63,726 bases of DNA, filler included, from Lenisia limosa (GCA_001655205.1; 9 parts of 9 records of this genome joined end to end with filler, not necessarily neighbours in it), one strand, 5' to 3'. Shown: positions 1 through 63,726, counted from the first letter of the whole stretch. Notes: a model not told the origin generated them from the sequence alone. Numbers and translations are program-made.

Positions 1-99
1 CGGGAGGGGGGCCTGTGTAGGGTTAACATGAGAATAAAAGATAAAAACCATCCACACTTAGTTAGCTCTATCCAGATATTTATTATCCTTCAGCATACT

Positions 100-192
100 T
101 AGGGTTTCTCTATGGTCCGAAAAAGCCCGTAAAAATATCATCGAGGAATTATCGAGAAATTTGGTCTTTTTTGGGACCGTAGGGAAGCCCAA
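100..192. mobile_element. MITE-A copy (diverged)
   Basis: TAGGGTTTC..GGGAAGCCCAA flanked by GCATACT on both sides. Confidence 0.8.
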
Positions 193-430
193 GCATACTC
201 CCCCCCCCCCCCANNNNNNNNNNNNNNNNNNNNNNNNNNNNNNNNNNNNNNNNNNNNNNNNNNNNNNNNNNNNNNNNNNNNNNNNNNNNNNNNNNNNNNN
301 NNNNNNNNNNNNNNNNNNNNNNNNNNNNNNNNNNNNNNNNNNNNNNNNNNNNNNNNNNNNNNNNNNNNNNNNNNNNNNNNNNNNNNNNNNNNNNNNNNNN
401 NNNNNNNNNNNNNNNNNNNNNNNNNNNNNN

Positions 431-3094
431 NAATGGAAAACATATGCTAATAGTCAAAGTCGTTGTCAAGAAGAAGCCAAGCCCACATGGTAAAACAGTA
501 TTTGAAGAGGCGACGAAGCTGAGGGCCCCGGCAAAGATCGAGGGATCTACTGAGGGTGACGTGGCAGGCGGCGTTGATACTGAGTCAAGCAGGGCTGCGG
601 GGTTATGCCGGTGTGATGGGAACATATAATAGGACGTGGGGCTTACCGGGTACACCTCCGGGAGCAGAAGCATTTGGTCCGCTCGGCAGTAAACGGCTTA
701 AAAGCTACCACGTCAGCATGAGGTAAATGATAGGACAAACGCTATTGACCTCCTACCTTAGAGGCCTTGTCACCAATTGCTGCGTTGTCAACAGCAGTCA
801 ACTCCTTGATCGACTCAGGGTCTTCAATGAAGAAGTCGCAGACAAATTGTCTGTTGGCATGGGGGCGTGCGCAGAGCCAGTCAATCACGTGCAGAGATTT
901 CTATATGTGTCAATAAAATACGATCTATATAAAACATGTAGATATAGCATACCACCATGTCATATCATAAAATAATATTAGTATATCAGATATGTACTAT
1001 CAGATAGTACATATTACCTTGGCAATACTCAATAAATATTCCTGTAGCATATCACAGTTCTTTTTCAACTGCCACTCACCATGCAAGTAATAGGAGTCAT
1101 GTAGTCCAGACGTCTCTCCAGTGCTTCACACACGTATTCAGTCTCAAGTTCTTCTCCCAACTTCTTGATAAGGCCTTGAATTTCGCTGGGTTTCGGCATC
1201 GACCGTCCACCTGCAGAATAATTAGATAGGATGACACAATAGACCACAAATACCAGTTATTTCCAACCCACTTTCTTGGGTCAGTCTCAACACTGCCTGG
1301 TTCTCCAGGAGCCCCGTGCTCTTGGCAAGAGTGGACTCTCCGAAAGTCAATCCCGTCCCGAGGGCACCCGGCGCCGCCTTGGCTGGTTCCTGGTTCGTCC
1401 CCTGCGGCGCGTATCTAAATGCCATTCAGCCCAGAGAAACTCAAGCTCTCCTTCATGTCCAATCATAAGAAGAATGGCCAGAGAGCCCGGCATACCTTGG
1501 GTCAGAGACGATGGTGTCGGCGGGGTTGGTCAGCACCGGGGGCTCCATTTCAGCTGGGGTATCGTCGTCATCAGCCCATCCTCCGCCGGGTCTGCAAATG
1601 TCAAAATGCCTCCAAGGTGTCGTGGGAAACAAACCTTCCGTTGACGTGCTCTTTCTCTGTCAGGCTGGGCTGGTTCATGCCTTGCGAATAATCGCCACTA
1701 GGTGGCAGGTTGGCAGGTTGGACCGCAGTGTTACGCATCATGGCCTTCTTTCGGTCAAGCTCGAACTTGCTGGCTGCCTTCGCTAAAGAATGTCAGCGGT
1801 GTCCATAATTCAATCTTTAAAAAACAAGGTGCTTACGGGAAGCAGTCTGGAATGCAGGGTTGCCAAAGCCGCCAAATGACGACGTCGCATTTGCTGAAGA
1901 AACCCCACCTGACTTTGAATCTGTCTCAGCTGGGTGGGGGGTAAAGGGGGGAAATGAAAGTTAGTGAGAGTATGTACATAGAATGTGAAATAATTTTAAA
2001 ACAATCTGTGATATTATACTTCTCCATCATATCAAATTCGGAACTAGGAATCAAAAAATAAAATAGATAATAAAAATAATTGAGCAGCAAAAAGAATTTT
2101 AATTGGAGTAAAGATAGCAATCGCTCACTAAACACGCAAAAGCAAAGCAAATAGTATCCAAGAAGGAAACTTTAAGCATGTTATACACAAGAACTAAATT
2201 GGTACCCCATTTTACTATCCTCAGTTCCATACTTTCCTCAACACATGAGATCCCATACCTGAAAGCGAAGCAGACTGCACCGAAAGCCCTGGAGTTGGTT
2301 CGGATTTGTTGGTGATGGAACTGAAGGTCCCTCCGTCTGAACCCAAACCACCCATTCCGCCAGATTCTTCCCATTTGGTCTTTTGGTTGTTGACACTGAA
2401 AAGCATCGGTGTCAGAGCCTGTGCGAGGGTCAGACAGCACACCCAAAGAGACTCTCACCTCAGCCTCCTTCCTGACGTCAGCGTTGAAGGCGTCACCATG
2501 AACCGGATCCTGGGGTCCATGGAACACTAAAATGTCAATCTCTGTTATCTATTGTATTTTCATAAGCCTTGTGATTGTCATCCGTTCACTTGATGCTTCT
2601 TTCAGTTCTGCTGTGTGTTCGCGAAGGTCAAGATGGAATTGCATGTGTCCTTTCTGAATGAGGTGCTTCATCATTCTCAAAACCTAATTTGTCATCCATA
2701 TCTCCTCAAAGTATCAGTTAATATTGGTTTTGGGAGAAACGACCATTTATTGAAAAGATAAACGTGTGCGTTGATAAATCCATGAAACCAACCTTGACTT
2801 TGATAAGGGGAGAAGGTTTTTGCAAGCGCTTAAGGAGATACAAAAGGCAGTTACTGCATGACTCTTGTGATTTAAACGTGATTTCTACACAAAGGTTAAG
2901 AGGAAATGCTTGCAGAATGAAAAAAAATATAATAATCCGACATACTGCAAACATCATTATACACAAAACCAGCAGAGGGATTCTGGTCATCTGAAGTTGC
3001 TTTCAGGATTATCTGGTGGAATGAGAGCTAAGCCAACGTGGAGGCAAACCTGGTTATCCTTCTGATTCTCGATAATGCGCTTGGCCTTATCCAT
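431..3094 (-). CDS. TEPSIN: Tepsin (AP-4 accessory ENTH/VHS protein); 3' end lost in N gap
   Basis: Spliced translation MDKAK..IILKATSDDQNPSAGFVY..SQESCSNCLLYLLKRLQKPSPLIKVK..LRMMKHLIQKG..FHGPQDPVHGDAFNADVRKEAE matches the tepsin ENTH (KGTSDD..PGY; GPPDPLHG..KVR). A second folded domain (PKPSEIQGLIKKLGEELETEYVCEALERRL..KSLHVIDWL) follows a low-complexity linker. Confidence 0.85.
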
Positions 3095-3270
3095 TTTGAC
3101 CCCCTGGTAAGAAAAATGCTATTAAGCAGCTTAAATAACCAAAAAAAGCACCTATTTCAAAAAAAATTGCCTGTTTATGTAGTAAGATCTATGGGGTTTA
3201 TATCTTTATTGCGAAAGGTGTTGTAACGTGGTAACTGTCACTGCCTGAACTGTTACTTATAGCTCCCAAG

Positions 3271-4898
3271 ATGATCCCAAGTCTGGCTACTCATCTGCGG
3301 TTAGGATTCCAGGTATGGCTGTCTACCAATACAACAGTACTTGTACATCATCAACCTGGTGCTTTTTTGTTGTCGTCATTAATTTATTGTGCACTAACAA
3401 TTTTAGAGAACCTTCTCAACAGTTAGCTCTTCCACAGTGGGTGTTTGTTGGAATCGTTTTTGTTAACCATCTTAGCCACTGCGGATTCTCTTTGGAAGTC
3501 AAGGGGGCAATGCTGAGTATTTTGGAGGTTGGTTCTATTCAACTGGGTCCACCTACCAACCTTTCTTTCTTCTTTTCTTTCTTTCTTCTGTTATTTTTTG
3601 TTTGTTTTTTTTGGCAAAATCATTGGAGGGTGTTCTTTAAAACTCTTAGAGAACTTCTTTTCACCATGTAGACATGATGAAGGAGCATTGTGATGAAGCT
3701 TCCATCCCTGCAGACGTCATTGACCTGAATGACTGTTTGGGGGGGGGGGGTAAAAAAGCAAATCATTTTGAGGATTTATATATTAGTATTACTTTTGGAG
3801 TTGAATTTATATGACATGCCTTTTTTTACACCGCAGTTGACTGCAGCTCTCTGGCTGACAACAATGAGCTTGTTATCTTTATGTCCTGTTTGGGGGAGGG
3901 GGGTATTGCTGTAGTTGGAATTTTTTTGGTTTATGATGCAGGCGCGGCGAAGGGAGAGCCCCCGTTCTCGGCAAAGGAATTTATGGCGCATCTGGAGAAG
4001 GAGGAAGGAACCCCTTTTCAAGGAAAAACTTGCACTGTTTGTCGACAGGACATAACAAATATCATATTATATTATATTATATCATATTATATCATATATG
4101 CATATCATATCATATCATATCGATATTTAGTGGGGTAAATACAAAAAAAATTAACTATCCATCAAAGTGGAGGCACGCAGAAAGCTGTGTGCACAGAGTT
4201 GTAAGGCAAATGATTGGGTGAATTAATATTATTCTAATATTCAATATCTCTTATCTGCGTGATGGTATGAACAGCTTCGGCCTGACAACCTTGTTTTTTT
4301 TTCTCATTTCTCTATATCCAAGGCAAATGATTTATATTATACTATAATTCAATATCTCTTATCAGCGTGATGGTATGAACAGCTTCGGCCTGACAACCTT
4401 GTTTTTCTTCTCTCATTTCTCTATATCCAAGACAAATGATTAATATTACAAGGCAAATGGGTGAATTAATATTATATACTAGAATCCAATATCTCTTATT
4501 ATAATCAACTTAAGGCAACGATCAGAGTTTTCAATTCTACCCCATGCTAGTTGGTGAAATGACAAACATTTGTTCCATCTGGTCCGATATATAATTGTTC
4601 TTGATAATCATATCATATTGGTAGCTGCTGACCCTTCAGGTTTTCGGTCTTGGGAACAAGAAGACCTACCCCGACACTTTCAACGTTATTGGCAAGAGAG
4701 TTGTTGAGAGAATGGAATGCCTTGGTACACATAGCAGAATCCCACATGTGATGGGTAGGCTGGATTTGTTTCTTCTGTTGCTAATCTTATTTGCCATTGG
4801 TATGACGGTTGCAAGGTGACGAGAAAGCACCAGGTGGATTAGAAAAGGCTTTTGATGGCTTCGTTGAAGACTTTATTCAAAATGTCAAGTTGGAGTAG
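3271..4898 (+). CDS. Stand-alone flavodoxin (CPR-type FMN-binding domain) with putative mitochondrial presequence
   Basis: Exons give MIPSLATHLRLGFQ|RTFSTVSSSTV..PLRILFGSQGGNAEYFG..ADVIDLND..GEPPFSAKEFMAHL..VFGLGNKKTYPDTFNVIGKRVVERMECLG..GDEKAPGGLEKAFDGFVEDF..KLE*. All flavodoxin_1 motifs are present, then a stop. Confidence 0.8.
4169..4500 (+). repeat. Repeat family B, full copy plus tandem partial duplications, in the flavodoxin intron
   Basis: GGCACGCAGAAAGCTGTGTGCACAGAGTTGTAAGGCAAATGATTGGGTGAATT..CAATATCTCTTA..CGTGATGGT..GCTTCGGCC..TTCTCATT. Confidence 0.9.
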
Positions 4899-4989
4899 TG
4901 TTTTGTGTTTGTAATTGTGTATGTTTCCTCTTTATTTTTCTCTCTGTTTCTGTTGTTTCAATGGTATGTTATTATTCGATTTACACATC

Positions 4990-5089
4990 TAGGGCTTCAC
5001 TTCGGTTCGAAAAATATCTTTAAAATATCGATCATTTTCGAAGATTTTTCGAGAAATTCAGTCTTTTTTCGAAACAAAGTGAAGCCCTA
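4990..5089. mobile_element. MITE-A copy (100 bp)
   Basis: TAGGGCTTCACTTCGGTTCGAAAAA..TTTTTTCGAAACAAAGTGAAGCCCTA. Confidence 0.9.
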
Positions 5090-5117
5090 CACATTACACT
5101 CGAAGAAATGTATTATA

Positions 5118-8100
5118 CATCACCCAGAATAAATAAGTTTTTAACACTACCTTCTTGATCTAAGTGGTCAGTTGTGAGCAGACAGAAATGCCACCATCCA
5201 AGCAATAACAGTGAACCCAGCTCACCGTTTAGACATTGAAGACCCGGACCGGTTCTTTTTGGACACTGCTGGTTCCGGAGTATTCCGTGCAGAGTCCAGT
5301 TCAGACTGAAACATATAAGACCAATGCTGTCATATTTCGATTCCAGCTTTTTCCATTTTAATAATAAATAGCGTCCCACCCACCGCTTCAATCAAAATGT
5401 CAGGATCATGCTGGAAAATGAGATACACATATAGGACTCTTCCAAAAAGACACAAAAGAAAGCGCATACCCTGTTCTTCAGCACCATAAGAATGGCCTCC
5501 TTTTCTTCTTCAGGGATCTCAACATAACCCAACTGCGAGTATTGGCCGTCGAAATAGAAGTTCGTCAAAGCTGAAGATAAGTTCAAATCCGTTATAGCAC
5601 ACCTTTCCACTCTATATCATTCAAGATGACCCCCCCACCTTCATTCGAGTCAACTATTTTCACGAAGTCAGCCTGAGATCGGTCATCCAACAAGTTACCG
5701 CAGAGGTTTAGTACTTGCAGTGTTCGGTTTCCTGTAACGTCAACATATCATTATTACGGTAACAATCTCAAGGTAACCAGAACCGTATTATATATAGGAA
5801 GGAAACAACATAAAGTAACGTAACGAGTCATACGTACCTATTTTATACCAGAAAACAGAGAAAAAAAAAAAATCAAAGAAACAACATGATATCATACGGT
5901 GAAATTATTTTATCAGTGCAATCATAAATTTGAAAACTCGGGCAACTCACCTTGGTTATAAAAAGCACCATCAATCTCAAGAAGCCCGGTTGTAATGTAG
6001 GATGGAGAATTGCTAGGGGTTTCAGGCGTTCTAGGGGGTCAAAAAAAGACATATACAAAGTAAGAGAAAAAAAAGTGAAGTACTAGGTGTGAAATACCAC
6101 AACTTACAATGGGGGTGCCATCTCGGATATGGTAAGCTTGCTAGCATTGTGTGTCAGGACTTTAATACTACATAGTGAGGCATTGAATCCACACCACTTG
6201 CTTACTCCTTGCTCGAAGGCTTTCTCTTACGGTCTGTCGTCTTCTTGTCGGGCTTCTTGTCTGAAAGGATAAACGCAGACCATGAGACATTCAAGAAAGG
6301 AAAGCTGCACTATCAAAGAGGAGTATCAAAGGGTCCACCTTTTGTCTTGAGGCGAGAGCTGCGTTTGGCTTTTGATGCGTCGTTCTCCCGGGCTTCAGCA
6401 GTCAATTTGCGCAATCTATTTGGTCAATTTCTTGATTCACACTTGTGTTACACAATATCCACCAACTTTTGCCTTCTACGCTCCACAACTTCTGCCTTGG
6501 ATAAATGGTAGTACGACATAGCCTGTAGCGTAATAGGGTGCTTTACAGAATTGAACGCCCATTGATTGGACAAGTTGTACAATGAAACTGAGGTCAAGAC
6601 AAAATAAGAATCAAGAGTATACATGGAAGTAAAAAAAACGTAAGTAGAGTTATTTCTTCCATATACCCACCAAAGAGATATTGTGGACGGACTCGTAAGT
6701 TAAACGGTTGTGGAAGAGGGAAAGGGAGGCTGAAATGTTAGCTGGCCCCAAAAAAATAAGTCTCACTTAAAGTGGTATTGGATTTGAGGAGTAGAGCAAT
6801 AGCGTCACCCGTTTGATCCGAAAGCAGGTTGTTGTTGAAGTTTAATGACGTGACCTGAATATCACTACCATAGTCTTATTTGAATCACAAGTAACCCAAT
6901 CTTCTCACAACTGCCGCGCTCTGTTACACAAACCTGTGGGAAGATAGTTTCAAAGGTTGTGAAAAACTGCTTGCCATCTAAAAAATCAGAGGCGAGGGTT
7001 TGAAAGCAGTTTTTTAAAAAACTATGATATTTTACTTTGTAAATTCTGGTCAGCTTTTCGAATTATACATTAGGGTTTTGAGCAAACATAAAGGGGTGAA
7101 TGAAAGCGATCATGTATAAACTTTGCACTGAAGTGGGGAGTCATACCTTCATCAGAAATCATATTGCCTTGAATAGAAAGCGTGGTCATGTTCCAAGAAT
7201 CGTCCTCCTAGAAAAATGAGCAAGAGCACAACATCTCCTCTCAACACAGCACATTACCTCAGGGGCGGAGTGGAGTAACTTCGTCAAGTTTACAGGGCGG
7301 GCTGGAATATCTTCTTCCTCCTCCTCCTCTTGGTCTTCTTCCTCCTCGTCGTCATTATCACTTGCCTCTTCTGCCACTTTATTTGATTCGGTGTCACTTT
7401 TCGGGGCTTCTTCCCCTTCAACAGGCGTTGCAGGCCTTCCAAGACTTGCCTACACCATCACCAACTATCTCAACAAACCATGCTAGTAACAGGTTCCACA
7501 ATATTAGTGACAGTGACTTCGCTTGGTGCTATCAGGCCTGAAAGATGTGAAAAAGCACAAAACATAACAAACTTTCTTGCCTCCTTGCCTCCTCATCTCT
7601 ATCACCGTTCGTGCGGATTGTGATCTAAAAAAAAAAAAGATAAAAGAAGGGTATGAGAAGGAAGCTTACCCAGTCTAATGACAGGGTCCGGAAAGGAATC
7701 TCCGAAATGAGCATCAGAAACTCATCGAAATGGATCTGGCTTGGAAACTCCACGTTATGGAGCCTAAAAAGTAAAGAGAACGCAAACTGTTATAAAGGTT
7801 ACAGGACACCGAAAGAAGAGGAAAAATTATCAAACAAGAAGGCTGCCCATTTACGTTACAGCAGAGATTCCGGCCGCGTCACCAAGACACAAAGACAGAC
7901 ACTTGAGGGTTCCCCTGTCTAGACTGTAGTTCCGAATCACTAGTTCAGAAATGTGCTGCATAGTCAGAAAAAAGGAAACCAGATTGGATTGCGGGGATGA
8001 ACATACAATTCAGCCGATATCCCAGAACCTCCTACCGGGGCATCGGGAACAACAAAAGGCCGAAGTGTGTTTTCAACAAGAGTTGCACTTTTCTTCATTT

Positions 8101-8707
8101 TACCACTTTTGGAGTGTTTGGCTGCAACAATAAACAATTGCGCTGTTGTCTTCAAAAAAAAAATCAATTCTGAGCAATAGAGCCCCAAAACCGCTGATAG
8201 TAGTTGCAGTAGATGCCCATTACAAAACCAACCTCTTGACGTGAGCGGGGCTTCCTTCTTTTCCTCGACAATGGGAGGGGGCGNNNNNNNNNNNNNNNNN
8301 NNNNNNNNNNNNNNNNNNNNNNNNNNNNNNNNNNNNNNNNNNNNNNNNNNNNNNNNNNNNNNNNNNNNNNNNNNNNNNNNNNNNNNNNNNNNNNNNNNNN
8401 NNNNNNNNGCAGCATAATCCATCAACAAATTTCCAGTGTTGTTGTATGGGTCTGACGATGTTAACAAATAATGACACTGTAGATAGGGGGGCGAATGTGA
8501 ACCTACTCTGAGAAGACACCCAATTCCTACCAAAACTCTCAGGCTTAGACTTCTCAAAGAGAGCTTCATTATCTGCCACTAAATAAAGTAAGGAAGAAAA
8601 GAGAAGTGGGTAGTACCATTCCAAATGTTCGGTTCTGGAGTTGGTTGGAAGAGGTCTTCGGGAGTCTGTGGAGGGTCAACCACCTCCACAAGCGGAACTT
8701 TTGGCAT
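5118..8707 (-). CDS. LRRC71: Leucine-rich repeat protein, LRRC71-like
   Basis: TGNLLMDYA, VIRNYSLDRGTLKCLSLCL, LNFNNNLLSDQTGDAIALLLKSNTTL, YHLSKAEVVERRRQKL and NRTLQVLNLCGNLLDD resemble, from memory, LRRC71 segments (..THTEVVERRRLL). 3' boundary approximate. Confidence 0.62.
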
Positions 8708-8962
8708 ATTTATAATAGATATGTGGTTGTTGTTGTTTTGATAAGTGGGAGAGGGGCGAAAAGCGAAAAAAACTGATAAAAAGGTAATCAAAGTCAGGGG
8801 GTTTATATACCTTTACCTTTGTTTCTGGAAAAGCCTCTCCTGAGCCTCTTTTCCCTTTATTTAAAGAAGGAAGTATTTGAAGAAGAAAGATCTAACTATT
8901 TTATGGATTGAGTTGATCGTTGTACGTGTCGCCCATCTGTTCAAACCATTTGTAACGCAACA

Positions 8963-10926
8963 ATGTTAGCTCGAACGATATGCCAGTTTATTTGTTTGCT
9001 TCTTTTGGTAAACTTCTCCATTGCAAAGGTTTGAGCCCTCAAATGTCAAATGTCCACCCTAAATTTATATTTTCTTCCAATCTGTAGCTCATCTCAATTT
9101 CCATTCTAGGTTTATACAGGAGCTGATCTTCAAGCCAAAAATGGCTGGAAGTTCTTTGAACAGTATCAAAAGGTAACAAAATCAATTTTAATGAATAAAA
9201 AATGTGTTTTTTTATGAGAATATGAAGCAACAAAAATTATTAGAAAAAAGTTGGAGAATTGGCTGTGACAGTGTAGATTGGCATTCTTGCTAACCCCACT
9301 GCTACGGTCCAGCCCGAAATGACACACGTTGTGGATTCAATGGTTTCAAGAAATGTTGATTTGGTGGCGGTATTTGCTCCAGAACACGGCTTCAGGGGTG
9401 ATTTACAGGTTTGTTTGTCAAGGATTTACATCTAGGATGGACTTGGTGATGATAAACCTTATGTTGACCAAAAGACGGGGGTCAAGGTCTTCCCCACGTA
9501 CGGAATCAAGTTAGACAAAATAAAGGAAGTAGGGCGTGCTATACCATGTCTAACTTCTAGCGTGTCATTGAATCGAATATCAGGGCGTTTGTTTTCGATA
9601 TTCAGGACGCTGGTGTGAGGTTTTACACCTTCATATGGTCTCTCTACCAAATGATGGAAGTCTGTGATGATCTTAATATTCCTGTTGGGGGGGGGGGGGA
9701 TAAGNNNNNNNNNNNNNNNNNNNNNNNNNNNNNNNNNNNNNNNNNNNNNNNNNNNNNNNNNNNNNNNNNNNNNNNNNNNNNNNNNNNNNNNNNNNNNNNN
9801 NNNNNNNNNNNNNCCAATCTGTTTCCGGCCCAGTTATCACTAATCACCCGTCGTTTGTCGGCCTTAAGTCCATTGCCATTGTATGCACTTGGTGGCCCAG
9901 TTCAGAGTGTCACTTCGTTGCCTAAACTAAATATTGCTGTCAATTTACCATTTACGGTGTAGCAACATGGTATGACTGTTGGGGAGTTGGCTCAATTCTT
10001 CAACTCACAATTCCTTGGAGATCGCTTGAACGTTTGTTCATTTTCTGGGTTTAACGGCACAGGTTGAAGTAATCAAAATGTCTGGCTGGAACAGAGGGAT
10101 GACCTTTAGTGAGACTGGTCTCAACTGGGTGCCCACCTCTCCAAACAGTAAGTCTTTTTTATTATTTTGACATTAACACGTAGTTCCGACCCCCGAGGTG
10201 TGCCAAATATATGCCGGCACAGGCTTCATTGAGGCCACACTGGTTTCCGAGGGCCGTGGAACAACTCTTCCGTTCAAGACTTTTGGGTGGGTCTTTACTA
10301 CTTGCTCGCTCTTATGTCTTTCTCAAAGCTAACAGTACAGGGCCCCCCAATACTACAATAATTCGTTTGTGGATACACTTTCTCAGTACTTGAAAGACAT
10401 TGAACATGTGACTGGAAAAGTATGCTCAGTATGTTGGTTAACAGTTCAGATCACTCTCAGGGAAGACTACTTTATTCCCGTGTTTTCCAAACATATTGGC
10501 AAGTTGTGTAGAGGTGTCGAGGCTTACGTTGATGGTAGTCTGTAAGAGGGAAATGAAATTTGTCAGGTAGTTGGAATATTAAAAACTATTGTTTTTCTCT
10601 TACTTATATGATATGCACATCTGCTTTTTTTGTTTATTACATGCAAGAGATGACATGACCACATTTGGTGTTGCCGTTCTCTCTGCCCTGAGGAAACACT
10701 GGCCGGAAAATGAGCAGTTTTGGAGAAGCGACAATTGGATTGGATACCTCAGTGGTTGGTTGGGTTTGGAATGACAACGCTTCAAAGCGGCCGAAATAAC
10801 AGTGTAGGCGTGGACTATATCCAACCAATGGTAGAGAACGGGTCACACCCACTCGATATCCGCGCACAATGGACGGAGGAATTGCTCAAGTTCAAGGCTG
10901 TCAGAACAAAGTTTCTCCTTTATTAA
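8963..10926 (+). CDS. namZ: DUF1343 / GH171 exo-beta-N-acetylmuramidase (NamZ) homologue with signal peptide, about 10 introns
   Basis: [22 protein letters not shown]|[128 protein letters not shown]. These are the DUF1343 hallmark motifs, split by GT-AG introns. Confidence 0.92.
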
Positions 10927-11006
10927 TTTAATTTATTCTGATTTGACACATTGGTTATGAAACAGTTCATTTTAAATAATCTGACCTAGACATTACAATT
11001 ACATAT

Positions 11007-13108
11007 TTAGACTTTCTCCTTACTTTCCTCCTCACTTTCCTTTTNNNNNNNNNNNNNNNNNNNNNNNNNNNNNNNNNNNNNNNNNNNNNNNNNNAATAAA
11101 TGGGAACGTATGGAGGAACTTCCCATAAAATATCTCGAAATATGTGTTTATTTTTGAAACCAAGCGAATAAAAAAGCCAAGTGTGAGGGGAGCTCAAAAA
11201 CAAACCTGTGTACGACTTATTTTGTTGTCAGGGACCTTTAATCTCTCGGAAACATCAGCCTTCATAATTTTCATCTCACGCACCACGCGCTAATCAGTCA
11301 AGGAAAGTAAAACTCTCCCCAGTAAATTCAGTAATGGAGACCGAATTTGAATGGCACTGTTCTCACCTCAAATTCCTGACAGTCGAAAGAGAGAACTGAA
11401 GCCTTCCTTTTGAGCTGTTGAGCCTGGATAATTTCTTCTGTCAGCGGCTGGCCGTTGTATTCTGAAGATGTGAGCAGATCAAACGTGGAAACACATGTTG
11501 GTTGAGCTCGATAGCAATATGACGAATGAACTCTGAAGATGTAGCGATGTGAATTGAAAGCAGGTTGTATCTGAACCCCGTATACCCCAGACTGGCTCCT
11601 CATGCTCCTGTGAATCATTGATACCTACAATTCCATCCTGAAAGAGTGAGCACAACAATGTACTAATTAAGATATCGACTTACTGCATCCCATTATTCTT
11701 CTTGTGGAATGGAGAGAGTAGGAACAAACCTTCACTGAAAAAGAGAGTCTGTAGAGGTTTTCAATAGTCTCACCAAAGTTGTTAGGATTAATCTGAAAAA
11801 TAAAGAAAAAAAATAGAAGAAGCAAAAAAAACAAAAAAAAAAACAATGTCACAATGCCACACGTTGTGGTCCTCCTACCATATTACGGAAGAATCCTTTT
11901 CTTTTATCTCTGAGCACCTTGCGAACTGCCTGAAGGCTGCCAGAATTTATGTCCTCATGTTCCTCTTTTTTCTATTCGATCAGACCCAACTAAGTTTTAA
12001 AAGAAGGAATAGCAAGTTGCACAATGAAAAAGCTGAATTTCTTCCCCTCAGCTTTCCCATGTAGTGGACAAATACCTACCGCTGAGGGTTTTGTAGCCTC
12101 GCCGATTTTGCTCTTCAGGCGAGCCTTTGACACTTTCCTAACTCGCGGGCCAAGCGAAAGCGAACCAACACTGGGGTATAATGATTGATTTATATCATAA
12201 GATAACTGAAATAGTAAAGAATATGGATGAGTTTAGTCACATTTGGCATACCATATATAGCAATGAGAAATAAAAAATAAGGCCGAAGCCTCCACACCAT
12301 CACGCTTATAAGAGATATTGGATTATAGTATAATATAATTCATTTGCCTTACAACTCTTTGCACACAGCTTTCTGCATACCTCCCAAGCATATAGGTACT
12401 TGAACTACTGGCATAATGATTAAACCCACATTGTATCACAGACGGGGGGTCTCCTGAACATTGGGTAAATATGGTCAGCAAATTTGGCGTAGCCTTGGGC
12501 AATATGGGGTCCCTATAACGGTCAAAACAAATTCCCAACGCCGCCGCGACTTACCGTCAGTCGAACACAAGCATCATCACACAAGTTGGAGTTGAAGTAG
12601 TCTTTCTCAAAGTTTGCGACAAAGTCCTCTGTGATTGTTACTGAGTCCAAAGTTTGGTGAGCGAACCGAAATTCAGCGTCTTCGTGCTTGTTTTGATGTT
12701 GTCAGCCTTGTCGGAAGCAATCGAGGCGGCAGTTGTCAGGAAGTTGGCATGATTCTCATACTCACGGAAATTGGCGTTGGATTTCACTGTAGTGTCATGT
12801 CCACCCTCAGCTCTCTTTCCTTTTGAAAAAAAAAAACCTATCCCATTTGAGACAACACCACATACATTTTCTAAAGTCTTTTGAAGATTTGGCGATAATC
12901 TCAATGAGCTCCGTATTCCTAGGGTTTGCCATTTCGGTCTTATTCTCTATAATATCAATAAAAACAACATTTCTCGAAACTAACCCAAGATGGATCGCGT
13001 AGCATCAAGACTTTTTTGGCGGAAAATGGCACGTTGGTTGAACTGCTGGAACTCCGCACGCCGGCTCTCAATGATGTCCTTTTGTTCTTTTTCAGGATCT
13101 TTTGCCAT
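11007..13108 (-). CDS. NSE4: SMC5/6 kleisin subunit NSE4
   Basis: FFRNMINPNNFGETIENLYRLSFSVKDG matches Nse4_C (V.nP.sF.qTvEN.FylSF.vrdG). Also EYENHANFLTTAASIASDKA and SVGSLSLGPRVRK. Confidence 0.8.
12254..12392 (-). repeat. Repeat family B, in NSE4 intron
   Basis: Reverse complement of the family B consensus. Confidence 0.9.
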
Positions 13109-13232
13109 TTTAGAAATGAAGGGCCTTAGAAGACACAACTACGAACTTTTAACGCTAACTGTCCAACCAATGATAAGAAACTTGAAGCCAAAAGTACTAA
13201 TACAGTAGTGTGATTAAGATGATAACAAAAAG

Positions 13233-14264
13233 ATGAAGATAATGACAAAAACTGAGCAAAATAGTTGCGTGTAACCCGCCAAATAATATATCGACAGTCG
13301 AAAAATAAAAACCAAGATTTATTAAGTATCTAACGTACAATAATGAAATTACTTAAGCTAATATTATTCTACATATCAATATACATCTTGCTATCGGAAG
13401 CAAATGCCATTAACTACAAAAAGACTCGAGGTTTGTTTTCTGTGATTCTTCACTAAATTCAAACAGAGCTCAGAGGACTCTCTAAGATTGTATTTACAGC
13501 TCAGCCTCCGTATCATCTTGTTTGGAAAATAGAGTATGAGGGAATGGCGTCTAGACAGTGATTTCCGTATATGTTATCAACCTCTTTCCTCACCTTTCTT
13601 CACAGAAGTCTTCCTGATGAGCGATTTAATCAAACACAGGTTTGTACACCAAAGGATTTCTTCTACTTCTCCTAATACCGCTGAATCCTGCACATCTTTT
13701 TTTGGGTTGATCTTTGTTAGGCGGGTCTTGTATCGGTGTATTTGATGGACGCTTCAAATTGGTATCAAAAACTGCAAGGACAAAAATCAACCGCTATGGG
13801 GTAAGAAGAAGGCTGATGTTTATGAATTTTCAGTAAAGGAAGCAGAATCAATTTCGTGAAAGAGGAAGTTGATGTTATGATAAATGAGAACGGGTTTGTT
13901 TTGTTACTATTTGAAATTACACTACAGAGGGGCAAACTATCTATTCATTCAAAATATGGGAGAAGAGCCAATAATTGTTGACTATGACATCACATTTGCT
14001 TGGATGCCAACTTTTCGTAAGTGAAATGATATCTCACTTTCAAGTTGAAATTGCAATGTTTGCTATTATCGTAGCAATGATTATTATCATTGTGATAATC
14101 ATCGCAATGCAATGTTACAAAGAAGTAAAGGTGGGTTTTGTTTTGAGTTTACAATGTAGCGAGTGGACCCAGATGAGGAGGTTAGGCGAAATCAGGAGGC
14201 AGAACGGAGTGAATTGCTCTGTTTGACCAACATGGCTGATGAAGGTGATGCTACTGGCTTCTAA
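13233..14264 (+). CDS. Hypothetical protein (multi-exon)
   Basis: Consistent exons with GT/AG borders (ELRGLSKIVFTAQPPYHLVWKIEY; AGLVSVYLMDASNWYQKL; GANYLFIQNMGEEPIIVDYDITF; RVDPDEEVRRNQEAERSELL..GF*). No family recognised. Confidence 0.5.
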
Positions 14265-14429
14265 CCTGCAAATGTACAACTTGACAAAATTCAACAACAT
14301 TCATTAAATAGACTCCAGAAAAACATAATTTCTGACAAGACAAACCATAATACCCAAAGAGTTCAGTTCATTCCTTACCTCATTCTAAAAAAAACGATTA
14401 TGACAGGAGCTCAGCTCACCTCAAACCCT

Positions 14430-16990
14430 TCAATCAGCGTAGTCTTTAATGAGCTTGAAGACAACAAAAAAGGCAGCGATGAAGTGAAGCAGTATTACAA
14501 GAATTAATATTTCAGTCTGAACGGTGAAACGATGTCATATCTTTACCTTCAATGGAGCATGACAGGCTATTTCTTTCTGAATTGGTTGCCTCAATAACTC
14601 ATCACAGTACCACTCACATCTAAGAGTCATAAAATGTAGTCATCACTTATCGATAATTGCGAGAAAACAAAAAGTCCTCATACACAGGCTCATGTCCGGT
14701 TGTCCAACTCTCCTGTCCTGTTGGCATGAGCTGAACCGGAACCGGGGCGACCCGAATATGTTCGGTGTGCTCAAGGCCCTTTCGAACATCCTGAGTTGAG
14801 ACACGACCTTGGATTCCCGGTTTGCCATGGGCGACTATCAAGTCAGTTGCGTTCCATTTATGGCTTTTATGAGACTGAATCACAATATCATATAATAATA
14901 ATAATATACTAATATATCATACGATATCAGATACTATATTGCAATGAGAAAAAAAATAAAATAAGGTTGTTATGGCCATACATATCATATGATACGCATA
15001 TTCCACCAAATTTGAGACTGATTATTGTGTTTACAAACCTGGGGTATTCCTGTTTTTGAACTGTCGAGTTTTCAGGTGAGCGTATTGAAGTCGTTGAGAG
15101 AGGTACGAAACCTGCTATCCTTAATACAGATCAAACTGGCTGCAAGTCATAAACATAGCCATTATGAACCTATTTAACCACCACCCCACACCCCAACGCA
15201 ATATATACCTCGTCAGGGTTATTGTCCTCCCAATCAAGCCATTTATTCCGCATGTCTTGATCGATACTTCGCTGCTCAACTTCTTCTCTGCTCCATTCAT
15301 CCTGTTTAATAGTAAATCTAAGCTGAAAAATCTTGTCCAAACGGAAATGCCTAAATAAAATTGGATACGACTATCTCACTTACTGAGCCATCACAACAGT
15401 CACAAATGCCATCATTGACCCTAGAGGTTGGGATTGCCACGTCACTGGCGCGACAGTGAAACTAATGGGGATAATTTCAACAAAGGTTGAACGTTGATAA
15501 GTATGACAGAGTATTCTAAACTGTTGGTGACCTAAGCAACAAGGTAAAATATAGCACGATTCTAAAAGTGTAGAGAAGAGGGTGTTGCAAAGCATGAATA
15601 AAAAAAACGAAATGTTGAACAAGTTGCAATGTGATTCTTTTAAAACTATTGACTTCGTAGAGACACCAGTACCCCATCCTTTGTATTATTCCCTTCAATC
15701 ATCATTCCCCGTAATAAAAGAGCATCCCAATCCACCTCCTTATCAACACACGCTGAAGTACCAGGCTCATCGATACCTATTTAGGTTAGAACTGCAACCG
15801 TTCATCTGGGTTAGTCGTTTGCACAAAAGAGAACCCAATTACATAGTAAGCTTGAATTAAAGATACAGGAAACTTAATAGCGCAATCCACATCTATGATC
15901 CTCCAACCACTGAGGGGACAGTCACAATAGTCATCGTTGAGGGCTGAGATAGGCAATACTTTACCATCGCATTCAAATTCGTTTTCTTGAACTATGCAGT
16001 AAGCAGAAGAAAAATGTCATCATAGCTGTCAATAATCACAATATCCATTGTAAGCATAATAAAGTTAAATGCTTCAGCAAGATACAACCTATTCCCTTAT
16101 TTTAAACTGATGAAATACATAAGGAGGATGGAAGGGCAAGTTCTAACAGGAGAGCAAAAGGAACCTCATGACGTACATCAAACCGATAATATTAGTCTAA
16201 GTAAGAGAAGTAATTCAAACACCACATACTGAATCCAAGATAAGCATCCCATTTGCTGGATGGCACACCATGAAGACAATGAAGGCAAGGTGCCGTTGGG
16301 AGGTGATATAAGCTGCATAATGAAATGGAGAATAGCCCAGGAAAATGTTGTAATATGATAAATTAAAGCAACACTATAAAACCAATCAATCACCCACTGC
16401 GAAAGAAAAGGTCTGGCGTTGTGATCTGCGTCTTGCATAACAGACTTCGGCAGACACGTGAAATGAGTGATCAACCATGACACACCAAACAAGGAAAATG
16501 TGAAAAGGAAGAGCAACACAATCATTCCGAACCATGACAGTAAGCTCCACTTAATAAGTGTTGTAAACGACGAGAATATGAACTGAATGACCGACACACA
16601 GCCATCAATGGGCCCGGATCGCGCTTTCCAAACTGTCCTTAAGGGTGAGCTGAAGCTGAACAATTCCTCAAAAAAAGCACAATCAGTAACATTTCCAACT
16701 CACATTATCTTTCTTAAAGTCCTCATTATAATAAAGTCCAGTGAGACTGGGTTTGAACACATGAGACCGTCACTCATTATTGCTGTGAAGTGATAAGCCT
16801 CCTGTGATAAGTTGACAGTTTTATAGAGTGTTCGCTATCCTCCTCCTTGTCTTTTATTTTCTTTCCTTTTTCTTTATTTGGTTACTATTTGATTACTGTT
16901 TTCTTATTTTCAATTGAAAGAGGATAGAAGAGGCAAAAAAGGCATAAAAGATAGTAAAATCCATGAATTGATTTGCTTTTATGCTAGGTT
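14430..16990 (-). CDS. Protein with glucosidase II beta (PRKCSH-like) Cys-rich domain, probably membrane-anchored
   Basis: FECDGKVLPISALNDDYCDC..GIDEPGTSAC..FHCRASDVAIPTSRVNDGICDCCDGS|DEW is the PRKCSH-like signature. A downstream exon FLVILLHFIAAFFVVFKLIKDYAD* is TM-like. Both gene ends uncertain. Confidence 0.62.
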
Positions 16991-17106
16991 TTTGCTTCTT
17001 TCTTCTCCTCTCTCGTCACTTCGGCTTGGATTCTGAGAGAATAATTATGTTGAAAAAAATAGCCGAGTAATTTTATTGTTTCCCCCGCAGCTTACCCACT
17101 CATCCA

Positions 17107-18890
17107 ATGGGAGGAGTGGAAGGGGTGAAAGGAGTCTGCAACAGGTGTTGCGCTCAGAAGACCTACCACTGTAACGCCTTTTTAAATGCATCAGTCATTG
17201 GGCATGAAGAGTATAAGGGAGGATATATGCTATGAAGGGGAACTTTTGACTCAAGACCGGTGACATTTCAGATGCCTTGCTGCTCTGATGAACAATGGCT
17301 GGAGCTTAGTCTCGGAATCGATCCTGGTGGGTTCGGAAATCTTGAAGATAATATGAAAGTTTTCATTAAGGTCAGATTTGGGACAGATACGGTATTAAGT
17401 AATATATTCTTTTTTTTTTTTGATTTGATACCTAGTCACTTACCTGGCAGGATGATCCGCCGCTGCATGCAGCAACTATCCATGGTAGTGTAGACGCAAT
17501 GAGAACGTTAGTCAAACTAGGAGCAGATGTTGATGCTATTGATATGGATGTAAGATGGTTGTAGGCTAATTTGTTGGAAGATAACCATGTTACTCTGGTG
17601 TGTATACTGCATCTTATCGTTCTCAGAGCTGCAGATGAAATAAGGGGAATTTTATTGGGCGTTGTCAGAGCTACAGATGAAATAATGGGAATTTTATTGG
17701 GCTTTCTTATTTTTCAATTTCAAAAACATGGTCACAGTCATGTTACAGGCTCGCCTGTATGATATTATGTTACATTTGTTCCCCAGGGTGAAACCGCTCT
17801 CCATCATGCAATCATTGCGGGTGACTTGGCGAAAGTGAAGCTCCTCATTGAAGAGGGCTGTGATATCGATAAAGGCTCTGAGGTTGGTATTACTACTGCC
17901 AACTTAACCACCTAGTTTTCAAATCCTCTGATTGATTCCTATTCTTGTGAAGACATTTTCGAGACTCTAATTAAGCACGATGTAAATATCAACAGGTTTA
18001 GACAGGTATAACTCGTTACATGAACTGCTGTTCATGTTTCAGTGTATCACCCCTCTTCATGTGGCAGCCTCGAAAGGCTATACCAGGCCAGTGACGCGAC
18101 TTTTGGAGGAGGGTGCAGCTGTTGATGCCCAGAACTTGAGGGTTTGCACACTGTTTGATAAAATAAATAATTTGTGGTATTATTCCGAACTCCTGAAGAG
18201 GAGGATTTCGACAGTTTGCCGGTTTTCAAATTTCATTTGTTAAATAATGTCATAATTTTGAAAATTGACACTTCACTTTTCAGCTGAGAAAGATATAATG
18301 ATATTTTCAGAAAAACTTATAAAATGATTTGAAAATTGACAATGTTTAATAGAAGCATGTTTTGATTTTGATCCAATTAGGAAGAAACGCCTCTCCACCT
18401 TGCTTGTGTGAATAAACAACACAAAGTTGTGGAGATCTTATTGAAGCACGGTTCCGACACCACAATAAAAGACAAACATGTAGGGGAAAACAAATCTTAT
18501 TTTAAAGGGCTCTACTGCTGTGACTCTAGCTTGGGGAGGAATGGACATTACAAGTTGTGATCTTTTGCTGGCAAATGGGGCTGACCCCGGAAACCTGACA
18601 GAAATGTTTCTTCAAAAAGTGGGTGGTGAAGTTGCTGATACATATATCATATATAGCTATATATGATATATGATATCTGTTTTTCTTTTTATTTAAAAGG
18701 GATACCTTGAGCGCTTCAGTACGAACCGACAACTACCAGATGCAGTATTACAATTAATTGTGAGTTCCCAAGAATCGCATGCTCAACGCTTAAATGATTG
18801 TCACTCTTTTTAGAACAGTCAATTCGGTACACCAGGTTACCGATTAATCCCTTTTACAGCAGTTTTATTAGATTATTACCCAAGACCTGA
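17107..18890 (+). CDS. Ankyrin repeat protein
   Basis: DPPLHAATIHGSVDAMRTLVKLGADVD; GETALHHAIIAGDLAKVKLLIEEGCDID; ITPLHVAASKGYTRPVTRLLEEGAAVD; ETPLHLACVNKQHKVVEILLKHGSD. Confidence 0.87.
17624..17704. repeat. 42-bp tandem duplication in an ankyrin-gene intron
   Basis: CAGAGCT(G/A)CAGATGAAATAA(G/T)GGGAATTTTATTGGGC twice. Confidence 0.9.
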
Positions 18891-18973
18891 AAATGCATCT
18901 TCTTAGACCCTCCCCCCTCCCCCCCTCCCGCGTCTCCGAATGACCATCTAGCGATAATACATCTACAACCAAT

Positions 18974-21194
18974 TTATTCAGCCTTGTCCTCCTTGTCGTC
19001 CTTGTCCTGAGCGAAACTCATGCCGTCACGGGCGGGTCTGCGCTGTCTGCGGCCGCCCACACGGCGTGGCCCATCCTCGGGGATGACAACCTAGGGTCAC
19101 GTTAATGGGAGGTTATAATCACAAAAACGTATCCAACATCGTCTCAAGACACTAGGGGAATAAAGAGTATGATTGACAAACCTCTCCGGTCTCGGTGGGC
19201 GGAGGAAGGGAAGTGTGGGGGTCAGTGGGAGGGAAAGAGGTCACGTCAACAAGTCCACACTTCAAGGCCTTGACCGAAGATGCGTGGCAAGGGTGCTGCA
19301 AGGCGATCAACGTAGGGCTTCTGCAAGGACTGTTTGCAAACAAAAATGTCCCCATATTTCTCAACAAATTTACTGGTTCTTCTGCACTGTACCCATCATA
19401 AGTACAAACCTCGTATTCGACGATATGACTGTCAATATCCCATCCGCGCTCGAGAAGATAATCGGCAGCAAGAGCGCCAACGTAGGCATCCAATGCTACG
19501 GAAGTGAATAACAATTATGAATCTCAAAGTACTAACGTAGAGAAACAGCAAACACGCAAATGCAAAATAAAATTTCAAATAAAAAGTGCAAAACATGTCC
19601 TTCATACCAGCGTAGTACCTCATGCCCATTGAGAGAGGTCTAGAGTTCCAGTTAGCCAGCTGATAGCCCTTGGAGATCTTCACGCCAAAGAGACAGTTGG
19701 ACTGGAAGTAAGAAACAGTCACAACTGCGACCGAATACCACAGTGTTTGCTTACGATATCACTGAGGCCAAGGTTGTTGTTGTTGCCTTCTTGGAGAGTT
19801 TCAATGGGAACTGCCGATGGTCCTTCTCCGTCCTCTTCTTTACTGAAGGGTGAAATGAGCACTTTTTCTCATTTAATCCGGACAATGGGAACAGCAACAT
19901 TTTTCAAAGACTCACGCCACCAACATGATAACAGGTCGGCGGCTGGCACGGGGGAAAATGTCGGTGGGAACGCTGGCCAAATCGACAAGACGGAAGTTGG
20001 GAAGGTCGATTTCCTAAGACTGTCAAGTCCAATCTGGTAACGATATCCAAAGACAGAACAGCCGATCACAACCACTTGGAACATATTATATCAATGTTTT
20101 ATCATGTTCTCAGCAAACTTTCATGTCCTCAGTGTTTGTAGAAACTCCGCATTTGGGGATACAATGGCAGGTGGCAGCCTGAGCAGGTAAAACATACATC
20201 CATGAGAGATGAAAGTAGAGGTGGAATGCTATTATGACCTTTTAGAAGTGAGTACCCCCCCCCCCACTGTGCAGAGATCTTCAACCTTTTGTCCCTCGCC
20301 AAGGAAAGAGCGGTTCAGGATGATGTCGTTAGTGAGACGCGCAATATCGTACTTGACGCCGAGGCCAACAAAGGCCACGCCGTTGTCATGCAGCTCAACA
20401 AGGGCCTCGAGAACATCCTGAAAAATAACGCCGGCAGATCAACATCCTGAAAGATAAAGCCCGCAGATAAACCAGCTGGAATTCCGTACAAAAATGCCGA
20501 TACACAAATATTAGCCTCCCTTACAGCAGGCTTGAGGATGAGAAGATCCCAGACACAGGCGTAGAGGGGAGAGGAGAACTGGGCTGTTGAGACGCAGTTC
20601 AGCTGACCTAAGGCAATCAGTCAAAGCAGGCCGAGGAAAGCAGAAGCAAACGGCATTTGCCAGGATATTTTCCCCACCAGGAATAGTTTCCATGAGCCAT
20701 TCCACATCAAGACCGAGGAATTGCGGACATAAGTCAAGAAGACGCTGGAAGTGTCAGGATTTCACTCAATCCTCAAATATTCATTTGTCCGCCTTTCATC
20801 AACAAACCTCAACGGATTGCTTGAGGGCCTCAGGGGTAGAGATAAGCTCAAGATCTTCGTTCTCGAGAGGAAGTGTGAAGAAAGGTTCGCAGTCCAAACG
20901 GTCACCTGGCCGTTAAATAGGCATGCGAACAACAATAAAGCGAGGGACATGTAGATGCGACCAAAGAAAAATGAGAAAGGCCCATCACACCGTGACGGAA
21001 GTTAACACCCTTGACAATGATGTTGATGTCCTTGCCCTTTGACTAATCGGGTCAATGGTAGAGGAAGAGAGGTGTGTTGGTCGGAGGTACAGAAAATCTG
21101 GTCTGGTAAAGGAAGGGGGAAGAGAGAATCCAGGCCTACAAGAGAACCGTCCTCGTTCTGAACCAAGAGGCCCTTCATAGACTCGTGCTCAGCC
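18974..21194 (-). CDS. DEDDy 3'-5' exonuclease, WRN-exo/EXD2-like; 5' truncated at spacer
   Basis: ExoI FLGLDVEW, ExoII region LVELHDNGVAFVGLGVKYDIARL, ExoIII QLANWNSRPLSMGMR.Y.ALDAY. Ends ..DKEDKAE*. Confidence 0.82.
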
Positions 21195-21294
21195 NNNNNN
21201 NNNNNNNNNNNNNNNNNNNNNNNNNNNNNNNNNNNNNNTTAATTAATTAANNNNNNNNNNNNNNNNNNNNNNNNNNNNNNNNNNNNNNNNNNNN
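21195..21294. other. Artificial contig-joining spacer (N44-TTAATTAATTAA-N44); also near 28981, 40304, 45874, 48102, 50506, 60580, 62517
   Basis: Identical 12-mer with stops in all frames centred in N runs, eight times. Confidence 0.95.
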
Positions 21295-21324
21295 TTTTTT
21301 AAAAAAAAATCCCTTTCATCCCCT

Positions 21325-22141
21325 AGGAGAAAACACGGCTAACTCAAAGCCGCAACCAAAGCCCGCCAAAAGGGAGGCTCTTCCGGATGCTGACTACTAT
21401 CAAATGAGCGAACGAACAAAAGTGGGGGGTACGTTTGTTTTATTTATTATCACTACATACGACCCTTGTTCTCTACTTGTTTAATTTCTTATTACTGCAA
21501 CACCTTCTTTGGTTTCATTTCCCACACACACAACCTTTATTCCCATCAACAATTTATTATCATCACGACACACGCAACCTTCTCACGCCATTAGCGCCAG
21601 CGCTCAGCCATTGTGAGCGCGGACGACACGCTAGAAGGCCGTTTATCAAAGAAAAAGAAGGCCGGCGCGGCTGAAGGCGGCATTTCTGGCTTCATCTCGA
21701 GATGGCTCTGGTAGATCGCTGAGATCGTTTCGGATCACTTCACTTCTGTTTCATCCCCCCCCCCCTCCATGTTTTTCTGTTTCTTTTTTTTAATGCAGTT
21801 CAACAACTGTTCTCACTAAAACGCTTTTCAAAGTTCTCCGGTGTAATTGGCATGGTTTTCTTTACTGAAAGTTAAGGATCAGGGATTCCACTACTATAAG
21901 ATAGTCCGCTCGCAAGTTGACACTACGGCGCATAGACTTGGGTTTCTTGTGGAAACGTTGGGATTCCCATATTTTACATGGGAATTCCGTGAAATTTTAT
22001 GGAAATTTGAATAAATTTATGGGATTCCCAAATAATACAAGGGAATTCCTAGTCCATGTGGCGTGGTGATAGCCGTAGTTTTATTAGGGTATCTTCAGGT
22101 CCTCTCCCGTACTCCTTTTTGTAATGTCATGGACCACCTGA
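21325..22141 (+). CDS. Hypothetical small protein, 5' truncated
   Basis: Exon-like blocks (KPQPKPAKREALPDADYYQMSERTK; SAIVSADDTLEGRLSKKKKAGAAEGGISGFISRWLW; SSTTVLTKTLFKVLR) with splice signals. Confidence 0.4.
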
Positions 22142-22449
22142 GTATTCCGTTACTCTCAATCTCAGAACCTCCGAACTTATCCCCCTTTATCCCCTTCCCG
22201 CTGCAAAATGAAAAAAAAAAAAAAAAAACTCTGGCTCGGAAACAAAAGAGTGAAAACAACCTTTCAAACACAGTGTCTCTAATCAAGCACGTCATAGCAC
22301 CAAGATTTTGTTATGGACGAGTCTCAATGATACTCTGTACTCGGAATGACCCGTCGTGATAATCATCATTTCGACTCGAAACTCGGTTATATGATTTATC
22401 ATCACTAGTGGATATGGGTCGACAGGAGTCGTGATGGGTCAAATATCAA

Positions 22450-25400
22450 TAAACCAAGAATTATCCTGAAATTACATCAACATCATCAAGCATTTTAGCG
22501 TGCAAAGAAAGGGCGTCATCGGTCACTTCTAAGTTGCCCTGGTGCTGCGTCCCCCCAGATGTCTAATAATATAAGTGATATTGTCAGATATTTGAAAAAT
22601 GAGAGACATTTGAGAATTCCCTCTTGGGTTTCGAAAAAAGACTGAATTTCTCATTAAATCCTCGAAAACTAGCGATATTTTACCGGTCTTTTTCAACCGA
22701 AGTGAAGCCCTAACAGATATTTAAGGGGGGGGGGGGACTATTTGTGTGGTCTGAGTTTATTCTGTATTACTTTTGAGAATTAATTGTTAATTGGGGGTTC
22801 CCCCAGGAGTCTCAAGAATAAAAGAGAATTCAAATAAACACTCCCCTTTAGGGCTTTAGAAAGACCCCCTTCTCTCTTCATGCTGAAAAGATCCCCTGTA
22901 TAAAAGAATCCACCCCCCACCCCCGGATCCCCACTTTTTGGGCTTTTGAAAAGAATTCGGAGATCATCCAGTCTTTGAAGGGCCTTCTCATTCGTGGTGA
23001 AACCTACGGGGATTAAAAAGAGAATAGTTAAAGGGGATATGGAGAGATTAAAAAGTGGCTCGTATGATATACAGTCACCCNNNNNNNNNNNNNNNNNNNN
23101 NNNNNNNNNNNNNNNNNNNNNNNNNNNNNNNNNNNNNNNNAGCCTTGTCGAACTAAAAATGTCAGAAACAATGTAGCAGTGTTGTTTTAGTAAGGAACCT
23201 ATAATGGAAGGTCTTGTTTCCTCCATTAGAGTAGAGCTTCACTTTCGGTTCCAAAACACTGATAAAATAACAATATTTATTGAAAATTTATCGATGCAGT
23301 TTATTTGGAACTGAAAGTGAATAAATCAATTTAAAAAATAGAAGTGATGCATCATATTTCGAAAAGCAATGAGAAATAAAAAACTGGGTTGTATCTGGCC
23401 AAAGCCATCCACACCATCACGCTTACTATAGAGATATTGGATTATAGTATAATATTAATTCACCCAATCATTTGCCTTACACCTCTGTGCACGCAGCTTT
23501 CTGCGTGCCTCCCCAGCATACTAGAAATATTTTACCACTTTAACATCTTACCAGCTTGGAAACAGGGGCATCTTTGCTACCTCCGTCGGTATTTCGAATA
23601 ACCGAAACCATGTGGTGCGTATACCTAATAAGAAAGGACGAATAAGGTTTGTGGGGTGCAATAAAACAGTATTATTTATAAATTAAAACACTACAACTAC
23701 ATAAACCGATCTACTAGTGATATATTATCGTTCAAAATATACCCCAACCTATCAATCAGGGACTGGCCGATTCTTCCATCATGGTTGTACTAAAAACAAT
23801 GAAACTTTATTGTTGGAAATGTTGGACAAAAAAATGTTTTATTAAAGTGGTTGGACAAACAAAAGCGAGTTTTCATCCCCCCCCCCNNNNNNNNNNNNNN
23901 NNNNNNNNNNNNNNNNNNNNNNNNNNNNNNNNNNNNNNNNNNNNNNNNNNNNNNNNNNNNNNNNNNNNNNNNNNNNNNNNNNNNNNNNNNNNNNNNNNNN
24001 NNNNNNNNNNNNNNNNNNNNNNNNNNNNNNNNNNNNNNNNNNNNNNNNNNNNNNNNNNNNNNNNNNNNNNNNNNNNNNNNNNNNNNNNNNNNNNNNNNNN
24101 NNNNNNNNNTATGGGTCATCAATCATAGCCTACCGTTTTTGTCGATACATTTGCCAGAGAGCGGAGTTCAGATCATAGGAGGTCATCTTAATTGTGAACA
24201 AACGATGTTGTGTGTAATGCTTGGGAATTTCATGGTACAAAAGTAGCATATACTAACTCCAAGGTATCAAAGACATGCTATGCTGTTAATGAACAAGAAA
24301 TACGTTAAAACCACAAGTGAATACATAGGATTCCCGCAAAAATATTATATTAGAGATGAGCAATAAAACAAGGAATCTCAATATTTTTCATAATAATCCC
24401 AAGTCAATGTAACAGACTGAACATCTTAGGATTCCAAGATCCTCTCTCTATATATAGTATATGGTAATTGATGCCCGAGATGGCCAACCTCGTTGACATC
24501 CTGGAATTTGAGAAATTCGTCCCCCCCATGTCCGGTGAGGTATATGAAAAGGTTGGCGTCAGCGTCGGATATAACGCGCTTTGTACGCGGAACGGAGGGG
24601 TGGTGGCGCCCTGGGATATATTAAAATCTACAATATATGATATTATATAGGTTGGTGTTTAAAACCGCCAATATGATTAAAACCGCAAACAAGCCAAAAA
24701 TCGTGAAAAATCCCTTCAATAGCACCCTTTTTAGTGGGAAAAACGACCGTTTCGAGCACAGGATCATCAATAACATCAAAAGAAATCAATTTCAACCAAG
24801 AGAAGACAAAAAAAGAGAATAAACAATTTATAAAAATTATATATTATAATATTTATTCACCCAGTCATTTGCCTTATAACTCAGTGCACATAGCTTTCTG
24901 CGTGCCACCCCAGCATACCGTGTAATAGTGATAGAAAGTTTTCCACGGAAACCTCTTCTCCCCTACATTATGAGGGAACTCAGAACACTGTGATACTCTA
25001 ATTTTCAACAGAAAAGTTTAATATACATATCGATCATATACTATCGATATTTCCCGAACCGAAGTGAAGCCCAAGTCACACCTGTAGTCCACCTCCACGT
25101 TCGGACTATAAATGTCCGGGGTAATCAGGTCTTCACCTGGGGGAGACATATACATACCTAAATCCGTAAATATGTTACGGGGGTGGAGTAAAACGAATGA
25201 AATTTCGACGAAGAATAATCGCGTAACCCCCCACTAGCAGGAAATATATTCCTGGGGTTGCAGCTGAAGTCGTCAGCAAGCATCAGAATAATATTGCTGT
25301 CCGGAATTCCAAGGCGCTTCACCTCGCGGTATACTGCCAACCTGGGGGGGGGGGGAGTAAAACGNNNNNNNNNNNNNNNNNNNNNNNNNNNNNNNNNNNN

Positions 25401-25990
25401 NNNNNNNNNNNNNNNNNNNNNNNNNNNNNNNNNNNNNNNNNNNNNNNNNNNNNNNNNNNNNNNNNNNNNNNNNNNNNNNNNNNNNNNNNNNNNNNNNNNN
25501 NNNNNNNNNNNNNNNNNNNNNNNNNNNNNNNNNNNNNNNNNNNNNNNNNNNNNNNNNNNNNNNNNNNNNNNNNNNNNNNNNNNNNNNNNNNNNTGCACCG
25601 CATCCCATATGGGGGTTGTGGGTTGGAATATATGATATAGTATTATACCGATTCACCCAATCGTTTTTCGATTTACAACTCTGTGTACACAGCTTTCTGT
25701 GTGCCTCACTATTACCCTTTCAGATCCCTAATACGCATTGGCATTGTGCCGATAGTTGTAGTAGTATCGTGAAGCGCCAACCTAAGGGGGTGAAAAATAA
25801 CCCACAAATACAAAATATCAAGTTTACCCCCCCCCCCCCNNNNNNNNNNNNNNNNNNNNNNNNNNNNNNNNNNNNNNNNNNNNNNNNNNNNNNNNNNNNN
25901 NNNNNNNNNNNNNNNNNNNNNNNNNNNNNNNNNNNNNNNNNNNNNNNNNNNNNNNNNNNNNNNNNNNNNNNNGAAACATTGGGCCTCGGG
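22450..25990 (-). CDS. PIGK: GPI-anchor transamidase catalytic subunit (peptidase C13)
   Basis: [15 protein letters not shown]; [31 protein letters not shown]; VEVDYR|[10 protein letters not shown]; [28 protein letters not shown]; [15 protein letters not shown]; [12 protein letters not shown]|YT. Both ends approximate. Confidence 0.93.
22610..22712. mobile_element. MITE-A copy, reverse internal orientation
   Basis: Right TIR intact; flanks AGAGACAT / ACAGATAT. Confidence 0.8.
23365..23524 (-). repeat. Repeat family B, in PIGK intron (further partial copies at 24843-24918 and 25628-25710)
   Basis: Perfect hairpin GCACGCAG-AAAG-CTGCGTGC on the minus strand. Confidence 0.9.
25030..25074. mobile_element. 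MITE-A fragment
   Basis: CTATCGATATTTCCCGAACCGAAGTGAAGCCCAA. Confidence 0.7.
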
Positions 25991-27097
25991 GTGGGGAGGT
26001 GAAACAAAAAAAAAACCCAAATCAACATTGTCGGCTGATAACAAGGGTTGAACGTAAAACGAAGGAAATTTCGAAAATAATCTGAAACTCCAACAAAAAA
26101 ACCAAAAAAAAAACCAAACAAATAAGCTAAACTTGAAAAAACCCAATAACACAAACACATACAAAGAAAAATAAACAATTGAAGAACAAAAAACCCAGAA
26201 TCTGTTATCTACCAAAAACAAATAAAACAATTTCACAAATTCAAAGGTGGCAACTTCCTAATAATATATACAGTGTCCCAGCACTGCATATTGAGATGAG
26301 AACATAAACCATTATAAGAGATATTGGACTATTGTATAATATCAATTCACCATAATAATGCGCTAACCTTAGCCTTCTTTGAACAGCTTTTTTGAAAACT
26401 GACTTTAGAGATCTTCTCCAGCGTACCCAAAAAAGCCTTACTTACTTCCCCCCGTAGTTGTATTCCTCCAAGAACAGTTTGATGATCTTGTTCGCAATTA
26501 CGGATAAATACTATTCTCCTTACTCCCTCCTCTTTTTAACTTCGTATAGCTAAATAAAGTCTGGAACAGTGGAAAAGGCAAAAAAGGGGGCAAAACAGGC
26601 AACTCTTGCCCCGGCTGCTTTCTTGTACCCCCAGGTTAATTACCAGCAAAAACGTAAATAAAATGAAGAAAGGCAAGCAGAGCAAAATTTTATAAAATTT
26701 AAATAATAATATATATATATATAAGCTGAAAGTGAAGAGAGCAAGTCAAGATTGACGATCCCGAAAATGCAGCTCTCATTTACCTCCATCTGCGCTTCTG
26801 CGTACTTGTTTTTAATGTATGCCAAATAGCAAGTGCTGTTATGGTTGCAATTCCCCCGATTTTTTAATACTATTAGGATCTTCACCTCAGTCTTGTCCAT
26901 CCAAGGTTGGTGTTGAAACAAAATTCGAAATATTCAACTCATATTCCATAAGGTCTTTTTGACTAGTAAGTCAATCATATCTTGGATATTGGACAACAAT
27001 TCTACTCGGAAGTCATATCAACAAATATTAGGATGATGATGGGGACTGTTTGAGCTCTGTGTTATTTAAATTCGATATCTTTAGCTCTTATTTCTAG

Positions 27098-27222
27098 AGC
27101 TCCGTGCAATTAATTGAAAACTAATTTAAACATTTGAAGTCGGACATATTATAACGAGAACCCCTTTTCAGACAATTTAATTTTGTCAATGAATTTCCTC
27201 AAAAAATTAATTGCACGGAGCT
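27098..27222. mobile_element. MITE-D, 125 bp, 18-bp TIR and perfect 9-bp TSD (Mutator-type)
   Basis: AGCTCCGTGCAATTAATT..AATTAATTGCACGGAGCT flanked by TATTTCTAG twice. Degenerate relative at ~49027-49158. Confidence 0.88.
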
Positions 27223-27273
27223 TATTTCTAGGAGTGCCACTCAGCAGCGTTACGTTTGTTGACCAATAATATC

Positions 27274-27373
27274 TTGGGCTTCACTTCGGTTCGAAAAAAA
27301 CCAGTAAACTTTCAATAGTTTTCGAGGATTTATCGAGAAATTTAGTCTTTTTTTGAACCGAAGTGAAGCCCTA
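27274..27373. mobile_element. MITE-A copy (100 bp), perfect 8-bp TSD ATAATATC
   Basis: TSD at 27266-27273 and 27374-27381. Confidence 0.93.
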
Positions 27374-27559
27374 ATAATATCCATTCGTGGTAGGACTTTC
27401 AAGTTGAATTATCCATGAATGATATGACCACATGATTGACTTTCGAGTTGAAATGATGAAGATACACGGGGGTTCATAAAGAGGGTTTCACCCCCCCCCC
27501 CCCNNNNNNNNNNNNNNNNNNNNNNNNNNNNNNNNNNNNNNNNNNNNNNNNNNNNNNNN

Positions 27560-28936
27560 GGAAACGGGGATGTTGACTATCTGGCTGCACCCCCCCAGGT
27601 TGGAATTTATATTTTCATCTTTACAGTAGGGTTTCAAATGGGAAAGATATCTCTGATAGCAGATCAATTATTGAATTAAGAACGCAATTTAGAATACATA
27701 TCACCAGCTCAGAATTTTAGCATCAATTCAGGCATTTACCCTCAATTATTTAGGACATTACACATCTGTTGGGGTCTTCCGAAGCGATTGAGCATATTAG
27801 TGCGCGAACAAATGGCATGATTGCCGTGTCAAGTGGTCTGGGGGTAAAATTAGAGAGAAAAAACTGTATGATATGTATATGTACAAGTATATCATATATT
27901 ATACTACATGTATATCATATTATATAAATGAACAAGAGAAATAATAGAAGTCTTGGGAAACAAGAATACCAGAATAAACAAATTTAAATTTTATGATAAA
28001 TACAAGTACAATAACAACTCTCTGTAACACAATAACAACTCTCTGCAGCACAATAAACAAAGCCTAGACCAGTCGCTTCTGGTGGGATTGTGTGGAGGGA
28101 AAGGGGAGGTTAATGATGGGCATAAAAGGGATGAGGGATTTGAACCTGAGTTATTTTATTTGTGACTTTTTTAGAATCACGGGTATTTTCTTGGGGGGCC
28201 AATAGCCACGGAGAAGTCGGAAACGGAGCCGAATCAACTCTCGAACTGAACCCCGTCGAAATTACGCACAACCTCCCGATCACGCCAATTGTCGCGATTG
28301 ATGCACGTGATCATGTGACCCTCATTATTTTCGGTCTGGCCAGCCACCATGTATTAATTGTTATTTTCATCATTATCATTATGATTATGTTGGGTGAATT
28401 CATATTATACGATAATTCAATATCTTTTAAGCGTGATGGTGTGGANNNNNNNNNNNNNNNNNNNNNNNNNNNNNNNNNNNNNNNNNNNNNNNCTATTTTT
28501 TATTTCTCATTGCTATATATGATTTTGATTATTATTTTGTGGATGGCTTTGGCCAGATACCACCCCATCCAAGCCTAATTTACCTCATATCCTCATCATT
28601 CAGATGACGGAACCATTTTTTCCTGGGGCTACGGCATGTTCTACGAGCATCTTCAGCCGAAAAATGAGAAATACGTTGTTCCCACCAAGGTTTGTGCAGT
28701 AGTGTCATTTGGCAAAAAATGACTGGATTCTTGATAACTTACTATCGGAGACCACGCTAATTATCACCCAATTAATTATCCATAGGATCAGCTCCTTACT
28801 ATCGACGCTAATTATCCCCGTATTATATATATACTATATCTAGATATATATATATATATATATTATATGCATATCATAATTCTCCATAGGTTCAACTCCC
28901 GGCCGGATCACGTGCCGTATTTATCAGGCGCCTCTT
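27560..28936 (+). CDS. RCC1-repeat protein fragment
   Basis: RVFSWGANSHGEVGNGAESTLELNPVEI..IVAIDARDHVTLII|DDGTIFSWGYG..VVPTK|VQLP. Bounded by gaps. Confidence 0.75.
28385..28520 (+). repeat. Repeat family B, in RCC1-gene intron (partly N)
   Basis: TGGGTGAATT..AATATC..AAGCGTGATGGTGTGGA..TATTTCTCATTGCTATATA. Confidence 0.85.
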
Positions 28937-29036
28937 NNNNNNNNNNNNNNNNNNNNNNNNNNNNNNNNNNNNNNNNNNNNTTAATTAATTAANNNNNNNN
29001 NNNNNNNNNNNNNNNNNNNNNNNNNNNNNNNNNNNN

Positions 29037-30265
29037 TGTGGCTTTCCAAAATTTTATCGTATTCATTTAGAATCAACGGAGTTCCTATTTTCATACCTGT
29101 TGGGCACACATTGTCTACCTTTTATTCATTACCACCCAATGCTCAGACATTAATGTAAGATTTAGTAGGACTGAGTATTCACCAACTGAAATCTATTTAA
29201 TTATGAAACTTAAAGAGGTGGCTGAGGAATATGGTTTACAAATGGCTGTCTGTGCTGCTGCTTCGTTTTGCGTTGCCAAAACTTGGAATCATTGTTTGGA
29301 TCGCGTTAACAATGCAACGGAGACTAACAGCTACTATGGAATTGCGGAGTCAATTGTAATTTGTGTCGTTGATGAAAAACAGTCAACGTACTCCTCACAT
29401 ATCAGGGCTGCTGTGTATGCTCTTTATGTTTTACAATCGTGATCTTTTTGACGCCTCATTCAGGTTAATGGAGGTTGATTATCTTTGTTAGTGTACAATA
29501 ACAATAACCCGTATGGTCGTGTCTTTAAAGAGATGCGCAATCCTTGTGTAACTGGATACTCTGAGTATATTAAAGAATCCGAAAAATCTAGGAATTTCAT
29601 TCATAACCTACACTGAATAACTCACGTCAGCGACCCCCCTCATTTCATTATTGCGTTTGTGTAATTATTTCATTTCCAAACCCCCAAAGGAGGAGTACAA
29701 ATGCGATGTGCAGGACATTGTTTACCCCCCTTGAGCACCAAGCACATTTAAAGAGCATGCTATCAAGCCAATGCGGAAAAGGTACGTGCCTATTCTTCTT
29801 TAATTGTGTTGTCAAAAAATGTTGCATCACATGTTGATTTCTTTCTTAATTTTTTATTTTGTTTGAGTTTCTTCCTTGACTATATGATATGATATATAGT
29901 TTCTTCATGATGCCACACCAATAGATATCTTTGATGCAATGGTAAAAACGCCGCTCCAAGATTTGGTAAGAGAATGTAACTTTGTAAATATTGTGCTCAA
30001 ACACCTTCAATTTGTAACATTTAGGCTCAACGACCCCTGGTCATTATGGTACAGCTCGGCGTCAACAGCCAGCTCTTTGTTTCCTTTCTTTATTGTGCAC
30101 TTTACCTCTCTGTGCTTCGATTTGGATCTGGTGGCCTCTCGCTTTTCTGCAATTGAGAAGCAGTTCCCAGTGACCAAAAAACCAACAAGAGAAATACGAA
30201 AAAGGAAGTATCTGGTCAAAAAACATCCCCAAATCATAGAAAGTAAAGACGAAAGTGTCGATTAA
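29037..30265. other. Coding-like region of unresolved strand (separate + strand gene or 3' half of the Y-family polymerase)
   Basis: Open frames and plausible splice donors exist on both strands. Confidence 0.35.
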
Positions 30266-30277
30266 TAATCTCTCATA

Positions 30278-33200
30278 CCGATATATGGGATATCTTTGAG
30301 ACGAGAGTGACGTAGCAGAAGTGAGGCTGACTAATATGTTAGGTAAGAGAAATAATATGAGAGCACCCATAGGATTGATTCTCAAAAAGAAAGCAAAATG
30401 GGCTAAGTAACAATCTATTGGTAGAGCACAAAGATGATTTGACATTATAGGGTCGCAACAGCTCATCCAATGTATGGCATTTTTCTTTTGCGGAATGGAG
30501 ATAATACAAAATAGAGGTAGAAGACATACATCCCTCGCAGTACATTATCTTAAATAACAAAAAGAGGAAATCAAAATACACACTCCACCAACAGAAGGGG
30601 GCAAAACGGTCAAACCGAGGGGTTTGTGGAAGTTAGAAGCCTAAAGAGATGAGTGTCTAAGACTAACAAAAATCGGCTGATATTTCCGCCAAATTGAAGC
30701 CCCCCCCCCTAAACCATTTTGGCCGTTGTTTTGTTGTACGACACTCCAATACTACAGGTGAATTTCAACTTCTTTTGCATTTCATCCTAAAAAAATAAGA
30801 TAACGACAAGAAAAATAATAAATGTTGCTGCCAGAGCAAAGCCCTCATTGTACCTGAATTTCCTTTGCGATAACAGCAGCGCCTTGGAGACGGAGGGAAA
30901 CAGAATCACTATCCTCTATGTCGTAATTGTTGTATTCCAAAAAAATATATACACCTATCATTATAATACTAGATACATATTATAGGATACAATACACTAC
31001 ATGTGTGTATCAGCAAAAAAAGGTATTATATATGAAAATCAACAGTTAACTAATAAGAATGTTCAATAAAACAATTATGGCAAATAAAAATTCGAAGTAC
31101 TGTCTACTCACCTGCTGCATTTGGTGGATTAGCGGGGATAGTTTCCTAAAACAATCAGATATTATCTCAAAAATATCCAACAAGCCATAAAAGCCTTTCT
31201 CATGATGCTACCAACAAAAGCCCCATTTGCGGAATACAAATTCGAAATGAAGCCCTCAGTGGTATCATCATCATACCGATTCATTATGGTTAAGTCTCCT
31301 CCAAATGGCGTCTTTGTCCATCCACTAGGGGGGGGGGNNNNNNNNNNNNNNNNNNNNNNNNNNNNNNNNNNNNNNNNNNNNNNNNNNNNNNNNNNNNNNN
31401 NNNNNNNNNNNNNNNNNNNNNNNNNNNNNNNNNNNNNNNNNNNNNNNNNNNNNNNNNNNNNNNNNNNNNNNNNNNNNNNNNNNNNNNNNNNNNNNNNNNN
31501 NNNNNNNNNNNNNNNNNNNNNCTACTATAAAGTCATTTTCCCCGTTATTTTCGAAAGTAATTTCAGTCATAATCACAGGATAGAATGCGATGTTTACATG
31601 TTCTTGGTTCAAACCCAAATTAAGTCACTTGGCTACTCGTTTGCGGCCCTTAAACTGCCACAAACAACCAAAACCGTGATAATCGGCTACATTCAAGGAA
31701 TAAATGGCAACTATCCAGGAAAGTTTGACCTTGTAGAAAGCACTATTTTGAACATTTTTCTCTCAAAATTCAACATCACATAGCCAAAGCAAGAAGGAAT
31801 CCAGAACCAATTACTCCGAGTGGTGCAAATTTTTGTTTCTTAACACTAAAAGAGAAATAGATTTAGAAAAAAATCCCGTGAAAAGGCAAAAGGGGCCACC
31901 CCCGGGAGACCAAATTCACGGATTTTTGGCACTTGCTCAAAATTGAAAAAAAAAAAAGTTGGGGAACATTAACAGGTCATTTTCTCTTTTTTCTGTCGAA
32001 CCAGTTTTGTATTAAATACTACCGTTGACCCAAACAAGGGGTCAACTTCAAGCTGTCCGGGAGTTTTGATGTGTCTGATGAATTTTGAATGCTGTCCGGA
32101 GCTTTGAGGACCCACATATAGTCTTTCAGGAATCCATAATCCTTTTATCAGAAGCATGCTTACCATCGCCGTTGACTCAAGATCGTTGTTTTTAACTCTC
32201 TCATCAGCCGCCATTGTCACGTCAACTGAAACCCAGTTATGATACAGTCTATCATATGTACTATATTACATGTTTATATCATCTATATGATGGTCTATGT
32301 TATATTATAGTATATAATATGATATACTATATGTATATAATTATATAAATATCATATATACTACACAATATATTAAGATAGAGTGGGGAAGAGTAGATTG
32401 AAAAGAATGACACCGTCGAAAGGGAGGCTCATTGTAACATGTTTACGGTGCAATAATGAGTGGAATCATAAGAGTGGTCTACTGTATTTAATGCAAGAGT
32501 GTGGCTCAGGGTGAAACACTCAAATTATAGAACCAGAGGAACAAAAAAGACAGAGTCGCAACTATAACTAAAACACTACACATGACTGTAGCATTGAAAG
32601 TAAAATACTCCAACTAATTCCCCACCCACTGTAAAACTCATCAATGGAGCCTTTTTCAACGACAGCACACGCAGGATGTGCCTGAAAAGGCATAATTAGA
32701 ACATCATTCCGGTCAAAAAGACATAATATCATGAATAATATACGAATGCTCAATAAATTCTTTTGTTTTTGAGGAACATTGAATGCAAAAGAGAAGAGAA
32801 CAAGAAGAACAACAAACGGCTCTACCCTCAAGGGCAACCTTAATCAGCTCGTGGATGGCATGACAGGCATTCCGGTAGCGAGGCATAAAAGACTGAATGC
32901 AGACCAGGTCAGGACACACGGCCTTTGCCTCGGCCTAAAATAAAATTAAAAAAAAACCGTCAAGTTAAAGTGCATTGTCATGTTGCTTTCGATGATTGTA
33001 GACAATAATTGTACAACGAATAAATATACTACGTGTCAAACAGAGTTAAAACTCATTAATATTCTTTAAGGCTCTATTTCAATCTTCCCCAATCTTTAAT
33101 AATCAAACCGGAAAAACCAAATATAGCCAATTTAATAAAAAGCCACCGCAACACCCACTATAGAACACATTTTCTTGACTCCTCTACCTCTGGCAACGTA

Positions 33201-33600
33201 GTTTGTAGTCGTAACGGCAGTCTAGACGGGAATGGAAATGTGAAGAGCAAAAAAGACAATAGTACTCATTTGATTAAGCTCATATTGGCTGAATCATTAT
33301 ATACTGCTCATCACGTTTCGGGGATGGGAGATATAGTATAGTATATTATATTAAAAAATAGCATTGTGCTTTTTGAAGAAAAATCAATCATACCTGTTGT
33401 AACACTGCAATAGGCTTGCCAACAAGATTATCATAATCACGGTTAAGCTCCACTGAATTTGTTAGATCCGTTCACGTTGGAGTGGCAATTTGCCATCGAC
33501 CCCCCCCCCTTCCCATACAAACCTTGTGCATAAAAGGCATCCAAGTCCAAGAGCAGAATAGCGCGTCTGGTTCCTATTTCTGTGAGCAGAGATTCAGGGG
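30278..33600 (-). CDS. Y-family translesion DNA polymerase (eta/iota-like); 3' end unresolved
   Basis: RAILLLDLDAFYAQ; GKPIAVLQQ; TTNYVAR; EAKAVCPDLVCI..RYRNAC; VEKGSIDEFY; LRLQGAAVIAKEIQ; FTCSIGVSYNKTTAKM|ASNFHKPLG; LKDIPYIG. Confidence 0.88.
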
Positions 33601-33694
33601 ATAAATAACAAGAAAAAAAACATATAATACTGTACATGTACTGTATGTGTTGCCTAGACTGTATTAATCAGTTGCGTTTGATGGCTGATATATA

Positions 33695-35300
33695 TCAGAA
33701 CACTTCAAGAATACTCCAGTTCTCATAAATACAAAACAGGTTTTGTTTTATCATACGATTTCCATATTTGAACTGAAGCCAACTGTACAACATCGATTCC
33801 CCCATACCAGTGACACTTTGAGGAAGTGTGCCCGAAGGCAGCGTATCTTCATATCCTTTCTCCTCTTTTGAAGGAAGCGGTACTCCTCTGCTATCGTATT
33901 GAAAATCTGCATCATCAACCTTCTCAATTCCAATATCCCCATCTTGAATGGAAGAAATGCAAGCTTCAATTGTGACATCATCAATGATAGTCTCATTATA
34001 ATCCCTCTCTGTTGTCGTGCTTTCAACAAGCGCTATCTCCTCATTTTCTTCTTTCTCAATTTCCACTTCTTCCTTAACTGCATCTTCATCTTCTTCTCGT
34101 TCCTCCTTCTCCTCCTCTCCGCTATCCTTCACAATAGCTTCAGAGAGTATAGGAACACCATGTTTCACTTGGCAGGCTGAAGAGTTAAACATTATTGCAA
34201 GAGGGACTTAAGAACAAACGAAGTGTCTTCTAAAAAATCCGGTTTTATTTCATCTGGAAGTAAAGCACTGGCTATAAAATTGTAATTGCTTAATTATATC
34301 ACATTTTCCACCAGCTGTTAAGTAATTAGCGCAGACCTGGTGCAGGTGAAGCCATGTCAGCATCAAGATCAAGAAATGGCACGACTGGCGGGTCAGCACG
34401 TGGTGGTGTCTCCGGACTATCATAGCCAATTACAACGTCTAAAACAGTGACATCCATTGTGGTGGAGGGGGATTAAAATTGAAGAAAAAACAAGACAGAA
34501 AAAATCAACTCTGTTTAAAACATTTGAAAATCAAAATATCGAGCAGTCTTGAGATAATATGTAGTTAAATAAACAGAAGAGGTTACCTTGGCTGAGAGGG
34601 GGTCCAAACATGCTCCCCCTAGAGTTATTATTGTCTTATTGAGAAGAATATGTCAAATGTCTGTTACAAATATTATCACTGTAAGGCGAAATGAAATCAA
34701 ATTATAGGAGGCATACATCATACATCAGGGGCGGAATACATAACGGCAAGTTGTCCATTAAGCCTCCCCCCCCCCCAAACCAACGAGTTAGACTGCCCAA
34801 ATGCACAGTCTANNNNNNNNNNNNNNNNNNNNNNNNNAACGAGTTAGACTGCCCAAATGCACAGTCTAGAATGGGCATCAATTCTTCACATTATTGTCAA
34901 CTAAAAGAGTGAACCATCAAGCTAATCGGGTATATATTTTCGGGAGTAGATCTTTTTTTACAATAAAGTTCCTATTGAAACTATGGTCAGAAAGATCGAG
35001 TTGGGATACAAAGAAAACACTCACAACGGCAAAGGCCAGGAAACCTACTTAAAAAAATACGGGAACACACGAAACAAAAACTGCCCAATTTTGCAATGAA
35101 ATTGAAAACAAGGAGGATTGAAACGATAACAGTTCTGGGATAGAAGAAGTGAACTGTGCTACTTGGTCACCAAAGGTCCTGAGCACTACGTAGGACCGAC
35201 TATAATAATAAATTTCACAGTGGGTGAGTTCAAGGCAGTGCAAGCAGGCAAGCAGTGCAAGCAGTGCAACTGGCTGGTGCGAGATGCGGGTGGTCAGGGT
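33695..35300 (-). CDS. Hypothetical protein with long acidic C-terminal exon
   Basis: ~500-nt open exon (EEEKEEREEDEDAVKEEVEIEKEE..) plus upstream exons (DVVIGYDSPETPPRADPP; LRTFGDQVAQFTSSIPE). Start not resolved. Confidence 0.5.
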
Positions 35301-35450
35301 GGAGTTTATTTGAGTAGGAGAGAGGTATAGATACTACATGCAGATACTATATAGGGGCTTTTTCTATTTCTTTTTACGCGATATGTTCAGAAATATTGAA
35401 ATAATGAGTTATAATTATTATATTTAGTCACAGAATAGACATTATTGACA

Positions 35451-38400
35451 ATGGAGTCTGATGATAGCGATCGACATCGCCTTCAAGCCGCTGTCTATCA
35501 CGTCAATAAAGAACCACTTCAGAATTCATTCACTTCACAGAAGAGAAACCTCGCTGGCATCGATGGGGCTGGCTGGCTGAAAAGTCCACCTTCTCATGGA
35601 CGGACTAACGTCTATGCTTCAGAACCAAGCGATTATATGGATAGCAGTAATGAGAATCTATTAAGATCGCTGGACGTTCTACTTTGGAAAGATGATGTTT
35701 GTGGGGGAAGAATGTTGAGATGGGGTTTTTTTTGAATTAGCCACATTTTAACAACTTCATGAGCTTATATCATTTTCGGGTAGCATACGCTGAGGGGTAT
35801 TCGGTTCACTACCCCATTCCATCGTTGCCGCGGCAATATGCTAGAAACTCCCGTTATAATGGTGTCAATACACTAATACAAGCAGGAGAACCAGTCAGCC
35901 TCGAACAGCGCTCTCACCACGTCGATGATTCTTCTCAGTCTCCACAGTGTTCTGCTTCTGATGGACACAGTCCACCTTTTTGAAAGTTCCTCGGAAGCAA
36001 TCCTTAGATTTTTGATTGTTCTGTCCTGCGCAACCCAGGTTTGTGGCAGTTGCTTTGTCACACCTTAGAGCCTCGCCGCCTCTTCTGTAACGCCAAGTAT
36101 GGTGATGTCAATGGGAAGCTCCTTTCCAGGCAGCCAAACGCCAAAAACTCTCCAGAGTCGCCAGATCTCAAAGTCGGGTAGTTGAGATCAACCGAACGCT
36201 AGAACTGCTGCTGTTCAACCATGTTCTTACTGTTTTAGGGATCCGCTATTCCAACTCAAGAGCAAACGTTGGAGGAAGCTTGGGTTATATTGTCAAACCT
36301 GTGTTATTGGGGTTTTTTTTTGTTGTTGTGTTTGATCGTGCATAACCTGTTTCAAGGACAGACGAATGCCATTTTAGTCCCAATTATCACTAAATCCTTC
36401 TATTTAGAATCAAATATCGGAGGGCTCAGTCAGACTAAGCTTTACCTGGTGACAGCGTGTGCCTCTGTGCGAGCTGTTGCAATACGTAGGAGAGGATATC
36501 CTCAATGGGCACATCTTAATGAAAGGATTTGATGTTTCTGATACAGTCCTTTGAGTATTGCTTGGAGTTTATCCGCTCTTGACGCTTACAGCATCACTGC
36601 TTGTGACACGACACAACAGCTCACCTTATGACAAGTTGGCTCATTATTTTTGCTTATTGACCAAACTAATAACATTCGTTGATGATGCATGCGGCTATGT
36701 AGTACATAGGGCTTCATATTTTACCCCGTGTTTTTCGAACCGAAATGAAGCTCTAGTAGTGCAGCTCACATTTTAGTTTTGAATTCGACATCCAGTTGAC
36801 GCTGGCCTTGTGTTCCACCTTTATTTTCTTTACTGTAGCTGGTGAGCTGGCTCCATTCTCTTGAGTCCACAAAATAATGCTCTTTTGCTATTTCTCATTT
36901 CCACACGCTTCTCCCATCAACTGATCATTTAATAACAAGTTCTTCTCTACGGTCTTAAAAAGATCGAATTTCTATTATTCCCTGTCTTTTTCGGACCGTT
37001 TAATGACACCTCTTATACTCCAGCGACTGGCCTGCCTCCGCGATTCTCAATCCCGGTTGTATTGGTTCAAATCGGTGTTCTGATGATGGCCCTCCTCTTT
37101 ATAGGCGAAGTCAAATTTGCCGCGGCAATGCTGATGGTCCTTCTTCCCATTCGTACGCTCTTGGGGTTGCTTTTTCATTCACTTTTCTGTTTTCTGTTTG
37201 CCACACCACTCCTTATTATTGATGCTCTTTTTTTGAAAAGGGGGAAACTATTTCTTATGCTCCAGTTTTTGTGTCATCTTTCACGGTACGAAAACAACGT
37301 ATACATCGCCAACGGGCCTTGAAACACAGGCGACGAGCCCATATTGAATCTGCCCGAGTGAAATCGTTTGTAGGGATGTAGTTTTTCTGACTTTTTGTCA
37401 ATATCGTTTCCAGCAATGTTGTTACTGACCAAATTTTTTTTCATCCATGGTTCTATTCTTATACCCCCCAAAAAGACCATGCCCCTGCTGAACTTCTTTG
37501 ATAATTCCTCCAGACTTGTTGAGCACCACCTCCCCCCGCTTGCCGTCTCAGCTCTTCGCTACAACCAGCAAATTGTTCACTTTGAGAGCGAGAGCGCATC
37601 TGTTGTTNNNNNNNNNNNNNNNNNNNNNNNNNNNNNNNNNNNNNTACTGCTCCAACTTTGATTAATATCAAGGATTTTATTTTATTATAGTTTATTTTTT
37701 ATTGTATTTTTTTCATACTGATTAGCCCGGAGAAACGCTGGAATGGCTCCTCTATTCCTCTCCAGGAGAGGTTTCGAAACTGCTTGCTGATACCTACCAA
37801 GCCTGGGATAGGTAGGAAGAAGGAGTGGATTAACTGATGGGGAAATGGGTGTGTATTGTGTGTTCTGTTTTTTTTTTTTTTTTCATAACCATCTAGTGTT
37901 GTAAGAATGACAAACTCGTGCACAACAATTGACCATCTCACTGACGTCTATTTGGTAGGCTCATCCTCCGCCTTTTGTTTTAAAATTGTCGAGTTTTATT
38001 GAGGAATGCTTTTATTGAATAATGCAACCCCATATTTTGGCAAACCTCTCTGTATATCATAGTATATTTCCATTTTCATCACCCCTGGCCTGGGCTTTGT
38101 TTGTTTTGTTTTTATCAACCCTTGTGTGTTGTCAGCCAATAGAGTTGATTTGGGTTTTTTTTTTGTTTCATAAATTTTCCAATTTTACTCCCCCCCCCCC
38201 CAAGGTTGTTGTTGGAGTACCGGAATCGGTGACACTCCACGCACGAATTGCATGTCGGCTTGCTTTGGATTTCGCAGACAGTGTGAAGACTATCAATGGG
38301 CCAACTGAACCAGTACGAAGCTGTGTTTTTTTTTTGAAGAGTTACTCTAATGCAACTTTTTTATATTTCATTTCTATATTATATATAACACAAAGGGCTT

Positions 38401-39410
38401 CCCCATGGTCCGTGTCAACATTTATCAAGATTCATCGAGATATTTAGTCTTTTTTGGTACTAAAGGGAGGCCCTCATTACAATATTTACAAATATATTTT
38501 AATATCTACCAAGGCTTATGACTGGTATCTGATTCGAAGCATACCAATCAATGCATCTGATTATTTGTTAGGCCGGACTCCGACCGTCCATCTCGGTCGC
38601 CTCAAGCGCTCTAATTGGAGGCATCACTTGCTACTCTTCATTCCATTTCACGTTAGTGGTGAAATATCCTAATATTATTTACATATCGTAAACTATATAT
38701 ACTCTACGTATAGTTACCCTTTCGCTGGTTAGGTTGACTTTCAAGTGTTATGGGCGCCGCGCTAAAGGATGGACAGGATATCTTGACTTGGCCTGATAGT
38801 GAGTGGATATTTCCCAGGTTGCAAGTTTCCAACCTTTTGCTTATCCACCCAGGCCGAGGTAACATACTGGTCGCTGAATACACCCACAACTTACTCTACA
38901 ATTACGTGGGGTTGTCATGGACGCCAGTCGAACCGCCAAGCCCCGAGGGGAAGGTCTGAGGTTTTAATAAATACAAAATAGTACCCTTTTTTTTGCTTAG
39001 AGTCACCTTCTCTGGGGTTTTCATACGTTTTTTCAATTAATTAGTATAAAAACATGAATATGACGGGATTGGTTCTTTTACTATAATCGGATGCCAACCT
39101 TTTCATTTCCAAATCCACATTTCACCTTTACTAATGTATTCCAGAGATGCAATGCCTTCATCATGAGAGCCACGTCACTACTCCCTGCTAATATATCCAC
39201 CTCCCCTGCCGAAACAGGTGGGAATCCAGGGTAGCCAGCAAAGTTACTACATACATATTATGCTTCTTCTTTTTGTTGAATCGACTCTCACATTCTGATC
39301 CTTTTAGCCTCCAATGCCTCTGTTGCTTCGTCATCAATGCTACCCTTTACCATTCCTGTTATCCCAAATCCCTTGGTGGGCTGTTGTCCTCGCATTATAT
39401 GTGGTTTAGT
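35451..39410 (+). CDS. Multi-pass membrane class III nucleotidyl cyclase-like protein with degenerate active site
   Basis: Several hydrophobic exons, then RLVEHHLPPLAVSALRYNQQIVHFESESASVV (cf. LL.mLP..VA..L...E.f..vti), SPGEVSKLLADTYQAWDR, TIDHLTDVYL|VVVGVPESVTLHARIACRLALDF (cf. VETIGDAYMVVSGLP..HA..IA.MALD). Confidence 0.75.
36707..36755. mobile_element. MITE-A internally deleted copy
   Basis: TAGGGCTTCA..CGAACCGAAATGAAGCTCTA; TSD GTAGTACA / GTAGTGCA. Confidence 0.82.
38085..38204 (+). repeat. Repeat family E forming the intron 3' end in the cyclase gene
   Basis: CTGGGCTTTG..ATCAACCCTTGTGTGTTGTCAGCCAATAGAGTTGATTTGGG..GTTTCATAAATTTTCCAATTTTACTC(C)nAAG|exon. Confidence 0.88.
38393..38475. 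mobile_element. MITE-A diverged copy
   Basis: AAGGGCTTCCCC..ATCGAGATATTTAGTCTTTTTTGG..GGCCCTC. Confidence 0.68.
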
Positions 39411-39555
39411 ATCGGCATCATCTGAATTGGTGTAATACATGTACTTTTATTTGTCTTAAACAGAATTACTGTACGGCTCGTCTCTTTCATGATTTTTATT
39501 AACTGGGTGCAAAAGACATGCATATAATACAGTATGATATATGATAGTCTATGAT

Positions 39556-39828
39556 ATATCACACCGTCCATATATCTGTGAATTTTCCTCTATCTGTGAT
39601 TTTTTTTTTTGAAATTTACGGAAAATTTTGCTAAAAATATGGCATATAACTAAGAGAATTGTNNNNNNNNNNNNNNNNNNNNNNNNNNNNNNNNNNNNNN
39701 NNNNNNNNNNNNNNNNNNNNNNNNNNNNNNNNNNNNNNNNNNNNNNNNNNNNNNNNNNNNNNNNNNNNNNNNNNNNNNNNNNNNNNNNNNNNNNNNNNNN
39801 NNNNNNNNNNATATGGACGGTGTGATAT
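39556..39828. mobile_element. Non-autonomous TIR element with TA flanks (interior partly N)
   Basis: ATATCACACCGTCCATAT at 39556 and its exact reverse complement at 39811. Confidence 0.7.
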
Positions 39829-39889
39829 GTATATAATATGTAAATTGAGGAAAAGATCGATCCTGATTAAAGTTTTCCTTTCACCGTTA

Positions 39890-40200
39890 CCCCGCAGCAC
39901 TACAAAGAACCTCGAGCCTCACGGAAAGGCCAACAGGTCAGGATTGTGAATTATAGAAAATATGTTGCCAATTTCGTGATGAACCTGACAAAATTTACAA
40001 TAAGTACAACCCGTCTTCAATTGTTACACCACAGTAAATAATGATTAATATTTTCTACTTTGATGGTGTACCCCTTTTGTCAGATTCTGTATATTTGCTC
40101 TCGCCTCTCAACACGCTTCTGTGATTATTCAGCAACGTCGCTATAGTACAGTTTCGCAACAAGAGCGGCCGGCTGGTGACTGTGGAATGCTGCAGGTTGG
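39890..40200 (+). CDS. Hypothetical exon fragments, truncated at spacer
   Basis: Exon-like blocks with GT/AG borders (..QFRNKSGRLVTVECCR|gt). Confidence 0.28.
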
Positions 40201-40359
40201 TAAAGAGGAAGGATCTTGGCATTAGTTTATTGTTTCTTTCTTCCCAAAACTACAAAATCNNNNNNNNNNNNNNNNNNNNNNNNNNNNNNNNNNNNNNNNN
40301 NNNTTAATTAATTAANNNNNNNNNNNNNNNNNNNNNNNNNNNNNNNNNNNNNNNNNNNN

Positions 40360-41018
40360 CCCACCAGCATCACATTTCCCAGACCCTGAAAAGGTTCGTG
40401 TTGTTGAGTCAAAGAAGCGCTCGAGCTCTTTCTTTCACATCTTCTCTCTCGTAAGTTGGGATTAAATAATCATTTATGATGGGGGAGTGGAAAGGGAGAC
40501 TATGGTGGCCTTTTTGACCATTGTAGGATATTGAGGAGGAGACTAAGGAAACCGTCATGGAACTTATTCACTTCCTGGCTACTGAGGCTGTCCCCAGGTA
40601 TGTTCTTTCTCTGTCAGGTTTCTGTCTTATACACCAGGTCAATCTACGCCTTCACTGGTGACCTCAAGAGCCCTCTTGATGACGATTTTGATGATGATGA
40701 GGGTGGGGGGGGGGGGGNNNNNNNNNNNNNNNNNNNNNNNNNNNNNNNNNNNNNNNNNNNNNNNNNNNNNNNNNNNNNNNNNNNNNNNNNNNNNAGACGA
40801 GGATGATGATGATGATGAGAACGATGGAGAAGATGATGAAGAGCCCAAGGTAATTGGAGGGAATGCAAAGAAATGGTGTTCTGCCGCTTTTTTTCAACTA
40901 TATTTTGTCTGGAAATGGTTTTGTTTTTCTTCACTCCATTTCGGGTTCTGTTCCACCCATTCTCATCCCACCCCCCAAGGCCGGCAGCGAAGAGAAGCCT
41001 GAATGCAAACAACAGTAA
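40360..41018 (+). CDS. NAP1: Nucleosome assembly protein 1, C-terminal part
   Basis: KRSSSFFHIFS|DIEEETKETVMELIHFLATEAVPR|SIYAFTGD, acidic tail, terminal KPECKQQ* (the conserved NAP1 CaaX end). Confidence 0.87.
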
Positions 41019-41029
41019 TCCCTTCTCCA

Positions 41030-43850
41030 CTCTTTTTTTTTGTAACGAGGTTTGGCCCTCATCAGGTTTTTCATGTTTCTTCTTATAGATGTTGTATTCG
41101 ATCATTCGGTCTTTTACAATCCACCTCAATTACGTTGCTTGCATATGTGATCAACGATTTATGATTCTTTTCTTTAAATCATATTACAGCTTCCACCCCT
41201 TGAGAGTTTTCGTAAAAATGCCATTTCATAGTATTTTTGAAAATAATATGATACCTTTATAGTGAATTGATGGAAAAGAACAGCCACGTATCAGTAAAAG
41301 TAGATCAGAAATACATTACCTCCAGAATTACAATGAACTACTAAGCTGAAGGTCTATTCAGAAACAAATCTCCAATAAATATGGGTGCTGGGACGTTTTC
41401 GCATTCAATAGCCAATGATGGCAACCTGATGGTTCCTCGCTCAATATGCCCTATGATGAGGGTCTGAATGGAGTCGGCGAGATTGGAGGTGACAGGATGC
41501 TGGGGCTTGCAGAGGAGGAGAAGGAGTTACGGCGGGAGCGGTTGTGGGGTGAGGGGAGGTTCTAATATTGTCACATCAGTGTTGGTGTGAAGGATTTGAA
41601 AAAGATGATGGTAGGGTATTTGGGGCTTGAAGGACTAGCCAAGGCGGAGACTAGCTGCAATTACGAAGGAGTCAGGGGTTACTATGACACGAAGAGAGGA
41701 TTCCAGCCCACAATAATAACGGGGGAAGGGCTGGGTGAGACCATAACAACGACGGACTCTGTAGGGTCCTCAAAAGCAAGTGTGAGCTCAGATGTGGCAC
41801 TGTCTAGCGTGCATCTTCCATCGCCGTAGTAGTCCTGAGGTATGAAAATATTTTTGGTATATTACCATATTTTGTTTTTTATTGGATTACAAATGTTCAA
41901 GTTATTTTTTACGCTATTGGAAAAATACACCCGTAAGTTCAATAGCGTACCTGCATTTGGTGCAGTCTCGACGAGTTCTGTGAAGAGACCCATGCAAGAA
42001 TTTTCGAACATATCACCATTATCCCAAGGATAAGCCCAAACTACATTGTGAGTAATTCGGCTGATCGAATGTTGAGTGAATATTGAATTGTTATGTTGTC
42101 ATACCCACTTACGAAAATGGCAAAAATCAACAAGGCTAAGAAAACATGCATAACTGCCAAGTTCACCTGAATAATTAATTATCTTACTTTGAAAATGTAA
42201 TACCGCTCATTCAAAGACAATTCCCACCTGTCTGTAGACATCGATTTTGATAAGGAAAACATCAGTGGATATTGTTTCCGGCTACGAGTGTAAAGTTGAG
42301 AAAAGCGGAGGGTGTAGAAATAAGTCCTATTTTTGAAGTCAGTACTGCCTACTGTTGCTGGCGTTCGGTTGATGACACCTAATCTGTAATCATTAAGTGA
42401 ATTATCCATTCTATTTGATAAAGTCATAATTCAAAAATTTGAAGAAATGGTCATAAATTCTAAAATTTGAAGAAATAGCCATAAATTCGAACATTTGAAT
42501 GGACCCCTTCCCAACATGAGTGTACTCGGTGCAGTGCTTGGGGGTCGGAAATCAATAACTATTGGCTCTGTAGCATTGTAGAGTTCAAACCTAAGGGCTG
42601 TCAGTTCCTTGAAATCAGATTACGCCAAAATAATGATAAGATTTTTGTCTTCGTACAGGTAACCCAAAGAAAACGACTTACAGTTTCAGAAAAGGGGTGT
42701 TCCTGTCATGCTCCAGGTTGTCAGTTACTATGGTCCGACCAACCATGTCAGTAATTATTACGTCAAATACTTGGCTAGAAACTAGAGTATTCATAAGAAG
42801 GGAACCTAACGACAGATGAAGATCTTTGAAAATGATGGAAGAAGTTACACCACTAATACTCTTGATATTCCTTTTAACTAATGTGAAGCCGAAAGTGAAC
42901 AAACTGCGTCACCTTACCAGTAGGACTAATTTGGGCATGAAGCAGTAGAATGTCTTGGTTCCATCTTGAAAATGAAAAGCTATGAAAAACGTGCTTCCAA
43001 GGAAAGCAAGGAAATATATTTCACCAATAGATAGGTAAAGAAAGCAGAGCTTACATGCTACTGGCTGTGTACGTCCACAGAGACTCATCTGTTGAATGTG
43101 AGACGTAAATGGTAATTATTATGTTAAGCTAAACACTGTCAATGTTGTTATCAGCAAAAAATACAAGCAACTCACATGATATCATGACTTTTCTGTTGAA
43201 GTCATACGTGGGAGTAAACGTCAACCCTCCCCTGAAGCACCCCAGAAGCAGTCTAGATAATCAGCTGAAATATGTACATATACTGTCATTTTGGCACATA
43301 ACGGAGGTTTTGTAAATTGATTCTACGAGGAATAGATTCATATTGAACCCCACTATTAACAGTTTAAGAATCAGCTTACATAATGAGAAGGAAGAGGTTG
43401 ATCATCGTTAACTCAGTCACATGAAAGTTGAAAAGATTGAAATAATACAATGCTTTTGAAGAGGAAATTTCAAATTTGATAATATCACTAAAACTAATAT
43501 ACACTATATAACACTTAGAGAGTAAGATCATGTGGGTGGAAGCAAATTGCCCCTCAAATGGATGTACTTTCCTTTTTTGGAAGGTAAACGATGGAATAGT
43601 TCGGACTCCTGTAACAACTTCCATTACTGAATATCATGAAATATCACACAGCTCAAACGATTAAATATATGCATAAACTCTCCTGAATTACACCGCCACT
43701 TTTTTTATGGATATGACGAATACTGCAAGTCAATCAAAATCCAGTCAATTAAAAATTACGATATTACATTCATTTTTAGGATATATGGTGTGTGTTTTTT
43801 TATTTGATCGAGTATTTTCATTTTGGACGGACGGCAGGGCTTGCAAAGCC
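41030..43850 (-). CDS. Hypothetical multi-exon protein, probably a surface or secreted glycoprotein with Ser/Pro/Thr-rich stalk
   Basis: Many minus-strand exons (DGTKTFYCFMPK; ELTALRFELYNATEPIVIDFRP; YPWDNGDMFENSCMGLF; DYYGDGRCTLDSAT..VSPSPSP). Ends approximate. Confidence 0.5.
42423..42503. repeat. ~28-bp tandem repeat, 3 copies
   Basis: TCATAA(A)TTC.AAA(A)TTTGAAGAAAT repeated. Confidence 0.8.
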
Positions 43851-44174
43851 TGTTGTTAAACTGGTTTGCTTTCTTCTAATGTTACACCTGAGAATACATT
43901 TGACGGGGGGGGGGGGNNNNNNNNNNNNNNNNNNNNNNNNNNNNNNNNNNNNNNNNNNNNNNNNNNNNTTCTATTTCTTTCCTCAGTTTTTTCAGATAAA
44001 TATCTGATTGTGCTAGGATAAATAAACATGTTTACCCCTGGCCTGTTGGATGATACCAATATGTTTTTTTTTGTAAACCAATCGGATTCAACTCAAAAGT
44101 GGGGAGTTGGTTGTCAGAATATTATTGCGATTCTGTGATTCTGACCCCCCCCCCCCCNNNNNNNNNNAGCTGAA

Positions 44175-45548
44175 ATGCTCTGGGCCGTAACTGCGTTTCT
44201 ATCGCTTTTCACACTGTGCATATCCGCCAAGGTTATTCATGACTACCCGCCTGAGCTTTGTGCTAGGTCACTCAGCCCATACCCAGAACTGCCCTCCCAT
44301 CTTGAGGTTGGGGAATGGGGCTTATCGTGTGCGATTCATGGGTTGTACTTTCCCAAAAAAAGCCGTCAAAACGTCAAAGTTATATTTGCTGTTTCCATTG
44401 CATAGATTCCGCTATTCCAATTTTGTATACTAATATCGTCATAAATATTGAGTCCGGTCAGATTCTTCTTTAGCTTGACAAAGTACATCTTTTTTATAGT
44501 TCTCTCCACCTTATACAATAAGCTGTCTCTTTCTGAATTCTCTACTCATCAAGTTTGTCTTTCTATCTCCAAAGGAGACTTAATTTTTCGAAAGTATCCT
44601 ATTGTTTCAAAACATGGAAAAGACGTAGCCTAACGACACGTAGGTTGTAAGCGTATCGGCCATATTTCGGCATGGTGACCGCTTCCAAGGGTCGTACCAG
44701 AGGTGCTGGGACAATGATGAAGCTGTGTAGGCTGAGAGAGCGAAAGTGATTTATTTGTACAAATACAGTGGACCCGTTCACACCACAACCAAAGAGCTTT
44801 GTTATCAAATCAGTATTTTTATGAACCTTTCGGAATTGTTTCTTGCTATTGACAGACTTTAGATTTGAATGTCCACAGTCTCAGCTATCAGTGCCTTCAA
44901 CCACTTACGATGCCAATAATGGGGCTTTCAAGCTGCTATACAGGTTGGTGATTGTGCTTAATCGAACTGCATAATGCTTTATTCTTATAAAATGCAATTT
45001 ATTGGAAAATTCCTATTGAAACATCTTTATCTTATTATTCAGAGAGGCTCCGAGGACCCCCGAGTATTTTGAGGGAAATTGTCAGCTGACCGAACTCACC
45101 AAAAGAGGGTATTATGGGTTAGATATGAGGTACATCGCTATGTACATCTTTTTTCCTTGCTTTGTCTCATCTCAACATATCATATATAATACTCCTTTCT
45201 TTTAAATAGCAACGCTTTTGAAAAAAGCATACTCTCTTCATCTCTCTTCTTGTGGGTTCACTTTAACTCGAAAAACCTGCATAGCACACGTTTTGTATCC
45301 TTGAATTGCTGTATGTTTCTTAACAGTTCTCCATTAGAGTTGAGCAGCAAACCACCAATGGAGCGTATATGAGAAAAGCCTACCCACACCTTCTCAATGC
45401 TAAGAATCCACAGTCGACAGTTGGCTATGGGCCCGATTTAATTGCTTTGATTAAAATTAAAAACACTTTTTCTTATTATTTAGCTTCATTTGCGTTCTAC
45501 CAAACAGGCTAGAACTATCGCTTCGGCATCTGCCTTGGTAGAAGGACT
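44175..45548 (+). CDS. Secreted histidine acid phosphatase (branch 2); 3' truncated
   Basis: Signal MLWAVTAFLSLFTLCISA; VVSVSAIFRHGDR; GNCQLTELTKRG; NGAYMRKAYP; LHLRSTKQARTIASASALVEGL. Confidence 0.87.
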
Positions 45549-45929
45549 GGTATGCTAGTCGCATTTAGTGACCAAATAGTATTCATAATGATCAGTCCAA
45601 GACTAAGATGAAGTTTTGTACATATTATACAGTTTATATACTGTATACATATATGAATATGTAAATTATATATTAAATGGTATATATATCAAATATATAC
45701 ATATTTATGATGTACATGTATATATATACATGTATATATATAGTATATTGATTATGTACATAATATGTAATATAGGTGGGGGGACATGACCGTGTCCAGG
45801 GACATGACCGTGTCCACTTTTTTTTATTTNNNNNNNNNNNNNNNNNNNNNNNNNNNNNNNNNNNNNNNNNNNNTTAATTAATTAANNNNNNNNNNNNNNN
45901 NNNNNNNNNNNNNNNNNNNNNNNNNNNNN

Positions 45930-46105
45930 GGTGAGGATAATGATGATGGTGATAATGATGATGATGATGCCGATGATGGTGATAGTGATTATGGTGATGA
46001 TGATGGTGTTGGTGAGGATAATGATGATGGTGATAATGATGATGATGATGCCGATGATGGTGTTGATGATGATGGTGATAATGATGGGTGGTGATGATGA
46101 TGGTG
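45930..46105. repeat. (GAT/GGT)n microsatellite with an internal ~81-bp-period duplication
   Basis: GTGAGGATAATGATGATGGTGATAATGATGATGATGATGCCGATGATGGTG at 45931 and 46012. Confidence 0.9.
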
Positions 46106-46147
46106 ACATAGCAGATTTTATTAAATAAAAAAAAGCATATTATTCTT

Positions 46148-47948
46148 TCTCTCAGAAAATCACATTCAAGGGTGGTGAAAACTCGGACTACTTTGAGAGG
46201 CTTTCGTCAGCTGGAGGCTTCACGCGATCCATTGCCGGTTCCGTGTCTTCATTTACATCTGGTGGGGNNNNNNNNNNNNNNNNNNNNNNNNNNNNNNNNN
46301 NNNNNNNNNNNNNNNNNNNNNNNNNNNNNNNNNNNNNNNNNNNNNNNNNNNNNNNNNNNNNNNNNNNNNNNNNNNNNNNNNNNNNNNNNNNNNNNNNNNN
46401 NNNNNNNACCAGTACCCCGGAAACTGAGGAAGACGCCCAAAGTACCTTGTCACCTAGAACGGGAGCTGAGAGTTCACTACCTCATCATCATGACGGTAAG
46501 GGGGGTGTTTCCTTAGGGTATATTATCTATCACAAATGATGATGTTATATCATATGCTATCCTGTATGAAAGAAGGGGGGATGCACTTTCTTTTTATTAA
46601 GGTCCCGTCATATAGTAGTTAGCATTACCAGTTACTATTAATAGCTATAATGCTTTGATATTATTTGGACGGGACCTTCGTATTCTGGGGAGGCACAGAA
46701 ATGTTAGGCAAATGATTGGGTGAATTAATAATATACTGTCCAATATCTCTTACAGACGTGATGTTGTGGACGGCTTCGGCCAGGTGCAACCTTCTTTTTT
46801 TTTATTTCTCATTGATATAATGAAAATGAAGCAAATGCAAAGAAAAATCACCAAACTTACAGTGGAAATGGTCAACGACACTTCTTATGACCCTTCAGAA
46901 ATCGAGGAGGATTTGACAGAGGCCGAACTCAATGAAACGGTCTACTTCTGTCTCAACGAAACCGGTTCGANNNNNNNNNNNNNNNNNNNNNNNNNNNNNN
47001 NNNNNNNNNNNNNNNNNNNNNNNNNNNNNNNNNNNNNNNNNNNNNNNNNNNNNNNNNNNNNNNNNNNNNNNNNNNNNNNNNNNNNNNNNNNNNNTATCTT
47101 ACCTTCTCAGATACGGAAGTTCTTTTTGACATTGAGGGGACCTGTGTGCATGTTGACGATCCTGAAGCCCCAGAAGTGATAGCAAGAAACAAGAAGAAAG
47201 AATTGGTGAGTGCTCGGCACTTCTCATCGGAGTTGAATATATATTACTGTGGTTGTGTTTTTTTTCAAAAAAAGAAACAGAACACTTTGTACCACCCTGA
47301 AGTGATGGGATGCGGTGTTGCAGAAGCGACTGGTCTGGGCTTTGTCTGTTGTTATCAACCCTTGTGTGTTGTCAACCAACAGAGTTGATTGAGGCTTTTT
47401 TGTTTCATAAATTTTCCAGTTTACCCATCCGTACATTCATTTTGTTCTCACTGTAACCCTCTCAGTACCAACAAAGTGCCTCGAAAGCCGACAACTGCTT
47501 CGAACGGTCAATGCAAACAATTAACCTTGCCCCAAAGAACAAGGACAGCCAGGTGGGTGTTTTCTGGAGGCTGAGTAAAGAAGTTATGATTAGGGATTCC
47601 CAACTGTCCGAAAAAGACCGTTAAAATATCGATATTAATCGAAGATATATCGAGAAATGCAGTCTTTTTTGGAACCGAAGAGAAGCCTTAGTTATGATGA
47701 TCTATGGTTATGATGGCTGCAGAACTAAGGATTATGATGAACAAAGGGGTGCGCCCACCCCCCTTGTTTGTTTTGTTTTTACCCCCATGTGTTGCAGGCA
47801 AACAGAGATTTTGGCCGTTTTTTGTGTCTGATGTTTTCCATTTACCCCCCCTCCCCACAGGCTGCAGCACCACGTAAAGCAGAAGTCGGGTCCCAGGCGT
47901 GTGGATGGTCTATTTACGATGAGCTAAACTCAACCGAAGTCGAAGAGT
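46148..47948 (+). CDS. DNAI4: Axonemal inner-arm dynein intermediate chain, WDR78/IC138-like, internal fragment
   Basis: EEDLTEAELNETVYFCLNET|DTEVLFDIEGTCVHVDDPEAPEVIARNK..CFERSMQTINLAQKNKDSQ..WSIYDEL parallels WDR78 (..TETETFWLFD..VERMMQTFNGAPKNKDVQ..AWDLYD). Confidence 0.8.
46681..46820 (+). repeat. Repeat family B, in DNAI4 intron
   Basis: CTGGGGAGGCACAG..GGCAAATGATTGGGTGAATT..GGCTTCGGCC..TTTCTCATTG. Confidence 0.88.
47591..47690. mobile_element. MITE-A copy (100 bp), perfect 8-bp TSD GTTATGAT
   Basis: TSD at 47583-47590 and 47691-47698. Confidence 0.9.
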
Positions 47949-48157
47949 GGGCAGCCTGTCTAATTAGGCAGCTAGGCACTTTCCATATGAGGGAATTACA
48001 ACTTAACACTTACCATATTAGGGAAGTCGACGAAATAGTTCCGGTAGACGAGGCCAANNNNNNNNNNNNNNNNNNNNNNNNNNNNNNNNNNNNNNNNNNN
48101 NTTAATTAATTAANNNNNNNNNNNNNNNNNNNNNNNNNNNNNNNNNNNNNNNNNNNN

Positions 48158-49556
48158 CCCCGCCGGCGTGATACCGCTCCAAGGCTTCGGAATTCATCAT
48201 CTCACCTCTCCGGCACGGGTGAGCGGGATTTTATGGTTTTAGTTCTAGAAAATTGTTACGGATATCCGAACAAAATGTTTCGGTGGCATCATTCATTTTC
48301 CATGCAGTGATATGATGATACCTCATATCCACTCGTATGAATATTGGTCGACAAGTCTCAATGATACTCTGATACACTCGGGATGAACCCTCGTTTATCT
48401 TCGGTCATATGATCATATCACCTGTGGATATGGGTTAACATATTATATCATAGTAGTATATCATGCATTAAGTAGTACATAACCGACATGGTAGTTCTTG
48501 ACCAATTTAATTTGATTTCCACACTTAATAGGAATTTCATTCCACTAAATATCCAATTTAACTCACCCCTAGGCTGATCGGATCTATCTGATCTGTCGGA
48601 CGCGGACCTACCACTTGCGGCTGCCTGAAGGGGTGGCAACTGCGGACCGGCTTTCGGGGGAGGATTCAAGACAGGTGCGGGGGAGGGGGAGNNNNNNNNN
48701 NNNNNNNNNNNNNNNNNNNNNNNNNNNNNNNNNNNNNNNNNNNNNNNNNNNNNNNNNNNNNNNNNNNNNNNNNNNNNNNNNNNNNNNNNNNNNNNNNNNN
48801 NNNNNNNNNNNNNNNNNNNNNNNNNNNNNNNNNNNNNNNNNNNNNNNNNNNNNNNNNNNNNNNNNNCCTTCCAATATTCAATGTAACCAATTATATAGAT
48901 AAGTGGACCCCTTAACTAGTTCAATTATTGACCTTTTAGCCATGGGTTTGCCAACTGCTCTGCCTGGCTTCCACCGGCAACGACGACCAAGATACGGGTA
49001 TGTTGCCTCTAAAATTGGTTGTAATTGGGGCTCCGTAATTAGCTGAAAAATAGTTTTCAGAATTTGACGTGTGACGTATTGTAACGAGAACCCTATTCCA
49101 GACACTTTATTTTCTAATTTTGTTAATTAATTTCCTCAAACAAATAATACAGGGCGCCTTTAATGCTGGAAGGGCTCTTAATATTCGCGATCAGTATTGA
49201 TATTAAAATAACAGAGACTCGTAGGTTGTCCCTAATCATTACATATTGATATGATATTACAACATAGGTTGCCCCAAATACTCGAGGCTCTCTATATGCG
49301 GGTCGCGGTATTGTCACGGTATTAGCATATAATAGACATGTGTAGGAAGGCCTCTTAATCAGTAAATCCATTTTCCTTTGCCCCTGAACCAACAGAGTTG
49401 ATTTGGACTTTTTTTGTCATAAATGTTCCAATTTTCCAATTTTACCCCCCCCCCCCAGATTCAGCCAAACTCTGCCTCAACGATGATCAGAAGCTACGAT
49501 TAGTGTCATTGCGCGCTCGTTGCGCTCAAGAGAAGAGAATGGCTGCGTTTGACTAA
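48158..49556 (+). CDS. Hypothetical protein, 5' truncated
   Basis: Exons ADRIYLICRTRTYHLRLPEGWQLRTGF; DSAKLCLNDDQKLRLVSLRARCAQEKRMAAFD*. Confidence 0.45.
48320..48435. mobile_element. MITE-C with CATATCCAC..GTGGATATG termini
   Basis: Inverted termini; related segments at ~22315-22420 (GTCTCAATGATACTCTG..GTGGATATGGGT) and ~27378-27480. Confidence 0.62.
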
Positions 49557-49619
49557 ATACTAATTGTATGGGGAGGGGGTTGGATTTTTTCTTCTTTGGG
49601 GATTATTGTTTCTTTTTTT

Positions 49620-50420
49620 TTATGGTGATGTATACAACTTCTGATATTCTGATCTTGCGATCTTCTGGTCTTTTTCCTCTGGTGGTCGGTTTTTGATCCA
49701 GTATTGCAGACACATTGCTTTTTTTTTTTGCAATAAAGCCTCTAACTAGGACCATGATCCGGGTTGAACTGAACACAAGAAAAACATCCACAGAAAACGG
49801 ACAGAAATAGGAGGACTTCACAACTATTTCGTCTCCCGTGCTATTTTTTGGGCTTTTACTACGATTGGAGATTACACGTTTATTACTTGCACCAAGCCCA
49901 ATTATTAGTCAGGGGTATCTGGCCGAAGCCGCGTCTACCATCACGCTTAGAAAAGATATTGAATTTTAGCATAATAAGTAATTCTCCATTATTTGCCTTA
50001 CAACTCTACACACAGCTTTCTGCAAGCTTCCCCAACACATCTTGCATTAAAACCTAAACATTGTACAGGAAAAGAGTAACCATGATTAAACCACCAATTG
50101 TTCGGATCAGCGGGGGGATGGTGGGGTCAAACTAAAGAAGTCAGTGCAGCTGACTCTTCGACCCAAAAGAACCATAAAAAAATACGCAGGTATCACTTTG
50201 GTCTGAAAAGGAAGCAGAATTTATCATCATTTATCATTTGTTTTTAAAGGACCGATTGGAATGTTGGAACCGAAATGCGACATCTATAATTCAAGAAAAG
50301 GCGTTAAACGAGGCTAATTGAACAAAATTGGGTGATTTACGGTGGAAAGTCTTAGAATTTTTTCGATGGGCCAACCCTCAGCGGCTAAGAACCCCGAAGT
50401 TAAATGTACCCTGCCCATTT
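49620..50420 (-). CDS. Hypothetical protein, 5' truncated
   Basis: Exons AEGWPIEKILRLST; FDPTIPPLIRTIG; QYWIKNRPPEEKDQKIARSEYQKLYTSP*. Confidence 0.42.
49916..50036 (-). repeat. Repeat family B, intronic
   Basis: GGCCGAAGCC..CCATCACGCTTA..ATTTGCCTTACAACTCT..CAGCTTTCTGC on the plus strand. Confidence 0.85.
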
Positions 50421-50609
50421 CCCCCGTATTATTATTGTCCTCCCTTTTCCTCCCCCCCCCCNNNNNNNNNNNNNNNNNNNNNNNNNNNNNNNNNNNNNNN
50501 NNNNNTTAATTAATTAANNNNNNNNNNNNNNNNNNNNNNNNNNNNNNNNNNNNNNNNNNNNAGAATTCGGGAAGGATAGTGTTTGCTTACTATAGTACTT
50601 GAGCTTCAA

Positions 50610-52967
50610 TTTTGGATCACAAAAAGAAAACGTTCTGTTCATGCATATCTTGTTAACTGCGCTGGTGAACGTAAGGCTGTAAGGGTATTCCTTAATATTT
50701 ATATATCATTTCTTTTTTTGAATACTCTAATGTTATATTTGCGTAAACGATTTAGCCGGATTCTATTGTGGACATCCAGCGAAGTATGCAGCAGCATGGT
50801 GTTCTCACAATGGCCCATCTAGTTGTTCTCTCCGGAATAGCGTTTGATGACCTTCCGCCCTTTGGTCTTACTGTTGGTAGCGGCATCTTTTATTATGAAA
50901 AGGAAAAAACCAGAGAATTATACAGGCTAGAGTCTGTATTCAATTATTATCTCTAGGCATACAAAGTCTTCGTCATTATTTGTTACATACCAGGGTCTGC
51001 GATTTAGCCACATTGCAGCAAGTTTTGGAGCAACAGACATGTGCGCCTTGCTCTTTGATGCAGGAATAAACCCGACTCTCCGAAGCACAACAGTATACCA
51101 GGAGGCTCATGCATATTTTACTCAAAGCATGTTATAAACATGCTATTTTTTATTACAAATAATATGATGCCCTATGGGTTATGAAACCACTTGTTTTAAC
51201 ACAGCCCTTGCAATCTCCCCTCCCCTTTTTGTTTTTAATCCACATGTGGCAGCTCACAATTTAGGGAGAAATAATGCTCCATTTTGCCTGCCAAAGTGGT
51301 TCTGTTGATACTGTTGAGTATGTCATATCCCGAACCAATGAAGTGGATGTCCAAGATTGGCATGTAGGCACTGCTACTTTTCAAACAGTATATTCAATAT
51401 TTCCGCGAATAGTATAAAAACAGGTTATTATTGCAATTCCAATTTTGTCTTCTTGAGAATGATATGTTTTTCATCAATATCCCTGTGCTTGAACAGACTT
51501 CTCTTTCCCCTATTTCTAGATATCATATCACAGTGTTTAATTGTTACACCTGTCATATAGTATTGTTTCAGTCAATTGTAAAAGTATCCCACATTTCATT
51601 TCAATTCAGTGAATATTCCTCACTGTCATACTGACCTCCAGGGCAACACCCCATTATTTGAAGCCGTGAAGGGAGGTTTCACTGACGTAGTGAAGTGCCT
51701 TCTTTCTAATGGTGCCTCGCCCCACGTTGTCAATTACCATGTTGGGGGGGGGGTGATGTCAAGGGCTTCACTTCGGTTCAAAAAAGATCGATAAAATATC
51801 GATAGCTTTCGAGGATTTATCGAGAAATTCAGTCTATTTTCGAACCGAAGTGAAGCCCTAGATGTCAATTACAATATTNNNNNNNNNNNNNNNNNNNNNN
51901 NNNNNNNNNNNNNNNNNNNNNNNNNNNNNNNNNNNNNNNNNNNNNNNNNNNNNNNNNNNNNNNNNNNNNNNNNNNNNNNNNNNNNNNNNTTCTCGTCGAA
52001 AACTATCGATATTTTACCGGTCTTTTTTGAACCGAAGTGAAGCCCTATGTGAGAGGGACTCAACTCTATCAAAGGGGGTGAGGGCTAATTCGTTTCTTTG
52101 TAACTCGTATTTGCACCCAGAGAATATGAAGCATAACAGATATTTTCACACGAAGATCTCTTGAAAGTCCTTCTAGCTTCAAGCCATCTTATCTATTGAA
52201 TAAGAATTTTCACTGTGGCAGTCTGAGTCCCTCCTCACGGCAGCTGCTTCACTCCAAGATCCCTTGGAGATTTTGGACTGCCTTCAGGAGCATGGTATCC
52301 TTTTGGACAAGCAAGTTCGCAGGATTTGGTGCTGATTCTGACTTTTGGACTTTTTTTATTTCTGAAATTCTTGACATCTGATATGTTCACATTTTGTGAA
52401 ATAGTATTTGTATTTTCGATATTTATTGTAGTTTTATTATCAAATCCAGTCAAACAGAATCCATACTAACCATCCAGAACGAAGCATTGGTGTTATTGAA
52501 CAGCGGTTCGGTGACAGCTGCAAAGAAATTGATTGTTGATTTCGCTTTCGAAGCCGACCTGGTGGGCTTGGATTCGAAATGTGGAGCTGTTTTTGCACTT
52601 ATTTTTCATCAATAGCTCTCTCAAATGAATAAAATCTGCTTTTTTTTTTTGAAAAATCAAATAATTATTATATTAGTTGTAACCCAGTGGATTCACTCTT
52701 TAGGAGATAAGTGAGTTGAAACATCCATCTCCTGACCTGATTGCGTTCATGTATGATTATGATGTTTTGGTGTGAATGGTATGGTACTAACCTTGAGTGT
52801 TTCTTTCTTTTTTGAGAGTGGGTGTGTTGCTCGATGATGTTGATGTAATGTTTGTTCCTGATGTAAATACCTGGTCGGGAGAGGTTTTGGAGAAAGCCTT
52901 TATATGTGCATCAACTATGCATCTGTTGACAACTCTGTTTGGACAACATACTGATATTACTGGATAA
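50610..52967 (+). CDS. Ankyrin repeat protein, 5' truncated
   Basis: GLRFSHIAASFGATDMCALLFDAG; GEIMLHFACQSGSVDTVEYVIS; GNTPLFEAVKGGFTDVVKCLLSNGASP; ESLLTAAASLQDPLEILDCLQEHG. Confidence 0.82.
51761..51860. mobile_element. MITE-A copy (100 bp)
   Basis: Near-consensus TIRs; GATGTC duplicated on both flanks. Confidence 0.92.
51990..52047. mobile_element. MITE-A partial copy (cut by gap)
   Basis: AACTATCGATATTTTACCGGTCTTTTTTGAACCGAAGTGAAGCCCTA. Confidence 0.85.
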
Positions 52968-53338
52968 ATGCAAGATCGGATCAGTTAACTCCAATATTCA
53001 AATTAATAGAAACACCAGATCCCATTACTCAAGCTTAATCAACACGCAACAGTAAATCCAAATAAATATATTCAAGAAAATCTTGTCCCAAAACATTTGT
53101 ATTTAACGTGATGAACCAAAAAGAAATATTAGTAGGGAACGAGTAGATTAGGTTACAATGAAAGCGGAATCATTCCACATCCCTTCCTACAAACACTACT
53201 TGAGAGAGGTTCAACTGGCAAATTGTTGTTCATGATAGTTTTATATTAGCATTAAAACAAAGAAGAAATGTTGCCAAAGCAACGCAAATAACCTAAAGAA
53301 AACAGAAAAACGACCGACACAGATTTGTGGAGGGTCAG

Positions 53339-54010
53339 TCAAGCCTCAGCGTTGTCATCGATGGACATGCCCTCAAGCTAAGCAGGTTATATCAAAAATT
53401 CAACCAAAATGTAAATATTACCTCAATAAAAAGATTAAATAGAGGTGGGATAGCATAGGAGAGACGATCAGTCACGACAGTAAAAAGAGAATGTTTCAAA
53501 ATGAAGGCTTTATTTCAAAAAGAAGCAGAAAGCTCACCTTCTTAGCAAGGTCGTCAGCACGAAGACGAGTTTCGTCAAGTTCACGACGAAGTCTTTCGTT
53601 TTCAGCGTGAAGAGCATCAAAGTCCACAGGAGAAGGGGCGCCTAAGAATTCTTTGATATAGCTAAACACATTAGAACGGGTACCAACCCTGGCCTGTCCA
53701 TAATCGGAGAATAGGGCCACAAAATAGACTGACTCCATCTTTCAATTTGGTACTGAAACTAGCCAAATCCTTCCCTAACATACTCAAGAGCATTAGGGGG
53801 CTTCTCTTGTTCTTCGTAGAGGCCGACAAGCACTTTCGCCAAAACATCAACAACACCTGACTTTTCTAAATACCTGAAATAAAGGTCAGAAAAGCCGCTT
53901 TATCGTTGTAAAGACAGTTCAGAAAACCCACTTGACAAATTCTTCCTTCTTAAGCTCGCCGCCCTGAAAAGCAGAAGTAACAACGTTCATTATGCAATTT
54001 CAAAGTTGAA
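53339..54010 (-). CDS. MYCBP: c-Myc-binding protein / FAP174 family
   Basis: KEEFVK|YLEKSGVVDVLAKVLVGLYEEQEKPPNALE|YIKEFLGA followed by a coiled coil. Confidence 0.92.
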
Positions 54011-54258
54011 AGAGGCCAAAAATTCAAAAAAAAATCGCATTCACCAAAATCGTATAAATTTGTACCAGGGAATCGCTTCTCAGATCTTGGTTCACGAAAA
54101 AGCGACCTCTTCATGCTTCAGTGATCTAGTATTAAGTTTTTATTTATATTATAAATAAATATACCAACGTTTTCCGGAAGGTTGACTTTGCCCCCTAAAA
54201 ACAGGCCTATTCATATGATCAAAGAAAGAACAATGTAGCAAAACAATTCTCTTTTGTA

Positions 54259-56800
54259 ATGTCGGGAATATTAGGAGGTGAGTGGGTAGTGATATATGTG
54301 TTGGGTTATCCTTGCCCGTAATGGAAGTTCCTTACATATTTCCAGAATACTTTACCATCAATTTTCACCCGATTAGAGAGTCCCACAAGCCCCCCTCCAA
54401 AAGGGAGACGGCCAAATGGGCCTATTGTTGTCCCCTATGTACCTGGTCCAAAGAAAGGTGGGAGTAATGGGGGATGGAGATATATACATATCGATATATG
54501 TCCGAGTATTTGCTTACACCCTGAACACCAACCTTTCTCCTAATTGGAAACAGAAAATGAAGAACCTTTTCAGAATGTGAAACAATTTTCATCCATTCCC
54601 TGATTGACAACAGCAGTAACACGCTCACCAAGAGTACCCGGTAAACGAATCCAATCAGCTCCATCCAGCCCAGCACTTTTACCGGACCCTTGTTTACCAG
54701 TAGGGGATGATCTTGGGGAAACTGAAGCAGAAGAAAATGGACACATGTATTTTTCTGGACTCGATTCTTTCGTTATTCAATGAAAATAGACCAAAATTAT
54801 TTCTCAATATTTGGTGCGCTGTCATTCTTTATGATACCTCAATTTTATCCCATACTCCAACAGGTATCGTCATTTAGTCTCAGCGCCTCTTCGGCACCTT
54901 CCTCAAAACCAAACAAAGAAAAACCTGCAAACCGTACTGCTACAGCAAAAAGAAGATTTTCTGTTCCCAAAAGCTATTCCATTTCTTGTCTCTTACCGAA
55001 AGGCGGTTCTAATGATCCCTGTTATATCACACCAAACTCACCTGGTTAGTGATAAATAATTTGAAGCTATCAACAATATGATTATGATATCTATTTATAT
55101 TTCAATGATTGGGTGAATTAATATTATCCAATAATCCAATACCTTTTAAAAGCACTATGGTGTGGACGGCGTCGGCAAGATACAACTTTATATTATTTCT
55201 CATTTCTATCAATGATATAGCATAGCATATTTGTTAAAGTGAATTGCCGTCGTTAGGTTTATAATCGCAGCAATTGTATTTTTCTTCACACACCCAACGT
55301 GCCCACTATTCTAGTATCCCCAAAAGTATTGCAACTCAAGATGGAACGTGATTTGGCTGAAGCACTTGAAACAAGTGAGTTGGCGTTTGTTAAAGCTGGC
55401 TATCGAATCAGAAAATAGTCTTGATGCTGTCCGAAATTTCACGCAAATTGAACGTGATTCACTCGGAAAATCGTCTATTTGTACTTAAGGGTGGCTATCA
55501 GTATAAAAAGAACAAAACACTCTCAATCAAGGACTATCAGATGTATTTTGACACCCCTGAGCCAATTTCTGATTTGAGAGCCTTTTTGTAGAACTTAGAA
55601 TTTTAGATTATATTCGTTGGATTTCTCCCCCTTCATTATTGAAGAATTAATTACATTTAGAATTTGTTGAAGCAGTTGATGCATTTCTTTCAATTGATAC
55701 GCCTCCACAAAGTAAGCCACTTCCTCGCATCTGCTATAACTGGCTTCCCTTCGGTTCGAAAAAACTGCATTTCTTGATAAATCCTCCAAAATTATCGATA
55801 TTTAACCGGTAGTTTTTGAACCGAAGTGAAGCCCAAGCTATAACCGAATTTATTTGAATTTTTTCGAGATTTATAGGAGATATTAACAGGATTTCATATT
55901 TTAGACCGACCTGTTCTGATATCCACTTCTACTCCCGCCACGTGCGCGGTCACGGCCCAGTCTATTACGGGGGCTGTTATTCGCTTCAAGAGAAAACAAC
56001 AACCCGGTGGGTGGTCGTTTTTGTTTACTTGGTGATTGATACAGAAGCACAAATGACAACCAATACTCTTGTATATGAGCAAGTCTACAAATACCCATAC
56101 CAATGTCCACCATATCAATCCAATCTTAATATCATTGAAGGCTGCTATGAATAATACAAATAGACTGTATTTCTCGAACAATCCTCCATAAAAATCGATA
56201 TTTTACGTTTCTTTTCTGCACCGTAGGTGTGTCCTAATAATAAGTACAGAGCCATCAGCAGTGTCCATGAACCTTGAAAAACTTCCGGGTGAAAGTCGAA
56301 ATGACTGGCTCAAGCGGACCTTTAAAGTTCCCTGGGGGGACCATGCTGAGTTTGAGGAGGAGCTTGCTTCACGATGACCCACTTCTTATGGTAATTACAT
56401 TATTATTTTTGAAGGTAGTGTTTCCAAATCCAGTGATTTGATGTATCTTTTGTTGTTTTTTCAATTGCCTCTGTTCACACAAGTAAACACCTTTAGTAGG
56501 TTGACCACGACCAGTTTTTCTCTAGTTTTGATGGGAGGAAGTGAGTCTTTGTTTTATAAATTACAATGCTCTTTCGAAGTTTCCTAATCTAATTATTTGA
56601 TTTCTCATCAAAAGTTTGTGATCATATGAATGAGGATGATAATTGTTAACATTATTCTTCAGCTCTCATGAAGGATCTTTGCTGGCAGAAGTTATACTTT
56701 TCAAAACGGTCATTTACTTGGGATCGAGGGAAACATAAAACGAACTCAACCCCCTAGAAAGAAACGAATAAAAAAGAAATCACTACATTTCATTAAATAA
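54259..56800 (+). CDS. Hypothetical multi-exon protein
   Basis: Plus-strand exons with clean splice sites (SPTSPPPKGRRPNGPIVVPYVPGPKK; PKVLQLKMERDLAEALET; EFVEAVDAFLSIDTPP; MNLEKLPGESRNDWLKRTFKVPWGTML). Confidence 0.5.
55085..55215 (+). repeat. Repeat family B, partial intronic copy (others at ~14936-14978, ~26293-26392, ~57135-57185)
   Basis: ATGATTGGGTGAATTAATATT..ATGGTGTGGACGGCGTCGGC..TTTCTCATT. Confidence 0.82.
55741..55836. mobile_element. MITE-A copy, perfect 8-bp TSD GCTATAAC
   Basis: TSD at 55733-55740 and 55837-55844. Confidence 0.9.
56158..56236. mobile_element. MITE-A degenerate copy
   Basis: AGACTGTATTTCTCG..ATCGATATTTTAC..GTCCTA. Confidence 0.6.
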
Positions 56801-56829
56801 CCGCATTGTTTTCGAAAGGTACAAGAGAA

Positions 56830-58311
56830 TTAGCTAGAAAAAGTTGGTATTGCTTCTAAGTAGGCTCTGAGACTCTTTGAAAACCGGTCTCCGATCACCT
56901 GAGTCCATAAATATGTGAAGGAAAACTGGCAATCACATTTGAACTTTACATATTTTAACGGGCTAAAACTCTCATAGATTGGAGAGAAACATGGAGAAAG
57001 CATATTTTCACTCTGCACTCTAACCATTGACAGTCCAATCCATTCACATCGTAAATCATCACTGTAAAGGATTTTCAAATCATTATTAACATTTTTTATC
57101 TCATATCATATATTGATACTTTTTGATATGATATAATATAGAGATGAAAAATAAAACAAGGTTGTATCCGGCCGGATATTATATCATTTGATGAATGGAT
57201 GCCATACCTTCATGCTTGAGTTTGGCTTGTACAGGGGGTTCATTACAACATGCCTCACCCAGATGTTGCTGTAAATCGAGGATAAAACCTACAGAGAGTG
57301 ACGATGTGGGTGTGGGAGCTGAGTAAACTATTGTTGTGATGACGAAAAATAAAAAGAGGAACAGCAATACAACAATTCCACCGACCTCCCGTAAATCTGA
57401 GCAGTTATGGTCGGTCGTACAAGCGAACTTTACCCCCGTGGCCGTCTCAAAGTAATGCATTCTGTAGCGTCCTGTTGTGTACGACGCGAAGCCCTTACCG
57501 TTCCTGAAACGGTCATATTGAACCTTTCTGAAGGTCCCGAAATAAACAAAAAATCTCGATAAAATCTCGATAAATTCCAGAAAAATACCGATGTGCCATA
57601 TTCCAATGGGTCGCAGTGAATATATAATATACTATTTGTATAAATGGACGGATAGCTGAAAAATAGAAGTAAAATATAGCTCAATCCTGAATGAACTGGA
57701 ATTATGAAAATTTTGTGATAAAAATTGGCTGATTATATGAAAAATGCAGAGATGAGAAAAAACAGGGTGAGAAAAAACAGGGATGCAACCACGCCTGACA
57801 AAAATTTATGAAAGTGATAGGGGAGTAGTGAATGTGTTATGATTGGTTCCACAGACTTCAATAACACACATAAATATACCCCGCAAACACCCAAACAAAC
57901 ACAGAAAAATACATTAAACTGTACACATGTACAAAAAAAAAACATAGATGTCTTGCTTGAGTCATTATCTCAGGTCTTTTTCAACATAGGTCACAAGTTT
58001 ATCAGAACAAAAGACAAAGTTGAAAAAAAAAAAAAAACACAACCTGTCCTCTAATATCAAAATAGTTATCAAGGAAGCATCCCCATCATACTCCTTCGGT
58101 GACATTTTGCTGGCGAAGTCATTGAGCTGGAAGAGCAGGCCATAAACAAGCTTCTCCTCTTCGGACTTAGTCATTGTTGCCTCCCGTGTCCGATTGTAGT
58201 TTTCATAGAACAACAAGCTCCTAAAATGTTATTTAAGAACACTGCTCCCAGCATTCAACTGGCCTTTCCCACAAACCCATATCGATCGAAGATATACAGT
58301 TCATATATCAT
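56830..58311 (-). CDS. TRAPPC1: TRAPP complex subunit 1 (Bet5)
   Basis: MIYELYIFDRYG|..EEEKLVYGLLFQLNDFASKMSP..MHYFETATGVKFACTTD..VMNPLY..DRFSKSLRAYLEAIPTFSS*. Confidence 0.93.
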
Positions 58312-58692
58312 TCTGAGCGAAGGAAGCCCTTGATTTGACTAGTTACCTCTGTGTAGAAAGAAATATGATAAATTACTTTTCAACTGAGTAAGAAAAGGCA
58401 GAAGGCTACCTGAGAAGCGCTATTTAGTTTGGGTTTGTTTCCTAAATTGAAGACTCCGGTTCAAGGCCAAGTAAATAAAAATATAATGATAAATTAGTGG
58501 TGATAGCCTGGAAAAGAGGACAGGAAACTGAAATCGCGAACTTTTAAGTGGTCTTGATCTGAGTAGGTCCTATGAATAATAAACTGTAAAAAATTCTGCC
58601 GAATGGCTTTTGTGCGAAAAAGCAAAAAAAAATAACGTGAAAAATATTGTGTTATAGTGTATCACGTGAAGAATAGATTTAAGCTATCATAG

Positions 58693-60510
58693 ATGAGGAG
58701 CCTTCTCCAGCCCCTCTTAGTGCTTGCCACACTGCTCCTCCTTGGCAGTTGTGAGTTTGTTATTCAGAAAACGCCATTAACAGACTCGCCAACCCTTGAT
58801 TCCGAAACGTTCAACCTTCCCGTATGCGGATGATCTAGTTATTTCCAAGCGTCTGATGAACTCTCTCCCCTTTCGGAAAAAGAAATTGAAGACTAGATAA
58901 GGGAATGATTTGAACAGGTTGATATGCATTACTTTTTGGTAACACTAAACAGTTTAAGTTAAGACTTTGATTGTCGAAACCCGTTCCATACTATTAACAA
59001 CTCCAGGCTTCTTTTCTTTACTACTTTAGTTGGTTGCCACAATATCCGAAAATCAAGGGATTATGCTAGGAAAAGGCGTTCTTCTAGTCTTCGACTTCAA
59101 AATATGTAAGATTGCATTTTCTACATATCGATATTATATGAACAATTTTGTTCTGTTTTGTAACACCGTTATGATACTTTCTTTGCTTGATATTCTTGTA
59201 TACCCAGAAAGCACCGATATCAGTTCTGTTTTGAAGTTTTTCCTCTGATAAATCCCAAACCAGATGACTAACTCGTGGATGGAACTAAATATTAGAATTT
59301 GTATTTCAGATTTTTTTAAAATTTATTATTTTCCACCCAATGAATCAGTACAACTCCATGCTTGGTATTATTTTGGGGCTTTCCAGCGATTTTTTCCTTT
59401 ATCATCATTGTTGTTATTGTTGCTTTTTGCTTCATAACATTTCAATTTAATCCCCTTAAGATGCTGAAACCAACTCCATGAGGCTCTCACAAGTAATTCC
59501 CATCAAAAGGTTGCCAAATGATATCCAATCGCACTGCTCGCTAGTGAGGGGGTCGGCCTAATGGACAGATCTCTTGCTAGTCCTTCACTGCTAGTTAATG
59601 TCACATTTTTAAGAAAATTCAAGTTAATTAGGTAGTATCAGACAGAAGAAAACTGATAAATATCAATAAATATCGAATGTGAATGAACTTTTTGTTGACC
59701 AACTGAATGTTTCTCACCCCTACAGGATTACACCGGCTTCGTTGTGTTTGTCTTTGAAGCGTCCGACCGACTTAATGTTCTTTCCGTGGACAAGTCAACT
59801 CTTGAGGTGTGTTGAGGATTTATCTCTTGTTTGGCTGAACTTTGTTCGTGTGTTAAATGTTTCCCAGAGTTGAGAGGTTTTTATGTGTTGTATTCATTTT
59901 CATTTTTTACCCTCCGGTTCATACATTTTCCATCTTTACCTCCCCACTCCAACCCCTAGGTTAAAACAGAGGAAATCGGGGCATCATCAGACTTCGGCCA
60001 TTGTCTCTACCATCCCGAACACCCTGTCCTCGGTTTATTGATGACGACGCACTCGGGAATAACGGTTCGTTATGGGTTCAAGCAAAACATATCATATGAT
60101 ATACCTTTCTGTGTTAGGAGAGAATCTCTATGTCGTTTTTCTCATCCCTTGATTTTTTGGGAAGTATTTTCCTGTTCTTAAAGAAAGAACGATACTTACC
60201 TGTGTAGTTCAACGTGACTACTTCTGCAATGGAATCCATAGCGCCTTTCAATCTGGCTACCATTTCTACAAGAGACAATGTTAACGATTATGTATGACGA
60301 TGGTGAAAATATTTCAGAGAATATAATATATAGGGCTTCACTTCGGTTCGAAAAAACTCATCCAATTGTCGATAGTTTACGAGGACATTCGGTCTTTTTT
60401 CGAACTGAAGTGAAGCCCTGGTGATATAATCGCTGGCAGGTCCAACATGCATATTATGTCGTTGTGTTAATTTCACCCCCTCAGAGCAGTGTGTCAAACA
60501 TGAATAAAGA
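58693..60510 (+). CDS. Hypothetical secreted protein, 3' truncated
   Basis: Signal MRSLLQPLLVLATLLLLG; four consecutive phase-0 exons join in frame (DYTGFVVFVFEAS..|VKTEEIG..|FNVTTSAM..|VQHAYYVVVLISP). Confidence 0.6.
60331..60420. mobile_element. MITE-A copy (90 bp)
   Basis: TAGGGCTTCACTTCGGTTCGAAAAAA..TTTTTTCGAACTGAAGTGAAGCCCTG. Confidence 0.9.
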
Positions 60511-60792
60511 TGGTACCTTTGTTTACCTTGGATTCNNNNNNNNNNNNNNNNNNNNNNNNNNNNNNNNNNNNNNNNNNNNTTAATTAATTAANNNNNNNNN
60601 NNNNNNNNNNNNNNNNNNNNNNNNNNNNNNNNNNNTATAGTATACGTATTTTCTAGCTAGCTATATGATATATGGGATCTTACAAATGTATTCATAAAAA
60701 TACTAATAATTCAACCCCCCCCCCCCTTTTACTTTGTGTTATCTCAGGGTTTTGTCTCCCTTTTGTCTTTTTATTCAAAAGAGTTTTTTTAC

Positions 60793-60904
60793 AAGCGACT
60801 GGACGGGCTTTTTTGTTGTTATTAACCCTCATATGTTGTCAGCCAACCAAGTTGATTTTGGCTTTTTTTTGTTTCATAAATTTTCCAATTTTACTCTCTC
60901 CAAG
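60793..60904 (+). repeat. Repeat family E forming the intron 3' end in the E2 gene (others at 47324-47425, 49385-49458, 25987-26052 minus, 34474-34520 minus)
   Basis: Same motif string ending TTTTACTCTCTCCAAG|exon. Confidence 0.88.
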
Positions 60905-61686
60905 ACATCGGAATTTCTTCTGCAAAACGAAACGTTCCAAAGAAAAGCGAGGGAGTTTACCAAGCTCCACGCGGTTTGGGGGGTTTGAATAGATTGTTTC
61001 CACTATTTAAGTGATTCTAATTTGAGAAAACAAATAACAAAAACAAAATAAAGAAACCCACCGCATCAGGCTGACGCGACCGCCGACAAGCCCTCACCCG
61101 CTCCAACACAATTGTCATCTCCCTCCACCCCAAAGGAGAAAGCAGAGTCCCAATCTACTGAAAAGTAGGACACCATGGGTTCTATTTTGAGTAGGACTTC
61201 ACTTCGGTCCAAAAAAAGACAGATTAATTATCGATAGTTTTCGAGGATTTAAAGAGACATTTAGTCTTTTATTCGAATCGAAGTGAACCTATAACTTTGA
61301 AATTAATGCATTTTCTTTGGGGCCTTCGTGCACACATTAACTCATGAATTAATTGATCTGTCATATTGAGATTAACGTAAAAATAACTGGCTGAATTGTC
61401 ACAGTACATATGTGTGGTTTCCTTTTTGAGAAGATAATTTTAAAATTACAGTGGAGCTGTTACAGTTCGTCCAACTATCACATCAGCATAGATGTCATAA
61501 TATAAATATTTTATATCACTTAGTTTGCAATAACCGTCCAGAGAGGCTGAGAAAGAAGAATCAGAAGTTTCCAGTTCGTCCAGTTCTTCCGAGTCTTCCG
61601 ACGATGATTCCGACAGCAGTCCAACTTTGAAGAAGAGGCGAAGGACAAAAGCAAGAAATAATAAGAGGAGAAGAGCCATTTTCTGA
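60905..61686 (+). CDS. C-terminal part of a ubiquitin-conjugating enzyme E2 (UBE2T-like) with acidic/basic tail
   Basis: SEFLLQNETFQRKAREFTKLHA matches the last E2 helix. Tail ..ESEVSSSSSSSESSDDD..KKRRRTKARNNKRRRAIF*. Catalytic core not in this piece. Confidence 0.6.
61192..61291. mobile_element. MITE-A copy (100 bp)
   Basis: TAGGACTTCACTTCGGTCC..TTCGAATCGAAGTGAACCTA. Confidence 0.85.
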
Positions 61687-61759
61687 TGTAATATTAGCTG
61701 TACTTTGAATTATTATTTAATTTGTATTAATACACTGGGTTTCTATTGTTCCAAAATTA

Positions 61760-62470
61760 ACCGACTGGTTTAGGCCCATACCTTAGCTTTATCTTAACGC
61801 GTTGGAAGGAGAATCGCCCGAAAAGACAGGTTGTATCTTTCAGACAATAAGTGGGATAGCCCCAAGATTCCACAGTAACATACAGTAACCGCAACAAGTC
61901 CTGCCACGGATATTCGTCAATCTTGCTAGGACTTTGACCGAAGCCATCTACACCACCACTTAATAAAGCGGATTGTATTAAAAATAAGTCACCCAGTTGC
62001 ATTGAAGCAGCACACATATACATAAAATATCAAACACAGAAGACACATAACAACAGACTTCCACTACCTGTAGAAAGCCAGAGAAAACTTGAAGTTGGTT
62101 TGTTCCCCTTAAACTGTCAAAAGGAGGCTTGGCTGTATGGCAATTTTAGGACTCCGTCCAACGAATTGAGAAATTCTTCACCCCTCCCCCCACCTCCGCC
62201 GCCAGAGTTTTGCTCAACGAGGACATAGACAGCCGTCTGAGCTGTGCCGTAGGTCTTGTCAATGGCAATGACGCGTTCGGGCTAATTGGGGTTAAATTGG
62301 AATGGTACGGCAATCATACGCTTCATTATGTTGATTAATCTCAGGCTGAGATAATTTGGATAGATTAAGGACTGGAAATGTGAGATCCGAAATAAAACAA
62401 GGGTGTTGAATACATTAACGGTAACCATGTTTTCACTCGAGGACATACGACAGCTGCTACTATTGGTAAG
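61760..62470 (-). CDS. Hypothetical protein, 5' truncated
   Basis: Exons PERVIAIDKTYGTAQTAVYVLVEQNSGG; GGVDGFGQSPSKIDEYPWQDLLRL. Confidence 0.4.
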
Positions 62471-62572
62471 CTNNNNNNNNNNNNNNNNNNNNNNNNNNNN
62501 NNNNNNNNNNNNNNNNTTAATTAATTAANNNNNNNNNNNNNNNNNNNNNNNNNNNNNNNNNNNNNNNNNNNN

Positions 62573-62661
62573 ACACGTTCACCCTTTCATAACCCCCCTT
62601 CAGGCAGCTAACACGTTCACCCTTTCATAACCACCCTTCAGGCAGCTAACACGTTCACCCT
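62573..62661. repeat. 38-bp tandem repeat, about 2.3 copies
   Basis: ACACGTTCACCCTTTCATAACC(C/A)CCCTTCAGGCAGCTA at 62573 and 62611, partial at 62649. Confidence 0.92.
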
Positions 62662-62684
62662 GCCTTTTGTTCGCTTTGTGGTGA

Positions 62685-63726
62685 CAGCCCAGAAGAGACT
62701 TGGAAAGGTTTGATGGCTCTTTCACTCAGGAAGTTGTTTTATCATTTCAAATTAAAGTGTCTGAAATGTATTTTTCGTTTCAGTAGAAATTCATTATTCA
62801 ATTAATTGCACCTTCCCCACTCCTATCACACTTTCAAGGTTATTATACCTCTATCTACGGCTTCACTTGGGTTTAGAAAAAGACCGAATTTCCCAATAAA
62901 TCCTGGAAAACTATCGATATTTTACCGGGCTTTTTCGGACGGAAGTGAAGCCCTACTTTTATCACAGGGCTTCACTTCAGTACGAAACAAGACCTGTAAA
63001 ATATCGATAGGGTTCGAGGATTTATCGAGAAATTCAGTCTTTTAATGAAACGAAGTGAAGCCCTTGTCATAATACTCCTATCACTCCTTGAGGTCCTTCC
63101 TATCACTCCTTTAGGTCCTATCACTCCTATCACTCCTTTAGGTTCACAATGAGGAGTCTGGAAAGCTTCAAGTTCTTTGTGCTACTATCCTTCCATTATC
63201 GCATAGATCTGGTGGGTAAAATGTGGCTACTTTTGGGTTGAATTTTGAACTCTTTTCAGGCCGAACCCTACCATTTACTACTCTAGGTGTGAATCTCAGA
63301 GGCTTGAACAACGATCTGTCTCCCCCAGGTTTGTTTTTTCTGTCTTTTTATAAGCATCATAAGTAGGGCTTTACTTCGGTTCGAAAATAACCGGGAAATT
63401 ATCGATAGTTTTCGAGGATTTATCGAGAAATTCAGTCTTTTTTCGAACCGAAGTGGAGCCCTAGTCACAAGTAGGGCTTCCGTATTGTCCCCTAAAGACT
63501 AGATCCTCGTCTTTTTCGGACCAAAAGGAAGCCCAAGTCATAAGCATCAAATTTATTTTCTTCTTCATAATCGTCACTATCAATTCAAAATGGATATCAT
63601 ACATACATGTAGTATTTCATATTTCTTCATCGACATTTCCTTTGCTTACCCCCCCCCCCAGACTTCATTCAAGACCAGTCAGTCTTCGAGACTCTTATTA
63701 ATGAGAGCAACGAACGTCTTGTTGAC
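62685..63726 (+). CDS. Hypothetical protein fragment running off the window end
   Basis: Exon-like blocks between MITE-filled introns; last exon DFIQDQSVFETLINESNERLVD after CCCCCCCCCAG. Confidence 0.38.
62856..63065. mobile_element. Two adjacent MITE-A copies in opposite orientation (62856-62955, 62965-63065)
   Basis: Both show the TIR pair; internal GAGAAATTCAGTC motif inverted between them. Confidence 0.88.
63364..63536. mobile_element. Two tandem MITE-A copies (63364-63463 and a shorter diverged copy from 63472)
   Basis: Three flanks ATCATAAG / GTCACAAG / GTCATAAG. Confidence 0.88.

What the first reader, a model, noticed from the sequence alone, without database searches (positions are those of the whole stretch)
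8963..10926. Intron-containing, signal-peptide-bearing eukaryotic homologue of bacterial NamZ
Seen: full-length DUF1343 with [34 protein letters not shown] and SEGRGTT motifs, about 10 spliceosomal introns and a hydrophobic leader, lying between two eukaryotic genes in one assembly piece, so contamination is unlikely. Established: DUF1343/GH171 enzymes (B. subtilis NamZ/YbbC) release MurNAc from the non-reducing end of peptidoglycan fragments and are characterised from bacteria. Inference: a horizontally acquired, domesticated phagolysosomal enzyme for complete digestion of prey cell walls, possibly part of an undescribed eukaryotic MurNAc salvage route.
Basis: partly seen in the sequence, partly recalled or inferred. 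Interest (0 to 1): 0.78.

Follow-up and report, generated by a model that had tools for sequence, protein, structure and literature searches.

The report
Spliced eukaryotic NamZ muramidase gene
This is a real, intron-rich, expressed nuclear gene of an unidentified eukaryote that encodes a bacterial-type cell-wall sugar-trimming enzyme (NamZ). Similar genes already exist in choanoflagellates, diplonemids, chrysophytes and ciliates, so it is a new member of a known kind, not a first.

Summary
At 8963-10926 (+) lies a 13-exon, 12-intron gene. Its 410-residue product matches Pfam NamZ_N plus NamZ_C from end to end.

- **Catalytic residues:** it keeps the proposed catalytic Glu (PEHG) and Arg (EGRG).
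- **Leader:** it starts with a hydrophobic leader.
- **Assembly gap:** the gap is harmless. A poly(A) RNA contig bridges it with 31 letters that restore 11 in-frame codons, including the family's LDRPNP motif.
- **Splicing:** the same RNA contig removes 11 of the 12 predicted GT-AG introns. It retains only a 27-nt intron that carries an in-frame TAG.
- **Contamination:** this is excluded. The upstream gene has RNA-supported 29-nt and 168-nt introns, and one DNA contig at the same depth spans both genes.

The gene does have bacterial ancestry, and its nearest bacterial relatives are Actinobacteria-type NamZ at 42-44% identity. But it falls inside a well-supported group of eukaryotic NamZ proteins with leader peptides. 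That group includes Salpingoeca rosetta 'YbbC', S. kvevrii, a diplonemid and a chrysophyte.

Horizontally acquired NamZ, and a NamZ/MurQ/AnmK route, have already been reported in ciliates. A lysosomal or phagosomal exo-muramidase role is plausible but untested. The host organism could not be identified.

The parts
8870..8962 (+). 5' untranslated region; the poly(A) RNA contig starts at 8870. It contains a 2-codon upstream ORF at 8903-8911.
   Evidence: record 8 begins at 8870
8963..9028 (+). Exon 1: start codon and hydrophobic leader (22 residues, likely signal peptide).
   Evidence: joint 9028>9110 in RNA
9110..9172 (+). Exon 2: start of the region homologous to mature bacterial NamZ.
9277..9408 (+). 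Exon 3: NamZ_N profile positions 1-44. Holds PEHGFRG (9379-9399); the Glu codon 9382-9384 corresponds to Glu92 of B. subtilis NamZ.
9409..9435 (+). Intron 3: 27 nt, GT..AG, with an in-frame TAG. It is the only predicted intron NOT removed in the RNA contig.
   Evidence: (9275-9528 colinear with record 221-474)
9436..9528 (+). Exon 4.
   Evidence: joint 9528>9561
9561..9683 (+). Exon 5: [11 protein letters not shown] motif (9597-9629).
9684..9813 (+). Inferred intron of about 80 nt (starting GTTGGG) plus the first 35 nt of exon 6, mostly hidden in the N gap 9705-9813. The RNA supplies 31 letters that encode VILDRPNPLGG in frame.
   Evidence: tables 5, 5c, 8; the intron itself is inferred from 94 DNA letters against 31 RNA letters
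9814..9880 (+). Exon 6, visible part.
9963..10031 (+). Exon 7: HGMTVGELA motif.
10063..10147 (+). Exon 8: WVPTSPN motif, end of NamZ_N.
10184..10286 (+). Exon 9: start of NamZ_C. SEGRGTT (10246-10266), whose Arg corresponds to Arg279 of B. subtilis NamZ.
10341..10419 (+). Exon 10.
10450..10541 (+). Exon 11 (NamZ_C profile positions 50-75). The 30-nt intron before it is removed in the RNA.
   Evidence: table 4: 30 letters left out at 10420
10648..10754 (+). Exon 12.
10808..10926 (+). Exon 13 with stop TAA (10924-10926). The protein ends in ..FLLY, like bacterial NamZ.
6949..8738 (-). Seen part of the upstream neighbour, a spliced gene on the opposite strand. Its introns at 7449-7477 (29 nt) and 6979-7146 (168 nt) are removed in a poly(A) RNA contig. 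Its 5' end lies about 130 nt from the NamZ transcript start (head to head).

Best explanation
This is a genuine nuclear gene of a eukaryote with very short introns. It encodes a secretory-pathway member of glycoside hydrolase family GH171 (NamZ, exo-beta-N-acetylmuramidase). Shown here: the gene structure, its transcription and splicing, its linkage to eukaryotic genes, the full NamZ_N plus NamZ_C architecture, retention of the proposed catalytic Glu and the active-site Arg, and a position in the tree among other eukaryotic NamZ proteins next to Actinobacteria-type bacterial NamZ. Inferred: the N-terminal leader sends the protein into the endomembrane system (lysosome, phagosome or outside the cell). 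There it removes MurNAc from the non-reducing end of peptide-free peptidoglycan glycan strands, working after lysozyme, a muramoyl-alanine amidase and a beta-N-acetylglucosaminidase, as NamZ does with NagZ and AmiE in Bacillus subtilis. That would let the cell break bacterial wall sugar chains down to single sugars. The gene most likely descends from an old bacterium-to-eukaryote transfer that is shared, or was passed on, among several eukaryotic lineages, not from a recent private acquisition.
For: Pfam hits of single exons are colinear along NamZ_N and NamZ_C. The product is 35-44% identical over its full length to bacterial NamZ. Glu79 and Arg269 align with Glu92 and Arg279 of B. subtilis NamZ. 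The window protein keeps 75 of 84 family-conserved columns, within the range of other divergent members. A poly(A) RNA contig removes 11 of 12 introns exactly at the predicted GT-AG sites and closes the gap in frame. One DNA contig covers both the neighbour gene and NamZ, at depth 32.8 against 38 for the adjacent contigs. Exon GC is 45% and GC3 is 49%, against a window GC of 42%, so there is no high-GC donor signature. Two trees place the protein in a starred eukaryote-only group (96/97 and 98/96) nested in bacterial diversity. An AU test disfavours grouping it with the Actinobacteria instead (p=0.036). The other eukaryotic members also begin with hydrophobic leaders. The enzymology comes from PMC8054146.
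Against: No activity, localisation or signal-peptide predictor could be run. The RNA contig keeps the 27-nt intron with its in-frame TAG, so a productive mRNA is inferred, not seen. The window protein sits on a very long branch (2.0 changes per column), so its pull towards other long eukaryotic branches may be partly artefactual. Signature columns are mixed: 4 are shared with eukaryotes and 5 with bacteria. No intron position is shared with the S. rosetta gene. NamZ paralogues of Tannerella forsythia differ in substrate specificity (bioRxiv 10.1101/2021.12.02.470905), so the exact substrate is open. The host's feeding mode is unknown.
Confidence: 0.7

Rival explanations
1. A private, lineage-specific transfer from an Actinobacteria-like bacterium into this organism, independent of the other eukaryotic NamZ genes. 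Its grouping with them would be long-branch attraction.
For: The highest full-length BLAST scores are to Actinobacteria-type NamZ (42-44% identity, about 300 bits). Eukaryotic ones reach 37-41% and at most 286 bits. The terminal branch is 2.0. Five signature columns are shared with bacteria only. No intron position is shared with S. rosetta. Chlorokybus shows that separate entries into eukaryotes, or contaminants, occur.
Against: The bipartition that puts it with 13-14 eukaryotic rows is starred under a site-heterogeneous model in two data sets. The AU test gives p=0.036 against window plus Actinobacteria. It is 51% identical over 245 residues to a choanoflagellate-like sequence, P0400.
Confidence: 0.2
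2. The gene is transcribed but no longer productive. The 27-nt segment at 9409-9435 is not spliced, its TAG ends translation after 96 residues, and the locus is decaying.
For: The only RNA contig available keeps these 27 nt. The branch-site-like sequence is TTTAC, not the TAAC seen in six other introns, five of them among the shorter ones (30-54 nt). The branch is long.
Against: Apart from that TAG, the 410 codons have no stop or frameshift. The catalytic residues and 89% of conserved columns are kept. Removing exactly these 27 nt restores a gap-free alignment with homologues. The segment has GT..AG ends. Contigs drop minority isoforms, so a spliced form is not excluded (tool note).
Confidence: 0.08
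3. It is an active secreted GH171 enzyme, but it acts on something other than prey peptidoglycan, for example fragments from symbionts or the host's microbiota used for sensing or defence, or another hexosaminide.
For: Substrate specificities differ within the family (bioRxiv 10.1101/2021.12.02.470905). In Paramecium bursaria, NAMZ is discussed in the control of algal endosymbionts (bioRxiv 10.1101/2024.09.14.613017). The host's lifestyle is unknown.
Against: The only biochemically defined activities in the family are on MurNAc-containing substrates (PMC8054146). The active-site Glu and Arg are kept.
Confidence: 0.15
4. Bacterial contamination or an assembly chimera.
For: The family is overwhelmingly bacterial.
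Against: There are twelve GT-AG introns, 11 of them removed in poly(A) RNA. The composition is eukaryote-like. A DNA contig from a second assembler joins it to a spliced neighbour gene at equal depth.
Confidence: 0.01

Closest known systems
Bacillus subtilis NamZ (YbbC), founding member of CAZy GH171 (PMC8054146)
   Same: Same two-domain architecture (NamZ_N plus NamZ_C), similar length (410 against 414 residues), and an N-terminal secretion leader. The Glu of PEHG and the Arg of EGRG are conserved. It is about 40% identical to the close relative from B. glycinifermentans.
   Different: The window gene is nuclear with 12 spliceosomal introns. It is not in an operon with nagZ, amiE or murQ. Its activity is untested.
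Salpingoeca rosetta 'YbbC' (NCBI, scaffold GL832957.1) and S. kvevrii NamZ (EukProt EP00050)
   Same: Eukaryotic, intron-bearing NamZ with a leader peptide. They fall in the same starred eukaryotic group in the tree. S. kvevrii is 40.5% identical from residue 1 to 410.
   Different: The 3 introns of S. rosetta lie at other positions. The S. rosetta protein is longer (509 residues). The window protein is far more diverged (branch 2.0 against 0.5-1.0).
Paramecium bursaria NAMZ and NamZ of anaerobic ciliates (bioRxiv 10.1101/2024.09.14.613017; PMC13198582)
   Same: These are reported as bacterium-derived NamZ genes integrated into eukaryotic genomes, with introns and expression. The proposed roles are in digesting bacterial or symbiont walls and, with MurQ and AnmK, in amino-sugar catabolism.
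   Different: The ciliate genes carry UAA/UAG glutamine codons; the window gene uses the standard code throughout.
Actinobacteria-type NamZ (e.g. Saccharopolyspora, Streptoalloteichus, Actinoallomurus)
   Same: They are the nearest bacterial relatives by score (42-44% identity) and the sister group of the eukaryotic group in both trees.
   Different: They are bacterial, intron-less and from high-GC genomes. The AU test disfavours placing the window protein among them.

Membership tests
GH171 / NamZ (Pfam PF07075 NamZ_N + PF20732 NamZ_C) | Both Pfam domains present, in order, over the full length | tested here: met
   Exons hit NamZ_N profile positions 1-198 and NamZ_C 2-75 colinearly. Four exons exceed the gathering score on their own. 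Full-length alignments to bacterial NamZ cover query residues 22-410.
GH171 / NamZ | Proposed catalytic glutamate at the end of beta-strand 2 (Glu92 of B. subtilis NamZ, PEHG motif) | tested here: met
   Glu79, codon 9382-9384. The mapping goes through B. glycinifermentans NamZ with an offset of 5.
GH171 / NamZ | Conserved arginine of the C-terminal domain pointing into the cleft (Arg279, EGRG motif) | tested here: met
   Arg269 in SEGRGTT, 10246-10266.
GH171 / NamZ | Exo-beta-N-acetylmuramidase activity on pNP-MurNAc, MurNAc-GlcNAc or peptide-free glycan strands | not testable with these tools
   Needs the recombinant enzyme.
GH171 / NamZ | Secreted (cleavable signal peptide, as in B. subtilis NamZ) | tested here: inconclusive
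   The 22-residue leader has one basic residue, a 12-residue hydrophobic core and Ser-Ile-Ala before Lys22. Homology to the mature enzyme starts at residue 23. No signal-peptide predictor was available.
Bacterium-derived gene integrated in a eukaryotic genome | Spliceosomal introns removed in poly(A) RNA | tested here: met
   11 of 12 introns are removed exactly at GT..AG sites; one 27-nt intron is retained.
Bacterium-derived gene integrated in a eukaryotic genome | Physical linkage to native eukaryotic genes | tested here: met
   A 6,006-nt DNA contig from a second assembler spans the spliced upstream gene and NamZ, at a depth equal to its neighbours. The run may be the assembly's own source.
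Bacterium-derived gene integrated in a eukaryotic genome | Eukaryotic sequences nested within bacterial diversity in a tree | tested here: met
   The eukaryotic group (96/97 and 98/96) lies inside a 100/99 clade with Actinobacteria and Firmicutes. Outgroups were Bacteroidota, Planctomycetota and Acidobacteriota.
Single eukaryotic NamZ clade (shared ancestry after transfer) | Shared intron positions or unambiguous shared signature residues | tested here: not met
   No intron position is shared with S. rosetta. Signature columns are 4 eukaryote-like against 5 bacteria-like. Only the tree and the AU test (p=0.036) favour it.

The most novel reading that the evidence does not exclude
The host may be a fast-evolving, highly reduced animal parasite. 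The hints are introns of 27-36 nt with weak splice-site consensus, contigs of the DNA run that total about 71 Mb, a highly repeated element beside the gene, neighbour ORF pieces that mostly lack Pfam matches, and a terminal branch on this protein twice as long as any other. Among animals, such short introns are reported only in dicyemids and myxobolid myxozoans, with somewhat longer ones in orthonectids (PMC13644364, PMC6543705). If so, this would be the first NamZ in an animal. It could be a holdover from the ancestor shared with choanoflagellates, which do have it, or a separate gain. It would give a gutless parasite a way to degrade or sense bacterial wall sugars.
Probability: 0.2. Interest if true: 0.65.

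Novelty: new member of a known kind. Interest (0 to 1): 0.38.

Why it matters
No eukaryotic NamZ has been characterised biochemically. Animal-type lysosomal hexosaminidases are not known to remove MurNAc. A secreted or lysosomal GH171 enzyme would therefore fill the missing step that lets a eukaryote depolymerise peptidoglycan glycan strands completely. This locus adds a well-documented genomic example (introns, RNA support, linkage) to a patchy eukaryotic group that now includes choanoflagellates, a diplonemid, a chrysophyte and ciliates. It offers a clean candidate for expression and assay. The idea itself, a bacterium-derived NamZ used by eukaryotes with a possible MurNAc catabolic route, is already in the literature for ciliates. 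The gain is therefore incremental unless the host proves to be an animal.

Tried and rejected
- **Bacterial contamination:** rejected on splicing, linkage, depth and composition.
- **Ciliate-type genetic code, making the 27-nt segment coding:** rejected. All other codons use the standard code with CAA/CAG for Gln and no in-frame TAA/TAG. Removing the 27 nt gives a gap-free alignment.
- **Profile searches with the exons aligned to bacterial rows (A3):** these returned only Firmicutes. An alignment with one bacterial row (A4) was misaligned by MAFFT and was dropped.
- **Exhaustive search with exon 3 alone:** it found no sequence identical or close to the window's own protein. The gene is therefore not in that protein collection.
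- **Identifying the organism:** all attempts failed. Rfam and tRNA scans were empty. Pfam on 20 neighbour ORF pieces gave only ankyrin repeats and a weak PRKCSH-like hit. Four exact-protein look-ups of window ORFs were blank. The high-copy repeat was absent from JGI metagenomes. A Dicyema guess is weakened because this gene's median intron is about 53 nt, against 27 nt in dicyemids (PMC6543705).
- **Structure prediction:** not attempted, because the spliced protein cannot be handed over by reference.

Full report

I built a gene model from GT..AG boundaries. Its exons are: 8963-9028, 9110-9172, 9277-9408, 9436-9528, 9561-9683, an exon that begins inside the N gap and ends at 9880, 9963-10031, 10063-10147, 10184-10286, 10341-10419, 10450-10541, 10648-10754 and 10808-10926 (stop TAA).

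Single exons hit Pfam NamZ_N at profile positions 1-44, 78-114, 149-165 and 171-198. They hit NamZ_C at 2-27 and 50-75. The hits are in order, and four exons exceed the gathering score on their own. Exon 5 also matches the DUF1343 crystal-structure proteins 4JJA and 4K05. There is only one such locus in the piece.

**The assembly gap.** I compared the two halves of the protein with 68 bacterial NamZ ORFs taken from 80 fetched loci. That comparison predicted about 11-12 missing residues.

A public poly(A) RNA run and a DNA run were then laid on 7100-13000. The results were:
- The RNA contig (1,328 nt, starting at 8870) carries 31 letters between 9687 and 9814. These keep the frame and encode VILDRPNPLGG, the LDRPNP motif that every family member has at that place.
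- The DNA contig has 94 real letters where the assembly shows 109 N.
- The difference, 115 DNA letters against 35 RNA letters between 9683 and 9814, implies one more intron of about 80 nt starting GTTGGG. This is an inference, because the 94 letters were not shown.

With those 11 codons the product has 410 residues. I assembled it only inside scripts.

**Transcription and splicing.** The RNA contig has joints at exactly the predicted borders for these introns:

| Intron | Length (nt) |
|---|---|
| 1 | 81 |
| 2 | 104 |
| 4 | 32 |
| 5 (in the gap) | about 80 |
| 6 | 82 |
| 7 | 31 |
| 8 | 36 |
| 9 | 54 |
| 10 | 30 |
| 11 | 106 |
| 12 | 53 |

All of them have GT..AG ends.

There is one exception. 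The 27-nt intron 3 (9409-9435) is retained in the contig, and it contains an in-frame TAG. I still read it as an intron, for three reasons:
- It has GT..AG ends.
- Removing it gives an alignment without any indel against all homologues.
- Introns of 30-36 nt in the same gene are removed.

Its branch-site-like sequence is TTTAC. Six other introns (30, 31, 32, 36, 53 and 54 nt) have TAAC 8-10 nt from the acceptor. Inefficient splicing is therefore plausible. Because the run is held only as contigs, the spliced fraction is unknown.

**Not contamination.**
- The upstream neighbour lies on the minus strand. A second poly(A) RNA contig (1,825 nt) removes its 29-nt intron (7449-7477, CT..AC on the plus strand) and its 168-nt intron (6979-7146).
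- That neighbour's 5' end (8738) is about 130 nt from the NamZ transcript start (8870), so the two genes are head to head.
- A 6,006-nt DNA contig made by a different assembler runs through the neighbour, both N gaps and NamZ. Its depth is 32.8, against 38 for the adjacent contigs. The run may be the assembly's own source, so this shows consistency, not independence.
- Exon GC is 45%, GC3 is 49% and intron GC is 36%, against 42% for the window. Nothing recalls a high-GC donor.
- Further along the piece lie ankyrin-repeat exons (17986-18557) and a weak PRKCSH-like exon (15789-16016).

**What the protein is.**
- It is 35-44% identical over its whole length to bacterial NamZ.
- The JBC paper on B. 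subtilis NamZ names Glu92, at the tip of strand 2, and Arg279 as the likely active-site residues. It also reports a cleavable signal peptide (PMC8054146).
- I mapped these through the close relative from B. glycinifermentans. They correspond to the Glu of PEHG and the Arg of EGRG, which are Glu79 and Arg269 in the window protein.
- Of 84 alignment columns that are at least 90% conserved in 44 other family members, the window protein keeps 75. Other divergent members keep 88-91%.
- The first 22 residues form a typical leader: one Arg, a hydrophobic core, then Ser-Ile-Ala. Homology with the mature bacterial enzyme begins at residue 23.

**Relatives.** An exhaustive search with exon 3 found no near-identical protein. 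The gene itself is therefore not in that collection. The search did bring in eukaryote-derived sequences. Two further word-index searches were run, one with a profile of these sequences plus the window's exons and one with the S. kvevrii protein. They gave:

| Protein | Source |
|---|---|
| P0482 | Salpingoeca rosetta 'YbbC' (NCBI) |
| P0283 | S. kvevrii |
| P0153 | the diplonemid Artemidia motanka |
| P0302 | Ochromonadaceae sp. CCMP2298 |
| P0333 | an MMETSP transcript |
| P0342 | Chlorokybus atmophyticus |
| P0201, P0225, P0398, P0400 | mRNA-sized Logan contigs |

Most of these proteins begin with hydrophobic leaders. P0201 sits on a contig that ends in a poly(A) tail. The S. rosetta gene lies on a 2.36 Mb scaffold between other genes and has three introns.

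**Trees.** I ran IQ-TREE with LG+C20+F+G4 (PMSF).
- **59-row tree, with Bacteroidota, Planctomycetota, Acidobacteriota and other outgroups:** the window protein falls in a starred group of 10 eukaryotic rows plus itself (96/97). This group lies inside a 98/96 clade with Actinobacteria, which in turn lies inside a 100/99 clade.
- **45-row tree, with more choanoflagellate-like rows:** a 98/96 branch separates 13 eukaryotic rows, one unnamed row and the window protein from all bacteria plus Chlorokybus.
- **AU test:** forcing the window protein together with the Actinobacteria costs 7.4 log-likelihood units (AU p=0.036).

Several cautions apply:
- The window branch is very long (2.0).
- Its place within the eukaryotic group is unresolved.
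- Signature columns are mixed, 4 with eukaryotes and 5 with bacteria.
- None of its intron positions coincides with those of S. rosetta.

Bacterial ancestry is therefore well supported. Membership of a wider eukaryotic NamZ group is the better-supported reading. An independent transfer from a related donor is not excluded.

**How it most likely works (inference).** The protein would enter the secretory pathway by its leader and act in a lysosome or phagosome, or outside the cell. It would be an exo-muramidase that removes terminal MurNAc from glycan strands whose peptides and terminal GlcNAc have already been removed. In B. subtilis, NamZ works this way with AmiE and NagZ (PMC8054146). I rate the family assignment at about 0.95. 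I rate the peptidoglycan exo-muramidase role at about 0.55-0.6.

**Prior knowledge.**
- Jenkins et al. (bioRxiv 10.1101/2024.09.14.613017) report an intron-bearing, expressed, bacterium-derived NAMZ in Paramecium bursaria. They link its expression to a glycan-sensing network.
- A 2026 paper on anaerobic ciliates lists NamZ, murQ, anmK and nagB-PIGL as lateral acquisitions. [quoted passage not shown]
- 'YbbC [Salpingoeca rosetta]' is an annotated NCBI protein on that species' genome assembly.
- I found no biochemical study of any eukaryotic NamZ.

**Host organism.** It was not identified. Introns of 27-36 nt, weak splice-site consensus, about 71 Mb of DNA-run contigs, a highly repeated element beside the gene, neighbour ORF pieces that mostly lack Pfam matches, and the long branch all fit a fast-evolving lineage. 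Among animals, such short introns are reported only in dicyemids and myxobolid myxozoans. Orthonectids have a median of 57 nt (PMC13644364, PMC6543705, PMC6736024). This gene's median of about 53 nt fits the orthonectid figure better than the dicyemid one. Many protists are equally possible.

**Verdict.** The finding is a new member of a known kind, of moderate interest.

Noticed in passing
window 12291-12336: A 46-nt segment (with variable flanks containing GGCCGAAGCC) has a summed contig depth of about 47,600 in the DNA run, against about 35 for its surroundings. Many contigs break or join there. It looks like a very high-copy dispersed repeat. An exact 31-nt core was not found in JGI metagenomes.
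   Followed up: partly
window 6949-8738 (- strand): The upstream gene is head to head with NamZ, with about 130 nt between the transcript starts. It has RNA-supported introns of 29 and 168 nt, a probable start at 8707 (MPKVPLVEVV..) and a long acidic stretch (7189-7449). Pfam gave no significant hits.
   Followed up: partly
window 8284-8408 and 9705-9813: The N-gap lengths are over-estimates. The DNA contig has 59 letters in the first gap (125 N) and 94 in the second (109 N). A run of 11 G just before the second gap is also present in the DNA contig.
   Followed up: yes
window 9409-9435: A 27-nt GT..AG intron is retained in the poly(A) RNA contig, while introns of 30-36 nt in the same gene are removed. 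This may mark the lower size limit of efficient splicing in this organism.
   Followed up: partly
window 8903-8911: A two-codon upstream ORF (ATG GAT TGA) lies in the 5' UTR of the NamZ transcript.
   Followed up: no
window 10951: An RNA contig that begins at 10951 is preceded by Illumina adapter letters plus a short run of T. This suggests the poly(A) end of a minus-strand transcript only about 25 nt from the NamZ stop codon, i.e. convergent genes with almost no spacer.
   Followed up: no
window 17986-18663 (+) and 15789-16016 (-): There are ankyrin-repeat exons (Pfam Ank, E=6e-8) and a weak glucosidase II beta subunit-like (PRKCSH) exon. A 173-codon open frame rich in hydrophobic residues at 16181-16699 (-) has no family match.
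   Followed up: partly
window 500-2500 and 19000-21194: Two segments with higher GC (47-50% against about 39%) carry long overlapping open frames on both strands and gave no Pfam hits. They may be repeat or transposon remnants.
   Followed up: partly
P0342 (Chlorokybus atmophyticus, EukProt): This green-algal NamZ does not join the eukaryotic group. In the 59-row tree it sits among Actinobacteria and metagenome rows; in the 45-row tree it lies on the bacterial side of the starred branch, unresolved. It is either a separate transfer or a contaminant in that gene set.
   Followed up: partly
L083 4001-6093 (Salpingoeca rosetta GL832957.1): The annotated 'YbbC' gene has three introns (218, 132 and 213 nt), after residue 55 (phase 1), 83 and 126. 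The first lies only 5 nt from the position of the window gene's intron 2, a near miss and not a shared position.
   Followed up: yes
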